64,000 nucleotides of DNA from assembly GCA_977030845.1 (NCBI GenBank), contig OZ365113.1, positions 13,392,001-13,456,000 of the forward strand, given 5' to 3'. This document shows positions 1-64,000 of this stretch, in pieces. The notes under the pieces are model-generated. The model saw nothing but the letters and a program-made list of their open reading frames with translations, was not told where the DNA came from and did not search any database. The position numbers and the translations under genes were made by a program. Source of the DNA: Fimbriosthenelais zetlandica (taxonomy: Eukaryota). Within the stretch, counting starts at the first letter, position 1; each line of letters opens with the position of its first letter.

Positions 1-4
1 GTAC

Positions 5-868
5 CTGACAAATTTATACTCGCCGACCAGATTAAACTGTTGACTAAAAGTTCCTTGTTTGACGACAGGTCCACTGTTAAAGCCGCCCGGTACAGAACGG
101 TACTGGTCGCCATCATGACTGACCTGGGTCACGTTAAAACCCTGACTGTCTGGTTCACTCCATTCCCAGCTGACCACCTAAAAGACAGTCATACTTTAAT
201 ACATTGTCCTTTTGTTAGAAAAGAAACTCAGAAAAATACTGAATATTTTTTTGAAATAAATTGGAGTTTGAATTAATTTATGTAGGATTTTTAGACTCAC
301 CTGGCCTTCACATATCTGTATATGCTGGAGGGAGAATCCTGTCTTATCAATCTTTACTGTAACTGAACTCTTTCTTCCTAAAAGGAGAAATATCAACAAC
401 ATATTCTCAATGTAATTTCATACACTTATCCCACAGTCAATTAGGCACTTATAATAAAACGATTTGGCACCATGTGAAAGAGGTTTAGAATTATTCTGCA
501 ATTTATTAATTTGAGACATATAAAGCATTATACATTAAGGGTCTTGCCTTTTACCAAATACAATTGACAATGTAATTGCCAGTCAAATTATGGGGGAAAT
601 TACATAAGGGTTATAAATCTATACAATGTCATGGCTTCATACCTAAAGCTGCTGCCCTCAATTTCCTCAGACCAGTGTTGTTAATACCAGGATTTTTAAA
701 GGCTGATTTCCATGTATTATTACTGGAGAGACTTGCTCGTCTAGAAGAGGGTCTACTGCCTGTAGGTGTGTTTCTACCAGAGCCATAGGTGCTAGGTGGG
801 CGGGCGGATTCTGGAGGGCGGATACTGCCCTCACCTGCTCCCTCCTCTACAGACGCCCCAGCTCCCAT
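5..868 (-). CDS. 5' part of an uncharacterized protein with N-myristoylation motif and a cupredoxin-like domain (runs off the window start)
   Basis: Phase-consistent GT-AG exons 868-643, 377-301, 177-5. Translation: MGAGASVEEG...RKSSVTVKIDKTGFSLQHIQICEGQVVSWEWSEPDSQGFNVTQV...GGFNSGPVVKQGTFSQQFNLVGEYKFV, a plastocyanin-like pattern. An in-frame stop lies upstream of ATG 868; that exon's acceptor is at 902. Confidence 0.8.
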
Positions 869-1753
869 AATGGAGGGGTGCTCTAACAAAAGTACTCAAA
901 CCTGAAAAAGAAAAACATTTTAATTTTAATTCATTTTAAAATAGTTTGGATACTGTATTTACAATGAGAGAAAATAAACCCGACCTCTACAAAAACATCT
1001 CACCAGCTAGCAAAAATATTATCCAGTTATTAAAAACTGAATTCAAATGAAATTCAATGACACCAATACATTGGAATGTCTCTGTCAATACTCAAACCCA
1101 ATATAGTAGGTACAAACTGGAAACACTTCGAGCCGGCCCGGTCTTGAGGAATATTTTCGTCTGTACCACTGTGTTGCCAGAAAACCTTTATAAGGCTTGT
1201 TGGAACAAGCGCCTGTGTCGTTATAGCTCTGCACACAGGTGTATAAGCGTGCTTTGAAATAAAAGCTCGAACCGTTTTGGATTCCGGTAAATCCTTAATT
1301 ATCATAAGTACCGGATTAATTTAAATCTACCGGTACATCAGGAAAAGCTAACAATAACATTCTTGATTATAATGACTATTAAGGTATTTCTTATTGTCCG
1401 TTAAATTGGAATATGTATGTCGTTCATCAGGGAAGTTTAAAAAATAAAGATGACGCAGTATTTTATCAATGAGGGAAGTTAAATAAAATTGACAACTTGA
1501 GATACATATATACTGGGATGGACCAGGAAGAAGAGATAACATACTCAATACTATAGCACATAAGATACGATATGATCTTTAGAACTGCGAACGCAATTTA
1601 AAACATTTTAACGGAACAAGATAGCGGCAGAAAAATGTAGTGTAAAAAACACAACATTAATAATATATGTGGAGTGATGGATTCATGGATGGATTCATGG
1701 AGCATTGGAGTAAGAATAAAGACACCGCCCTAACCTTCCTCCAGTATTGATAT

Positions 1754-1767
1754 GCTGCCATAGCAAC
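1754..1767. promoter_or_regulatory. RFX X-box-like motif
   Basis: GCTGCCATAGCAAC, 13/14 match to GTTGCCATAGCAAC, upstream of the first coding exon of the minus-strand gene. Confidence 0.45.
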
Positions 1768-2759
1768 CTGTTCAGGCACTTTCCCAGGGGACGAGGTTGA
1801 ATGGTTTGGTTCCCAAAGGGACGCTCCCCCTCCCCTTCCACCAGCCCCATTCCCTCTCGTTTAATGCATCACCTGGCTACCACTTACATCTGGGAGCAGG
1901 TGCGCACCTTACCTCGTTTTCAATAGATATAAGTGTCTAATCATAATGCCATAAAAATAAGTTTCTTACAATTATCTCCATCATATCACCTACATTCTAC
2001 TCTAATACCTAATACCTCCAATATAAATACACGCATGATTTTCAGGGGGATTTGATATACCTACATAAAGGCATTGGGAAAAGAATTTTTTTCCATTCAT
2101 TGTTTGCTATGAATCATCATTTTATCCAGGTGTGATGACATTTTACATAGGTCTATAGATAATGAGTTTTGACAGTAGGTACATGCGTCAGACTAAATCT
2201 AATTATTCACTATAAGGCAACTGGTAATACATGTATACAAAACGCAAAGCAATGGGTCATGTTTGTTATAACTGATGGACGGTAGACGAATACACAAAGA
2301 CATGAGACCATGGACTGGTCTGCGACTGGTCATTGTTGCGAATAACTGGGGTGTGAGGTGGCCCAGTACCCAGTCATGCATAAAGTATTAAGCATGCTAT
2401 AAGAAACCACCAGTCCATGTCACGGTTCAGTAGTTACATGCTGCTAGGGTCAATAACAAACATAAATACACACGATCCATGAATATATTGAAAGACTTCT
2501 GTTCTAACTTCTTTTCGACTCATGTTTGTAACATATATGGTTACCGAATGATTGTCCTTGTCCCTTAAGCTTTCAAAGATGTCACTATTATGTTGATGAT
2601 ATTTAATGTGGGGAACAGACGGAAATTAAATATTTATAGAGAACATAAATATAATATTATCCAGCCACTGTAATGTAATTATAGGGAAATTACAAATGGG
2701 ACTGTTTACATTATAACAGGTGGTTGTATTACATGTGGTTCTTTTGTCAAATATACCAA

Positions 2760-2937
2760 TCAATAATTCTTTGATTCTTTCAATTCTTTTTGCATGATAC
2801 GTAGCCTCTCATCACTGTCATACTGGGATGGGTATGAGAAAAGGTTCATGACTAAATCAATATACACGAACTCCCTGGCATAAGCCATAACAGCATCGGA
2901 CCTAGGGTGCTGCTGGCAACTAAGAGTCTTGACAAAT
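2760..2937 (-). other. Possible orphan terminal coding exon
   Basis: 58 open codons after a CAG acceptor (FVKTLSCQQHPRSDAVMAYAREFVYIDLVMNLFSYPSQYDSDERLRIMQKELKESKNY*). Upstream exons could not be chained unambiguously. Confidence 0.25.
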
Positions 2938-4066
2938 CTGCAGGTTACCGGTTATTGAATCTAATTGTTCAGTTACCATGACACCTGTTGATAAACAGAA
3001 CCATGATGTTCAGAGACAAATCAATATGTGGACAACATGAGTGTACACACCCAATTCTCAACATATAGTATATGTCTAACGGGAAAATAGTAGGCATCTG
3101 TGAAGAAATAAGGAATTTTACACAAAAGCCAAATAAATGGCACGATGCCGATAAGTCATACTGCATACTACATGCCAATCAAACATCATTCAAAATTTCT
3201 GAGCAAATTTATAGATTCCGGACAAGATTATAAACTAAACTTATGCTACCCTATTGGACTTGGGCCCTTGATTGACTTGATTGGCCTATGACTATGACAT
3301 GAATGATGGTGAAGGCATCAAGTGGTGGATTTCGATTTGCTGTTGAATATTCAATATACATCATAAAACCAACATTTCCTACTAAAAATATTTTGGGGTT
3401 TAATACATTTCAAGCTAAAATAAAGCTATTGACTGAACATGCAACAAGACAGAACAAATAGTCAATATATTATGCCCACCATTTAAACTGCTAGTTTTTA
3501 TTTAACACATAGACCTAATTGAGAAGAGGGGTGTGCCCTGCCCCTTTTACGTTCAGATGGCTTGGGGGGAAATATTATATAACAAACAAATACAAATTAA
3601 TTTATTAGTAGTAGTATCAATTATTTTAACAAACTTACCGTTACGGTAGGCCTATGTGGTTTTGTTAGTAACAGTATATCACAGTTTTATGATATCCAAA
3701 CCGCAAAAAAAACGGAAGCTGTGAACAGAACCAAATATTTACAACAGCTTTGGTTCACTCGGGGATCCCACACTCAAGCTCCGGCCTGCCGCAACATGCC
3801 CAGCCAGACTCCGACGGCCACCTTCGTACTCGTAGGTGAGGACCAGTGAGTGGAGCCATTTAGTTTACAAGCAAAACTATCTAGTCAATTTCCGCCGTAT
3901 CAAACGCATTTTACATGGAAACATGGAGGAAAGACTCTTTATGGAAGTATTTTGTTTCTTACCTTGTATGTGAAGCTACTCGTAATCAAAGTATCCTGTG
4001 ATTTTGCTTTAGGATTGCCATACATTCGCCCACGTTTTCCGCCAATGTTTAGCTCTCGTTGTCAGG

Positions 4067-4194
4067 GGGGAACCCCGTCACGTGATAGCAGGTGCCCGTG
4101 ACGTCATAACGGGAAACCCCCTTCCTGTCTGCTGGTTCTAAAAACTTCCCCAAGAACTTTCCAACTTGTTTCGCCAACTCATTGGAAAAGTCCC
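4067..4194 (+). promoter_or_regulatory. Putative promoter of the SH2 gene: kappaB-like sites, E-box, CRE
   Basis: GGGGAACCCC 4067-4076, CACGTG 4079-4084, TGACGTCA 4099-4106, GGGAAACCCC 4111-4120, GGAAAAGTCCC 4184-4194, then a GTAAGT donor at about 4218. Confidence 0.55.
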
Positions 4195-4647
4195 ATTTCT
4201 GCAATTTGATTGCCAGAGTAAGTATTAATAACTGTTCCTAGAGTTCTCCAGTTCATTGAGATCGTAAAATAAGTTATAAGTAAACACGGATTCTTTGGCC
4301 AAGTTTGAACATGAAGTTGAGATATTGAGGAAGTGATCAAAACAAAAATTACAATTTACCTTATACTGTTATAGATCCTTGTACTAGTTGTAGGCTTGAC
4401 TGACAACTTTAGTGAGTTATTTATTGTCACGGCTTGATAGATTGTCTATGTCATTCTGTATAATAGGTTATAATATATATTTGTTCTTGGAATATCTCGT
4501 ACATTTTCACCATTCTAAATCGTATTCATGTACCTCATGATTTTCAGGAAGTATTGAGATTTGTACATCAGTCATCAGCACTAGAATCGCAGTGAAACTA
4601 AAGAGTCATAGAACCAGTTCTATGTAAAGAGCCGAGCAAGAATAAAA

Positions 4648-6001
4648 ATGGCGAATAACGAGCACCTCACGCCACCTGGAGTTTCAGAATTGCCCTACTT
4701 CGTCCCAAATTTCACATCTATGGATGAGGTAAATATAATCCATAATTGATTCCGTACCGAAAAAGGCTTGGAGAAATTAATACACAACTGTTATTTGATT
4801 CCGAGAAATTCTGAAAATGGATTTTAATGTCTCTTCTATCCATATAAATAGATCTAATGTATGTTTTTTTTTATCATTTTTTAACGCAGGTTGTGAGATA
4901 CTTGAAGCCTTACATTGAAATAGATGGAGCGTTCATTATCAGGAATAGTACCCGTAAGGACAGTATCACAGTATCAGTCTGGTAAGTTTCTAATCCATTA
5001 TGTCTATGATTATTATATTATTTAAAATCTAGCACAACACTTATACCTGTAAAATATCCATCTCTATGTCCTGATCTGGATTTTAATGTTTATTTATAAC
5101 CTAATGTTAAATTACTTTTATTTCCAGTCACCAAAGAGGCGTTAAACACATTTCTCTCCAGAAGAAGAGGAAAAAATATTGCCTTTCAGAGCGCCGTCTC
5201 TTCGACAGTATCCCAGAATTAGTTGATCATTATAAATCTAATGATGTGCCAAATAAGGAAAGTGTGTCAGGTCTCAGGCTTGAAGTTCCAATAACAAACG
5301 GCTTTGAAAATGAATATGAAAATGTACGAGTGAGTCCCACGTATATTAACCGTTCACCAGGAATGGACCAAGTTGATGGCATGAGAGAGTTAACTCTGAA
5401 CTCACCGGATTTTAACCCATCAACCAGCCTACCTAGAAGATCAGTTGGGTCTCCACAAGAGCATGCCAGAACAAGACCTATCCTCAATGGTGCTCAGCGG
5501 ACTGTACTCCCAGGGTTTCCAATTCAGAGCCCTGCCCCATCATCAAACAAATCCCCATCACCCAGAGCCTGGATCAGCTCAAATGAAGATTTCCCATCCC
5601 CACCCAGCACCAACGAGTTGATGGCACTGAGGCCTCCCCCACCCCCTCCAAGCTTCATTCAGGCTCTCCAAGACGAAATAGAGGAGATCAGACAAGCCCC
5701 TCTTTATGCTGAACGCCCGTACTCAATTGCCAGAGATGTTAATATGGATCTAAGCCAGCATCTAATTGACCAACTTAAATCCAAGGAGAGATGTGAATGT
5801 GGCTTATACATGCATGACGCCCAGTTACCTTTGGATTGGACTGTACATCGAGTACAGGATAGAAAACCTAACACCCCTCCCCTTTTCTACGTCTCTCCTG
5901 AAAGGAAATCCGAGTGGAATCTACCACAGGAAGTCAAAGCTTTGCTCAGTGTTGCACAAAAAATATTTTTGCAACAACTTGGTGGACCAAAAATCCCATA
6001 G
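4648..6001 (+). CDS. SH2-domain adaptor protein with Pro-rich linker and C-terminal WW-like domain (348 aa)
   Basis: Exons 4648-4728, 4890-4981, 5128-6001 with consistent phases. SH2 hallmarks DGAFIIRNS and FDSIPELVDHY. C-terminal LPLDW...LFYV...SEWNLP. Confidence 0.85.
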
Positions 6002-7079
6002 ATGAAACAAAACCTCACATTATTTGTAAGAAAATACTATCTTGCCATTAGATTTCCTCGTGTCTATTTGTAAATAACGGTGCTTATGTTGTGATGCGTT
6101 TACATGATAAAAGTTGCATCTATTGATTCCACAAGTGATAATTTTGCAGCATTCCTCACAAAAATATACGGTCGTCATTATTCATGGCAAAACAGAAGAT
6201 GTAACTAGATTCATCTACCGTATATTTAAGAAAATATTTTAGTTGTATACGGATATTATATACATGTATAGGATAACACTTTTTGATGTAAAGTAACTTG
6301 TATGTGTGTCATGCATTGTGGCTAAAATGTAATATATCCAACAGATCAATTGTTCATGAAAATTTATGATCACCAATGCACCACTTAATACAATAAATTA
6401 CCCATAATTAATTAATTTATTGATTCACTAAACTAATTTGTATGTATGGTACCCACTACCCCGTTTCCAAAAGGTGTACTGGTACGTTTAATATTTACAA
6501 AAGTATAGTTTTCGTCATAACGCGTTACCAAGTAAATGAAAATTATAAATAAAAATTATATACAGATCTTGCGTTTGTTTAGCTGGTACTATTCACGGAT
6601 AGGTTTTAAGGCAAACTTGTAAAAATGTGTTCGCATTTTATGTCCAAATGTATAAATGTTAATATCCAATACGCCATATTGTCTCCTGAGAGGTGCTATC
6701 ATCCTATATGTGATTGGTTTTAGCAGATCGAGTTATGGTTTTATTTTCTGGATGTTGAGGTGCGTTTTATGGCGTGTAGGAAGGGCCATGTTTTGGCAGA
6801 AATAATTATTCCTAACCTCAAAAGTTATTTTCATATACATGACATGTTCTATACATGTATAGAAAGGATTCGTTGACGAATACTTGCGATTCTAATTATC
6901 TCAGTTATTTTGGAGTACCGGTAGTTTTCTCGGGGGTAGGGGTCTCCTGAAACATGTCGAATATAGACATTTTTATTGTGACTTATTCTAAAGTTATATT
7001 TTTATCTCATTCCAAGTACATGTATATTTTGTATCGCATGACGATTAAGCAATGGGTGGGGCTTTTCCCCGTCGCTACG

Positions 7080-9850
7080 TAACTTGGCCTTGTATTTTGC
7101 ACAATAAAGTGGTTAAATATTGCTGACAAGATCATGTCCGAGTTCCTCTGCTTCATCTTTGATAAATAGGCTGGAGATTATTTCCTGTCCAAAGTAAATG
7201 GATGTGCTCACACAAAGGGCGTGTTCTGGTCCGATTGAAATATTTAATGCCATCCACGTAGCCGGTGATAATACGACCTCAATATAGCACAAATCAAGTA
7301 TAATAACCCAACATAGCTTTTCAATTGTTGATTATTGAATTCTCCATATTTTAAGAAAGGTAGACTGCAATTAAAGATAAACTCCCTTGTTTTTTTTATT
7401 ACCCAATACTTTTTTAACATCCCAGTAACAAAGTATAAAATCTCGAGATCGTCTTTTCATGCCATACTAAAATAATTAACTTTAGGCCTTTTAGCACCAC
7501 GAATGTCATATTGGCCATCACTAAGTAGTATCACAGATAACTGAATGTCAATGTCCTTTCGTAAATATAAAAATAAATTCAGCATAAACGTGTCAAGCTG
7601 CTCTTCCAAAAATTGATAAATGTAAAAATTCCTCGGGCATAATATACTCCCATTTAGTTTCTTTCCGAATTTCTAAAAGTGTATAATATTAAAAAATAAA
7701 TTTAGGTTTTGATCACAAATCTAAATTCACATCAGTTGAAAAAATGATGAGCCACGTGCATGCACTTCCAGTGGCGATGTCCTATTAAACGCGAACACTC
7801 ATAGACCTCGGCTTTTACTGAGAAACGAGGACATTTTTTAAAGATTTCATGTCCCAAGATAGGATAGCGTATTTCTTGCAAGTCCATAGGAAGCACTCAC
7901 AAAGTAAGATAGGTTTTCATTTCAGGCATTAGATGCCGAGTTAATACTGTATATATCACATTTGGTTTTAAGCACTCTGTAATTTCACTGTCACGAACCT
8001 GCATGAACAGCCGTTTCTTCCTTTAAATGATTTAATGTATATGCACGCATTTGTCTCGGCCTGGGTAATGAGGTGATTGTTAATGCCAAGGTTAATGGCC
8101 GCAGGATTATACTCATTTCTCGGCCGTCTCCAATAAAGGACCACCACGTTCCATCTGAACAGCATCTATGGCCACTAAAGAATTCCCACATCGGCCACAA
8201 TATCAGTTATCATCAATATTGTCGCTGTAAAAACTTAAGACAATTTATTCCACATCCGCGATTCTTCCGGCAAGATGTCATATTAGCACTTTTGGAGGTT
8301 TTCACTATTTGGCAGAATTCGGAAATAAATTATAGACACTAGCACACTTCAGAGACACAAGGTGTACATACAACACTTTCATCCGGCAGCATACACACAT
8401 TATATCACAGCAGCTTGGAGACCCATCATTTCTAAGACTGGAGACGATCCCATCCGTGGCATTGATACTGTTGGAATGAAACTTCCATGTTAATGGCTCC
8501 AGCTTTTTTAAACAAGGAAAGGCTTTACACATTTACTTAACACACAAAACGGGTGAGCAGAGAGCACCAGCACAACTTTCATCCTTTAAACAGAATGGCA
8601 GTCAGGGTGGACTCTTTAACCGCTCATCAGATCCAGCACAATTTGGTGATGGTTTTCCCAACGCAGCATTTTTCCAGTGCACTTTACATTGGCCTTTTGC
8701 ACATGGCTCCAGTTAATACAAGAGCAAACCGGGCAAGTGAGATGGGCCCAGGTAAAACTTATATGACACAGAAGATGACAATCATAGGAGATCCCGAGTT
8801 CCATGGTTTCGTCAGGTGATGGCAATGTGTACACATGTACCAACAAGGTGTTCCACAGCACATGTGGTTACCCTTACCGGCACTTGATGATAATTCATAA
8901 AGGATCAAGATCCTTTTATGAGAAGCTGGTCAATGGACGGTTGGAAGATGCAACCACACTTTTTGTTGGTTCACTGCAGGAGCAACACAGAATTCGACCA
9001 GAATTCCATCAGTGATGCCTACCACGGCTGATGATATGGCACAGGAATAAAATCATTTCTGAGTAGACAATGCAACAAAACAAGATAAGCACCAATCTCT
9101 TAACAAATACAGTTGTCATGTTTCCTTTTTCCGCGAGATCTCTGAAGCACTATTGATGGTTGATGATCCGATTCAGGTTGCCGATTATTTTTTTCCACGG
9201 ACCATGTCAGGTAGTGGACAGAAAATACAGTAACTGGTTGTCAATAGTTTAAGTAAAACAAAAGTGTGCGTCATATATATTTTGAGTCGCTCCTAAAACA
9301 TTTCCTCAAGGGACACATAAATTCCAATAGTAACCAAACTATTCATTTAGAACAAATTTTGAAACAACGGGGACATATGGACTCCAGGGACACTGTAGTC
9401 AATATGTGTAGTCAACATCCAGATATTCAGCATGTTTCGAGATGGTGTTGCAATTAGCAACAAAATAGCACAAAATCAATGCAATTTCAGGTGGAAGTGT
9501 TTCCACAGCACTTTTTATCACTTTTCAGGGACTTGGTCAAATTTAAGTGATCCCATTTTTTTCTCAGCTTGACACCCCGGGTGTTCACTCTGGGGTGTTG
9601 CATGACAAACTGCATCACTTTGAATTATCTCCCTTTAGTTCAGCATTCCTGCGACGATAGATGGACACAGAACACCACAACAAGGACAAGTTTGATTTGG
9701 AGCGATCATCTTTTGAACAACATCGGAGTTCATTCAATGGGATCCGCCAATATCACTGGCATCAGTGTTATTTTCACAGGTCTACAAATACATTATAATT
9801 TGTCACAAAAAGATCACATGGCGTATATGTTCCAGAGCTTAGCCTTATAA
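7080..9850 (-). pseudogene. Decayed, apparently intronless ORF remnants with a superfamily-1 helicase-like core (core about 7933-8680)
   Basis: Collinear degenerate motifs: G-K-C-C-V-GKT (GKT 8659-8651; needs a 1-nt slip in an A run), YNVCMLPDES (DE 8383-8378, same frame as GKT), FISEFCQ, IKSFKG (about 8030), NVIYTVLTRH (VIYTVLTRH 7959-7933). Many stops and frameshifts; outer limits are approximate. Confidence 0.45.
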
Positions 9851-12499
9851 GACTGGACGCGAGGATAGCGAGCAACAATAATTGAAGGTTATAGATTACA
9901 AATACATAAGCCAACATTTCAAATGTTATGCTACAGAACTTCGTCTAGCATATTACCAAGAAGCTCTACTCACACGCTACCTAATATAAAATCAATTCAC
10001 ACTAGACAACATTATGTGATTATTCCATTTTAGCCCTGCTTAACTGTCTTAACATATGGCTAACAAACTACCATCAGTGATTAGGATGAAGTGCACATAT
10101 CGGTTTACATGTACACGAAGCTGAGTATACATACATCCAGTGACATACATATGGCTATACAAAGTTTCTTGGGGACTAGTAGTAAGGAGCTTCAGGAAAG
10201 TTGTTTGATAAAGTGAATAGGAACATGAAGGATATTAATAGTGAACCTAACTGAATGCTCGATCAGTATGGGTCAATACTTCACACTAGGCTCTTTCCCT
10301 CTTCAACAGAACGAAGCCCGAATTAATCATCTCTGATTTAAGAGATCAGATATTTAGTTGTATAGACAGATTTCATCAGTATTTGCACCGTAAAACACAT
10401 TAACATTAACATATTACTAGCATAAAGACATCAAGATCACACTCGCACCGATTTACCATTATACACTTCTCATAATTTAGGCTTTTATATCTATTTAAAC
10501 CATTAATAGCCAGGCACGAGCAACTAACCAGAAATACTTTACAATTACCTTCAACAAGATATGAATTGAAACTTCATCGCCCATTTTCATGTCAACAAAA
10601 GTTTGTTTAACCAACTTAATTATAATAAATCCACTTTGTTCGTTAATGATTTGCGCCACAATTCGTTGCTAGGTCGTGATACATTAATAACTGTTAAACG
10701 AATTGTGATTTAACATAAATGACCATGCTAGCAATTAATGCTATTTTTATGACGACATTGACATTTAACACATGGTTAACCATCATATCAAAGGTATGCC
10801 AGATATAGATCTTTTAAAAACAAAACGGAATATATCCTATTATACATATAACTGAAAAATAGTTCATGGTTCTCCATACTTTCAAAAAACATCAAGCCTA
10901 TCGTTACTCCCAAACTTATTCGATCTATTTTCACAGTAACTTGAAAATTGATTGGCTTCACAAGAGCATATTTTAGCGAAATATGAGTTGAATTTGGTTT
11001 TGAGTTGAATTTGGATCATCAAATTCCATATACAATTTGCTGCCTACAGATAAAGATAAAATGAACACAGGAAAATATGTTGTGTCTTCTCTGAAAAAGA
11101 GTATACAACTACAAACATAGGTAATATTAATACTGTCTGTGAAATGGTCATTTCCATATGGTACAAATTTCATTGACCAACGGTGAATATATAACTGTTA
11201 CTCGGTGGTTCATAATGCTGGAATCTGATATCCTGAACTGTGCTGTAGTGGCAGGTAGCGAGGTTGAGGTTTAGTATTGGAGCAGTGACCGACATCTTTC
11301 ATGGACAAATCAGTTTTCCTCTAGAAACATAAGCGTTCAAGCGTTCAGCATATATGAAGAATCTCAGAGTGTGTAATCAGAAGGTAATACATACGGTGTT
11401 AAAAATTGCAAGTTTACACCAACCAACTAAATTAAACAGTTCAAGAATGGGATTTCTAAATTTTCTTCGGCTATCTTTCTCCATAACAAGTGATATTGAA
11501 TAAATTAAACCACAGAAATATCCACGAATAATTTGTCCTGACAAAATAATTTTTCACTACATGTACCACTAACAGAATCAAATAGTTTTCACTACAACAG
11601 TCACAAAACACAATACATTTACAGTGTACGTACAAAAGCACTTCCTAACCTTTTAAATGGAACACTCCGGAGCATTTAATACGGTTGTATCTAGATGAAA
11701 TAAACTGAGAGAGGAGAGCCAGGTAGTATGTTGAAGAGGAAGGTGTTGGGCGTGTGTCAATCATCTTGGTGCTGTATGTAGGGGTGGTAAACTAACCGGT
11801 GACAGAGGTGTTGTAATCATGTGATTGTCCTTATGGTTTTTATGGATTAGATGCCTGCATCTTCCTCGCTTGGATCCCAGGTTTATTTCATAGAGTCCGG
11901 ACACGAGAAACTGAACCAACACTTCTATGGTGTCTACGTTGTCACGCCCTACTTTGTCCCCACAAACAGTACTTTATAAATTCCTCATACCAATCAGCAC
12001 ATACTGGAGACTAGAATTATGCAATAATTAATTACTTCATCCCTTCTTACTAGAATTGTGTAAAAATCAGATAATTCAACCAACAGGAATATAGGTTAGA
12101 ATTAACATTGACATTACTATCTCCAGATTAAAACGCCATGTATGACACAATGTAACTTAACTAGCCACAACCAGACAATTCATACCCCAGTGTTAAGTAA
12201 TTATATAATGTATCTCTATCATTGAGTATCACTACACACAATATTTGCCCCGCCCTAAACATTAATAATTATAATTTAAGACTGTATAAAAATAAGCACA
12301 TATTCCATTTCCCCCCTTGTTTCTATTCTCAGGAAATTTTGTGAAAACTTTCTAAGATTATGCTTATCTATTATTTCTCTTACACTATGTATAGCAGAAC
12401 AATGTGATACTCTCAAATTCTAAGCAAAGATTGCCTTCGCATAACTGCACTTCAGAATAAAATGTACTTCATTTGTAAAACAATTTTAAAACGTAATGG

Positions 12500-12543
12500 T
12501 TTGCTAATCGTACCACTATAATTTGCTAATCGTACCACTATAA
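12500..12543. repeat. 22-bp exact tandem duplication
   Basis: TTTGCTAATCGTACCACTATAA x2. Confidence 0.9.
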
Positions 12544-12664
12544 TTCATAATAGTTTAAATCTGAGTTTAACATAAATTATCTAAGTAAAAGACCTAGTGT
12601 ACCAATCTGAAATGATTATTCATTTTTAACATTCATAAAGGCTTCTTGATTTTCTTCTTAATTT

Positions 12665-15202
12665 CTAGGCCTCGGCTCTCACAACAACGACCACTAAGTG
12701 ATCCTCCTTACTTGAAGCATCAGCGTTCAACTTGGGGGCACATTTGAGGAGGAAGTCCAGACCAAACTGGCAGGGTGGGAAAGCATAGAGGACACCTGTG
12801 TTGTCATAGCCTTTACTGGGGTTAGGTGGCAAGGTAATGACACCAGCTGCTTCTTTCTGTTTCAGATACGACACAAGGTTCCTCAAAGGTCGCTGCTGGA
12901 TCTGGGCATTGGTGTTGGAGTCTTCCAAAGCTTGTGATGATCCCGGCCGGGCTAGAAGAACACTATGGCCAGATGGACCGCAAGTTTGAACCCGCCGGCC
13001 CACCTCCTCCAGCTTTGGTTGGTCAAGTCTCAATCTCTGGGATATTCGCAGGACTGGCATCTCAGTGGTAGTCGTGTCTCTCATTAAGGTGTCCACCAGA
13101 TTCACAGCACCGCTCACAAGGTGCATTCTAGCAGCAAAAGCACTGTTTTTTAACACAAGAGCTCCACTCCATACGACAGGCAGACATTTGGCAAGGTCTG
13201 ATATATTATCAACATGATCCACACTAGCCATCTGTGCTGATAACGTTCGATCATCACCTGGTCTAGTCCGATCCTTTTGATCATCCTCACCATCACCAGC
13301 TTCTTGATCTTGAGATGCTGTTCTGTTACCATTCCCCTCAGGGCTCCCCCCTGCACCTGGAGACATATGCCTCCGACGTTTACTCTGTGGGGAGAATTCT
13401 TTAAAACTGTTTCCATGTCTATTATTCCTGTCTTGTGGAGGCACATACTGCTCACCTCGGTCCATACCAGCAGGCCCACCACGGCCCCTCCCACCTTGAA
13501 AGTTTCTATTTCCCCCATATCCACGGCTTCGTCCACGTCTGTCGAATCCATTGTTCTCAGTTTCATCAGGACGAAACTTATCAAATTCCATGTCTCTAGG
13601 ATTATCGGGATTCCTGTAATTATCCATCCTCTCATTCCCTTCCCAAGCATCTTTTCTATTGCCTCGATTTCTTCTGTTTTGTTCATGCCAGTTGTTATCA
13701 TTATGGAAACCACCACGATCATTTCTGTCCATACCACCATCTCTACCACCCTGGGTTAATCCTGGACCCCCAGCAAAGCCATCAGTTCTTTCCTCGGGAA
13801 ACGCGGGGGCCCTTGGTGATCCACCCTCAGCTATTTGATCCATATGGAGGGGGTCGGCAAAATCCACCCTCAAACGTCTGTCAGAACCACCAATATTAAA
13901 ACCACGCATTTCTTGACAGGCAGCTTGTGCAGCATCAATACTGTCATACAGAACATATGCATAATTTTTTCCTTGGGGCCAGGTAATTCTGTGGATGGCC
14001 CCAAATCGATCAAACTCTCTTTCTAGGGTCTCTGTTCGAATCCAGGGTCCAACACCACCAACCCACAGGCAAGTGGATGGACTCACCTTACCATAACCAA
14101 TTTTACACTGGAATTTTCCAATATATTCACCAGACATTGCCACCTTTGCTCTGTGAGCCATATCGAGGTTAATAAACTTGACAAATGCATAAGCATTGCC
14201 TTGACCTTTACCAGGTCTTTTTATGTCTATGTCTTCAACTGTTCCATACTCTTCAAATATTCCTTTCAGGTCACTATCACTAATGGCATGATCAAGATTG
14301 CCCACAAACAACGTTCTGGTAGCTTTATCATCGTCCTCAGGTAAAATATGCTGGAGATGATGAGGGAAGTTATGTCTACCAGTTCCCTGACTTCCTCGAT
14401 GTTCGAAGTTGGCAGCAAATTCTCCAGACTGATTATTACGCTCTCTATTAGCTGGAACCATTTCATTCCCCATGTTTCCTTGGCGCATTCCCCGTCTCCC
14501 ACCCGGAATGGGGGGAGATGCACTTCTGTTTGAGAAACTATCACGAGCAACTCCAAAATCAGGAGACTGAGGAGTAGCACTGCGTTGTCGCTGCTTGTTG
14601 TACACTACATCAACACGTATTGGCCTGTCAAACATGACCAATTTATTTTGTCTTGCATGCTTTGCATCCCGTGCGTCCTCTGCGTATCTAAAATTTAGGT
14701 ACACTGACCGGTTATCGCCATTATGGTTTATTCTCATGCTAAACTCACCAAATTTTTTGAACTCTTTCAACACTAAATCCCTGACAACATTATCAGACAC
14801 CATAGGGTTCACATTGGTCAGTACCAGGCTCTTGTACTCGGGTCCTTGCCCTTGATTGAAGTTAGTTATGCGCTCCTGACCTCTGGACATATGTCCAATA
14901 TAGGGTTCATTTATCATACCTCTGTCCTCTCGGTGGCGTTTAGGCATCCGATCAGGTTCCATATCATAATCTCTTTCTCGCTCGCGAATACTGTCCCTCT
15001 CCCCTCTGTCACTCCGATCACTCCGGTGACTTTTTGGCTCACGATTCATGAGTTTACCACCCCTACCTTCACGTCTGTCCACCTCTGGTGTGAGTCTATC
15101 ACGTCCATTATCTTCGTGTCCTATATAATTTGCACGGCCACGTTTCCCTTTAGGTGGAGAATCACGATCTTGTTGCCTTTTCATGGCTGTCCGTTGAAGC
15201 AT
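12665..15202 (-). CDS. RBM15: RNA-binding protein 15 / spenito (3 RRM + SPOC; m6A writer complex adaptor)
   Basis: Single long ORF with three RRMs (e.g. ATRTLFVGNL, STCLWVGGVG) and a C-terminal SPOC domain (WSGALVLKNS...LRISQRLRL...LRNLVSYLKQKEAAGVI...HLVVVVV). Start is ATG 15202 or the better-Kozak ATG 15184; the track's 15316 start is a TTG. Confidence 0.95.
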   Translation of the reverse strand: MLQRTAMKRQQDRDSPPKGKRGRANYIGHEDNGRDRLTPEVDRREGRGGKLMNREPKSHRSDRSDRGERDSIRERERDYDMEPDRMPKRHREDRGMINEPYIGHMSRGQERITNFNQGQGPEYKSLVLTNVNPMVSDNVVRDLVLKEFKKFGEFSMRINHNGDNRSVYLNFRYAEDARDAKHARQNKLVMFDRPIRVDVVYNKQRQRSATPQSPDFGVARDSFSNRSASPPIPGGRRGMRQGNMGNEMVPANRERNNQSGEFAANFEHRGSQGTGRHNFPHHLQHILPEDDDKATRTLFVGNLDHAISDSDLKGIFEEYGTVEDIDIKRPGKGQGNAYAFVKFINLDMAHRAKVAMSGEYIGKFQCKIGYGKVSPSTCLWVGGVGPWIRTETLEREFDRFGAIHRITWPQGKNYAYVLYDSIDAAQAACQEMRGFNIGGSDRRLRVDFADPLHMDQIAEGGSPRAPAFPEERTDGFAGGPGLTQGGRDGGMDRNDRGGFHNDNNWHEQNRRNRGNRKDAWEGNERMDNYRNPDNPRDMEFDKFRPDETENNGFDRRGRSRGYGGNRNFQGGRGRGGPAGMDRGEQYVPPQDRNNRHGNSFKEFSPQSKRRRHMSPGAGGSPEGNGNRTASQDQEAGDGEDDQKDRTRPGDDRTLSAQMASVDHVDNISDLAKCLPVVWSGALVLKNSAFAARMHLVSGAVNLVDTLMRDTTTTEMPVLRISQRLRLDQPKLEEVGRRVQTCGPSGHSVLLARPGSSQALEDSNTNAQIQQRPLRNLVSYLKQKEAAGVITLPPNPSKGYDNTGVLYAFPPCQFGLDFLLKCAPKLNADASSKEDHLVVVVVRAEA

Positions 15203-15329
15203 TTCCCTAAAGCATCCACTGTTAACCAAGATTTCAGGTATGGTCCGCCATCTTAGATCGACACACGCCACATTTGGGCCGCTAGCAGTAGATTCATCCG
15301 CAAACCACTCCCACAACCAGGAGCTTTTA

Positions 15330-15787
15330 AGCTATACCAATCGAGGGAACTGATCGCAATATATATTAATTACTAAAGTATCATGAAAAACTTCGAAAAA
15401 TTACTTTATATAATATATCTTTGAGATGATCATATCGTTTTTATGGAACTATTTTCTCTACAAAATCGCGTCGCGTAGTCACAGACGTTTGGTCTTTAGA
15501 GATGTCTAGGTTGGAGATGTAAAAACATACAATCTATCATCGATTTTGCTAAATATCCACACCAAATTTTAATAAATCATTTAAGTACGCATGGTTTCCC
15601 AAGTCAGTGATGTTGTTTCTCTAGAATAACACAAAGTATCTCTTCCTGACCGGGTAGTGCTTGGGTTCCGACCTAAATTAAGCACACTGCACAAGATTTG
15701 ATGACGTAGTTCGTAAAGTCAACAACTTCCGCACCGAATCTACCTGTCTGCGCATCTTTCGTCTAAGGAAAAAGATTGTTTTAACCG
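15330..15787. promoter_or_regulatory. Divergent promoter region RBM15/BCAP31 and putative BCAP31 non-coding exon 1
   Basis: Head-to-head arrangement. Plus-strand donor CCG|GTAAGA at 15788, with an acceptor at 16964 before the ATG exon. Confidence 0.5.
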
Positions 15788-16201
15788 GTAAGATCCTTGA
15801 ATTTATTTATTTTCTGCTGTTGACAAAGTCAATGGGATTTCATAGTATAAAGATTGTCAGTTACAAAGCATATTATGTAAAATTGCCTTCACCCAGGCAT
15901 CTAGTGTGCTGTGAGAAAGCTGTCCCTCCCGAGTTTGCTCATTCATGTTCAGGCAGGGGACCCTCCCTTCTGAATGTCAGTTTAGACGATAATATGACTA
16001 TGAGGGTAAGTGAGTGACGTAATCCTTGACTTAAATGGTTATTGAGCCTACATGTATTCCTATTTAGTAAAGTGGTGACGTACATAATAACGTTGAATAT
16101 ATCTTGAATGATGTCATTGATTATTATGCTTCTATTTCAACACTGAACCAGTGAATGTTGAACTTGATTTAGGTGTACGTGTATTAAGTTAACCCTTGGC
16201 C

Positions 16202-16240
16202 TGACGTGGCCCTCCTAACCTGGATCCTAGTGCTGACTCA
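16202..16240 (+). promoter_or_regulatory. UPRE-like (TGACGTGG) and AP-1 (TGACTCA) motifs in putative BCAP31 intron 1
   Basis: Exact motif matches at 16202-16209 and 16234-16240. Confidence 0.35.
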
Positions 16241-17001
16241 CACTCACACTGGTTGCATTCGCAAACCTCTGTAAACTTTATGGTCTAAAGCCTGGGTGTT
16301 TCTACCGGATAACTCCCATCCTAACTTTACCACTTGATTTCCTAACGCCTTCGGTGGAAATCCAAGGGGCTCCCTCATTTGTCAGTATAGAAATATTAGA
16401 TCATAACAGGGTCACATCTTTCTATATATAGGCATCGACAGGCGTTCCAAGACTATTCACTGTGTAGACAGAGAATGGTATAGGCGGAGGTTATATTGTT
16501 GAATTTAGAAGAGTTGATCAGGAGTAGGCCTACCAATTAGCCTACTTACAGGCCTACATTTCGTATCTAAAGGGACTATTGAACTCATCATTTTTCCACT
16601 CCTATGTGAGTGTATGACCGTGATCTATTTTATTCTTCAACGATTCAGGTAAATCTAATCAGGTAATTTACTGGAGCAGATCTGGCAATTCATAATCCAT
16701 TTAGGCTACATTCATTCTCAAACGTACTTACAATTCCTTGTCAATCCACTTTTAATACTAGGCCTATAATTGTCAGAACCTGTATTATGACGGAGCATTA
16801 GTCATAAATATTATATATTATAGCCTACCTACTTATATGTGTAGATAAATGTTAGTTTTCGTTATCTACCATACCTGATTACTATGTGATGAAATGTGGC
16901 GGGTGAAATAACGTTTCAGTTTAATACTTATTAAATTTATACATGTGTGATGTTCTTCTTCCAGTTTCCCTTTCAACGGCTGAGAGCCTAAAACAGCCAG
17001 A

Positions 17002-17872
17002 ATGAGTCTCCAGTGGACGTTTATCGCTACCTTCCTTTACACGGAGATCTTCCTTACAGTTCTGCTTCTAGTACCCTTCATCTCTGCCTATAGGTAGGTC
17101 AGAAGTTGATCTCTTTCCATAGTACTGAAAGTTCTCCTTAAACTCTATATCTGCTCTCGTACGGTATGTGAAGTGGAAAAAATCCATTGCCCTCCTTGTA
17201 ACCTTCCACTCTACTACTAAATAAACTTTTTCCAGCCAGACGTACCGGGTATTTTCAAAATAGAAGTACCTCATTACTCCAGTCTATTTGTACAGAGAGA
17301 AAGGAACTCTTGTTTACACACTCAATGGCATACCACCAAATCTTTCTGCTCCAATAAATTTATTACTTTTGAAATGGTACGTTTGGAATGTTCCAGCAAA
17401 AACGATGATTCGGATGTATTGCCATAACAGTATTGCAATGAAAGTTGATGCTCAGTGATGAAACAATGACTATTATTTTTTAGATGGAGTCGAATTTTCA
17501 AGTCCAGACTACTGAACAGTTTCCGGACACATGCTAACATATATTTCAACATATTCATAGTCGTGTTAATAATTCTTTTCTTTGGTGAGTATTAATCATT
17601 ATCCTATTGTTATGCTTATGTTAATGATATGAAAATCAGTTCATAGCAATATCAAGATAAGTGTCCGAGTAACATTGGCTACAATTGTTTTATGAATACA
17701 ATTTTCCACTATTTAAACCAAAACCTAAATATACATGATACCGGACTTTGAAATGAGATTGTCTTCCTTATTTGCATTTAATTTAACAAATCTTAATGCT
17801 ATTTTATGTCTAATTCTTTTTCTACCAAGGGCACTATGAAACTAAGTCTTATTCTATCTTTAGCAATAAATC

Positions 17873-17903
<31 letters not shown>

Positions 17904-20900
17904 TGGTAACATCCCAGGATTCCTGCTGAAGACCAGATTTCTAGATCAAGAATTATCTACTTGTTAACCCGGTGTATTATTTCAGTAGTATTATATATAG
18001 AAACCTACATATATTTTGTGCCTATTAATCACAAATTTCAGATGCTATTCGTGAAGTAAGAAAGTATTCGGGAGCTGACATTGTGGACATGAATACTAAT
18101 CCACAAGCTGAGACTTTAATTCACATGAAGTTGTTCAGGGCCCAGCGAAACTTCTATATCGCTGGCTTCGCTTTGTTCTTATTCTTGTGAGTAATACACA
18201 TAACCTTGTTATAGCCCTGTTGTGGTGCACTCAATGAATTCATGGGATTCTTTTAGGGGACAAAGTTTTTAAAAGCCATTGAGCAATTTCGATTTTACAC
18301 TAAAATCTAAGGGAAAATACTGCTGAAAATACTCTTGAAAATTGTGTTAACAAAACTGAAATCCTTTATAAAAAGCCCTCTGGAATTCACTACCCATGGA
18401 TTCATTAGGTGTATTCTCTGAGCTCTGTGGAGATACAGAGCCAGATATGTTTGTATAGTAATAGCTCAATAATGTATATATCTTTTGTGTGACACATTGA
18501 ATCAGATGCCATACGCGATACGATGAAATACACGAGGGAGCGTCAGGCTCAGTCTCAGACAGGAGCGGACTTCCATGGTCAGGTCCATAGCACCCTCACT
18601 GACATGAAGATGTTCCGATCACAGAGAAACTTGTACATCTCGGGTTTCGCTATGTTTCTCTGGATGTGAGTAGTGGGTGGAAAGCATCCCACGACCCTCC
18701 CATAACTAAAACTGGGTGACAGCATCAGCAGCTTGCTTCACAGAAAAAAAAACAATTGCTAGATAATACCAAGGATAATCACAACGTGGGGGCTTTTCAT
18801 TAATATCTCCATTTATAACCGTGCAAAAAGGGAGCAGCTAAAGGAATATAACACATCGAATCCCACCGTCAGACCGTTATCTATTTCATGGAAATTTTTA
18901 TTCGAACGAGCATGTCTGTACAAAATCTGGATTCTTAAGACCTAAATAACCTCTCTGGTTAAATACTGGCTTTAAGGAAGTGTCCAAATACATACCTCTA
19001 CATCCGACCTTTTGTTAATTACAGTATCTTTTGACAGTCCTTAGTATATAGATTAACCTCACACATAGCTGCAAAGGTCACAGTTCCCTCACAATTGCAC
19101 TGGCCTAATTGGTATTTTCTAAAGTGCTAGTTTATGGATGGCGTCTCCGCCTGTTCCATCCTTACTAATTAAACTTCACTTTTGTTAAAGTAGATAAGAG
19201 TATCCCTAGTTCACGTTTCCTGTAGATATCAAGCTGCCGATCTAAACCTGTTTGTACTGACGGAAGCATGCCAGCCCTAACACCCCTGGCACATTACTGT
19301 TTGGAGTTAATTTTTAATTTCCCATTGCTCTGTTACTTTGAATTGTGTGTTGAGAATGAGTCTCTTGTTGAGTCCTTCCTTTTCGAACCATACCCCTCAA
19401 CCATTAGAACACCAACCCAATTTTTCTAAAACAAGCTCTCATTTATGTGTTGATGCACTTTAACATACCGATAACTATGAAATATATTAGGGCCATGGGG
19501 AACAAAATAATATAGACATCCACTTTATAATATATATAGTGATTTCGATGCATCATTGATTGAATAGGAACAGGCCTGTGAGTGGTTCCTTAACACCTAT
19601 TGATCTGTCACTTCCCTACTACCGTAGACATTTTTGCAAATTGTTTTGTAGCATAGTATTTTACACGTTAGATTTTGTAACGATGTATTACTTATTTTGA
19701 TTTTTTTATATCTATAACAGACATCCGTAAAACTTCATATAGCATTTTCATTTAGGTGTTGGTATTGACCATGACAATTTGAATAATCATAAATCATTTG
19801 AAGTTGCTTTCTTATAATATTGTGTTTTTCTTCGAATTTTCATTGCTCTAGGACTAAATTTATCATGTACTGATCTCTATGATCATTATACCCTACACAG
19901 GGTCCTGCGTCGCCTTGTGACACTCATCTGTGACAAAGCGCAGAACGAAGCACAAGTCGAAGCTTTAAAGAGACAGGCAGAAAGTGCCACTGCTACCGCC
20001 AAGAAATTGCTTGAAGACACTGAAAATAAGGTAAAGGTAAAGGCTTTCACCCCAACTACTATTTCTCTCATTATTTCCTTCCTTTTACCTGAATCCATTA
20101 AACTTGAAATCGTCATTTCAATATTTGATTGCTTGTTCTTATTACTTTCATTTGTTTTTTAACCCAAAAGTGATACATTTTCTATATTATATTGATAATT
20201 CTCTTTTAAAATCATATAGGCGAATGAGAAGGAAGAAAAGTCAGCTGTTGCTACTGAGCTTGAAAACACAAAGAAGGATCTTAAAAGATCTGAAGATGGT
20301 GAGTATAATTATTTTAGTTTTTTCAAAAGATAACACCCTTTGAGTGATGTGCTTATAGTTCGGTCAAAGGTGTGCTTATTTGCAATATAATTGTTAACTG
20401 CGATCTTGCAAACCAGCGCTAATGGTGTCGAGCATATTTTTTTTTTTTTTAATTTCAATATTGTCTCCAACAAGTTTTAAAATAAGGAACTGGCAAGATC
20501 TCTATGGCATATAATACCAGAAATCCTAACTAATGAACAAACATTGTGATCCGGTGTTAATGTTGTGTAAACACTTGTGCAATCACACCCTGGACAGACA
20601 AGAGCTGGTGTGAACTGTTGTATAAAATGATAGGCTCATACGTACATGTATTAATCTTTGTATTTCAGAAGTGAAAAAGACCAAAAAGGACCTAGAAGCC
20701 ATGAAGAAACAGGCCGAGGCGACCAACACAGAGTACGACCGCCTGGCTGAAGAGAACAGATCCCTACAGGTAAATCTAATATTTTATAATTATGTTAAAA
20801 TTCTCATAATATTCTAAAACTACTGTCTGTACAAATTAGGTTGATCGACTTAGTTTGGACAGACTATAGAATCTTTCACTTCCTATTCTATTGCATGTAT

Positions 20901-21000
20901 CAAACATCACATTCCATATTTTAACAATAAGATGCACTCTTCTCTTCAGAATAAGCTCCAAAAGGCGGAGGGTGAGAGCGGAACTAAAAAGGAGAATTAA
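17002..21000 (+). CDS. BCAP31: B-cell receptor-associated protein 31/29 (BAP31), ER membrane protein (232/237 aa)
   Basis: Exons 17002-17093, 17484-17584, [18042-18186 or 18506-18665], 19901-20030, 20220-20298, 20669-20769, 20950-21000. MSLQWTFIATFLY..., MKLFRAQRNFYIAGF, coiled coil, C-terminal KKxx (KKEN). Co-ortholog of BCAP29/31. Confidence 0.95.
17873..17904. repeat. (TTAT)8 microsatellite
   Basis: Perfect tetranucleotide run in a BCAP31 intron. Confidence 0.95.
18042..18186 (+). CDS. BCAP31: BCAP31 alternative exon 3a
   Basis: AG/GT bounded, 145 nt, phase 1 to 2: DAIREVRKYSGADIVDMNTNPQAETLIHMKLFRAQRNFYIAGFALFLF. Confidence 0.9.
18506..18665 (+). CDS. BCAP31: BCAP31 alternative exon 3b (paralogous duplicate)
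   Basis: AG/GTGAGT bounded, 160 nt, phase 1 to 2: DAIRDTMKYTRERQAQSQTGADFHGQVHSTLTDMKMFRSQRNLYISGFAMFLW. Confidence 0.88.
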
Positions 21001-22985
21001 ATACTGCATCCAGGGTAGTGTTTCCATGTTTACTGTTCAGATACCACAGTGGACAGTTTCTGAGCTTCAATGCTGCGACTTAAAGACTACATGGAAACAT
21101 TTATTTCAACTCCTAGTGATCCGGACAGTGATGTCATTAGAAGGAGAGACTGGTGATCACTGAATCCGTATCCTGCTAATAAACGCTTGTGACGCAACAG
21201 AAGCATTGTCAGGTGCCTGCTTGAAAATAATTATGAATGACATTAATTATAGGAACGCTGTGCTCTCAAAATATTTGTTAGTACCGGTATGTGCATTTTA
21301 CTATTCTCATTGTGTTACTGAAAAAGAAATTCACGATCAAGGATTCTTGTTTTACAAGACATCCATATTTTGTACCTCCTGGTTCATTTATTGATATGAT
21401 ACTCAAATTAAAATATAGGAGGGAATGCTACAGAGAAGTACTTAATAGAGGTTTTTGAAATTTAATATTTGCATCCATTAATGACGAGAGTGAAAGATTA
21501 ATTTAAAGGATATCTACCGAAAAATCAATTGACTGACTGGCACTTTAGGCGGTACTAACTACAAACTTGTGAACCTTGTTTATCATTCATTACTGAACCA
21601 TAGATTTTCTCCCAGTTCCATTTTGGTTGTATATTGCACCCCTGCATGTGTATCATGTGTTTTTACTTGGAAAAAGTAGTGATGAATTAGTCTCAAAATA
21701 TTACACCTTTGTTCATGTTGTATGCCACTTCTTCTGACCTCTATGTATATAAAAGTTCATCTTAATATATGATAATTCTCCATGATATACTATTACAAAA
21801 ACATTGAGTAGTGATGGGTTTTATAATATTTTAAAAGTATCAAGTTGTGAATGATTGATATGAATATTTTCAATAATGTGTACCAATATTCTGTTCGAGT
21901 TCAATTTCTATGTAATCGGACAAAAAAATAAAACCAAGGAGGAAGCAATTGACTTAATTTTGATCATATATCAACATAAAATTTTCTAAACCAGGCAAGA
22001 CATCATAGTCGAAATATTATCTTAATATTATCTTAACAAAAATGAAATGGAAGGAAACTGACAAGGCCAAATAACGAATATTACAACTTGGGTAATATTT
22101 CTTGCAGGTTTATTGTACACAAACCTTTGGCGGTTTGTTATTATCACACGTTCTATACAGTAAGTGTAAAATCCAGTGTCTCTATAAATACTCTCTTCCC
22201 AGAGATTATACTCCCGCTTAACAAGTTATATACCACAGGACACGAATCCGTTCCCCACAAAAAGTGATATGGATACATAAAATATTTCATTTAATTATGA
22301 ATAGTATACATTTACATGTAACAAAATATTCCCTTTGGATTTGTGTGGACAACAATATTTTAAAGGTTGAGTGGTTTCAGTTCACATTAATGCCCGTGAA
22401 TTGAAATAAATAAATAAATGGGGGCCATATTACAAATACAAATTATTTGTAATTATTATATGCATGCTTTTAAGTCCAAAGAAAAAATAACAAGTCGATG
22501 ATTGAATAGATGTCAATGTAGTTACTTTTCAGAAAGAATACAAATTACTAGACACTTAAAAGATAAATACAAGGTATCCACTTTGAAGGACCGGATTAAC
22601 CGCATATTTTAATCTCGTGATTCGTGTTAATTTCGTGAATTTTCTACCTTTTTTGACATCCAAGGGCCTATAATTTTAGGAAGTATATATCTGCTTACGT
22701 CTCTGACATGGGAATTTAGAGAAAAATATACTCCCATTAAAGCAGTAAGAAATAATAAGATTTCCTTAGCATTGGATGTGAAATAATAGTCCAATTAATA
22801 AGGGTCGCACTAATTAAATAAAATGGCCAGGGACTCTCCACATACGATAGAATGTACAATGTTTTATTCTTTCCGAAATTAACCGAAAATATACATTCTA
22901 ATAAACAAAATATATATAAATACCGTTGGGGTCTGTGGCCTGGTCGAGGCAAAGTTGAGATGTTGTTGGGGTCATTATATGACTG

Positions 22986-25900
22986 TCATTGAAGCCTTTG
23001 TATGAGGTCTGAAGGTATACCCATCTCGTGGAGTTTAGAGGCAGGTAACGAAGCTACCCTTGACAGAGAAGATCGTGATATAGAGCTCCACACTAGTTCT
23101 CGGAGAGGAGGGATGCGCAGCCAGATACCGAACACTTCTGATGTACGTTTAGTATCAATCTTAGTTACACCGCCATATACAGTCATGTAGCCACTCTGAA
23201 AAAAAAACCCACAGGCCTACTGTACTTCTGTATTTTGTATGTGAGGTTTTTTCAATCCCAAATAAATGTCAATTTTATTTATATGAAGGCTTATTGACTT
23301 ACCTTATTGACGGCGGCAGCGTGGAAATAGACAGGGACAGGTAAGCGGGCAGGTAGACATCGCCATCGTAATGTCTTCAAGTCTATCTCCCATAAATCAT
23401 CAAAAATTTGACTTCCATCGTATCCTCCACATATATATATACCTGGTGATAACAAGGACATTTATATTAATTACAAACATTAAAGATAGATAGTTCACCT
23501 CACCATACCACGTTCATTCACCCATTCATTTTGTATATTAATATTATAAATGACGAGATAAAAGAAACGTTTTGGTGGAAAAAAGCAATCTTTCTTACAA
23601 TTATCTATCTGTACCGCGCTGTGACATCTCCGTGCAGCAGGAAAACCTAAAGAATAACAAATTAAGATTCAATCAGAGTTTAAAATCTATCAAATACAAT
23701 CGATGGGTGAAAAATAGAATATGAATAAAAATGAGTTCACTTACAGTTAGTATTGCGGTCAGGCTGAGTGCTTGCAACACTCCAAGATTTACACTCCAAG
23801 TCACACACTGGTATCTGTCATAAATTAAATTGTTTTTAAATTATTCCAATAAATAAAGCTTGTCCTGAAACAGATCTGTGTATTACATGAACTGTCCATA
23901 CTCTGGAGATAAATTACTTTATACCAAGGCGGGGAGCTGGAAACATCCTGCTACCTACCCTTTCCAATTCATATGAAGCAGCCGCACGGCCTCCTCCGAA
24001 TACATACACCTTTTTGTCATAGAGGGCTACCTCATGTCGATATCTGAAAAGAGAAAGGCCATGTATACATATATATCCCTTACAAGAAAGGCAAAGTGTA
24101 GGGACATTTATGTCAAAGAATTATGTGTTAATGACCCTACCTGCCATGAGGCTTTTCTCCTTTAGCTTCAATATTTTCCCACATCCTGTCATTGAGATGT
24201 AGTCTAAATAAATCGGAGTTATATTCATAGCCAGTTGTTCCACCGAATACACAGATACTGTCCTCATCCAGAAACATTGCCTGTAAGATCAATGTCATAA
24301 GAAATGTGTAAATACTGTACTTTAAGTGGTAATTTTTTTATTTTTGTTTTAGTTAGAATTTGTATAGAGCCTGTTATGGGTGGATACCAGCTCACACTCT
24401 TGATTACACAAGTTTTCGAATGATTTTCAGCTGGGAGCTCTTTCTATGTGTATTACTAAATTGACTTCTGTGCAATGGATATTTCTATGTGCATGTGCTT
24501 TAGAACACCAACACCCTGAGGAGGGAGGTATTGGAAATGCCTTGGACAGCTCAGGGGATGATCGACCCTTAGATGATCATTAGTCAACTACCCTGTGTGA
24601 GCTGGCGCTCTAACCAACTGAGCTAACTCCCCTCCTAATTCCAAGAGAATCAATCATAAGAACCATGACACATACATGTCCATATGACCTCGTAGGTGGC
24701 AAACCGCTAGTTTCAATGCGGGTCCATTCCAATGTTTCCAAATTACAAACGTGCAAATCATTGCTTGAACTTTCTCCAAAGGGGACACCGGTGCCTCCGT
24801 ATACCAACATGTGACGTCCATGTATTAATGCTGGAATAGATCACAAAGGTTATCAAGTAATCAAATGTACGGTATTTAAGTTTACAAATGAGAGTACAAT
24901 ATAGCTTCGTTGATTCTATTTAATAGTTTGGTCGCACTACATGTGGTAGACAACACAACCTAATGCCTACAGGCTACACATGATATTTAGTACAATATAT
25001 TATCATGTAATGAATCGTGGACCCCCAGTCCCCTGTTACGGTATTGATAATACGTTACCTGAATGTGATGCTAATTCTACTGGCATATATCCATGGGTTT
25101 TTAATCGTTTCCATTTTCGGCGACAGAAAGTGAAACGCCACAACTGGAAAGAAAGATACAACTTTGGTATGCATCTTAAGAATATTAAGCTAATAGGCCA
25201 GGCCTATATGATATATCTAAATAATAAAAGATATCAGTAACAATTGTAGACTACCAGTATAATGTTGCAAGTTTTTATTACCGGTATGTAGAGTTGTGCC
25301 AAATACTTATCCAAAATGAATAAATAAATTCGTTAAAGGCACGGTAGAAGGTAAGTTGGAAATCAAAAATTACTTCTCTGAATAAAGGATAATAGGTATC
25401 TCCATTGTTTTCCACGTCCCAAAAATCTGGGTTGAAACCGCCTATTGAATAGAGGGACGTCTCATCCACGATAATTCTATGTCCGCTACGGGGCGATGGC
25501 AGATCCAACACTGAAAATATGTAGAAAATTAATATTGCAATTATTATATTATTAGCTGCACTAAAAATACTAACTGGGTTACTCATATTAACTGCCTCAG
25601 CCATAAGGGGGAGATGACAAGGATTTTTTACTTAGACAATACGGTATCTAGGACGGTACCATACATGATTAATTTTAATTAAAAATATTGACTCGATAAA
25701 TTGATTTCTAAATCATGTAAAAACAGACCATGGCTAGGCCTTGGGATGTCTTGAATGTCCTGTACTAAGAAGTACAGGCCTACAGTCTACAGTAGGCCTA
25801 ACACTAACAGGCTACCCTGCCCATGACATGTAGGCCTACCCCCTCAAGACTCGGACTCAATATTTTAAAAATATTGACTAATTGAGATTTGAGGTGGATA

Positions 25901-26213
25901 AATTGATTTTAAAATCATTTATTAAAAACAGACCATGGCTAGGCCTTGGGATGTCCTGCATGACATGTACAGGCCTACAGTACACCAACAAGCTACCCTG
26001 CCCATTGATAGGCCTAGGCCTACCCCCTGGCGGCCTGACCCTGCCCTGCACGCACATGCATGGATAAAACGTGATGGGGGCGGTGTTTGTTTTCTTACGG
26101 TATATAGTTATTTCAGACACAAATACATGAAAATAGATACCTTCTGCATCCTGGGTTGAAGATCGAACAGGTTTCAAATGTTCGAATGAAAATAAGTGCT
26201 GATTATTAGCCAT
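22986..26213 (-). CDS. KLHDC10: Kelch domain-containing protein 10 (380 aa)
   Basis: 10 phase-consistent exons: 26213-26141, 25510-25374, 25143-25059, 24830-24676, 24280-24141, 24043-23959, 23814-23745, 23646-23599, 23442-23303, 23195-22986. Motifs PSPRSGHR, YPLFRE, GGTGVPFGE, FPAARRCHS, PVYFHAAAV and a C-terminal VHL/SOCS-box-like PPLRELVW. Confidence 0.95.
24545..24632 (-). mobile_element. tRNA-derived SINE head or tRNA pseudogene in a KLHDC10 intron
   Basis: GGGGAGTTAGCTCAGTTGGTTAGAGCG (A-box/D-arm) and a degenerate B-box GGGTCGATCATCCC. The anticodon and T arms do not form a clean cloverleaf. Confidence 0.55.
25680..26027. repeat. Diverged tandem duplication (about 165 bp x2) in KLHDC10 intron 1
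   Basis: Copies about 25680-25843 and 25866-26027 share AAAAACAGACCATGGCTAGGCCTTGGGATGTC and GCTACCCTGCCCAT...TAGGCCTACCCC. Confidence 0.85.
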
Positions 26214-26348
26214 TTGAGTGCTTGTTAATTCAGTCCTAACGCTACACCGAGTGAGATGTTGTTCATTTACTTCATTGACTGGTACCAGGGCCTATCGTCA
26301 ATAGGAAAAGCAGGGGACCCGCAGAAAAACCGGAAGTAGTTGATAAAC
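26214..26348. promoter_or_regulatory. 135-bp bidirectional promoter KLHDC10/ZC3HC1
   Basis: Divergent ATGs at 26213 and 26349. ETS motif CCGGAAGT 26330-26337; YY1-like AACATGGCGGC over the ZC3HC1 ATG. Confidence 0.7.
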
Positions 26349-29300
26349 ATGGCGGCGGTTGATCGTGATGTGGAGGTGAAGAAGCTTCTGAACTCATTTA
26401 TCTTTGCTGATACCAATGATTCAGGCGTCAAAGATAGGTAAGATGACTTCTAACGTTTCACATCATATTCTCAAGTCATTCTTACTGAAATAATTTTGCC
26501 GATCGCAAGATATTTATCACTTTGTCACCAGTTAATGACTGTCACTAGTGTCAGTGCCCGGCCCAGGGCAGGGGCAGTACGGTGGCCGGTGCGGCATCCC
26601 ACACTGGTACTGTCCACAGTACAGGCACAGACAGTGCAGTGACAGTGGCAGTGGGCCACTGGCCACAGACAGTCACAGTCAAGCTGATCATAAGGCTTAT
26701 GTCAGGACTCAAGTCGGGAATTGTTTTCTCTTTTTCCTATTTGAAATTTTCTATATTGAATGAGTAAATGAATGAATGAACTATATTGCGGACTCATCTA
26801 CGTACCGTACATTACAATACATAAAGATTGGTGTCACATCAAAATAATCTAAATAGGCCGAGAGGGACTGAATGGCATAATTTATTTTATTATTTATAAC
26901 TGTAAAGAATAACAACTACATCAATCTTGTTTTTTTCAGTGCGAATCCCGCAAAAGACAATGAAACTGGAAACAATCGAGATATAAAGCCTAGGAGTAGG
27001 CAGGCTTTTTTGGAACGTGTCAGAACGTTTACTGTATCCTTTGAGGAATCTTTTGTATTTTCAACATTGCCATTTCGGAAATTAGATGTAGAAATCCATA
27101 TATAATTTAAACTATCTACCGGGGTACACTTCATTTTTTTTTATTGAAAGGCGCATAACTGTAGGAGGCAGCTATTGACCTATGACTACTGGTATAGTAG
27201 TGTATAGGGAAGGGACATCCTAGCTTTTAATTTTGTAGAGTATATTTTTTGGGTGTTTGAAAATGTATTACACCTTAACCCTCGGAAAGCCTATGAATTG
27301 GTTCGCCAAACCGTTATGGCTCTCGCCCCTTGTATGCGCTAGATACGGTTGGAAAAATACGGGCATCGACTGTCTTCATTGTGTTGATTGTGGGAAGTAC
27401 ATCTCAGGCCGTTTACCCTCTTCTAGTAACCCAACTGTCTGTGAGTACCTAATTAATTAATCACTTATGTTTGGGATTTTATTCTCTCTTGACCCATGAG
27501 CTAATAAATCCAGACGTATCCAATCTAGACAATAAGTTCTATCACAGTAGGTCTATACTGTATACATGACCGTTTCCTGTAATTTACTTCTTGCAGATGA
27601 TGAGTGCTGCAGGCAGGTAAACAACTCCCTGACGACTGGACATATATCAGCATGTCCATGGGCAAACTGCCCATCACCTCGTCACTTCATGAGGATCGCA
27701 GACAACACTTCACAAACAGCCTTACAGATGTTCAAACAACGTCTATCACAGCTTCTTCTCATGAAGGACAGATTGCCCATTGTTACCGACGAAACTATGG
27801 GATCCATAGTAAGAACAATTCTCAAACATATCTAATCTTTCTCACTTTGATATCACTTACAAATATTTAGCAATGAATTTATGGAAGTTCTTCTTGTTCT
27901 ATAATTTACGTGAGACAGTCCGAAAAGGGCGCCTGGGTCAATATTAATCCAAAATATTGAGGCCCCTGGGAACCATTGTGTGAAGTCTGGCAATCCAGCG
28001 TCTCTCCTCCCTGTCTCGAGACAGTTTTGCTTCTAATGTGTCAGGTTGAAACCTGATAAAGTTGAGAATGGAGATGCTGACATGTTGCCATTTATCAGAA
28101 ATTTCTGAATTGTTCTATGTCCTTTATATCCAACGATATTTCTACACTCAGAGAAATATTTTAATAATAAATATTTTAATAAATATTTCATAATTTATGA
28201 TTTCAGAATATCACTTCCGAACACTTATCTCGTTTGGCTGATGTTTGTGACCATAGTGAAGACTCAGATGTTCTGAAGTCTTCCATGGTTTTAGCCTTGA
28301 CGGGATGGAGCACCAGCACTAGGTATGTGAACTTACGTGTGATTCCTAACTTTCAGCTAGAATATTTTTGTAAACTTTTTTAAATAACACTCTTGTGAAC
28401 TTTTCAGAGGAGATTTCCCTAATGCCACTGTGAGCTGCTCCATATGCAATCGCCATGTTGGTCTCTGGAATGTGTTGAGTGTGGCGAACCCTGAACCAGA
28501 TGAAGAGGAGGAAGAGATGGAGGAAACTAGGGATGTACCTATTGTGGATTCTGTAGAGATGCCTAACTCAACGGCTGTTCTAAACAGTAATGTGAACATA
28601 CATGAAACTGCCAGACTAGAAACTACACAACAACATTCAGCCATGGAAGAAGATAAAGAGAATCACTTAAACTCAATGCAAGGTGATCCTGGGCAAAGTA
28701 CTGACAACAATACTTTAGATGACAATAAAGTTGACTGTATACCGGTCGACACCACTAGTACACATCAAAAAGTTGAATCAGAGGAATTAAACGAATCTGG
28801 CGGATCTGAGAATTTCACTCTTTTCCTCCCTAATACGGATGAAGCTGCATCTGAGGCTGAAAGCGTTATCAACAAAGGAGTGACTGAGATGGTATCTGAA
28901 ACCGAAAGTGTTAACAAAGGAGTGACAGAGATGGTATCTGAAACCGAAAGTGTTAACAAAGGAATGACAGAGATGGTGTCTGAGACCGAAAGTGAAAACA
29001 AAGGAGTGATAGAGATGGTAGCTGAGACTGAAAATGTTAACAAAGGAATGACAGAGATGGTGTCTGAGACCGAAAGTGAAAACAAAGGAGTGATAGAGAT
29101 GGTAGCTGAGACTGAAAATGTTAACAAAGGAGTGACAGAGATGGTGTCTGAGACCGAAAGTGAAAACAAAGGAGTGATAGAGATGGTAGCTGAGACTGAA
29201 AATGTTAACAAAGGAGTGACAGAGATGGTGTCTGAGACCGGAAATTTGAACAGTGGTGTGACAGAGATAAGATCAGAAATTGCAAATATTTCTAACCAAG

Positions 29301-30378
29301 GAATACCAGAGACAGAGGTGCATGAAGAGAGTGAGAAAAATGATTTTGTTAGTCTGTCTCAAACTTCCTCCGTTCAAGAAGAGACCACACAGGACACTGA
29401 TGACAAAGTTGAGAAAGACAATATTAAGATAGATGCACACGGTGATTCACAGAAGGTACCTGAAATTATCAGCGAAAACTTGGATAGTGACAAGGATGAA
29501 AAGCAATGCCCCGACCAAAATTCCGAAGTGGAAAAAATTGCTGTTTCAATGTGTAGTCCCCAAAAGAGCTCTTCAAATGAAGGAGATTCCCTATATAACT
29601 TAGAATCCAGCGGAAAGTCCCCTGCTCCCCAAGAGTCAGTGTCTATGAAGGATGAATCTCCATTGATGACTATGGCTACTGGAACAATTGATGTATCTAA
29701 CGGTGCAAAACATGTGGACGAGATGGATGGAATAAGACCGTGTACCCCAGTAAAAAGACCTGTAGTGGAGGAAGAAGATACAGCGCAGCCATCAGCAAAG
29801 AAGCCCAGAATACAGGTATGCAAGAAATAAAGTTTCCATATGATTTTATTTAAATTTATTTACTGAGAAATGGTCTTTGGAACTTGCAAGAATCTTCCAT
29901 CTGCTGTAAAAAATAGTGTTGTTTTGTTACAAATTTATATTGTACAATTACTTCTCTTTCAAGCCCAAAATCCAGAGGTCAGCTTTCCGTCCATTGATGG
30001 AGCATTATACCTGGTGCCCATGGGTATCAGCTAGTCAACCTGAGTATGAGAGTTTACCATCTACACCATCCCCAACAAAGCAAACACCAAACACCCCAGA
30101 CCTGCCAGGATGGCTTCATGCCCTCTATCTACTTCTCCCTGAATTTGATCCCTCTCTGAGCAACTGTATAAGAATGAAGGCCAATCGGGTAAGTCTTGTG
30201 GCATAAAACTTTCTCCTAAAGCTATCACATACTAGTTATTACATTCCAATGGAAAATCATAATGGCAAAGGTATTTAGTTAATGTATTATTGCTTTATAT
30301 TTTCAGACTACACCTGAAGCACTGCGAAGTATTAGGAAATTATTCAACGGATGGACCACCTGCGATCTATATAGATGA
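26349..30378 (+). CDS. ZC3HC1: Zinc finger C3HC-type protein 1 / NIPA (788 aa)
   Basis: Exons 26349-26437, 26940-27033, 27290-27440, 27597-27808, 28207-28322, 28408-29815, 29964-30188, 30307-30378. AFLERVRTF, WFAKPLWLSPLVCARYGW, C-x2-C...H-x3-CPW (BIR-like 1), CSICNRHVGLW...EHYTWCPW (BIR-like 2). Confidence 0.92.
27034..27289 (+). other. U12-type (minor spliceosome) GT-AG intron, ZC3HC1 intron 2
   Basis: 5'ss GTATCCTTT; branch-like ACCTTAAC 27272-27279 just before the AG; no polypyrimidine tract; splicing keeps the frame (RTFT|PMNW). Confidence 0.85.
28862..29278 (+). repeat. Coding 42-bp (14-aa) minisatellite in ZC3HC1 exon 6
   Basis: About 9 units of (S/N)(V/E)NKG(V/M)(T/I)EMV(S/A)ETE plus one degenerate unit; the later units alternate as an 84-bp dimer. 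Confidence 0.95.
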
Positions 30379-31569
30379 ACTAGTTTTATACTGCATGTTT
30401 ATGTGAACAATGTTAGATTAACCTCCATATCCAAAACCAGAAAAGAATTGAGGTGAAGCTTATATGATGAAGAATCTAGCTGTATGGCGTGTGAGACATA
30501 CCTGGTATTTTATTATTTCTCGGTCATTTCACATATGGATGCTAAGGTGTGCCCTATTTAATCGCGGTTGTAATGTCATCATTTCCTCTGGTAATCCTTG
30601 ACATTTGCATTAAGGTTGATTGATGAAAATAGATATTTTTCAGTCTTTCTTTACTCGAGTTATTAGTATGTCATAGGGAATATTATATATATATTTAATC
30701 TTCAGGAACATTACGCAAATCTGCCTTATTGTATGCATGTAGTTCAAAAATGATAAATTGCCTAATGTCTTATTTTTTCTGTACTGCCAGTGATTTTGTG
30801 TTATAAAGATTAATAAAACCGGATTTGTGATTTTCTTAAGTTTAGTAGAGGCTCCATTGAAAAATAAATACCATGATCAACTTACTGTGAGGAGAAGTTT
30901 ATTCTCAAGTAACAAGTATTCATGTATACACGCACTTTGTGTAAGGCCTAACCATTCACTCTGAACGTTTAGTTATATAAGTATTTATATAAATCATTCA
31001 CAATTAGCATAAGAACTGGTTGTTGATACATCTGTACAATTAGCTAGCGTTAATGAAATGTATATCAAAGCATAAATGCCCCATGAGCTGAAAATCCTGA
31101 ATTGTTTTTCACCACTGACTGGCCCAGATATATTATTAAAATTCACTAACAGGGCAATGATTTTTAGAACAACTTTGTGAGTTTTTTCACTTTCCTTCTT
31201 GTAGGTTTATTAACGGAAGTCTAATGATATCCCTGTAGGGATTTTCAGCTCAAGGCCCTCGTTTCTCATCTATGTTGCACAAGTATATCCTCATAGTACA
31301 TCTGCCTATTTTATAATGAAGTGGGTTAATATCAATAGTATATTTCAGTCCTAACATCGCGCAAACGCTGGCGAGATTTCGCTCAATAACCCTTCTGAAT
31401 TAGAGAATTGTGCCTGATGGCAAACAAATGAAGTTTAATGACGCTTGCTTTGGAGTTGCTGCATACATTTGCATCTCTGTGGTTTTGGTACCTACAACGG
31501 ACAACAACGATATGGCATTCCGCCGATTCCTACATCCACTACATCAACAAATAGGTTAAAAATGCTTCA

Positions 31570-33199
31570 TGATTGGTATGATACAAAAATTGGCATGAAG
31601 TGATTATTATATGTGTCCATGAGATGCCGGGCTCCAGTACTTTGGATGTGGCATGGGGGATTAAGGCGTACACAAACTTGGGGTGAGGTATTCACTAAGG
31701 GGACACTATTCCGGTACATATGTACGAATTCTTCAAATCAAACCTACACACTGAAACCTCTTCATAACAGAGGTTTCCTCACATATTAATTGTACAATCG
31801 TTTTATAATTATCATAATGCAGTGAATGTCCAGGCGCTTCACTGAAGGAAAAACCAAGGAAAATAAATTTGATAGTAAATCACATTTGAAGTGTGAAATT
31901 AGAACATAATCAATTCAATTATTAAATGTTCCCTACAAATCAAGATTCTTAATTGATTTCCTAAGAATTACAAAAGATATAATTAACTAATATCTACAAA
32001 GTTTAAGGCATTGTATGCCACGTTTTTTTTTTTACTCATTCCCATACCATTGTGGTCTGCATCCCATCAAGATCAATCCATAACTCTATGGCAGACTCAA
32101 TGAGGAAGAGTCGCCCATTGAAACGGCAAAGATTCCACGAAGGATGAAAGTCATAAATCATACTAAATAACTTATTTCAATAAATTGTGGACAAATTATA
32201 AAGACGATCAATTATACATTTTACTCGTTGGAGCGATGGTAAAGGATCTTCCAACATAAACGACTGGATGCACAGGGAATGGACAATGGATAATTACGAG
32301 TTCACTACATATCTATCTCTATACTTGAATCAGTCACAACTATGCGCCACCTCCGAAATATTGATTCATTGTATCTAACAATATTTGAATAAACACTTGT
32401 GAAAATAGTCTATAGCATGAGCAAGGACTGGACACACTGCTTCGAGTTTGAGTTGTCTGCCTGCCTGTGAAAATTAAATCTAGCGCCATGGAAAACTGAT
32501 GACTGAAAACCATACAACTTTCTACAATCTTAGAGCTAATAGAAATCTATGTATTCATTAAAAGTTGATTTAGAAACAAGAGAAATCGAAAATTCAAACA
32601 TCCCAACTTCGGAGAGTGATGTTGGCACAGAAAATGCAAGAAATGAAATAATCACGTATCAGGGGCATGTATGTTCTAATGCATTCCCCATGAAACTGCA
32701 CATTTTTAATTTTTTGCTAGGGAAAGCAAGGAACTATAACAAAAGAGTATCAATACGAAAAGATCAATAACTCGTTTACGATATAACAACTAAACATCAT
32801 AGGCAATCACAGATACAAAGAGGGGGTCAAGGAAGGAGTGGTATATATTGAGTTTTTGGTTATCAGAAAACATAGATTCAATGTTAACATCATTGTACCA
32901 TGAATATCATCAATCCCACAGTCTTGTCCATCCAGGGTTTTCACAATTAATCCAGCATGTATAAAATTGTTTTCTGCTTGGAAACATTTAAGAATCTTTA
33001 GCCTTAGTATTCCAAAATAATTTATCTATTATACTGTGTACCTCAAATAGAATGGCCTAGAGGGAAATGGCGACAATCTGACATCAATGGAGTACTTTAA
33101 TAATAGCTTCCCTCTAGGGTCGTTTTCTGGTAGGCTTTCCAAGGTATATATCGGGACGCTGACGGACAGGAACTGTGTCCATGGCAACAATAATGTCAT
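31570..33199 (-). CDS. Possible unannotated small multi-exon gene (model uncertain)
   Basis: AG/GT-bounded open segments 33002-32899, 32460(or 32464)-32397, 32263-32225, 32162-32048 chain in phase (LKILKCFQAENNFIHAGLIVKTLDGQDCGIDDIHG...RLCWKILYHRSNDMIYDFHPSWNLCRFNGRLFLIE). Ends and downstream frame are ambiguous; no recognised family. Confidence 0.35.
33175..33188. promoter_or_regulatory. RFX X-box-like motif
   Basis: GTGTCCATGGCAAC. Confidence 0.4.
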
Positions 33200-34257
33200 C
33201 ACAGGTGACGGAAAACAGGCTAACAACGTAAAGGTTACATCCAAAGTCTGGGCGGTTTGTTTAATGAATATTCAAGAATGTTTTTAATGATATGGATAAG
33301 ATAGGCGTTGGTCTGGCAGTGGTAGCAGGGCCGTTCATGGAGATTGCTTCTATTTAGTATTGTGGACATTGTAGATGTGGTAATTGGGTATTATATATAA
33401 ATAGGGTTTTCCAAGTGTATAAAGGTACCGTTAATGAGATTTTCTAAGACATGTACAAGTGAACTTCAGTGATGTCACTTTTTCCCATGAATTGGACCAG
33501 TCAAATTGGTAGTTCCTCATCAGACTAGGACGTTATCTCTGCACCTTACACCAATTTCAGGGCAGGTGTTCCCTTCATTACAAATAGACTTTTTTGTAGG
33601 ACGGTCATTCTAATTGTGCAGTCATAAATCTCTATAGAGATCAGAAGAATTGAAAAGTTTTGAAAGGTTATAAAAGAACCCAGGGCCATCTCTGAATGAG
33701 TGAGTCTCAGGAAACCAAAATCATAGATGAAACGCATAAAAAGATTCGGACATTCGCAAAATTAAATACAGAATGCCATGCCACGTAGCAGTTAGCTAAT
33801 CATGTGCTATACCCTACGTGTTCAAGATCAGAACAACTGAAACTTACTTTAAAATCTAGGGAAATCATTTTTTTTTCTTTAAATAATAATAAAACAAATT
33901 TTGTAAAGGATAAAGTATCTCCAACACTATCACCCCAGCACCAGAATGAATATAAATACTGCTGTAAATGCTTTTGTAACTCTGAAATAAACCTGCCCAA
34001 ATGTCGAAGAGAAACTCTTAATTTAACTTTGCCGAGCAAATACAAGTAAATAAGATATTTAGCGGGTGATCATGCCATTACACTGGGTGACATAACTTAC
34101 TAGGGGACATATAATGGTATATATGACATGAGATTTACCCACTGAGACCACTGCCAGCCCTATACCATTCACATGTTCATGAGAGAGGATGATAATCAAT
34201 GGGATAATGGAGATGAACGGTGTATATACAAATGATGACTAGAGGTTCCGCCCAATG

Positions 34258-37200
34258 TTATAGCTCCATATCTTGAGCTTCATCTTCAGAGAAGTCACTC
34301 ATGGAACTTTCACTAGAGGTGGACATTTCTTCCTGTTCGCGCAAGGCCTCTTCCGTTGCATACTTCTTGACACACTCTGAAAGGAAAATGTTAAATATGA
34401 TTCATCAACCTTAGCTAATAACAATGTTTTCCGGTGCTCATTGATTACAAACATTTTATCTACCTTGGACCTTTCGTTTGTATTCCTCCGGTTTGTGTAG
34501 GAACATTGCTGCTGCATCGCCATTAAGAGGGTCGATGGGATTTGGGTATGTCAGCAGTTGTGGAAGAAACGATTCAAAGATGTTGGACAGATCTATAGAG
34601 AAATTATCAGAAATATATTAATAATAATGACACATGCAATTTCACACATCCAAGCACAAAACATACTCTATACATAAATGTGTATATATTGGAATTTGAA
34701 ATTCCTTATTAATTGAGATGAGATTAGCTAATGTACCCACCGTATAAAGCAGTCCAGGCTTGGTTGATGACATCCAAGCAAACCGTGCCAGAACTGAATG
34801 ATAAGATTTTATTATGTAGCAACAAAGCGAACTCTTAACATTCATCTTCTTCTTCTTTCGTCGATTTGAAGGCTGTGAGCCTATTGGTCGCTTGTTGCCT
34901 CTGTCTGAGCTTACACCATAATCAAGCGCTATCGTACGGGGAAGTTATTTAAAAAGACATTGGGAATGTCAGAGTATTGTTGGTCAAATATATTATCAAG
35001 TGTAATGAGAATATGATGAAACACATGACGACTTGCTATATATGGATAAGTGACTAATGAGATAGGAAAAGACTACTCACACTTCATCTATATTGGGATG
35101 AAAAATCCTATTCATGAAACCTGAAGCATGAAAAAAGGAAAATATGAATGATGACATCATATCTATAGATCACCTCATACACTCAGACTTATTTAAGACA
35201 GCTCTTTAATTAAACGAACTAATTTAAAGTTGTATGATGAATAAGTGATGACGATGATGCAGGCATCAAGACACAATTTAAATTTATATTTTGGTCCTGG
35301 TAACAACTCCATTTTACATGGCATCTGATACATTTGTCCCTTGATAGAAATGAATTTCCATAGTATTGAGGCAACATTAGAGCTCTGCATCTTTGCAATA
35401 AGATTCTGACTGACTTACCTATAGAGGGACTCTTGAATGGATACTTCTCAGGCAAATCCACACGTACCTTCCACACACCTCCCTCATATGGAGCTGTAAA
35501 AGACAAATATCATCATCCATTATTTATCAGGGACTCGGATTACAACCACATGAGTTTTTTTTATCAAGCAGTATTTCCCAAATCATGACCTAACACGACT
35601 CTGCCAACATCTAAACATAAAGGGTGNNNNNNNNNNNNNNNNNNNNNNNNNNNNNNNNNNNNNNNNNNNNNNNNNNNNNNNNNNNNNNNNNNNNNNNNNN
35701 NNNNNNNNNNNNNNNNNNNNNNNNNNNNNNNNNNNNNNNNNNNNNNNNNNNNNNNNNNNNNNNNNNNNNNNNNNNNNNNNNNNNNNNNNNNNNNNNNNNN
35801 NNACAATCAAAATATGGTAATTTTCATGTAAATTAAGATTTATGCTGGTATATGGTTTAATACTCATTGAAAGCTTCTTGGGGTACCATTTGAAATAATA
35901 CGAACTATGGATTTTATCTTAGCATCACTCAACCAGTACAAAGCTCAGATGATCATGAAATGCATGTCTGAGTCACTAAGCCTAGCCCAACCATAGTGTG
36001 CTTGTGGGAAATACATAAGAAATGTCAAAAGCTTCCTCCTAACCTAGTACTGAGCTTATACTAGTGTTAACAAGTGGCCTCTGGTGTTCCTAGTGACTCA
36101 ACCCTGGCAATCTGCCCAGTCTGTGTCCAAAACAAAGGCTTGGTTAAGGTCACATCAAGCAAATAACATCAGTCAGTGTGATGACACTATAAACCAATGG
36201 TTCTACAATGGAAAAAGTGCCCAGCCACTGCCCGTTAAGGATTATATTAGAGTCATCTTCTAGACTGCATTTTCTTCATTCTTCTAGCAAAACAGATAAC
36301 AGTAATATGCATGAATAGGGTTGGAAGGGTATAGAATTTTATATATAATATATTTAATAGATGTCCCCATTACATAAAATTGCACAGCCTACACCTTATA
36401 TTCATGTTTATTTAAGCCCTCCGTTACACATATTATGGTAACTTTCCTCAATATTGTTCTACTCATCGCCCATCATTGACCCATTCTGGAGGATGATAAG
36501 TAACACAGTATACATTGGAATTTATGGATGCATATGCAAAAATTATATGATCCATGAGGATCGGAAAAGTTTTAATGCTGTTAGATAACTATTTCTTACA
36601 TAAAACGAAGAAACATGCTTTGGGAGCTCAGGTACTCGTAAGACCAGATATTCTGTAAATTTAATTTTTGTCTTTACATTGGTTAATCTTCACAGTTAAT
36701 CTTTTTTTCTGCTAAGTTCTTTCCTTTCAAATCTGAATGACTCAATCACATTTAGTCAGAACTACAGAGATCCAAAGCAAATGATTTTTAAAACATCGTA
36801 TCTATGTATATTATCGGAGTCTCAGGTGTGAGGGTGAGTAGGCAGGGAGGGCAAGCCTATGAGAAGTGAGTGTATATTGCTAGGTTTGCGGATCATGTAA
36901 CACCTGTAGTACATGACGCTACCATCTCTAACCCGTTGCTTCAACAGCCCCAAACATTCCCCCTCGTGGAGCTCTAGCTGGAGCAGGGACGGGAATAGGC
37001 CAAAGAAGAACTGTTCATAAATGGCTAAGAGGTGCAAACCTTGCCAACAGTGATGTTCTTTCAACAGAAACATATTTTGGTATATAGGTATTCAACCACA
37101 GATTTACAGAAGAAGTGAGTTTAGGCATTACAGTAAATTAGGCAGAGGTGTAAGCAGGTGGCTTAAGAAATTCATATGAATCAGAAAACAAGGAACTAAA

Positions 37201-40200
37201 TTCTTCAATACATGGCCATTAAGTATCCTTACCCACATTTTAATCCTTCCCCAAATTGACTCATGACATTGTGAATCAGCACTTGGTGAATTTAAATCTT
37301 CTTTTTTTTTTAATATCGGCGCAAAATTGGGAACCTGATGATCATACATCAAGATATTTGAGAGAGTCTACAAGTCTACAATAAATCAAGGCTATCAATT
37401 TTGGAGGAGGAAGTCATAGAGAGCTTGAGATGATAGTCAGTATTTAGCACGAGGTGAAGGCATGAGCAGGGGAGGGTAGTAGAGTGTGTGGGAATGGAGA
37501 ATGGGTACATGAGGAGGTATGACTAAGCCACAAACACAGAGGCAGACCAAGGTGCTACATTAGAACTGACTCACTCCTTGAGCTGCTCAAGAAGAGATGT
37601 GTTTACATTTGTAAAATGTTGCTTCTACTCAGCACAGCATTTTCACATACATAGCTGTTTAATACCCAAAAAATAATTACATAATATTTATTTTACTGAA
37701 CGTCCTGTATGGCTCAAATATTAACATTCATATTCACTCCTCTCAAGCCTATTCATAATAGTGATATATACATGTATGTATGCATATTTATAAAGGTCTA
37801 ACCATATTGTGATGAACAGCTGTGTATGACATTTTGCGTACTAGCATGTGTACAATGACACACAGTGAAAGAAAGCACGAAACCTTGCTGATGTCATACC
37901 AGATCCTGGGGACATGCCTCAGTGATATTCAGGATTTGGTAAGGGAAGCAATCAGTTTACCTTTCATTTGCTACCCAAATAATCATTCATATTCCTCATG
38001 AAAAAGTTTTTTTCCAGAATTGCCAATTATTGGTTCAGACCCGATCCAAATCTTAACCGAATATATTTAGCACTGACTACAACTTGACTGGTATATTGAT
38101 ACTTAAACAGCAAGATAGAGCATTCTAACCAGAGCATATATTTCTCAGTGTCATTCTTACACTAAGTCTTACTATATCGATTAGTAATTCACTTGGTATA
38201 CACCAATAAGGCAATACCTAAAATTCAAGATTATACTCAACGTTGATATCTGAACCTAGTATTCCCAAAGCCAATATACATGTAAATTACTATTGATTTT
38301 TTCAGTTGTCATAAACAGGATGAGAAATCGCTCCAACTTAAGGGTTAAGTCCATACATTATCAAAGACAGAATGCTACATAACACGCACCCAAGCATTAT
38401 TAAACTTGAACTCCCAGCAAGGTGTAATATTGATTTTGGGCCTCATTCCTGCATACTGATATACCGCAGCCTTCATTAGAACGCTGTACACAAACACAAA
38501 GGCAGTTCAACACCAGACTTTCACCTAAATTATCACTCAAATTCTGAGGAGACAATCTGAACAATGGTTTTGTCCTAATATGCACTACAGTATATTGAAC
38601 TCTCAATGATGTACATATAGCTTAACTCTAACGCTGTTCATTATAATAAAGAAGGGAGTGGTAGAAAGTTAATATCAGCAACTATTCGTGTATACACATG
38701 AAATGTTCCCAGAATGGGCCACAATACATGAGGCACCTACATGATAGTAACCCTGATATAACAGATTAATAAACACAGTACTTCAGTCACAGTGTCCAAA
38801 TAATATTTCACTGATAAAATTATAAGCTTGCTTACACTAGATAGTATATACACCCTAAGTGATTAGGCCTATACCAGGCTTAGACTTTATCTAATGTGTC
38901 CATCATACAAACATTCATAATCCTTACAAAAGGCATTGACCCAAGCGATAATATTCCCTTACCGAGTTATAAATCATCCTAGCCTAGTAGGTATATATAT
39001 TATTTTTGTTGTATTATTAAACAGGGTTCATACGCCGATTAAGGCAGCAATGGCATACTTTATATAAGTATTACAGACCACATTATAAATCTGTGACGTA
39101 ATTTTAGTCGTGTTAATTACTATTAAAGCACGGGTGCATGGATTGCTGAATCTTGCAGGTTTTAATACCTTTATGTAAGTAAATCCAAATGGAAACAATG
39201 TAAGTGACTTACTGCCTTGGGGTCCATAAAATTTAACAATGAACTCATTTAGTCCTCCAAGAATGGTGACCTCGTGTTTGCTCTCAATGCTGATGGGTCA
39301 TTAAGGAACATGAACATTCTTTACATAATATAGAATTAAGAGGAACAATTAACAAAAATTAAAAGAAGAATGATGTGAATGAATAAATAGTTTGTTCCAT
39401 TTTCTGTTTAGGTATCCAGGCGATATATCTATGTTCGGATTTCCTGTAGCTGAATTTAGGACGTTAGATTCACAACTGTCAAAATAGACTCCAAATATAT
39501 GGAGAATAGCATATTACCACCCCAAACATATATATTTCGATCCACTGACATACTAACCTGCATTTATATGATGTAGTCTCATAACATGACGAAGCCTATA
39601 CTCTATAATAAACTTGCCTCCATAAACAAATCACAAATGTGAACTTAATGTTGTATTGGATTTGAAGTGGATCAAAAAATCTTCTTTCAATCAAAATAGG
39701 TCTAGAATAGATGATAATTGAATGTAATAATAATGTTCTAATAAGAGATGTCAGTATAAAATAATTGAAATCAAGTTTGACAATGAAGGTATAGGCCCAT
39801 TATAGACATTCTGAACCTATTCAGGCTATTGGACAAAATGTTCCCACAAAGGGGATTGATTCTAAAATCATTGCGCAACACTTGATCCTATAATATAGTG
39901 GGCTTAAATGAGAGACAGGGGAAGAACATCACCATGTTTAAAGGATGATAGAGTCTAGTCGTGTAGGCTACATTTGCATTGTGTAGGCTACGCATTGGCC
40001 TGAATCGACACTGCTGCAGGTCGACACATGCAATGGCACACATGGCTCATGTTGATTATTTACATGACCCATGAATGATGATTTGTCCCTATCAGGGATG
40101 TGAAGGTAGCCATGGAAAATCATAAGACTTTCCACCATACCCACTCAGCCACTGGGTTTACTCAGCATTTACTTATGTCACCATACTTCTAATGTTTAAA

Positions 40201-40713
40201 CATGTTTAGAAAGTGATTTTTGGTATTCACAATTTTAGCAACGCATCACGGCTCCCCTTTAGATTAGAATGAGGGGTGGAAGAGGGGAGCCATAACCTGA
40301 TGAATAACATGGCAGAAACAGTGACCAAGTCTGCATGGCTGAAGAACATTTGGTAAACAAAAAGACTTTATCCAATCTGTCTGGAATCGCCTGGTCCCCC
40401 AAACAGAAATCGCACATAATATCAAACTATTATACCTCACAGTCATTTCACAATACCAAATAACCTCAGGTTTTACCTAAAATACTAGAATCGATGTATT
40501 TTGGGGTCACATATGCAAAGCAGCTGAAGCCAGTGTGGAAGACTGGGGAGATACGGACGAGGACAAGGCACTCCCGATCAACTTCTCCAACCCACTCTCT
40601 CCCTCTCACAAATCCCATATACTCAAAACCTAGACCATTTTAAACAAGAGTGAAGGATACAGTTTGACAACATCCGTGTCCATTCGACGTTTTCCTGGAC
40701 TGGGCGACGACAT
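34258..40713 (-). CDS. UBE2H: Ubiquitin-conjugating enzyme E2 H (181 aa)
   Basis: Exons 40713-40661, 39289-39213, 35493-35419, 35120-35081, 34793-34741, 34592-34464, 34376-34258. [25 protein letters not shown]...[20 protein letters not shown]...[13 protein letters not shown]. Confidence 0.97.
35627..35802. other. Assembly gap (176 N) inside UBE2H intron 2
   Basis: Run of N between exons 39289-39213 and 35493-35419. Confidence 1.
39290..40660 (-). other. U12-type GT-AG intron, UBE2H intron 1
   Basis: 5'ss CT|GTATCCTT; branch TTCCTTAAT about 10 nt upstream of the CAG acceptor. Confidence 0.9.
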
Positions 40714-40810
40714 ATTGGACAGTCTTGCTGCGAATTCCTGTTCTGTGTGTCCAGCGACAAAATAATAACAACAATGGCGGAGCTGGTTAGATATGCACAA
40801 CGTCACAGCT

Positions 40811-40987
40811 CACGTGACTCCTTGTTTCCACGCCTTTCCTGGTCATTAATAGGGAAATTCCCTTGGAAAGTATAAAACATTCCGAGATTTAATACAATTT
40901 CATTAAACAAGAAATTCCAAATTTCAATTTTTGTTTAAGCTTAATCTCATTGCCGAGACTTTGATGGGTAACCGAGGTCAAAGGTCA
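40811..40987. promoter_or_regulatory. UBE2H upstream motifs: E-box, kappaB site, perfect DR1
   Basis: CACGTG 40811-40816, GGGAAATTCC 40852-40861, AGGTCA-A-AGGTCA 40975-40987. Confidence 0.6.
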
Positions 40988-41275
40988 TGTACTTATTCGC
41001 ATGTGACCTACTTACAGTTCATCAGCTGTTGGATGTAAACAAAACCACATGACCACTTTATTTACATGACGTCACCTTGCGACAATTTCACACGTGCTCT
41101 ATGATACTGTTTGTTCCCAAATAATGTAAAAAGGCTGATAGATCTATGAACTCAATTAATTCAATGAAACCAAACATTACTTTTACTCTATAGATACTAC
41201 CGCTAGGGTTTAGCAATGGTAAAATTTTGACACTAGGTGGCTCCCAATCCAAGGGTAGGTACGTGTCACAGTCAC

Positions 41276-41313
41276 ACCAAAGAGTGTAGGAAGGTTATCC
41301 TACACTCTTTGGT
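41276..41313. repeat. Perfect inverted repeat, 16-bp stem and 6-nt loop
   Basis: ACCAAAGAGTGTAGGA-AGGTTA-TCCTACACTCTTTGGT. Confidence 0.9.
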
Positions 41314-41343
41314 CACACCTCGATCGTCTATATCCGTACAGAT

Positions 41344-42639
41344 TAGGCCTAATATTAAGAAAAATAAATCAGAGAGTCTGAAGAAATGAATATCTCTACT
41401 TCTTACATTTTACAAAGCATACCCGGGTAGGCCTACAACAAATAGTCTAGATTTTGGAAGGGTTTTATAATTACTAGGCTACTTTTACGTTTTACGCCTA
41501 GGCCGAAAAATATTTGAGTGAGAGTAAAATCAAACACCATTAATTGCCCCTTATAACTTTTCCGGTACTTCCAATGTTTTGTAAGATGCACGCTGGAAAT
41601 TATGTATTATGTCTGAGGAGTCCAAATATAGGCCTATATCCACTAAATTGGTGTTAATATAAACTCCAAATAGATCTAGGTCCCACATAATTTCCTGGAT
41701 ATAGGATATATATAGGCCTAATTTTCTGTAGGTTATATCTAATACCCGGTATTTAATTTAGCCTACTAATAGGCCCTAGCTTATAGAAAAAAAGTACTGG
41801 TAGACACCTTTAATTAAGTTTTTCATTACCGTATCAAGAGTAGGCACCTACGTAGGGGTACTTGCTTAAAGTAGGCCTAAGGACTCAGAATTAAATCACG
41901 TGGATATTCGACTTTAATTAATATTTGTAGGCCTACCCGGTATATCGTACTGCATTGTCTATACATGTAGGCCCTACATGTATATAGATGCCTTCAGTGG
42001 CTGTGGTCGATGGTCTTCATCCTGCCTTGCCATAGGCCTACAGCAATTAAGATTTCTTGCAACTTTCGTCATAACTGATCGCTGTGAATTATGGCCAAAT
42101 GCTACCGGGTAAATGTGTACATGGCCTACTGATAGGGCCTACGGTAGGCTTACCTAAGAAAATTCTGATATAAGACCTTCTACGGTAGGCCTACCGGTAG
42201 GCAAGAACAATGTCTCTATGATTCGCTTCCTATAAAATAATATATCGAGAGAATGTTCCAAAAGAAAATACAAGTTTCCGTATGCATCTGTATTTTAAAA
42301 GATTTCATAAATTCCCATCTCAGTGCTGCCACCTTGTGTATAAAATGGACAATTAGGGCTAGTTCTGCCATGGCCAATCTATGAGGGAAATGAGTTGGAC
42401 ATTGAAATCACAGGTTTTTAAAACTAGTTTCGAGCCATTATGTATGTAGAAAATAAGGTTCTGGTAAATTAATGTAATGTCTAGAAAATGTAAATGATCA
42501 TTGATACGCTTACCTCAGGCTCAGGCACCAAGAAGTCATATGGCTAAGTATAGGCCTAGGCCTAGGCTAGACGGAGTATCTGTCCCGGTGTAGAGGCTAT
42601 TCCGCTGGGAGGCTTGTTTACAGGCTAGGCCTAGGCCTA
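41344..42639. repeat. Cluster of 12 perfect TAGGCCTA palindromes
   Basis: Starts at 41344, 41428, 41629, 41713, 41872, 41928, 42033, 42186, 42551, 42557, 42626, 42632. Confidence 0.9.
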
Positions 42640-43003
42640 CCTCTGTGGAACCAACTCCGGCAACGGGAGCCATTCTGAGGAAATTAATTTATCTTACTAT
42701 AATTAATTAGAGCTTGAGATTAGCTTATTGGCCTATATATGCATGATCTTTTGGAGATTTTGACAGACACACGGTATGGATATCAAAACATTACGCTACT
42801 TTGAACTTTTATCACTAGGTGTCATGTCTGTACCTACCATTTCAGATGAGATTTTCATATGCCTCATTCTTCGGGGTTCGAAGATATCTCCGTGATAAAT
42901 TGTTCCGAAAGAAAGGGACTTCCTTAATTTTAACAATTTCTAGGAAACTAATCGAATAAAATAGTCTTTTCATGCCTGTGTAGTCGAATGAATGTTATCT
43001 ATC

Positions 43004-43212
43004 TGGCGCGAAAAACATGTGGGGTGTCTTCCCACCACTTCTCGTTTCATCTCGTCGGTTACGAGAACTCCCGAGAAATGTAAATCGTGATGTCATTGTC
43101 GACCAATCAGGTCACGAGTAGGGCTGACGCTTCAGCCTGCACTAGGTCACGAACTCTGACCTTTCCCCCTCCAAGTCCTGCTTGCTGCAAGCGAATTTAG
43201 ACTCCTTAGAAG
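43004..43212 (+). promoter_or_regulatory. Putative NR2C promoter and non-coding first exon
   Basis: E2F-like TGGCGCGAAA 43004, CCAAT 43103, several AGGTCA/TGACCT half sites, strong donor AAG|GTAAGT at 43213. Assignment to NR2C is inferred. Confidence 0.55.
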
Positions 43213-46200
43213 GTAAGTTTTCTTTCTAATTCTCATTTCAACTATTCGCCATGACGGAAGGAGTTTATTTACGAACGCGTGCGGGATATTTTGCTTGTAA
43301 ACGCTGATCATTCGCCATAGACGTGGATTTCATATCCTCGGCATGTAGCCGCCATTCTAGGATTGGGCTCTCCGAGTGGGGAAACCTACGCTCTGCTTCT
43401 GTCAGATTAGGTAGGGGGCTGTTTTTCACCGCTGACAGTAACCTAGAATACCAGACATGACACCTATATTCTGGCCCTCTCTCATCTGGCTTTAAAAGGA
43501 GGCGATATTCGCCATCCTACAGCGATGTCCAGCTGATGGCCAGTGTTTGGATGGCGGTTTATTTTCACATGGCTGTGTTGAGTGACCCCTAGGTAACCCC
43601 GCTTCCTCCACGCATTTTCCCCCAAGTCGGACCCATCCCCCATGGCAGTGGCGCTTAAAATGCTGCATCTATATATTTCTTAATGTGCCCGAATGGTCCA
43701 GGATGCTTTCAGACTGTCATTTTTTATAGGTTCGTTGGTATAGCTGTATGTTATTGATTGGCCGTGACCTTTGTCCTTTAGCTTCTGCCTTGTTCCACTT
43801 AGTGGGTCACCTGCATATATTATGTACATGAGGTTAGGGTTGCCCGGCGCGACCAAACCTGTGACGTTGAGCTTTGGTGAGGGGGAGGGGCTGTGTGTGG
43901 GCTTGTTACCAGTGCTGATAGTGAATTCTAGGACTAAAGAATGAAATAATTTACTTCTATGATTTGTTGAGATATTTGACTTTTGAGTTCTAGAAAACTT
44001 TGTATAAATCTTTTAAAGGTGATTTATGTGTCTGTCCACTCGTGCCTTAGTTTTAGATCTCTAATTAATTAATTTTAGGTAAGGATTGTAAAATTAATTA
44101 GTCTAGTCTTCTAAGCGTTTTTTTTTTTATTAACTTAAGGGGTTTTCCCCCTAATTTACATGTGTATTGAACGTGTAATTTTTTTGTTATGAACTTATGG
44201 ATCTAGTTAGTCGAGTAACAAAGATTGGAATAATAGATTCTCATAATTATAAAAATAAATTTAAAATTAGATTCTACCCTTTTTCATGCAGGCCTACCGG
44301 ATATATTTTTAAATCATTCATTAAAAAGGGATTGAGTATCAGTATAGACTGTGTATCTACATCATTACGTAACTTCCTGGCGTGTGCTGCAAGCTGCATC
44401 ATGTGGATCTAGATCGGGAAGTTATGTAACGGTACTCATCAATTTAGAATTATGAGAGCAAGTCATATGGAGCTTCAAATATCTTAAAATGAAGTCGATA
44501 AAACCCCTTGTAAAGTGGTCAGTAGTATAGGCTATATCGGTATCATTCATGTAGATTTAGTCTTGAAACTTCATGCCCAAGTCGGTTGCAATCTTTAATA
44601 CATGAAGGTAAAAGAATAAATTTCTACATGTAAAAAAGGAGAAGATGCCGTACAATATGTAGTTATACAATTTATCTTTTTAAATTTTCGGACCCACACG
44701 TTCACAATTTATCTGTTTAAATTGATATGAATAACTTTCTCGCAGAGTTCAGAGGGCCTAGGTAGGGCCATATAATATTATAACTGGTACGGCACTGGTA
44801 GGACTCATTTGACAGACAATTCTCATTCTATGACAGGTGTGTGAACTGGTCAGACATGCTGCCTGCTACGCATCATGCTGTAAAAGCAGATATGGTCATA
44901 TTGAATATGAAGCCAGTAGCTTTAAATTGGCTCCTGGGGAAGGGTTTGACAGGCCATATGGCCCTCGTCATACAATGGCTATTCTGTGACAAGCTTATTG
45001 ACCGACCCCAAGCTGTCTTTCCATGGTTAATTACAGAGGTCAACACAAAAAGGTCACGACCTTTCACCCCGATGCCTCTCAGGTGATTTGGACCACTGCC
45101 AAGCCTGACTCGTTACATGTTGGACAGACGGCCTCTAATGATAGGCCTTCTGGGGATCGAGAACCTTGAGAGATACTGGAAATGTTGGAATGCTTTGGCC
45201 AGCTAACTAAGAGGGCGTCTCCCCTACCCTTCCCCTGGGATGCCAACCAAATACCCTCTGAGTCTCGAACTCTCCTACACATATTTTGAATGTACGTTGA
45301 ATATACATGTATGTTGATTCCACATCTGCTGCTCTGATGATGATTTTTTCCCATCTTAATCCAGCCTGGGCCCGTTTCAAATGTTAAAGGGAGATGAGAA
45401 TATTTTATTTTACCCTCGTAAATTACTATTTAAGCATAAAATGTAATAAATGAAATCCGCCCCAGCCTCGCCATAGTATAGGCACACTATATGATTTGGA
45501 AAAAATTGAATCACATACATTCCCAAAGTTGAAATGAAAGTGGGTAAGATAAGTTGATGTAATATATGTGTAAGGAAGAGCTATGATGATAATCGATTTT
45601 CTGACTGGGATTTGTTGATGTAAGCACGACTCACTTACTGAAGTTTGACCCCGCCTAGAAAGTTCACAGCCCTATTCTCCATGGGCATATGATGTAAACT
45701 CTCAGTTCCTGCTGTGTCTTATGTAATTTCTGAGTGTGTAATACATGTTTGAAACAGTATTGCTTAATATTATATAGATACATTAAATTTGAACTCAGGA
45801 CCGATAATACATTGTCGAGAGCAAGTCACACACGTGAGTTTTTTTTTCATATTGAAAGTTAGATTTTATATATATGGAAAGTAGGTGTACAACATATTTA
45901 CTCGGGCATGGTGCGTTCTGTTGCAGTGAGCTAGCAGGCCTTGTATTGAGAGGGTCATTTGGGTTCAAAGGTTCACATCGGGTCAGATAAGCTGTACATA
46001 CATATTATCGACCAGTTGAACAACCACTCAATATGGACCTTAATCAAACTTAGGGCCGATATTGTAGATTTAAATGTTAATTAGAATAATTCCGTTTGGG
46101 GTCCCTCAGTGAACATACCCGGTGAACATATTTCGATCAGAAGATTTTGAAAATTCTAATAGGCCTAGTTTTAATACATTACTGTGCTGATTCCCATTTC

Positions 46201-47613
46201 AATAGCGTTGTAATTTTTCCAATTCTCTCGCCATTTATTACAGATATTTTAAGTAAGTTGAGTCATATTAACAGTTTCACATATATCGTATGTCAATATC
46301 GACTAATCATCTTTAGTAGACATTTTCTTTGGAGCTCGGTTACGTGGGCAGTAGCCTACAGGATGTTATTGCATTGCAAAATGTCAGAGATCTATTTCGT
46401 GGTTCACTGACATTCACCAGGGCATTAATGAAAAATACAAAACTCCCTTTAGGCAGAAAATGTCTAAACCTAAATAATGACAGTATGAATTACTTTCATA
46501 GAAGAATTTGCATGAGAAATTCTATCAATTTCTTTGACTTGAGACGGCCAATTTCTGTTTAAAACTGTCAACAGTATGTTTGCTGAGGTACAATAGAATA
46601 CATTGTGTCGGACAATTCTCTTCTTATTTTTATCTATCCACTATTGAACCCTATTCTTTGGCTTGTTAATAATATAAATTCATAGGAGAAAGAAGAGACA
46701 GTGTGTTGACATTTCATATATTGTCTGCAGTGCTGTGTCCTCAGATCATTGACCCCAGGTTTTCCGACATTGCGTGTACACCGCACTTTAAATCTATAGT
46801 CTTCATCAACACGTCTCATTGCCACCTTATTAAGTTAAATCCCCCTCACCTGAAGGAGCCCGCTGATTACGGAGGTTACAGTCTCCATTTCTACGTGTGG
46901 CCCTTACAGCAAAGTGAGAAGGATCTGGGAGAGAAGAAGGAGAGGGAGAAGGTCAGGAGTAAAAAACGGAGATATGATCCTCCTAGAGTCAGTAATAATA
47001 GAAGTGTCCCTGCCTGAGTGTTGTGTGGAGGTTGGCGAAGGTCAGACGAGGTTGGCTTTCCTTTAACACATTACAACACGTCTCATTAGAGCAATCAACC
47101 TCCACCTACTCGTACCATCATTACACAATTCTCCTCATAGCGCCTCCTCACCCGCCCTTAAAAGTGCCTTCAAAAATCTTGAAAACTTTTTTCCGTTACC
47201 ACCTCCTTTCTTCCCCGCCCATCATTCCTCTCCCACTCTTTCTGTTTGTTTCTTGACCTCTGGAGGCTTGGGGAATTCGGTAGGCGGCGGCGGACTAGAG
47301 GTTCTGTCGCCCTGGTTATGATGAAAAGGTCACCAAGGCAACGATCAAGTTTTAGTAATAACTGGAAACCCTGCTATTGTGTGGTGGGTGGAGAGAAGGA
47401 TGGGGAGGACTCGGAGGAATGGTCAGGGGTTAAGCTTCATGAAAAATAGAGAAAATGTAAAGCTTGCACATTTCAAATTTATTACTTTTAATGTTCAGTC
47501 ATAAGTTGTATTATTTTTGTTTCTCTAAAGGTTAAAATTTGAGATGATTTTATGAACATTAAAGTATTAGATTTCATTTTAACTGCCAGTGAGTCCCAGC
47601 CCATATTGAGACA

Positions 47614-49982
47614 GCTCAGATTATGTGATCAGAATCGACCGCTTTTGTAATGCTCAATGAAGCACCTGAAAAATAGGAATTTGTACTCATGTGTGGAAGC
47701 AAAAAAAGTTGGTGCTATGGAAAACTATGCTGTGGATAACTGTATGTAATTTCTAAAAATGGTCTTTATCTAGATTTGAAGTGTAATACTAGAAATCTGA
47801 GCCTAAAGTGAAAGAACAGCTCTTGACATCCCACTCCGAAGCTACTTTATACCCCCCCCCCCCCCCCCCCTCCACAAATCCACTTCCTGCGCCTGGTAGC
47901 TTATCTTGGGATCATCAGATATGTATACTTGTATTGGAAATGTTATCTCGGGAATCATAGAGGTGTCATCCCCATGGAGACATTTCATGACAATAGGCCC
48001 TCCTCCCCCTGGCACTTAACTCTACCCGGACCTCACCTCTTCCTTTTCAGGTAGAGAAACAGAGAAATGTCAAGGTTGAGTCATGTGGGGCTGGAAGCTG
48101 GCCTTTGTCATAGCCTGTGAACCGACCAACAGCCCCCCTCCGCCTGCCGCACAATCCTTGAAACAAAATGTAATTAGGTTCCTGCGGGAAATGTCATTTT
48201 ACATACGCCAACTTGTCTCTCTCAGTGTCTTGTGTGTCTGTCCTTCTGTGCGTGTGGCCTTGTTCAACCCAGTTTATTCACTTCACAAATCATGCCCTCA
48301 TTATGGAAATGCTCAGAGACGATAGAGAAAGAGACAGAAAAAAATGCTGCTCAGGTCGAGGGAAGGCCCCTAGATATTAACGGAAGCAAGAGATATGAGT
48401 GAAGTGGTTTTTAAAAATGGCTGGGAGGGGGGCGGGGGAGGGGGGGTTATCCGTGTGTCATCACTAGCAGTTTTGCCTGGATGTGTGTTGGGAGGAGGAG
48501 GAACCAAACTGGTAACTGGGGTCTTCCCACTGAGCAACTCATAATAGTCAATGGGAGCAGATTGTGAGCAAATTTGAAATGATTGCTGAGCAAATGGTAA
48601 AGTCATTGGCTCTTTCTAGGGACCATTTTCCACAGACATATCCTTTAATTATAGTCTTTTAGAATATGAAAAAAGTGAAAAAGGTATAATTGGATTGACT
48701 TGTGCATTGTCAAGAATTCAAATATTGATTGAGGTGATGATATTGGATTAGAACTCAATGTCTAGGACCCCCATTGCAAGTGTTAGACCTTCCACTATGA
48801 GAAGGTAAACCTCACAGTTAGATCTGTTATAATAGGCCATCACTCTGTAGGCAAGCTATATTAACGCAGGTGAACTGCGGGCTTTACCTGTAAAAGGCAA
48901 GGTCAGGTCATAGCTGGAGGTCAGGTGTGGGTGGGGCATACACCTGTCAATCAAATAAGGCCGAGGTCACCACCCATCGAGTACCCACGGCCGCCTGCAA
49001 CCTCAGCAGGGGCGTAGGCAGCAGTGGTGGCGTCAGCGGCAATGCAGCAGCTGCTGCAGCTGCAACAACAGGGGCAGCAGCAACCATCCAGTCGTGGATG
49101 TAGGTAGACTTGTTCCGGACTTATACTCTCTATGGTGTATATTGCATGGATATATTCAACCTCATCTACCAGGACCTTGCTGAATGGACAGGTACACCTT
49201 TAATATAGACTCTTTGATTGAAAGCCGGTATAATTAATGGGCCATATACCTGGAGGTCATTAAACTTGGTGTGTCTCCATGGTGTGAGTTTAAAAAAAGA
49301 GAAATGAGGTCTAGATTCTCCATGGTTGAGCCAGACCAGGCTGGGACACTGTGCTTAGCGTCCTGATAGCATCTCCATCGCTGCCATGGCAACGGGCACG
49401 ATCTGGATCCAAGCTAGCTTCACTTTAACTCCCGCCCAGCCACCGAGGACGAGTGAAAAATGGTTTTTAGGTTTTATGTTTGCACTTCGAGTTGGTGTGA
49501 CTGTGGGTAAGAACAGAAGAATTGGTTGGAATGGGTGGTGGAGGAGGAGGAGGGAGTAGCGGAGTGGACAGGACAGAACAGAAGGGTAAGGGGTACATGA
49601 TAGAAGAACCCATAAGCCATAGCGGATTAGGGGAGCGGGTGTTGTGAAGGGTGAAGTATATGTTTTACTTTAAGTTATAACTTATTAGCGGTTAAGATAG
49701 TGCCAGTGCAGTGCGAAATCATTTTATAATATAACGACACAAAAAATATAATGATGGTGAGAAAACGGTTCAATACACATTTGACCCTATCAGGTCTGAC
49801 CATTGTGCGACTGTTCGCCAAAGGTTCACTTCTGATTAACATTACTTTATGGGTAATATCAAATTTCATCCTGGCCCCCAATTGCAGGTCTCATTGGCTG
49901 GCGGCTGAGCTCAGATTATGATTCGTCGGCTTTTGTAATGAATGAGGCACCTGAATCACACTGAAAAAGGGACTTTGTCATC
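47614..49982 (+). repeat. Pair of diverged direct repeats (about 75 bp; 47614-47689 and 49909-49982)
   Basis: Both read GCTCAGATTATG...GCTTTTGTAATG..AATGA.GCACCTGAA...GG.A.TTTGT. Confidence 0.75.
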
Positions 49983-50020
49983 ACGAGAGGATGTAGGATG
50001 AATTTGTCCTATACTGTATT

Positions 50021-50442
50021 CAGGGTTTCATTCAGAGGGGGGGATGGGGGGGATTTTTCCCCTGCATAAATTGGACAAGGGGGGGATATCCCCCCCATGA
50101 ACTTGCCGAGTAATATTTTTTCAATAACAATTGTCCATTTAAGACCTTATTTTATGTCCCAAAATGCACTAATATCACGAAATTACAGCTTAAATTCCAA
50201 AATTTTCCGGGGGGGCATGCCCCCGGACCCCCCTAGCAATGATTTGGCACTCGAACAAATGTAGAAACCTTGAAATTAGTTTTTTCTCTAAAAACTAGAC
50301 AGTTCATTAACGTTGAAAGTAAACCTGTATAATAATTATGCCAGGACAATAAATTATTTTCACAATATAGGGTTAGGGCCCCTTGGGGGGGCCAAAATTA
50401 TCCCCCCCCCCCCCCATCAATAATTTCCTGGCGGAAACCCTG
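50021..50442. mobile_element. Non-autonomous DNA transposon (MITE), 422 bp
   Basis: 9-bp TIRs CAGGGTTTC / GAAACCCTG flanked by identical TGTATT (50015-50020 and 50443-50448); G/C-run-rich interior. Confidence 0.6.
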
Positions 50443-53400
50443 TGTATTACAAAGACCCCCAGACCATCTCCCTAAAAAACACTTGTTAATGTATTTATAA
50501 TAATAATATATATTGAATACAATTTGACGTTTATAAGTTCAGATTCAGAATATAATGAACTTAAAATGAATGCTATTTAAATTACATTCAGTGATTCTAT
50601 ATATCTCAGATTAATATAGTATTATACATCTCAGACTAATGTAAGATTTTTTATTACATGGAATGAGAAGCACTACATGTTTGGTGCACGTTTCGTATTG
50701 ACCCCTGCTGCTCCCCGGATGCTGCTGCTACTGGTCTTGTGTAGGCTGTCACAGCGGTGCTGGTCGTAGTGGCGGTGGTGGGATGGGGCGAACAGTTAGT
50801 AGTTTACAGAAATGGGACAGTGTGGCAGGCTTCTCACTGTTCTAGTTTCGGTACAATTCTCTAGCATCCAATTTAAATAACTAGTATGTCAGTCACATTT
50901 TTCTAATCCTGAGAAAAATCGTTTTAAAAAACTCCAAATTGGTTATATAGTCGACTTTCAGCATTTCAATTGTCAATTCTGAAGTCGTGGGGGACTTTTT
51001 CATAAATGTAACAGCCTCTTTTGCCGGGAATTACTCTAATTAGTAACATTTTGACCTTAACTCACTTTTTCTTTGGTAAAATGTGACTTACTAGGTATTT
51101 CCATTGGACGCTACATCTATTCTGAAACAATTTATACACAGGGTGGGCATGGATAAGTTAAAATAAAACTTGTCATCCATCATATCCTGGATATGATTGT
51201 CCATGAAATTCTCTTGGTGACATACTAAACTTCAAGCTTGTGTACTCTCTAATTTATAATCATTATCTGTAGAAAGTAAGAATGAATGAAATTTTATTGT
51301 TTTAAATTAAACCTCCTTGTTTTCATCAGGCAGGACTGATTAATTTGCGAGGTGAATCAGGGGGTCAGATACATACCTAAGGAAATTATGACATATCATT
51401 TGTTCCTTTAAGTTGGGTGTTCAAATGATAGAGAAAACAATAACACATATAATTATCATACAATGACCAATTATTTTAATATTACCCAGATTTTAAATGG
51501 GTTCTATTAAACCCTTCATGTATTTGGTAGGGTTGTGTTTTTGTCGCCTGCCCTCAAGGCAGTAGAGAGACACTCTGCTCAAGTCGCTTGCTGACGGAGA
51601 ATCCAGGCCAGCTGCTTCATTTATGGTTGACCTGAAAGCTCTCTTGTTCAATTCTTGATTCCTGAATGATGGGTAATTTGAGGCCCGTATTTTACAGACT
51701 CCATATATATGAAACCATTGCTTAATATGCGCAGGAAAATTGATATTTGAGCAGCAGTACACGAAGAGTGACCTTATCTCATGTATGTTATTCCACGCCT
51801 GAGCCATTTTCATGATAAGAAAATTGTCAGACTTACTTAGTAGGAAAAAAACTAGGATGGATCAGTCTGAGTCTACTGAGTCCTTACCTGGACTATCTAG
51901 GTAAATGACGATTACACCTTGGCTGCTGTGTCTGGATGACTTATTAATGTTTTTATATCCTCCATCCTACTCGGTATAATTAAATACCATTGTACTCCAC
52001 ATGATTATTATTGGGAAAGGGCAGTTGAAGGATGAGATTCCGACTAAACCAAGCCCTCCTCCACTCCAGGCAACCCATCATGAACAAAAAATTAAATCCT
52101 CCCCCGCCCCTGCCACCCCCAACATTTTCCAGATAAAATTGATTTTCATGTGTCGCTGCTTGGAATGGCAGAGATCAGTGATTAGGTGAGGTGTCCCCCT
52201 CCTTTACTTAACAAATGAGTGTCGAGCTGCTCTGATTACACCAGGTCACGACCGCCGCAGGCTGGGTGTGCTCTTTCGCTCTAATAAGGTCAGCTTTATC
52301 CCACATGTTTATCTCCACCAACTCGCTATATTGCCAATTCATTCTATTACATTCAGACATCCGGCAATCTCATTGCAGGCGGTCATTATTTGTAAGCGTC
52401 GGCAACTATGTATTGTTAATGAGTGGCACTACTAATTCCGTAATAAGATTTGACTATACACTGATTGTCAGGAGGACATTTTTGCCTCATTTCACCTCGA
52501 TTGACCTCGCTTTTAACGTGGAGGTTGAATGTATAGTCTGATAACACACATCGTTTACTTGTTTACACCTTAGAGTACATACTACTATTAATTAATGTAC
52601 GGTGCGCTGTCCTTCTCTGAACTGAGATTAATTGCTCCTGAACGTTTGGTTAGTAACTTAATGTCATGACCAGCCAGTTTAATATTATTACCAGCCCGGG
52701 TATGGGTAGAAAATTAAACTCCCTTCTAGCCAGTACAACCAGCACTTACTCCATACAGGCCTGTCCTGGCTAGAGATGGATACTCCGTCTAACTCCCTTC
52801 AATCGTAGTTTGTTCTTCAATCCTAGTTTATCCTTCCTCTCGAGCTAGACCTGCCATATTATGTCATGTTGTCTTAATACAGGAGTTGAGCACCGTCAGG
52901 TTCTTGCTTCAATTGTAGTGATTTCGGTTCTGGATCCTTTTATCGGGGAACATTTACTAATCTTGCCTAATATGGGGAATCAAACAATCTAGTTCGGACA
53001 CAGAAAATTATGATTTATCCGAATGGCCCTAAAATACAGCTCCACATAAACATTGGTTGTGTTGACCTCGCCATGTGAATTAATATATATTTCATGCACG
53101 TGCATGTGCTCCATGTCATGAAAGTTTAGACATTTCTGTTGATAACATAGGAATGATTGTGATACCATATCAGTAGGCTGTCTACACGGACTACACCTTA
53201 GATATATATACATGCCTGGTCCGCTCTCTTGATGTGGTCCTCTTGGAATGCTTTCATTCAATTTAGGGTGGGAATCAACTGTTGATAATTCTGATTTTTT
53301 TTTTATATAAGACAGCTGTAGCATAGCGATAATGAAGTGGAAGTTGCTGAGTAGTGGAATTTGCATTAATAGACTGTTGTCCTCCTATATATTTGTATGA

Positions 53401-53539
53401 ATTTCTCAGCATGCGCAACCTTATTCTGTACAGGTGCCTGCCTGACCCCTGGCAAAGGTCACCGACAGCCGAGGTTGTTCTCTAGGTGGAGGCATTGGGG
53501 TGGGCGGGGTGTGGGTAGGAGTTGAAGGATTTGAGGCAG

Positions 53540-54884
53540 AGGTCAGAGTTCAGATCGAGGTCGGGGAATCTCTCTGTGATATATCCCTTAAACCATTTAG
53601 TCAATCAATTACAGGATGGGGGGCAAAGGTCCAGCCATAGATACATCTATCATCTATCTCTATCAGCAATTTGAATCCGAAATGTTACGTCCATAAAATC
53701 GTAGAGTCTTCTCAGGACTAGAAACTAGTCGATAATGTAATAAAAAAAATTATATGAGAAATGACCGTAGAGACCAAAATTAAGCGTCCAGCAGACACAC
53801 TGGTCTGATCCCTGCTGGGTTATCTACCAGTCAGATCAGAACCCAGTGGTCAGGCCTGGCAATGTGGTAGGCATAACCATCCATCATAGAGACACCTGAA
53901 CCCCCCCTAACCACTCCCCCTGTTTCCTACTTCCCCTCCCGTGTCCCTCCCTCCTCCTCTATAGCTACTGAGATGTCAAATCTTGTAACAAACTGAGCCC
54001 TGACCTTGCCTTGACCTCGCTTGACCTTTATCGACGTGATTTGACGTGAGACCCTTCTCCTCGTTATTTCTCTGAACCGTTCATTATGTCCACGACCCTC
54101 AGCCTCCTTACATTACTAACTTCTCACTAACGCTTCTCGTCATCAACACTCTCCCAGACTGCTTTCTATGGCTTTCAGGCTCCGTGGGTCTTGTGGGTGG
54201 GTATATACCTACCCAGAGATATGTCAGCTTATTTAGGACCTGTGTGAAAAGGGACCTTTAAATTTGAGGATATCCTTAAATTATTCCCTTTCAAGATCAT
54301 TTAGATGGCATCTCTGACTCTATAAGTATAGTAATGGGTGTTAACATGCACTCAATACTTAATCTCCCCACGCTGTCCTCTCAGTCTTTCAGATTTTTTC
54401 AAACTTGGGTTAAGCTCTGAAGGAAACCCTGAAAATGCCTCTCGTGTATATGCAGGACATCCATGCTCTCCTGCGGGCCATTTTAAGGTACAAAATGCCC
54501 TGGGAAAATATTTTCAGAGCTTCATACCCAATTCCGGTCATCCCCCATACATTTAAAAAAAAGACCATCTCCAGGATACACCGTAGTGACCCGGGAAATC
54601 TTTCTCTGTTATCCTCCCCGTCCACATAACATCGTGTCCTTTCCTGCCCTTTTACCTCCCAATTTCCATATATCTCTCTGTTCTCCCCTTTTCCTGCCTC
54701 TCCGCGCCTCCTTGCCTTGGATCTTTGCCTGCTGCCACTAGCGAAACGCCTTTCTGCAATCTGTAATACTTGTAGCCAGCCTCCTCCCCCTCCCACCCTC
54801 CCACAGGCTTTGCCGAGGCTCCATATCACATTGTGACCTCTGCCAGCCAAAGGTCACGCCCTGGGCGCGGGGTCACGTGACCCC
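53540..54884. promoter_or_regulatory. Nuclear-receptor response element cluster and CLEAR-type palindrome upstream of NR2C coding exon 1
   Basis: DR1 AGGTCA-G-AGTTCA 53540-53552; three TGACCT spaced 5 and 4 nt at 54001-54027; GGGGTCACGTGACCCC 54869-54884. Confidence 0.55.
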
Positions 54885-55699
54885 AGCTATTAGCCTAATG
54901 CTGTCTCATGACCTGCGCAGTCCTTTAAGCGCCTGATGCGCTGCCCTGCTGGCCGCTTTGGAAGGCTTGTAGCGCCAGGCAATGGATCTTAGTGGTGTTG
55001 TTGTTGGCAGAGAGAAAGAGACATGAAGTGGGAATTGAATGTCCAGAGGACAGGGATCAGGAGTGGGTAAATTGTAGTGGGAGGGCGTGAGCTTATAAAG
55101 GCTATGGGCGTCTCCCTTAAACGATGCTTGCCCATCCCCCTGCAATGCTTGAACCATGCCCGGTCGATCCTTGTCGCCCGGGCAGGCGAGATAAATAAGT
55201 AGTTTGGTTTAAGATGTATGTATACACATCGGTTCATGTCCGGGAAACCTGTTGTAATAAAACAACACCAGGACACTTGTTGGCCTTTGTTGTTTAAGAT
55301 GTTAACCTGGTGTGAACTCTATCATTGATGCGGTGCTTGGTAAATCTCTGTTAGACCTGAACCTCAGCCTAACCTAATTCATTCACTTAGTCAGGTCCCT
55401 ACTCGACATAATCTCTACCATGGTTTGTTAAACATTGATCAGGTTTTCAGGCCCGTTGATAATACCCTGCCTGATATTGTGATATCAAAGGTTTTCCTGG
55501 TGATTTTCGATATATTGAATGACCTGGACCTGCCTGATTATTGCTGTCCCTCTTTATTGCCTTCATAAGGAGGAGGACATTGTGAAAATTGCTGAGCATG
55601 ATTTTAATGAACATTTCTTTTTATTATTCGTAGATACGCGTGGCTGTGTGATGCCGGTGTTGTGAAAGGTGTGTGAGAGCCCTGGGTGCTTGTCGCTGC

Positions 55700-58600
55700 A
55701 TGGCCTCAGTAGACGACCTCCCTACGTCAGGGCATACCACGCCCCACATCACCATCACCAACACACCTAGTGACGTCATAGCAGTGGAACGCTCCAGTCC
55801 CGAGGTTTTCCACGTCGTGAGCAGCCCTCAAGGTGGCGCCACCACCTCGTCCACGACGTCAGCGCACAACATGGCGCTCCCTGCGCTTAATTCAACGTCA
55901 TCTTCAGGGAACGTCCAGACTATTACAATATCAGCCGGTAACCTGACGTTCCCAGTCACCATAGCTGGGTCCGCAATGGTAGGTCAAACATTTTGTCATC
56001 CACTTTTACGGAAAGTATTGTTTCGGTGAGATGTTTGTAGGTGGGGAGCGAGCAGATTTTGGCTATGGTGTAGTTTTGTGTAGGGGATGTATACATAAAG
56101 ATGACTTAGGCTACTTTCACAGAACATCCGGACCTGAGAAGGAAAAGCTCTGTCTATGGGTAGCTCTAACACTATGGGTAGGGATGCGAAATATTTGAGG
56201 AATAAATGAGTAAAAATAGTTCCAAATATCTCTTTGACACATTCATTACATTAGGACTTTTGGATTATGCTAGGATTTCACACCCAGTGATCTTACTATT
56301 CATTAGCCTGAGATGTGGGGAGTCCATCAAGGTACTGTGGTGACATTAAGTTGGCTAGAGGTCGGAGGTGAATTCACCCATTGAAGGTTTGTCCTTTAGA
56401 GGTCATGGTCTCTTCCTGCACGCTACCTGAGAGAATAGATGTTTATACTTCTAGGACAGGTTAAGGTCATTCACAGCTACCCGCACTAGCCACGCCCCAC
56501 CCACTTATTCATACACAATTCTCACTTTCGCTTAGAACCATACACTCGTCTCGAATGTCCAAGCTAAATATAGGTGCCAGGAGAAAGAAGAAAGTCAGTC
56601 ACTCCTGAGGTTTTAAAAATTATGGGCACTTTAAAATTACATTATTTTATGCAAATGCGTTAAGGTAAATGCGGAAAAAAATTGACTCACGATTTCAAAA
56701 TTAATCATTATTTAGATCCCGACCCCATACAGAGTCAATGTCTGTATCATATTTTCATTCACTCAGCATTGCCCTTTTGCTCTAGCACAAAGGTTAATTG
56801 AAATCCATTTGGAATTTTGCTTACCAAATGTATCAGGTTACAGTGTAATACTCATACTACTTATTACTTAAGGTCACCTTAACACTAACAATGTCTAAGT
56901 ACATGACCCAATGAACGTCCTGCAGAGACTCCCAAATAAATAAATTTAACAGTCAAGTCACAAATGAAGCTCTTGATTGATGTTTCCCTTACAAATTTTC
57001 AGTTTGATTTTGTTGGTTACTTTTAGCAGTTGAAGCTTGTGTTCAAATATTTTATATTCATCCTTTTGATTTGGAGGGATAAAGTTTCAGTGATTTCTTA
57101 TGTAGACTACTTTCATTTAATTTTCCCTCATAATCATGTTTTCAAAACATAAGCGGAGTTGGGAAGACAATATTTGAACCTAAAATGTCATCGGAAACCT
57201 GAGCTTTTCATATCAAATTAAAAATGACTTTACTGGGAAGGAAATAGTCTGTACGTCACCCCTGTACTAATGAATTGATCGACGGAAACATGAAAGGTTG
57301 ACCGTATTTAAAATAGTATTATTTGGCAGAGTACCTTTGTGAGAAAGTAGAGGCTAACCTAGACGAAATACTGCAATGAAGAACAGTCAGTGAGAGCCGC
57401 AAGTACAGTTAATAAATTTACCGTTTGCAGCAGATCGCATCACCCAACACTTCATCACCACAGATTGTGATGGGAGGCATGGCCAACCCCGAGTTAACCA
57501 CTCGTCTCAAGGAAGGTATCCCCGCCTCCCAGCAAACACTAGGTATCCTAGACGTGGCCAGCAAACTGAAGGTACCGGTAATTATGCGGACAACTCTTCT
57601 TCCTTTACACAACCTACAGAAACAAGGACATTAAAGAGTTTATTAATATCAATTCGCGGCAAGGACGGCCATTTTACTAAAAGCTGCCACTGTGTCTGTC
57701 ACTCTGCCTGTTTTCAATCTAGGAAAATTAGTTATGATTCTTCCTAGGAATATTGCTTATTAATATTCATCTTTCGAACGAACCATTTTTAATAGCAGAA
57801 AAATCCTTTGAGGTGGAATACCATGGAAAATATTGTGGGGATTCATTGTATGGATTCTAATGATCCATGAGCTAAAATATAGACTGCATATATATATAAA
57901 TGCTGATACATTGAGACTTGGGTATTCAGGGATCTATTTCGGCATATACCATTTGATTGTAGTGATACAAATGTCAAAGCTATAAGTATTGTCTGTCGAT
58001 TCAACGGTATTCCCCACAATGAAATGCTCCCGTTTCCTAAAATACGTGATCTGGCCACATCGTTCCGGCTTTTCTTTCGATAGCTCTTTTCTATGCCGGT
58101 CCCTGCATTATATTTATTTTACTCGCTTACATTCAATACTCTTAGTTCATTGTTGTTCGTGCCCGACAAAAACGTTTTTATCTCATCAGATAGGTGTATT
58201 AGTTTAAGTCATACTTAAAGGTCAAAACAGTTTCTGACAGATACAGACTTGTCTGACTTAGCATGTATACATCCCCGTCATTTATTAAATGAATAGGGAA
58301 AACACTTTTCTAACCCAAAAAATAGAACTCAGATTGCCTGATAAGGTGCTCAAATGCTTAGCCCTCGGGAGGTGGGGGTACGGGGGGGGGGGGGGGGGGG
58401 GAGACATAATTTGATTATATTCTCACATCTTATTTTAATCATACTTTAAGACAACTGGAGAAATACTTCTTTCAAACCTTTCATACCATTTTTGTGCAGG
58501 AATTACAACAACAACAGCATATGGACATGAACAAACAGTTAATGCAGGACCGCTTTGAGCCGTGTGTGGTGTGTGGCGACAGAGCCTCAGGTAAGATCTT

Positions 58601-61600
58601 GCCCTCCTTCTTGTCTCCCGTACGTAGACATCCGAGACATTTAAAGTAAAATGATGAATCTCAGCAGGCAGATGTCATTATCCTAGCCAAGTCGTCGTCT
58701 TACTTTCTGTTCCCTGGTATCTAGATTAACCATTTCTAAACATCTATTTGCCTTGCACAATAGATTAGTCATGCCAGTTTTCCGTCATTCTTGAATTCCA
58801 TTTCAGCTGAAATTGGAACAGTGAACTACTACCTATCTGGCATTGCTAATTCCAACATGGGAAAGAATTGTCGAGGGTTGCACCTACCATGTCATGATGT
58901 GTAACTCTATCCACTTTTTAGGTTAGGTTACATCAGTCGAAATGCTCATGGTATAAATATCTTTTACAGGTCGGCATTATGGTGTGATCAGTTGTGAAGG
59001 TTGTAAAGGATTCTTCAAGAGAAGTATACGTAAACAGTTGGGGTATGCCTGCCGTGGAAGCAAGGACTGTCCCATCACCAAACATTACCGGAACCGATGC
59101 CAGTTCTGCCGCTTACAGAAGTGTCTCGCCATGGGCATGCGTTCAGAATGTGAGTGGGACATCACTTTCATTTGATCACTTTTAATTAATGTTTTATCTT
59201 TCATGGGGCACAAAAACGTAGGTCACGGCAAAGGCCTTTCCCACCCACTGGATATCTGGTGCCACAATCATAATTTGATGAGCCAATTAGCAGCTGATCC
59301 CAGGAGATCCTAATTTACTGGGGAAGACACAAGTGGGAGAAGGACGCCTCCTCTTAATTAAACCAAGTGTTTTGAATGGGTTTAATATGGACATTAAAAT
59401 GTTTTTATTCATATTTCTCTCATGCCTATAAAAATTGTACTTTTACTGTGATGCCTTCTTTTGCCTATACATCTTCCCTTCGGTTCAGATTTTGGAATTA
59501 TCTCCCTTCTTATGTGAACTATAAATATTATATCTTTAGTCTCGCAAAGCCTAAAATGTGTATTGCATGTTACCATCTAAAATTCATTGATACTCAAACA
59601 TATCTATAACCATTACAGTACATGACTGGGATATTGACCAGATTTTCTCAATTCACAATTGCTTTGCTCACCTATACAGATTGATTGTTTATCAAGTGAC
59701 ATCACCCTGTGTGATGTATGGCTGTATTATCATTTGACTACTACTCTCCTGCTTTGTTTATCCTACTCATATGTTGATGACTTCTCTGTCTATGTACAAA
59801 GTGCTGTGCATGTTTATGGGCGGGGGTTGAGGCGGCCCGCCTTCTGCTTGCTCTGCTCCGAAACAAGGAAACTTGGCCAGCTGGTGCCAAGGCCTTATCT
59901 CCTCCACAATCAGCTACTACTACTACTAGTATTACTACCCTTGCTTTATCATTATGCCTACCACTCCTGCTTCCATAGATCATTTATCATAAGTTACCAT
60001 GGAGTAGCTCCTCCAAAGATTTATGTTTGGTAGCTCAGATTTCTTTTCGGTACCGTGATTTAGTTTTGTGAGTCAAGTTTTGTTCTTGACACTTTAATTA
60101 TAATATTTGATAATAGACATGGAATGATAAATGCCGTTCCCCAGCTTCCTGCTTCATGAATGCCATTTATGCATCCTGGTTTATGTGATTTGAACACATT
60201 GCTTGGACCGATGGAAGCTCTTGTGTATCTTAAACCTGAGATAATCACAAAGATCCACTATTTTTCTCTCCCTGAGAAATATATTTAACATATAAATTAA
60301 ATATCGGACCTACTCCTTTGAATAATATGTCCCTTGATAGATATCCGTGATATAAAGTATAAAAAGCAAGTAAGGATAGGGAAAGCTGAGATGTATATGA
60401 GGAGAAGGGCCTTGGTTCAGACACAGCATCTTAGAGCCTTGTTGCCCTTGCTTTGCAGCAGTTCAGCAGGAGCGCAGACCTCCCGAACCACCAGCCATAG
60501 ATAAACACAGACTGAGTGTGGCTACCTCCACACAAAAAATCTACATCCGTAAAGATCTGGCCAGCCCGTCCGCCGCCATCCCCACCTTCGCCTCGAAGAT
60601 GACCGAGGTAAGCAGGCTTAGCCCACTCATACCTGCTCATTCAAGGAAGGAAATGACAGGCGTCACTTCCAATTTCACATACCACCTGTCACCTCAATCA
60701 TATTGAATTCATCTGAAAAGTCTGATACAATATCAATCCTGAAGTATTCTCTCAGATCGTTGAAGGTTTGAATATACTATAATTAAAAACCTTATTGAAT
60801 AATTCTATGGATGCTCTATAACTTATATGTAACAGTATGATGATTTCCAGGTTGATGGTCACGCAGGGAAGACTGGGGAGAGTTTATTAGCCAATATGCA
60901 AGAACGCCTGGTGCAAACAGAACACGGTACAATCGTCCTTAGTACTGTACAGTCCAACTCCAGTACACAAAACACAGGTGAGACCATCAAAGCCCTCATC
61001 ATTCAAGACGAGTTTATAGGCAATCAAGTGATTTTGTATCGCAATTTCTCTTTTGCCACATACCCGCAATATAAATGGGAATATGACATTAAAACAAGTC
61101 TGAATTTGCTGCCCCACCTTACATTTCACGTAACTAGACGGAGATTCATAATTTGCATTCGGATTTACAAGCAGATAAAATGTATCACAAAAATTGCGAT
61201 GCCAATTTGAATGTATCGCAAATACATCAAATTGCATCGCAAAATGCGATGCGATACCAGGTAAATTATACCCTGAATTCTGGAATATTAGACCAGGGGC
61301 CATGAGGTTGAGCCCTCTGCCCTTCAACCCAGTCCACCTTCCGCTTCCCTAGTACGACCAGAGCTGCCGACATTCATTGACATGAGCTTACATGTGGGTG
61401 TGTGCTGTTCAGCCTTCTCTCAGACCTAATAGCCAAGCCCTCACGGGCTGAGTGGGTGGACTAGTGAAAATAAATTTGGGATTTCATTTCTAAGCAGTGT
61501 TGTAAGGCAGACAACCATGGCACTGCCCATCTCACAGCTAACGTTGCTGGTGTAACGTCAGAAGAAAGGTCACAGTAAAGGTCATACCATGGCCTTTCCC

Positions 61601-63532
61601 GACACTCAAGGCCTGAGACCTTTCGCTACTGTATTTCAATGTTTTTTCCCTGCTTATTTCAAATGGCTGTGTATGAACAGTAAAGTAGGGACTCAGATCC
61701 ATGCGATTTAGAAATCGGGGGGGAAATGTTTAAAATCATGAGTGTGAAAAACACCATGTTAAGACTCTATAGGAGTACATGATATGACAGGTTATTTTGT
61801 ACAATCATTCGTGATTTAAATAAGAAATATATGAACTACTGGATTCATTGGAATTTATTTGTCGGTGATTTTCTCATTCAATAGACCTGAGCACTCTTGC
61901 CAATGTAGTCACGACGCTTGCAACAATGGGTAAAAACAACAAGCCAGAGTCTCCCAGTCAACAGCCTCCGACATCCAACGGCGAGGCCAACAATGGAGAA
62001 GTGGCCAAGGCCTTTGACACTCTGGCCAAGGCCGTCCAGCCTCAAGGCAACTCTTCAGAAACCCAAGTAAGACTCACATACTTTTCCTTTCCTGTTCATC
62101 TGGTATTTTGTAAGAATATGGATGAAATAGACAAAAATATTTAACCAGTTTTGAAGTGAAACATACCTTTAAGATCATTAGATTCATGAGTGTAACGAGT
62201 AATTTGTTTTTTCAGAACGAATCTGAGAATAGTCTTGATCAGTCAGGACTCAGTGTTGATTCACAGGACAACTCTTTAGTGATGGACTTTGATGGTGAGA
62301 ATCTTTATTGACAAAAAATGAGATCAATCTAGATTGTAATGTTTAATGTCAAGTTAGATTAAATGATGGAAGTATTTCACGATAATGTTTGTTTTCAGGT
62401 CCATTGTTGGTTGAATCCAACTTCCAATTCCAACTGACAACCCCTTCTCCCATGCCGGCCTACCTGAATGTCCATTACATTTGTGAGACTGCATCACGCC
62501 TTCTATTCCTCTCCATGCACTGGGCCCGGGCAATCAGTGCCTTCCAGCTCCTCAGGTAAATACATTGACGAAATGGTCGTTCATTTACGAAGTTTAATGT
62601 GAGACTAGTTTTATGTTCTCTAGGAGCCCAAAATGAATTACTATTGAAATGAAAATCTTTATTGTTCTCATACCCTCTAATATGTCCATATGTCTTATAA
62701 TGCAGTCAAGACACACAGACAACAGTTGTACGGCTGTGTTGGAGTGAACTTTTTGCACTTGGCTTAGCCCAGTGCTCCCAGACGATGAACCTGCCCACTA
62801 TCTTAGCTGCCATAGTCAACCACCTACAGACCACCATCCAGCAAGGGGAAGATGGTATGTTTTACTTTTGTCGGTGAATTGCCTTGGCCACCACAGTTAA
62901 GACACTATTACATTCCTTATTAGAACAGATTTCTAATGAAAACTTCTATTTCAGATTCCCTTACAGATAAGGTGCCGAGTGACCGAGTCAAGCTAGTTAC
63001 AGAGACAATTATGAAGCTACAAGAGTATGTTACCAGCATGCAGCGGCTACAAGTTGACGCCACAGAATATGCCTACCTCAAGGTCCTCACACTCTTCAGT
63101 CCAGGTAACCAGACTCTCCAATAGTTTCAATGGTATAAAGTTTTTCAGTATATGAAGAAGATTTGTTGATTCAAATACTGTATGTTGATGGCATGAACCG
63201 TACCCATTTCAGATCACCCATCTGTTCGTCCACAGCGACAAATTGAGCGCCTCCAAGAGATTGCCCAACATGAACTACAAGAATACGAGATCAGAACATA
63301 CCCTGAGCAGACTGACAGGCTGGCTAAGCTCTTACTCCGTATGCCTGCTCTGAGGCTGCTCAGTCCTGCTGTCATGGAGGAACTCTTCTTTGCTGGTCTT
63401 ATTGGTAACGTCCAAATAGACAGCATCATCCCATACATTCTCCGCATGGAGACGGCCGAATACAACTCACAGATGGGCAACCCATCTCTGCTTACAGACT
63501 GCCAGGAAGCTACAGTCATGATGACTGAATAA
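55700..63532 (+). CDS. NR2C2: Nuclear receptor subfamily 2 group C (TR2/TR4-like orphan receptor, about 667 aa)
   Basis: Exons 55700-55978, 57431-57571, 58500-58590, 58970-59149, 60459-60607, 60851-60977, 61885-62066, 62216-62294, 62399-62555, 62706-62854, 62955-63104, 63213-63532. C4 [31 protein letters not shown]; NR2C signatures [65 protein letters not shown]. Co-ortholog of NR2C1/2 (related to Hr78). Confidence 0.95.
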
Positions 63533-64000
63533 TCCTGACCACAGATAGAGCCCTTAAGCTGGGTACTAGCATGTCCTATCTGGAGAAGGCTCTTGGAGGT
63601 TTGAATATCTCCATTCAATCCTATCACCATTCAGGTACTGCCTCCATTGACTAAGGCAGAATATACCTAGGGAGAAAGCTTGGATGAAGCTGATGAATTT
63701 TCGTTTTGGTGAATCTAAGATCAATTATTGTTGGTCATTGCTGTGTGGTGTGGAAGGCCAGGTTTTGGAGTCAACAGATAGTGACAGTTATTATTGGAGG
63801 AGGGAGAGGGATTCATTGGTTAATGCCCGTCCTCCTCTCTCACACATCTCTAGGCATTTGTACATAACTAAAGTCTGCAGGAACATCTCATTATGTATCT
63901 ATATTTCATATCATCATTTGCGGAGGAATTTATCTTTAATCAGATCTGAGCTGAATATTGATTGAAACAAATATATAGGTAACTTGGATGAGAATCCTTC

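Follow-up and report, generated by a model that had tools for sequence, protein, structure and literature searches.

The BAP31 gene of the annelid Fimbriosthenelais zetlandica carries two adjacent versions of its third coding exon, 3a and 3b, which are very probably tandem duplicates used as mutually exclusive exons, such that a single gene would yield two BAP31 isoforms. BAP31 is an ER membrane-protein chaperone and a widely studied factor in ER sorting and quality control. The gene lies within a stretch of 64,000 nucleotides, hereafter termed the window, and the exon pair displays, at the level of genomic sequence, every hallmark of functional, frame-enforced mutually exclusive exons. In each mRNA, exon 2 would be followed by one of the two, 3a or 3b, and this in turn by exon 4. 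The two predicted proteins would have TM1 and TM2 in common, along with the coiled coil of the cytosolic part and the terminal KKEN, and would differ at the tip of the lumenal loop between TM2 and TM3 and on one face of TM3. We infer that both isoforms are expressed in the window species.

The gene extends over positions 17002-21000 of the + strand and was reconstructed as seven coding exons with AG/GT at all borders (Table 1). Positions 2-115 of the Pfam profile PF05529 (Bap31) are tiled by exons 1, 2 and 3a or 3b; exons 1, 3a and 3b each score above the cutoff, and exon 2, which covers positions 33-63, falls below it when taken alone (17.5 bits vs 22.7). The spliced reading frame ends in ...SGTKKEN and a stop codon, a KKXX-type ER retrieval motif, and the protein displays three hydrophobic stretches. 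Their orientation was borrowed from the BAP31 topology deduced from charge rules and protease protection, in which the N-terminus and the TM2-TM3 loop are lumenal and the tail is cytosolic (Ng et al. 1997, PMC2139787). A Bap31 profile search of the whole 447-Mb genome revealed a single BAP31-family locus and no second BAP31 or BAP29 locus. Because there is only this one locus, the BAP31 diversity described here derives from duplication of an exon and not of a gene, as the preliminary description of this DNA had proposed. The sole run of Ns in the window (35627-35802, 176 nt) is located far from the BAP31 gene.

Table 1. Features of the BAP31 gene, with positions numbered from the first nucleotide of the window
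Feature	Positions	Strand	Length (nt)	Splice sites	Content
Exon 1	17002..17093	+		donor AG/GTAGGT	start codon ATG at 17002; TM1; Pfam Bap31 positions 2-31
Exon 2	17484..17584	+		acceptor TTTTTTAG/, donor G/GTGAGT; next intron phase 1	cytosolic loop and TM2
Exon 3a	18042..18186	+	145		canonical version; lumenal loop and most of TM3
Inter-exon intron 3a-3b	18187..18505	+	319		
Exon 3b	18506..18665	+	160		divergent version; same segment as 3a
Intronic element	18666..18743	+	78		directly 3' of the exon 3b donor; conserved with the relative
Exon 4	19901..20030	+		acceptor CACAG/, donor AAG/GTAAAG	TM3 end and start of cytosolic tail
Exon 5	20220..20298	+		AG/GT sites	cytosolic linker; spliced frame open throughout
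Exon 6	20669..20769	+			coiled coil; Pfam PF18035 Bap31_Bap29_C, E 2e-11, 44 bits vs cutoff 30
Exon 7	20950..21000	+			C-terminal end KKEN and stop codon

Exons 3a and 3b are each preceded by CAG and followed by GTGAGT. Both are flanked by an upstream intron of phase 1 and a downstream intron of phase 2, starting at codon position 2 and ending after codon position 2, and the lengths of both are 1 mod 3. Alignment of their peptides scores 94 under BLOSUM62, compared with -21 +/- 9 in 1000 shuffles (maximum 21; z about 12), and both match positions 65-115 of the Bap31 profile (E 7e-14 and 4e-12, respectively). Of the two, 3a resembles the exon found in most lophotrochozoan BAP31 proteins. At the protein level they are about 43% identical and their synonymous sites are saturated; the duplication is therefore old. 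An assembly or haplotype artefact was rejected on the same two grounds of low identity and synonymous saturation.

When the exons were joined in silico, splicing in the order 1-2-3a-4-5-6-7 gave an open frame of 232 aa and 1-2-3b-4-5-6-7 one of 237 aa, both extending to the KKEN stop, whereas including both exons or neither shifted the frame and produced premature stops. With a length of 1 mod 3 in each exon, the reading frame itself would enforce exclusivity of the two at the protein level, and mRNAs carrying both exons or neither would meet early stops and be truncated and probably NMD-sensitive. Among other routes to exclusivity, steric hindrance was rejected by inference, the inter-exon intron being too long, and incompatibility between U2 and U12 sites was rejected because all sites are GT-AG. 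The exon coordinates, lengths and peptides given in the preliminary description, together with its claims of homology, of intact splice sites in identical phases and of a frame shift on joint inclusion or joint skipping, were all borne out by these results.

When 1.8 billion representative proteins were searched by profile with the 3b peptide, a 65-aa ORF, P0001, was retrieved that shows approximately 85-86% amino acid identity. P0001 lies on two genomic contigs, L004 and L005, from the Logan assemblies of ERR14368248 and ERR14368249, respectively. The complete orthologous gene, introns included, is present on these contigs, and 3a and 3b both occur there with the splice sites and order seen in the window. 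Exons 2 and 4 of the window gene show 94% and 93% amino acid identity, respectively, to this relative (L004). A short-ORF search with P0001 retrieved only P0001 itself, and among the matches listed for the 3b-peptide, P0010 and P0072 queries no full-length protein carried a close 3b-type exon, the genomic ORF of the relative being the only such match.

The preliminary description had proposed estimating dN/dS for both exons and had regarded degradation of 3b in a close relative as evidence against its interpretation. Comparison with L004 yielded an omega of 0.16 for 3a and of 0.09 for 3b (dS 0.88, dN 0.079; Fisher p 1e-7), about 16 of 31 synonymous sites but only 9 of 122 non-synonymous sites having changed in 3b. 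The relative's 3b is intact, with an open frame and conserved AG/GT sites, and a single in-frame indel of 3 nt separates the two. By contrast, the introns are unalignable, with the sole exception of a stretch immediately following 3b, and the inter-exon intron measures 299 nt in the relative. Judged by these substitution patterns, both exons are under purifying selection and 3b is no relic.

It is highly unlikely that 3b is a pseudo-exon, a duplicate that is unused or in decay and beside which only 3a is ever spliced in. Such a status would accord with the presence of the canonical version in nearly all lophotrochozoan BAP31 proteins, whether annotated or assembled, and the polypyrimidine tract of the 3b acceptor is modest, with no YTNAY motif within 60 nt. 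However, the low omega at a dS of about 0.9, the open frame, the intact AG/GTGAGT sites and the lone in-frame indel have persisted where intron similarity has been erased, divergent exons are also kept in Capitella and Lamellibrachia, and an exon of the divergent type occurs in an intronless full-length contig (see below).

A role for 3b mainly as a poison exon, which would be included together with 3a and lower BAP31 output through NMD, is extremely unlikely. Joint inclusion does introduce a stop within 3b, a long way 5' of the final exon junction, and conserved intronic flanks of the kind seen after 3b are typical of regulated alternative and cassette exons. Nevertheless, selection has acted on a frame that is read only when 3b directly follows exon 2, and the match of this frame to the Bap31 profile extends from end to end, whereas a poison exon has no need of a conserved BAP31-like frame.

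The conserved stretch following 3b (Table 1) is the only part of the introns alignable with the relative, at 85% identity over about 78-79 nt, and it is single-copy in the genome. We consider it a candidate splicing regulator on account of this conservation, and the choice between 3a and 3b is presumably regulated, perhaps through this element. It matched no Rfam family and was not conserved beside the divergent exons of Capitella or Lamellibrachia. RNA pairing of the docking-site/selector type was sought by an inverted-repeat scan and by duplex scans of the element against the remaining pre-mRNA, in both the window and L004, and yielded only noisy, non-conserved candidates. Its sequence includes G-runs, an invariant tract, GGTGACAGCATCAGCAGCTTGCTTC, and, close to the donor, a possible GxGGGT/ACCCTC stem.

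The segment encoded by exon 3 runs from the end of TM2, at a split D codon, through the TM2-TM3 loop and into TM3, of which it contains 12 residues. It had been assigned earlier to the lumenal loop and TM3, which agrees with its encoding the TM2-TM3 loop and most of TM3, the loop being lumenal by the topology of Ng et al. 1997 (PMC2139787). AIR-x-x-KY follows TM2 in both versions, and both likewise retain MK-FR-QRN-YI-GF before and within TM3. The differences lie in a loop tip of about 20-25 residues, consistent with the strong loop difference first reported, and at TM3 positions 1, 4, 8, 11 and 12. These TM3 positions fall within a 100-degree helix arc, and only 4 of 792 subsets are equally tight, in a test that was picked after the data had been seen; the one-face pattern is not repeated in Capitella or Lamellibrachia. 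A further difference, the replacement of A in YI-A-GF by S, T or V, is recurrent in the divergent copies of most lineages. No entry covering the membrane part of BAP31 was found in the copy of the PDB that was searched.

The BAP31 loci of other animals were scanned by tblastn, which the preliminary description had suggested for lophotrochozoans, and with an HMM of exon 3. Two exon 3 copies, the canonical followed by the divergent, occur in Capitella teleta (about 270 nt apart) and in Lamellibrachia satsuma (about 1 kb apart), and the divergent exon of the latter shares ...T-LTD-K-FRSQRN... with 3b of the window. Aplysia californica and Elysia crispata also carry doublets, with the divergent copy preceding the canonical one, as does the amphioxus Branchiostoma lanceolatum, while Owenia fusiformis has three complete copies. 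Single copies are present in Helobdella robusta, in the nemertean Tubulanus polymorphus and in the caenogastropod Batillaria attramentaria. Every exon 3 copy in every species scanned has AG/GT sites and the same phases, such that all are 1 mod 3.

Some of these loci show additional features. On KB303412.1 of Capitella teleta (L007:3172-7088) the block of exon 2 with the canonical and divergent exon 3 is present twice, 3182 nt apart and with identical peptides, which points to a segmental duplication of very recent date or to an artefact of the 2013 draft assembly. The Owenia triplet (L011:10083-13031) is entirely of the canonical loop type, and the annotated protein P0079 uses the middle copy. 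Two neogastropods, Nucella lapillus (P0016/P0020) and Babylonia areolata (P0019/P0022), each have two BAP31 genes located on separate scaffolds, the gene and not the exon being duplicated in these species.

Indirect evidence for alternative use of the two versions is available from heterobranch gastropods, where gene models and transcripts contain one exon version or the other, varying between them. RefSeq lists BCAP31 isoforms X1 and X2 for Aplysia californica (XP_005090966.1 and XP_005090967.1), both of 246 aa and differing only at residues 67-108, and for Physella acuta (XP_059165505.1 and XP_059165506.1), both of 236 aa and differing only at residues 70-108. These pairs correspond to the situation in the window in gene family, in the exon concerned and in the two isoforms, predicted in the case of the window, that differ only there, and in the Aplysia genome, as in the window, both copies lie in tandem. 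The gastropod order, divergent copy first and canonical second, is reversed in the window and other annelids. When the fetched proteins were screened for isoform pairs identical outside exon 3, none was found besides the window's own pair.

The nearest full-length homologues of the window protein were transcripts, and the best-ranked named proteins (query P0072) included those of Capitella teleta and Lamellibrachia satsuma. A complete BAP31 protein of 238 aa, P0147, which the P0010 and P0072 queries brought up together with the gastropod variants, has an exon 3 segment of the annelid divergent type (...KLFRSQRNLYMTGMAVFL...) and is encoded without interruption on an intronless contig of 1349 nt, L013, from SRR8812956. 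The contig is apparently a spliced mRNA, this being the simplest explanation because every genomic copy examined has introns at those positions. Judged by sequence similarity, its source is probably an annelid of a species other than that of the window.

The number of times that the exon was duplicated was addressed with a maximum likelihood tree of 56 exon peptides over 48 columns. Five annelid divergent exons group together (86/86), a grouping to be viewed with caution given its long branches, and the divergent exons of heterobranchs constitute a clade inside the gastropod part of the tree (100/97), away from the divergent exons of annelids. The amphioxus divergent exon pairs with the canonical exon of the same animal (94/64), and the Owenia copies fall among annelid canonical exons. 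Two alternatives withstood AU tests, namely a duplication confined to the lineage of the window (p 0.215) and a common origin for every divergent exon (p 0.32). The tree, the opposite exon orders and the single-copy lineages lying between those with doublets together favour several independent duplications, and the gastropod divergent exons probably arose separately from those of annelids.

Tandem-duplicated mutually exclusive exons constitute a known class, and repeated independent origin within one gene family is given as common in PMC9741552, the main text of which makes no mention of BAP31 or BCAP31. The window pair resembles members of this class in comprising adjacent homologous exons of equal phase that arose by an old duplication and with both copies under purifying selection. 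Isoforms that are identical apart from one homologous segment are likewise common to the class and to the window gene, for which they are predicted from genomic sequence. On this evidence the pair is very probably a real mutually exclusive exon pair of a well-known kind, with gastropod isoforms already in RefSeq. The same logic, whereby exon duplication and alternative splicing replace gene duplication, underlies the concept of internal versus external paralogy, which is a concept and not a family: homologous exons alternate in one lineage where another has gene duplicates, reportedly as in tropomyosin, and it is said to have been discussed by Irimia et al. in 2010 and Abascal et al. in 2015, as cited in PMC9741552.

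The pair had been presented as apparently undescribed. This stands insofar as no relevant paper came up in a literature search that combined BAP31 with splicing terms, but pairs of isoforms distinguished by this segment alone are already annotated in RefSeq for Aplysia and Physella. The added interest resides in the repeated doubling of one exon across phyla, a pattern for which that search found no paper.

Paralogous genes likewise provide some organisms with two versions of this three-helix ER membrane protein. Vertebrate BAP29 and BAP31 form heteromers (PMC3742741), as do Yet1 and Yet3 of yeast (bioRxiv 10.1101/2024.05.09.593285). In both cases the pairs are whole genes that differ along their full length, whereas the window isoforms would differ in only about 50 residues (loop 2 and TM3) and share the cytosolic domain. 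By analogy, the isoforms may plausibly differ in their membrane-protein clients or BAP31 partners, and they could possibly form mixed oligomers in the manner of the BAP29/BAP31 or Yet1/Yet3 pairs.

We regard it as very unlikely that the pair, although real and mutually exclusive, encodes functionally equivalent isoforms, with a neutrally drifting duplicate kept by chance or for dosage or regulation only. The motifs AIR-KY and MK-FR-QRN-YI-GF, conserved in both exons, are compatible with equivalence. Set against this are the long retention of the pair under strong constraint that extends to the divergent loop, the occurrence of this exon as a doublet in annelids, heterobranch gastropods and amphioxus and as a triplet in Owenia, the heteromers made by the vertebrate and yeast paralogues, and the recurrent substitution of A by S, T or V at YI-A-GF in divergent copies of most lineages. 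A natural isoform pair confined to the loop tip and one TM3 face would mark the part of BAP31 that evolution has repeatedly diversified, and a single gene with two such exons offers a clean swap experiment.

A more far-reaching proposal, which we advance tentatively and consider rather doubtful, is that the loop-2/TM3 module is a hotspot of convergent duplication in animals and fungi and that BAP31 functions optimally when two TM3/loop variants are mixed in one oligomer. The duplication would then take the form of an exon doublet in pleistoannelids, heterobranch gastropods and amphioxus, of a triplet in Owenia and of gene pairs in vertebrates, neogastropods and yeast. If this were true, mutually exclusive splicing in animals with a single gene would supply the 'BAP29-like' partner that is encoded by a separate gene in vertebrates. 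The recurrence across phyla, in parallel with the BAP29/BAP31 and Yet1/Yet3 pairs, provides a clear case for the theme of exon versus gene duplication.

Recognition of the doublet also exposes incorrect gene models that read through both exons. The deposited model KAK3768916.1 of Elysia crispata (329 aa; L006:8169-8592) and a deposited 298-aa 'BCAP29' of Branchiostoma lanceolatum (L008:4780-5600) each join both alternative exons, partly via intron read-through, and both are probably annotation errors caused by the exon doublet.
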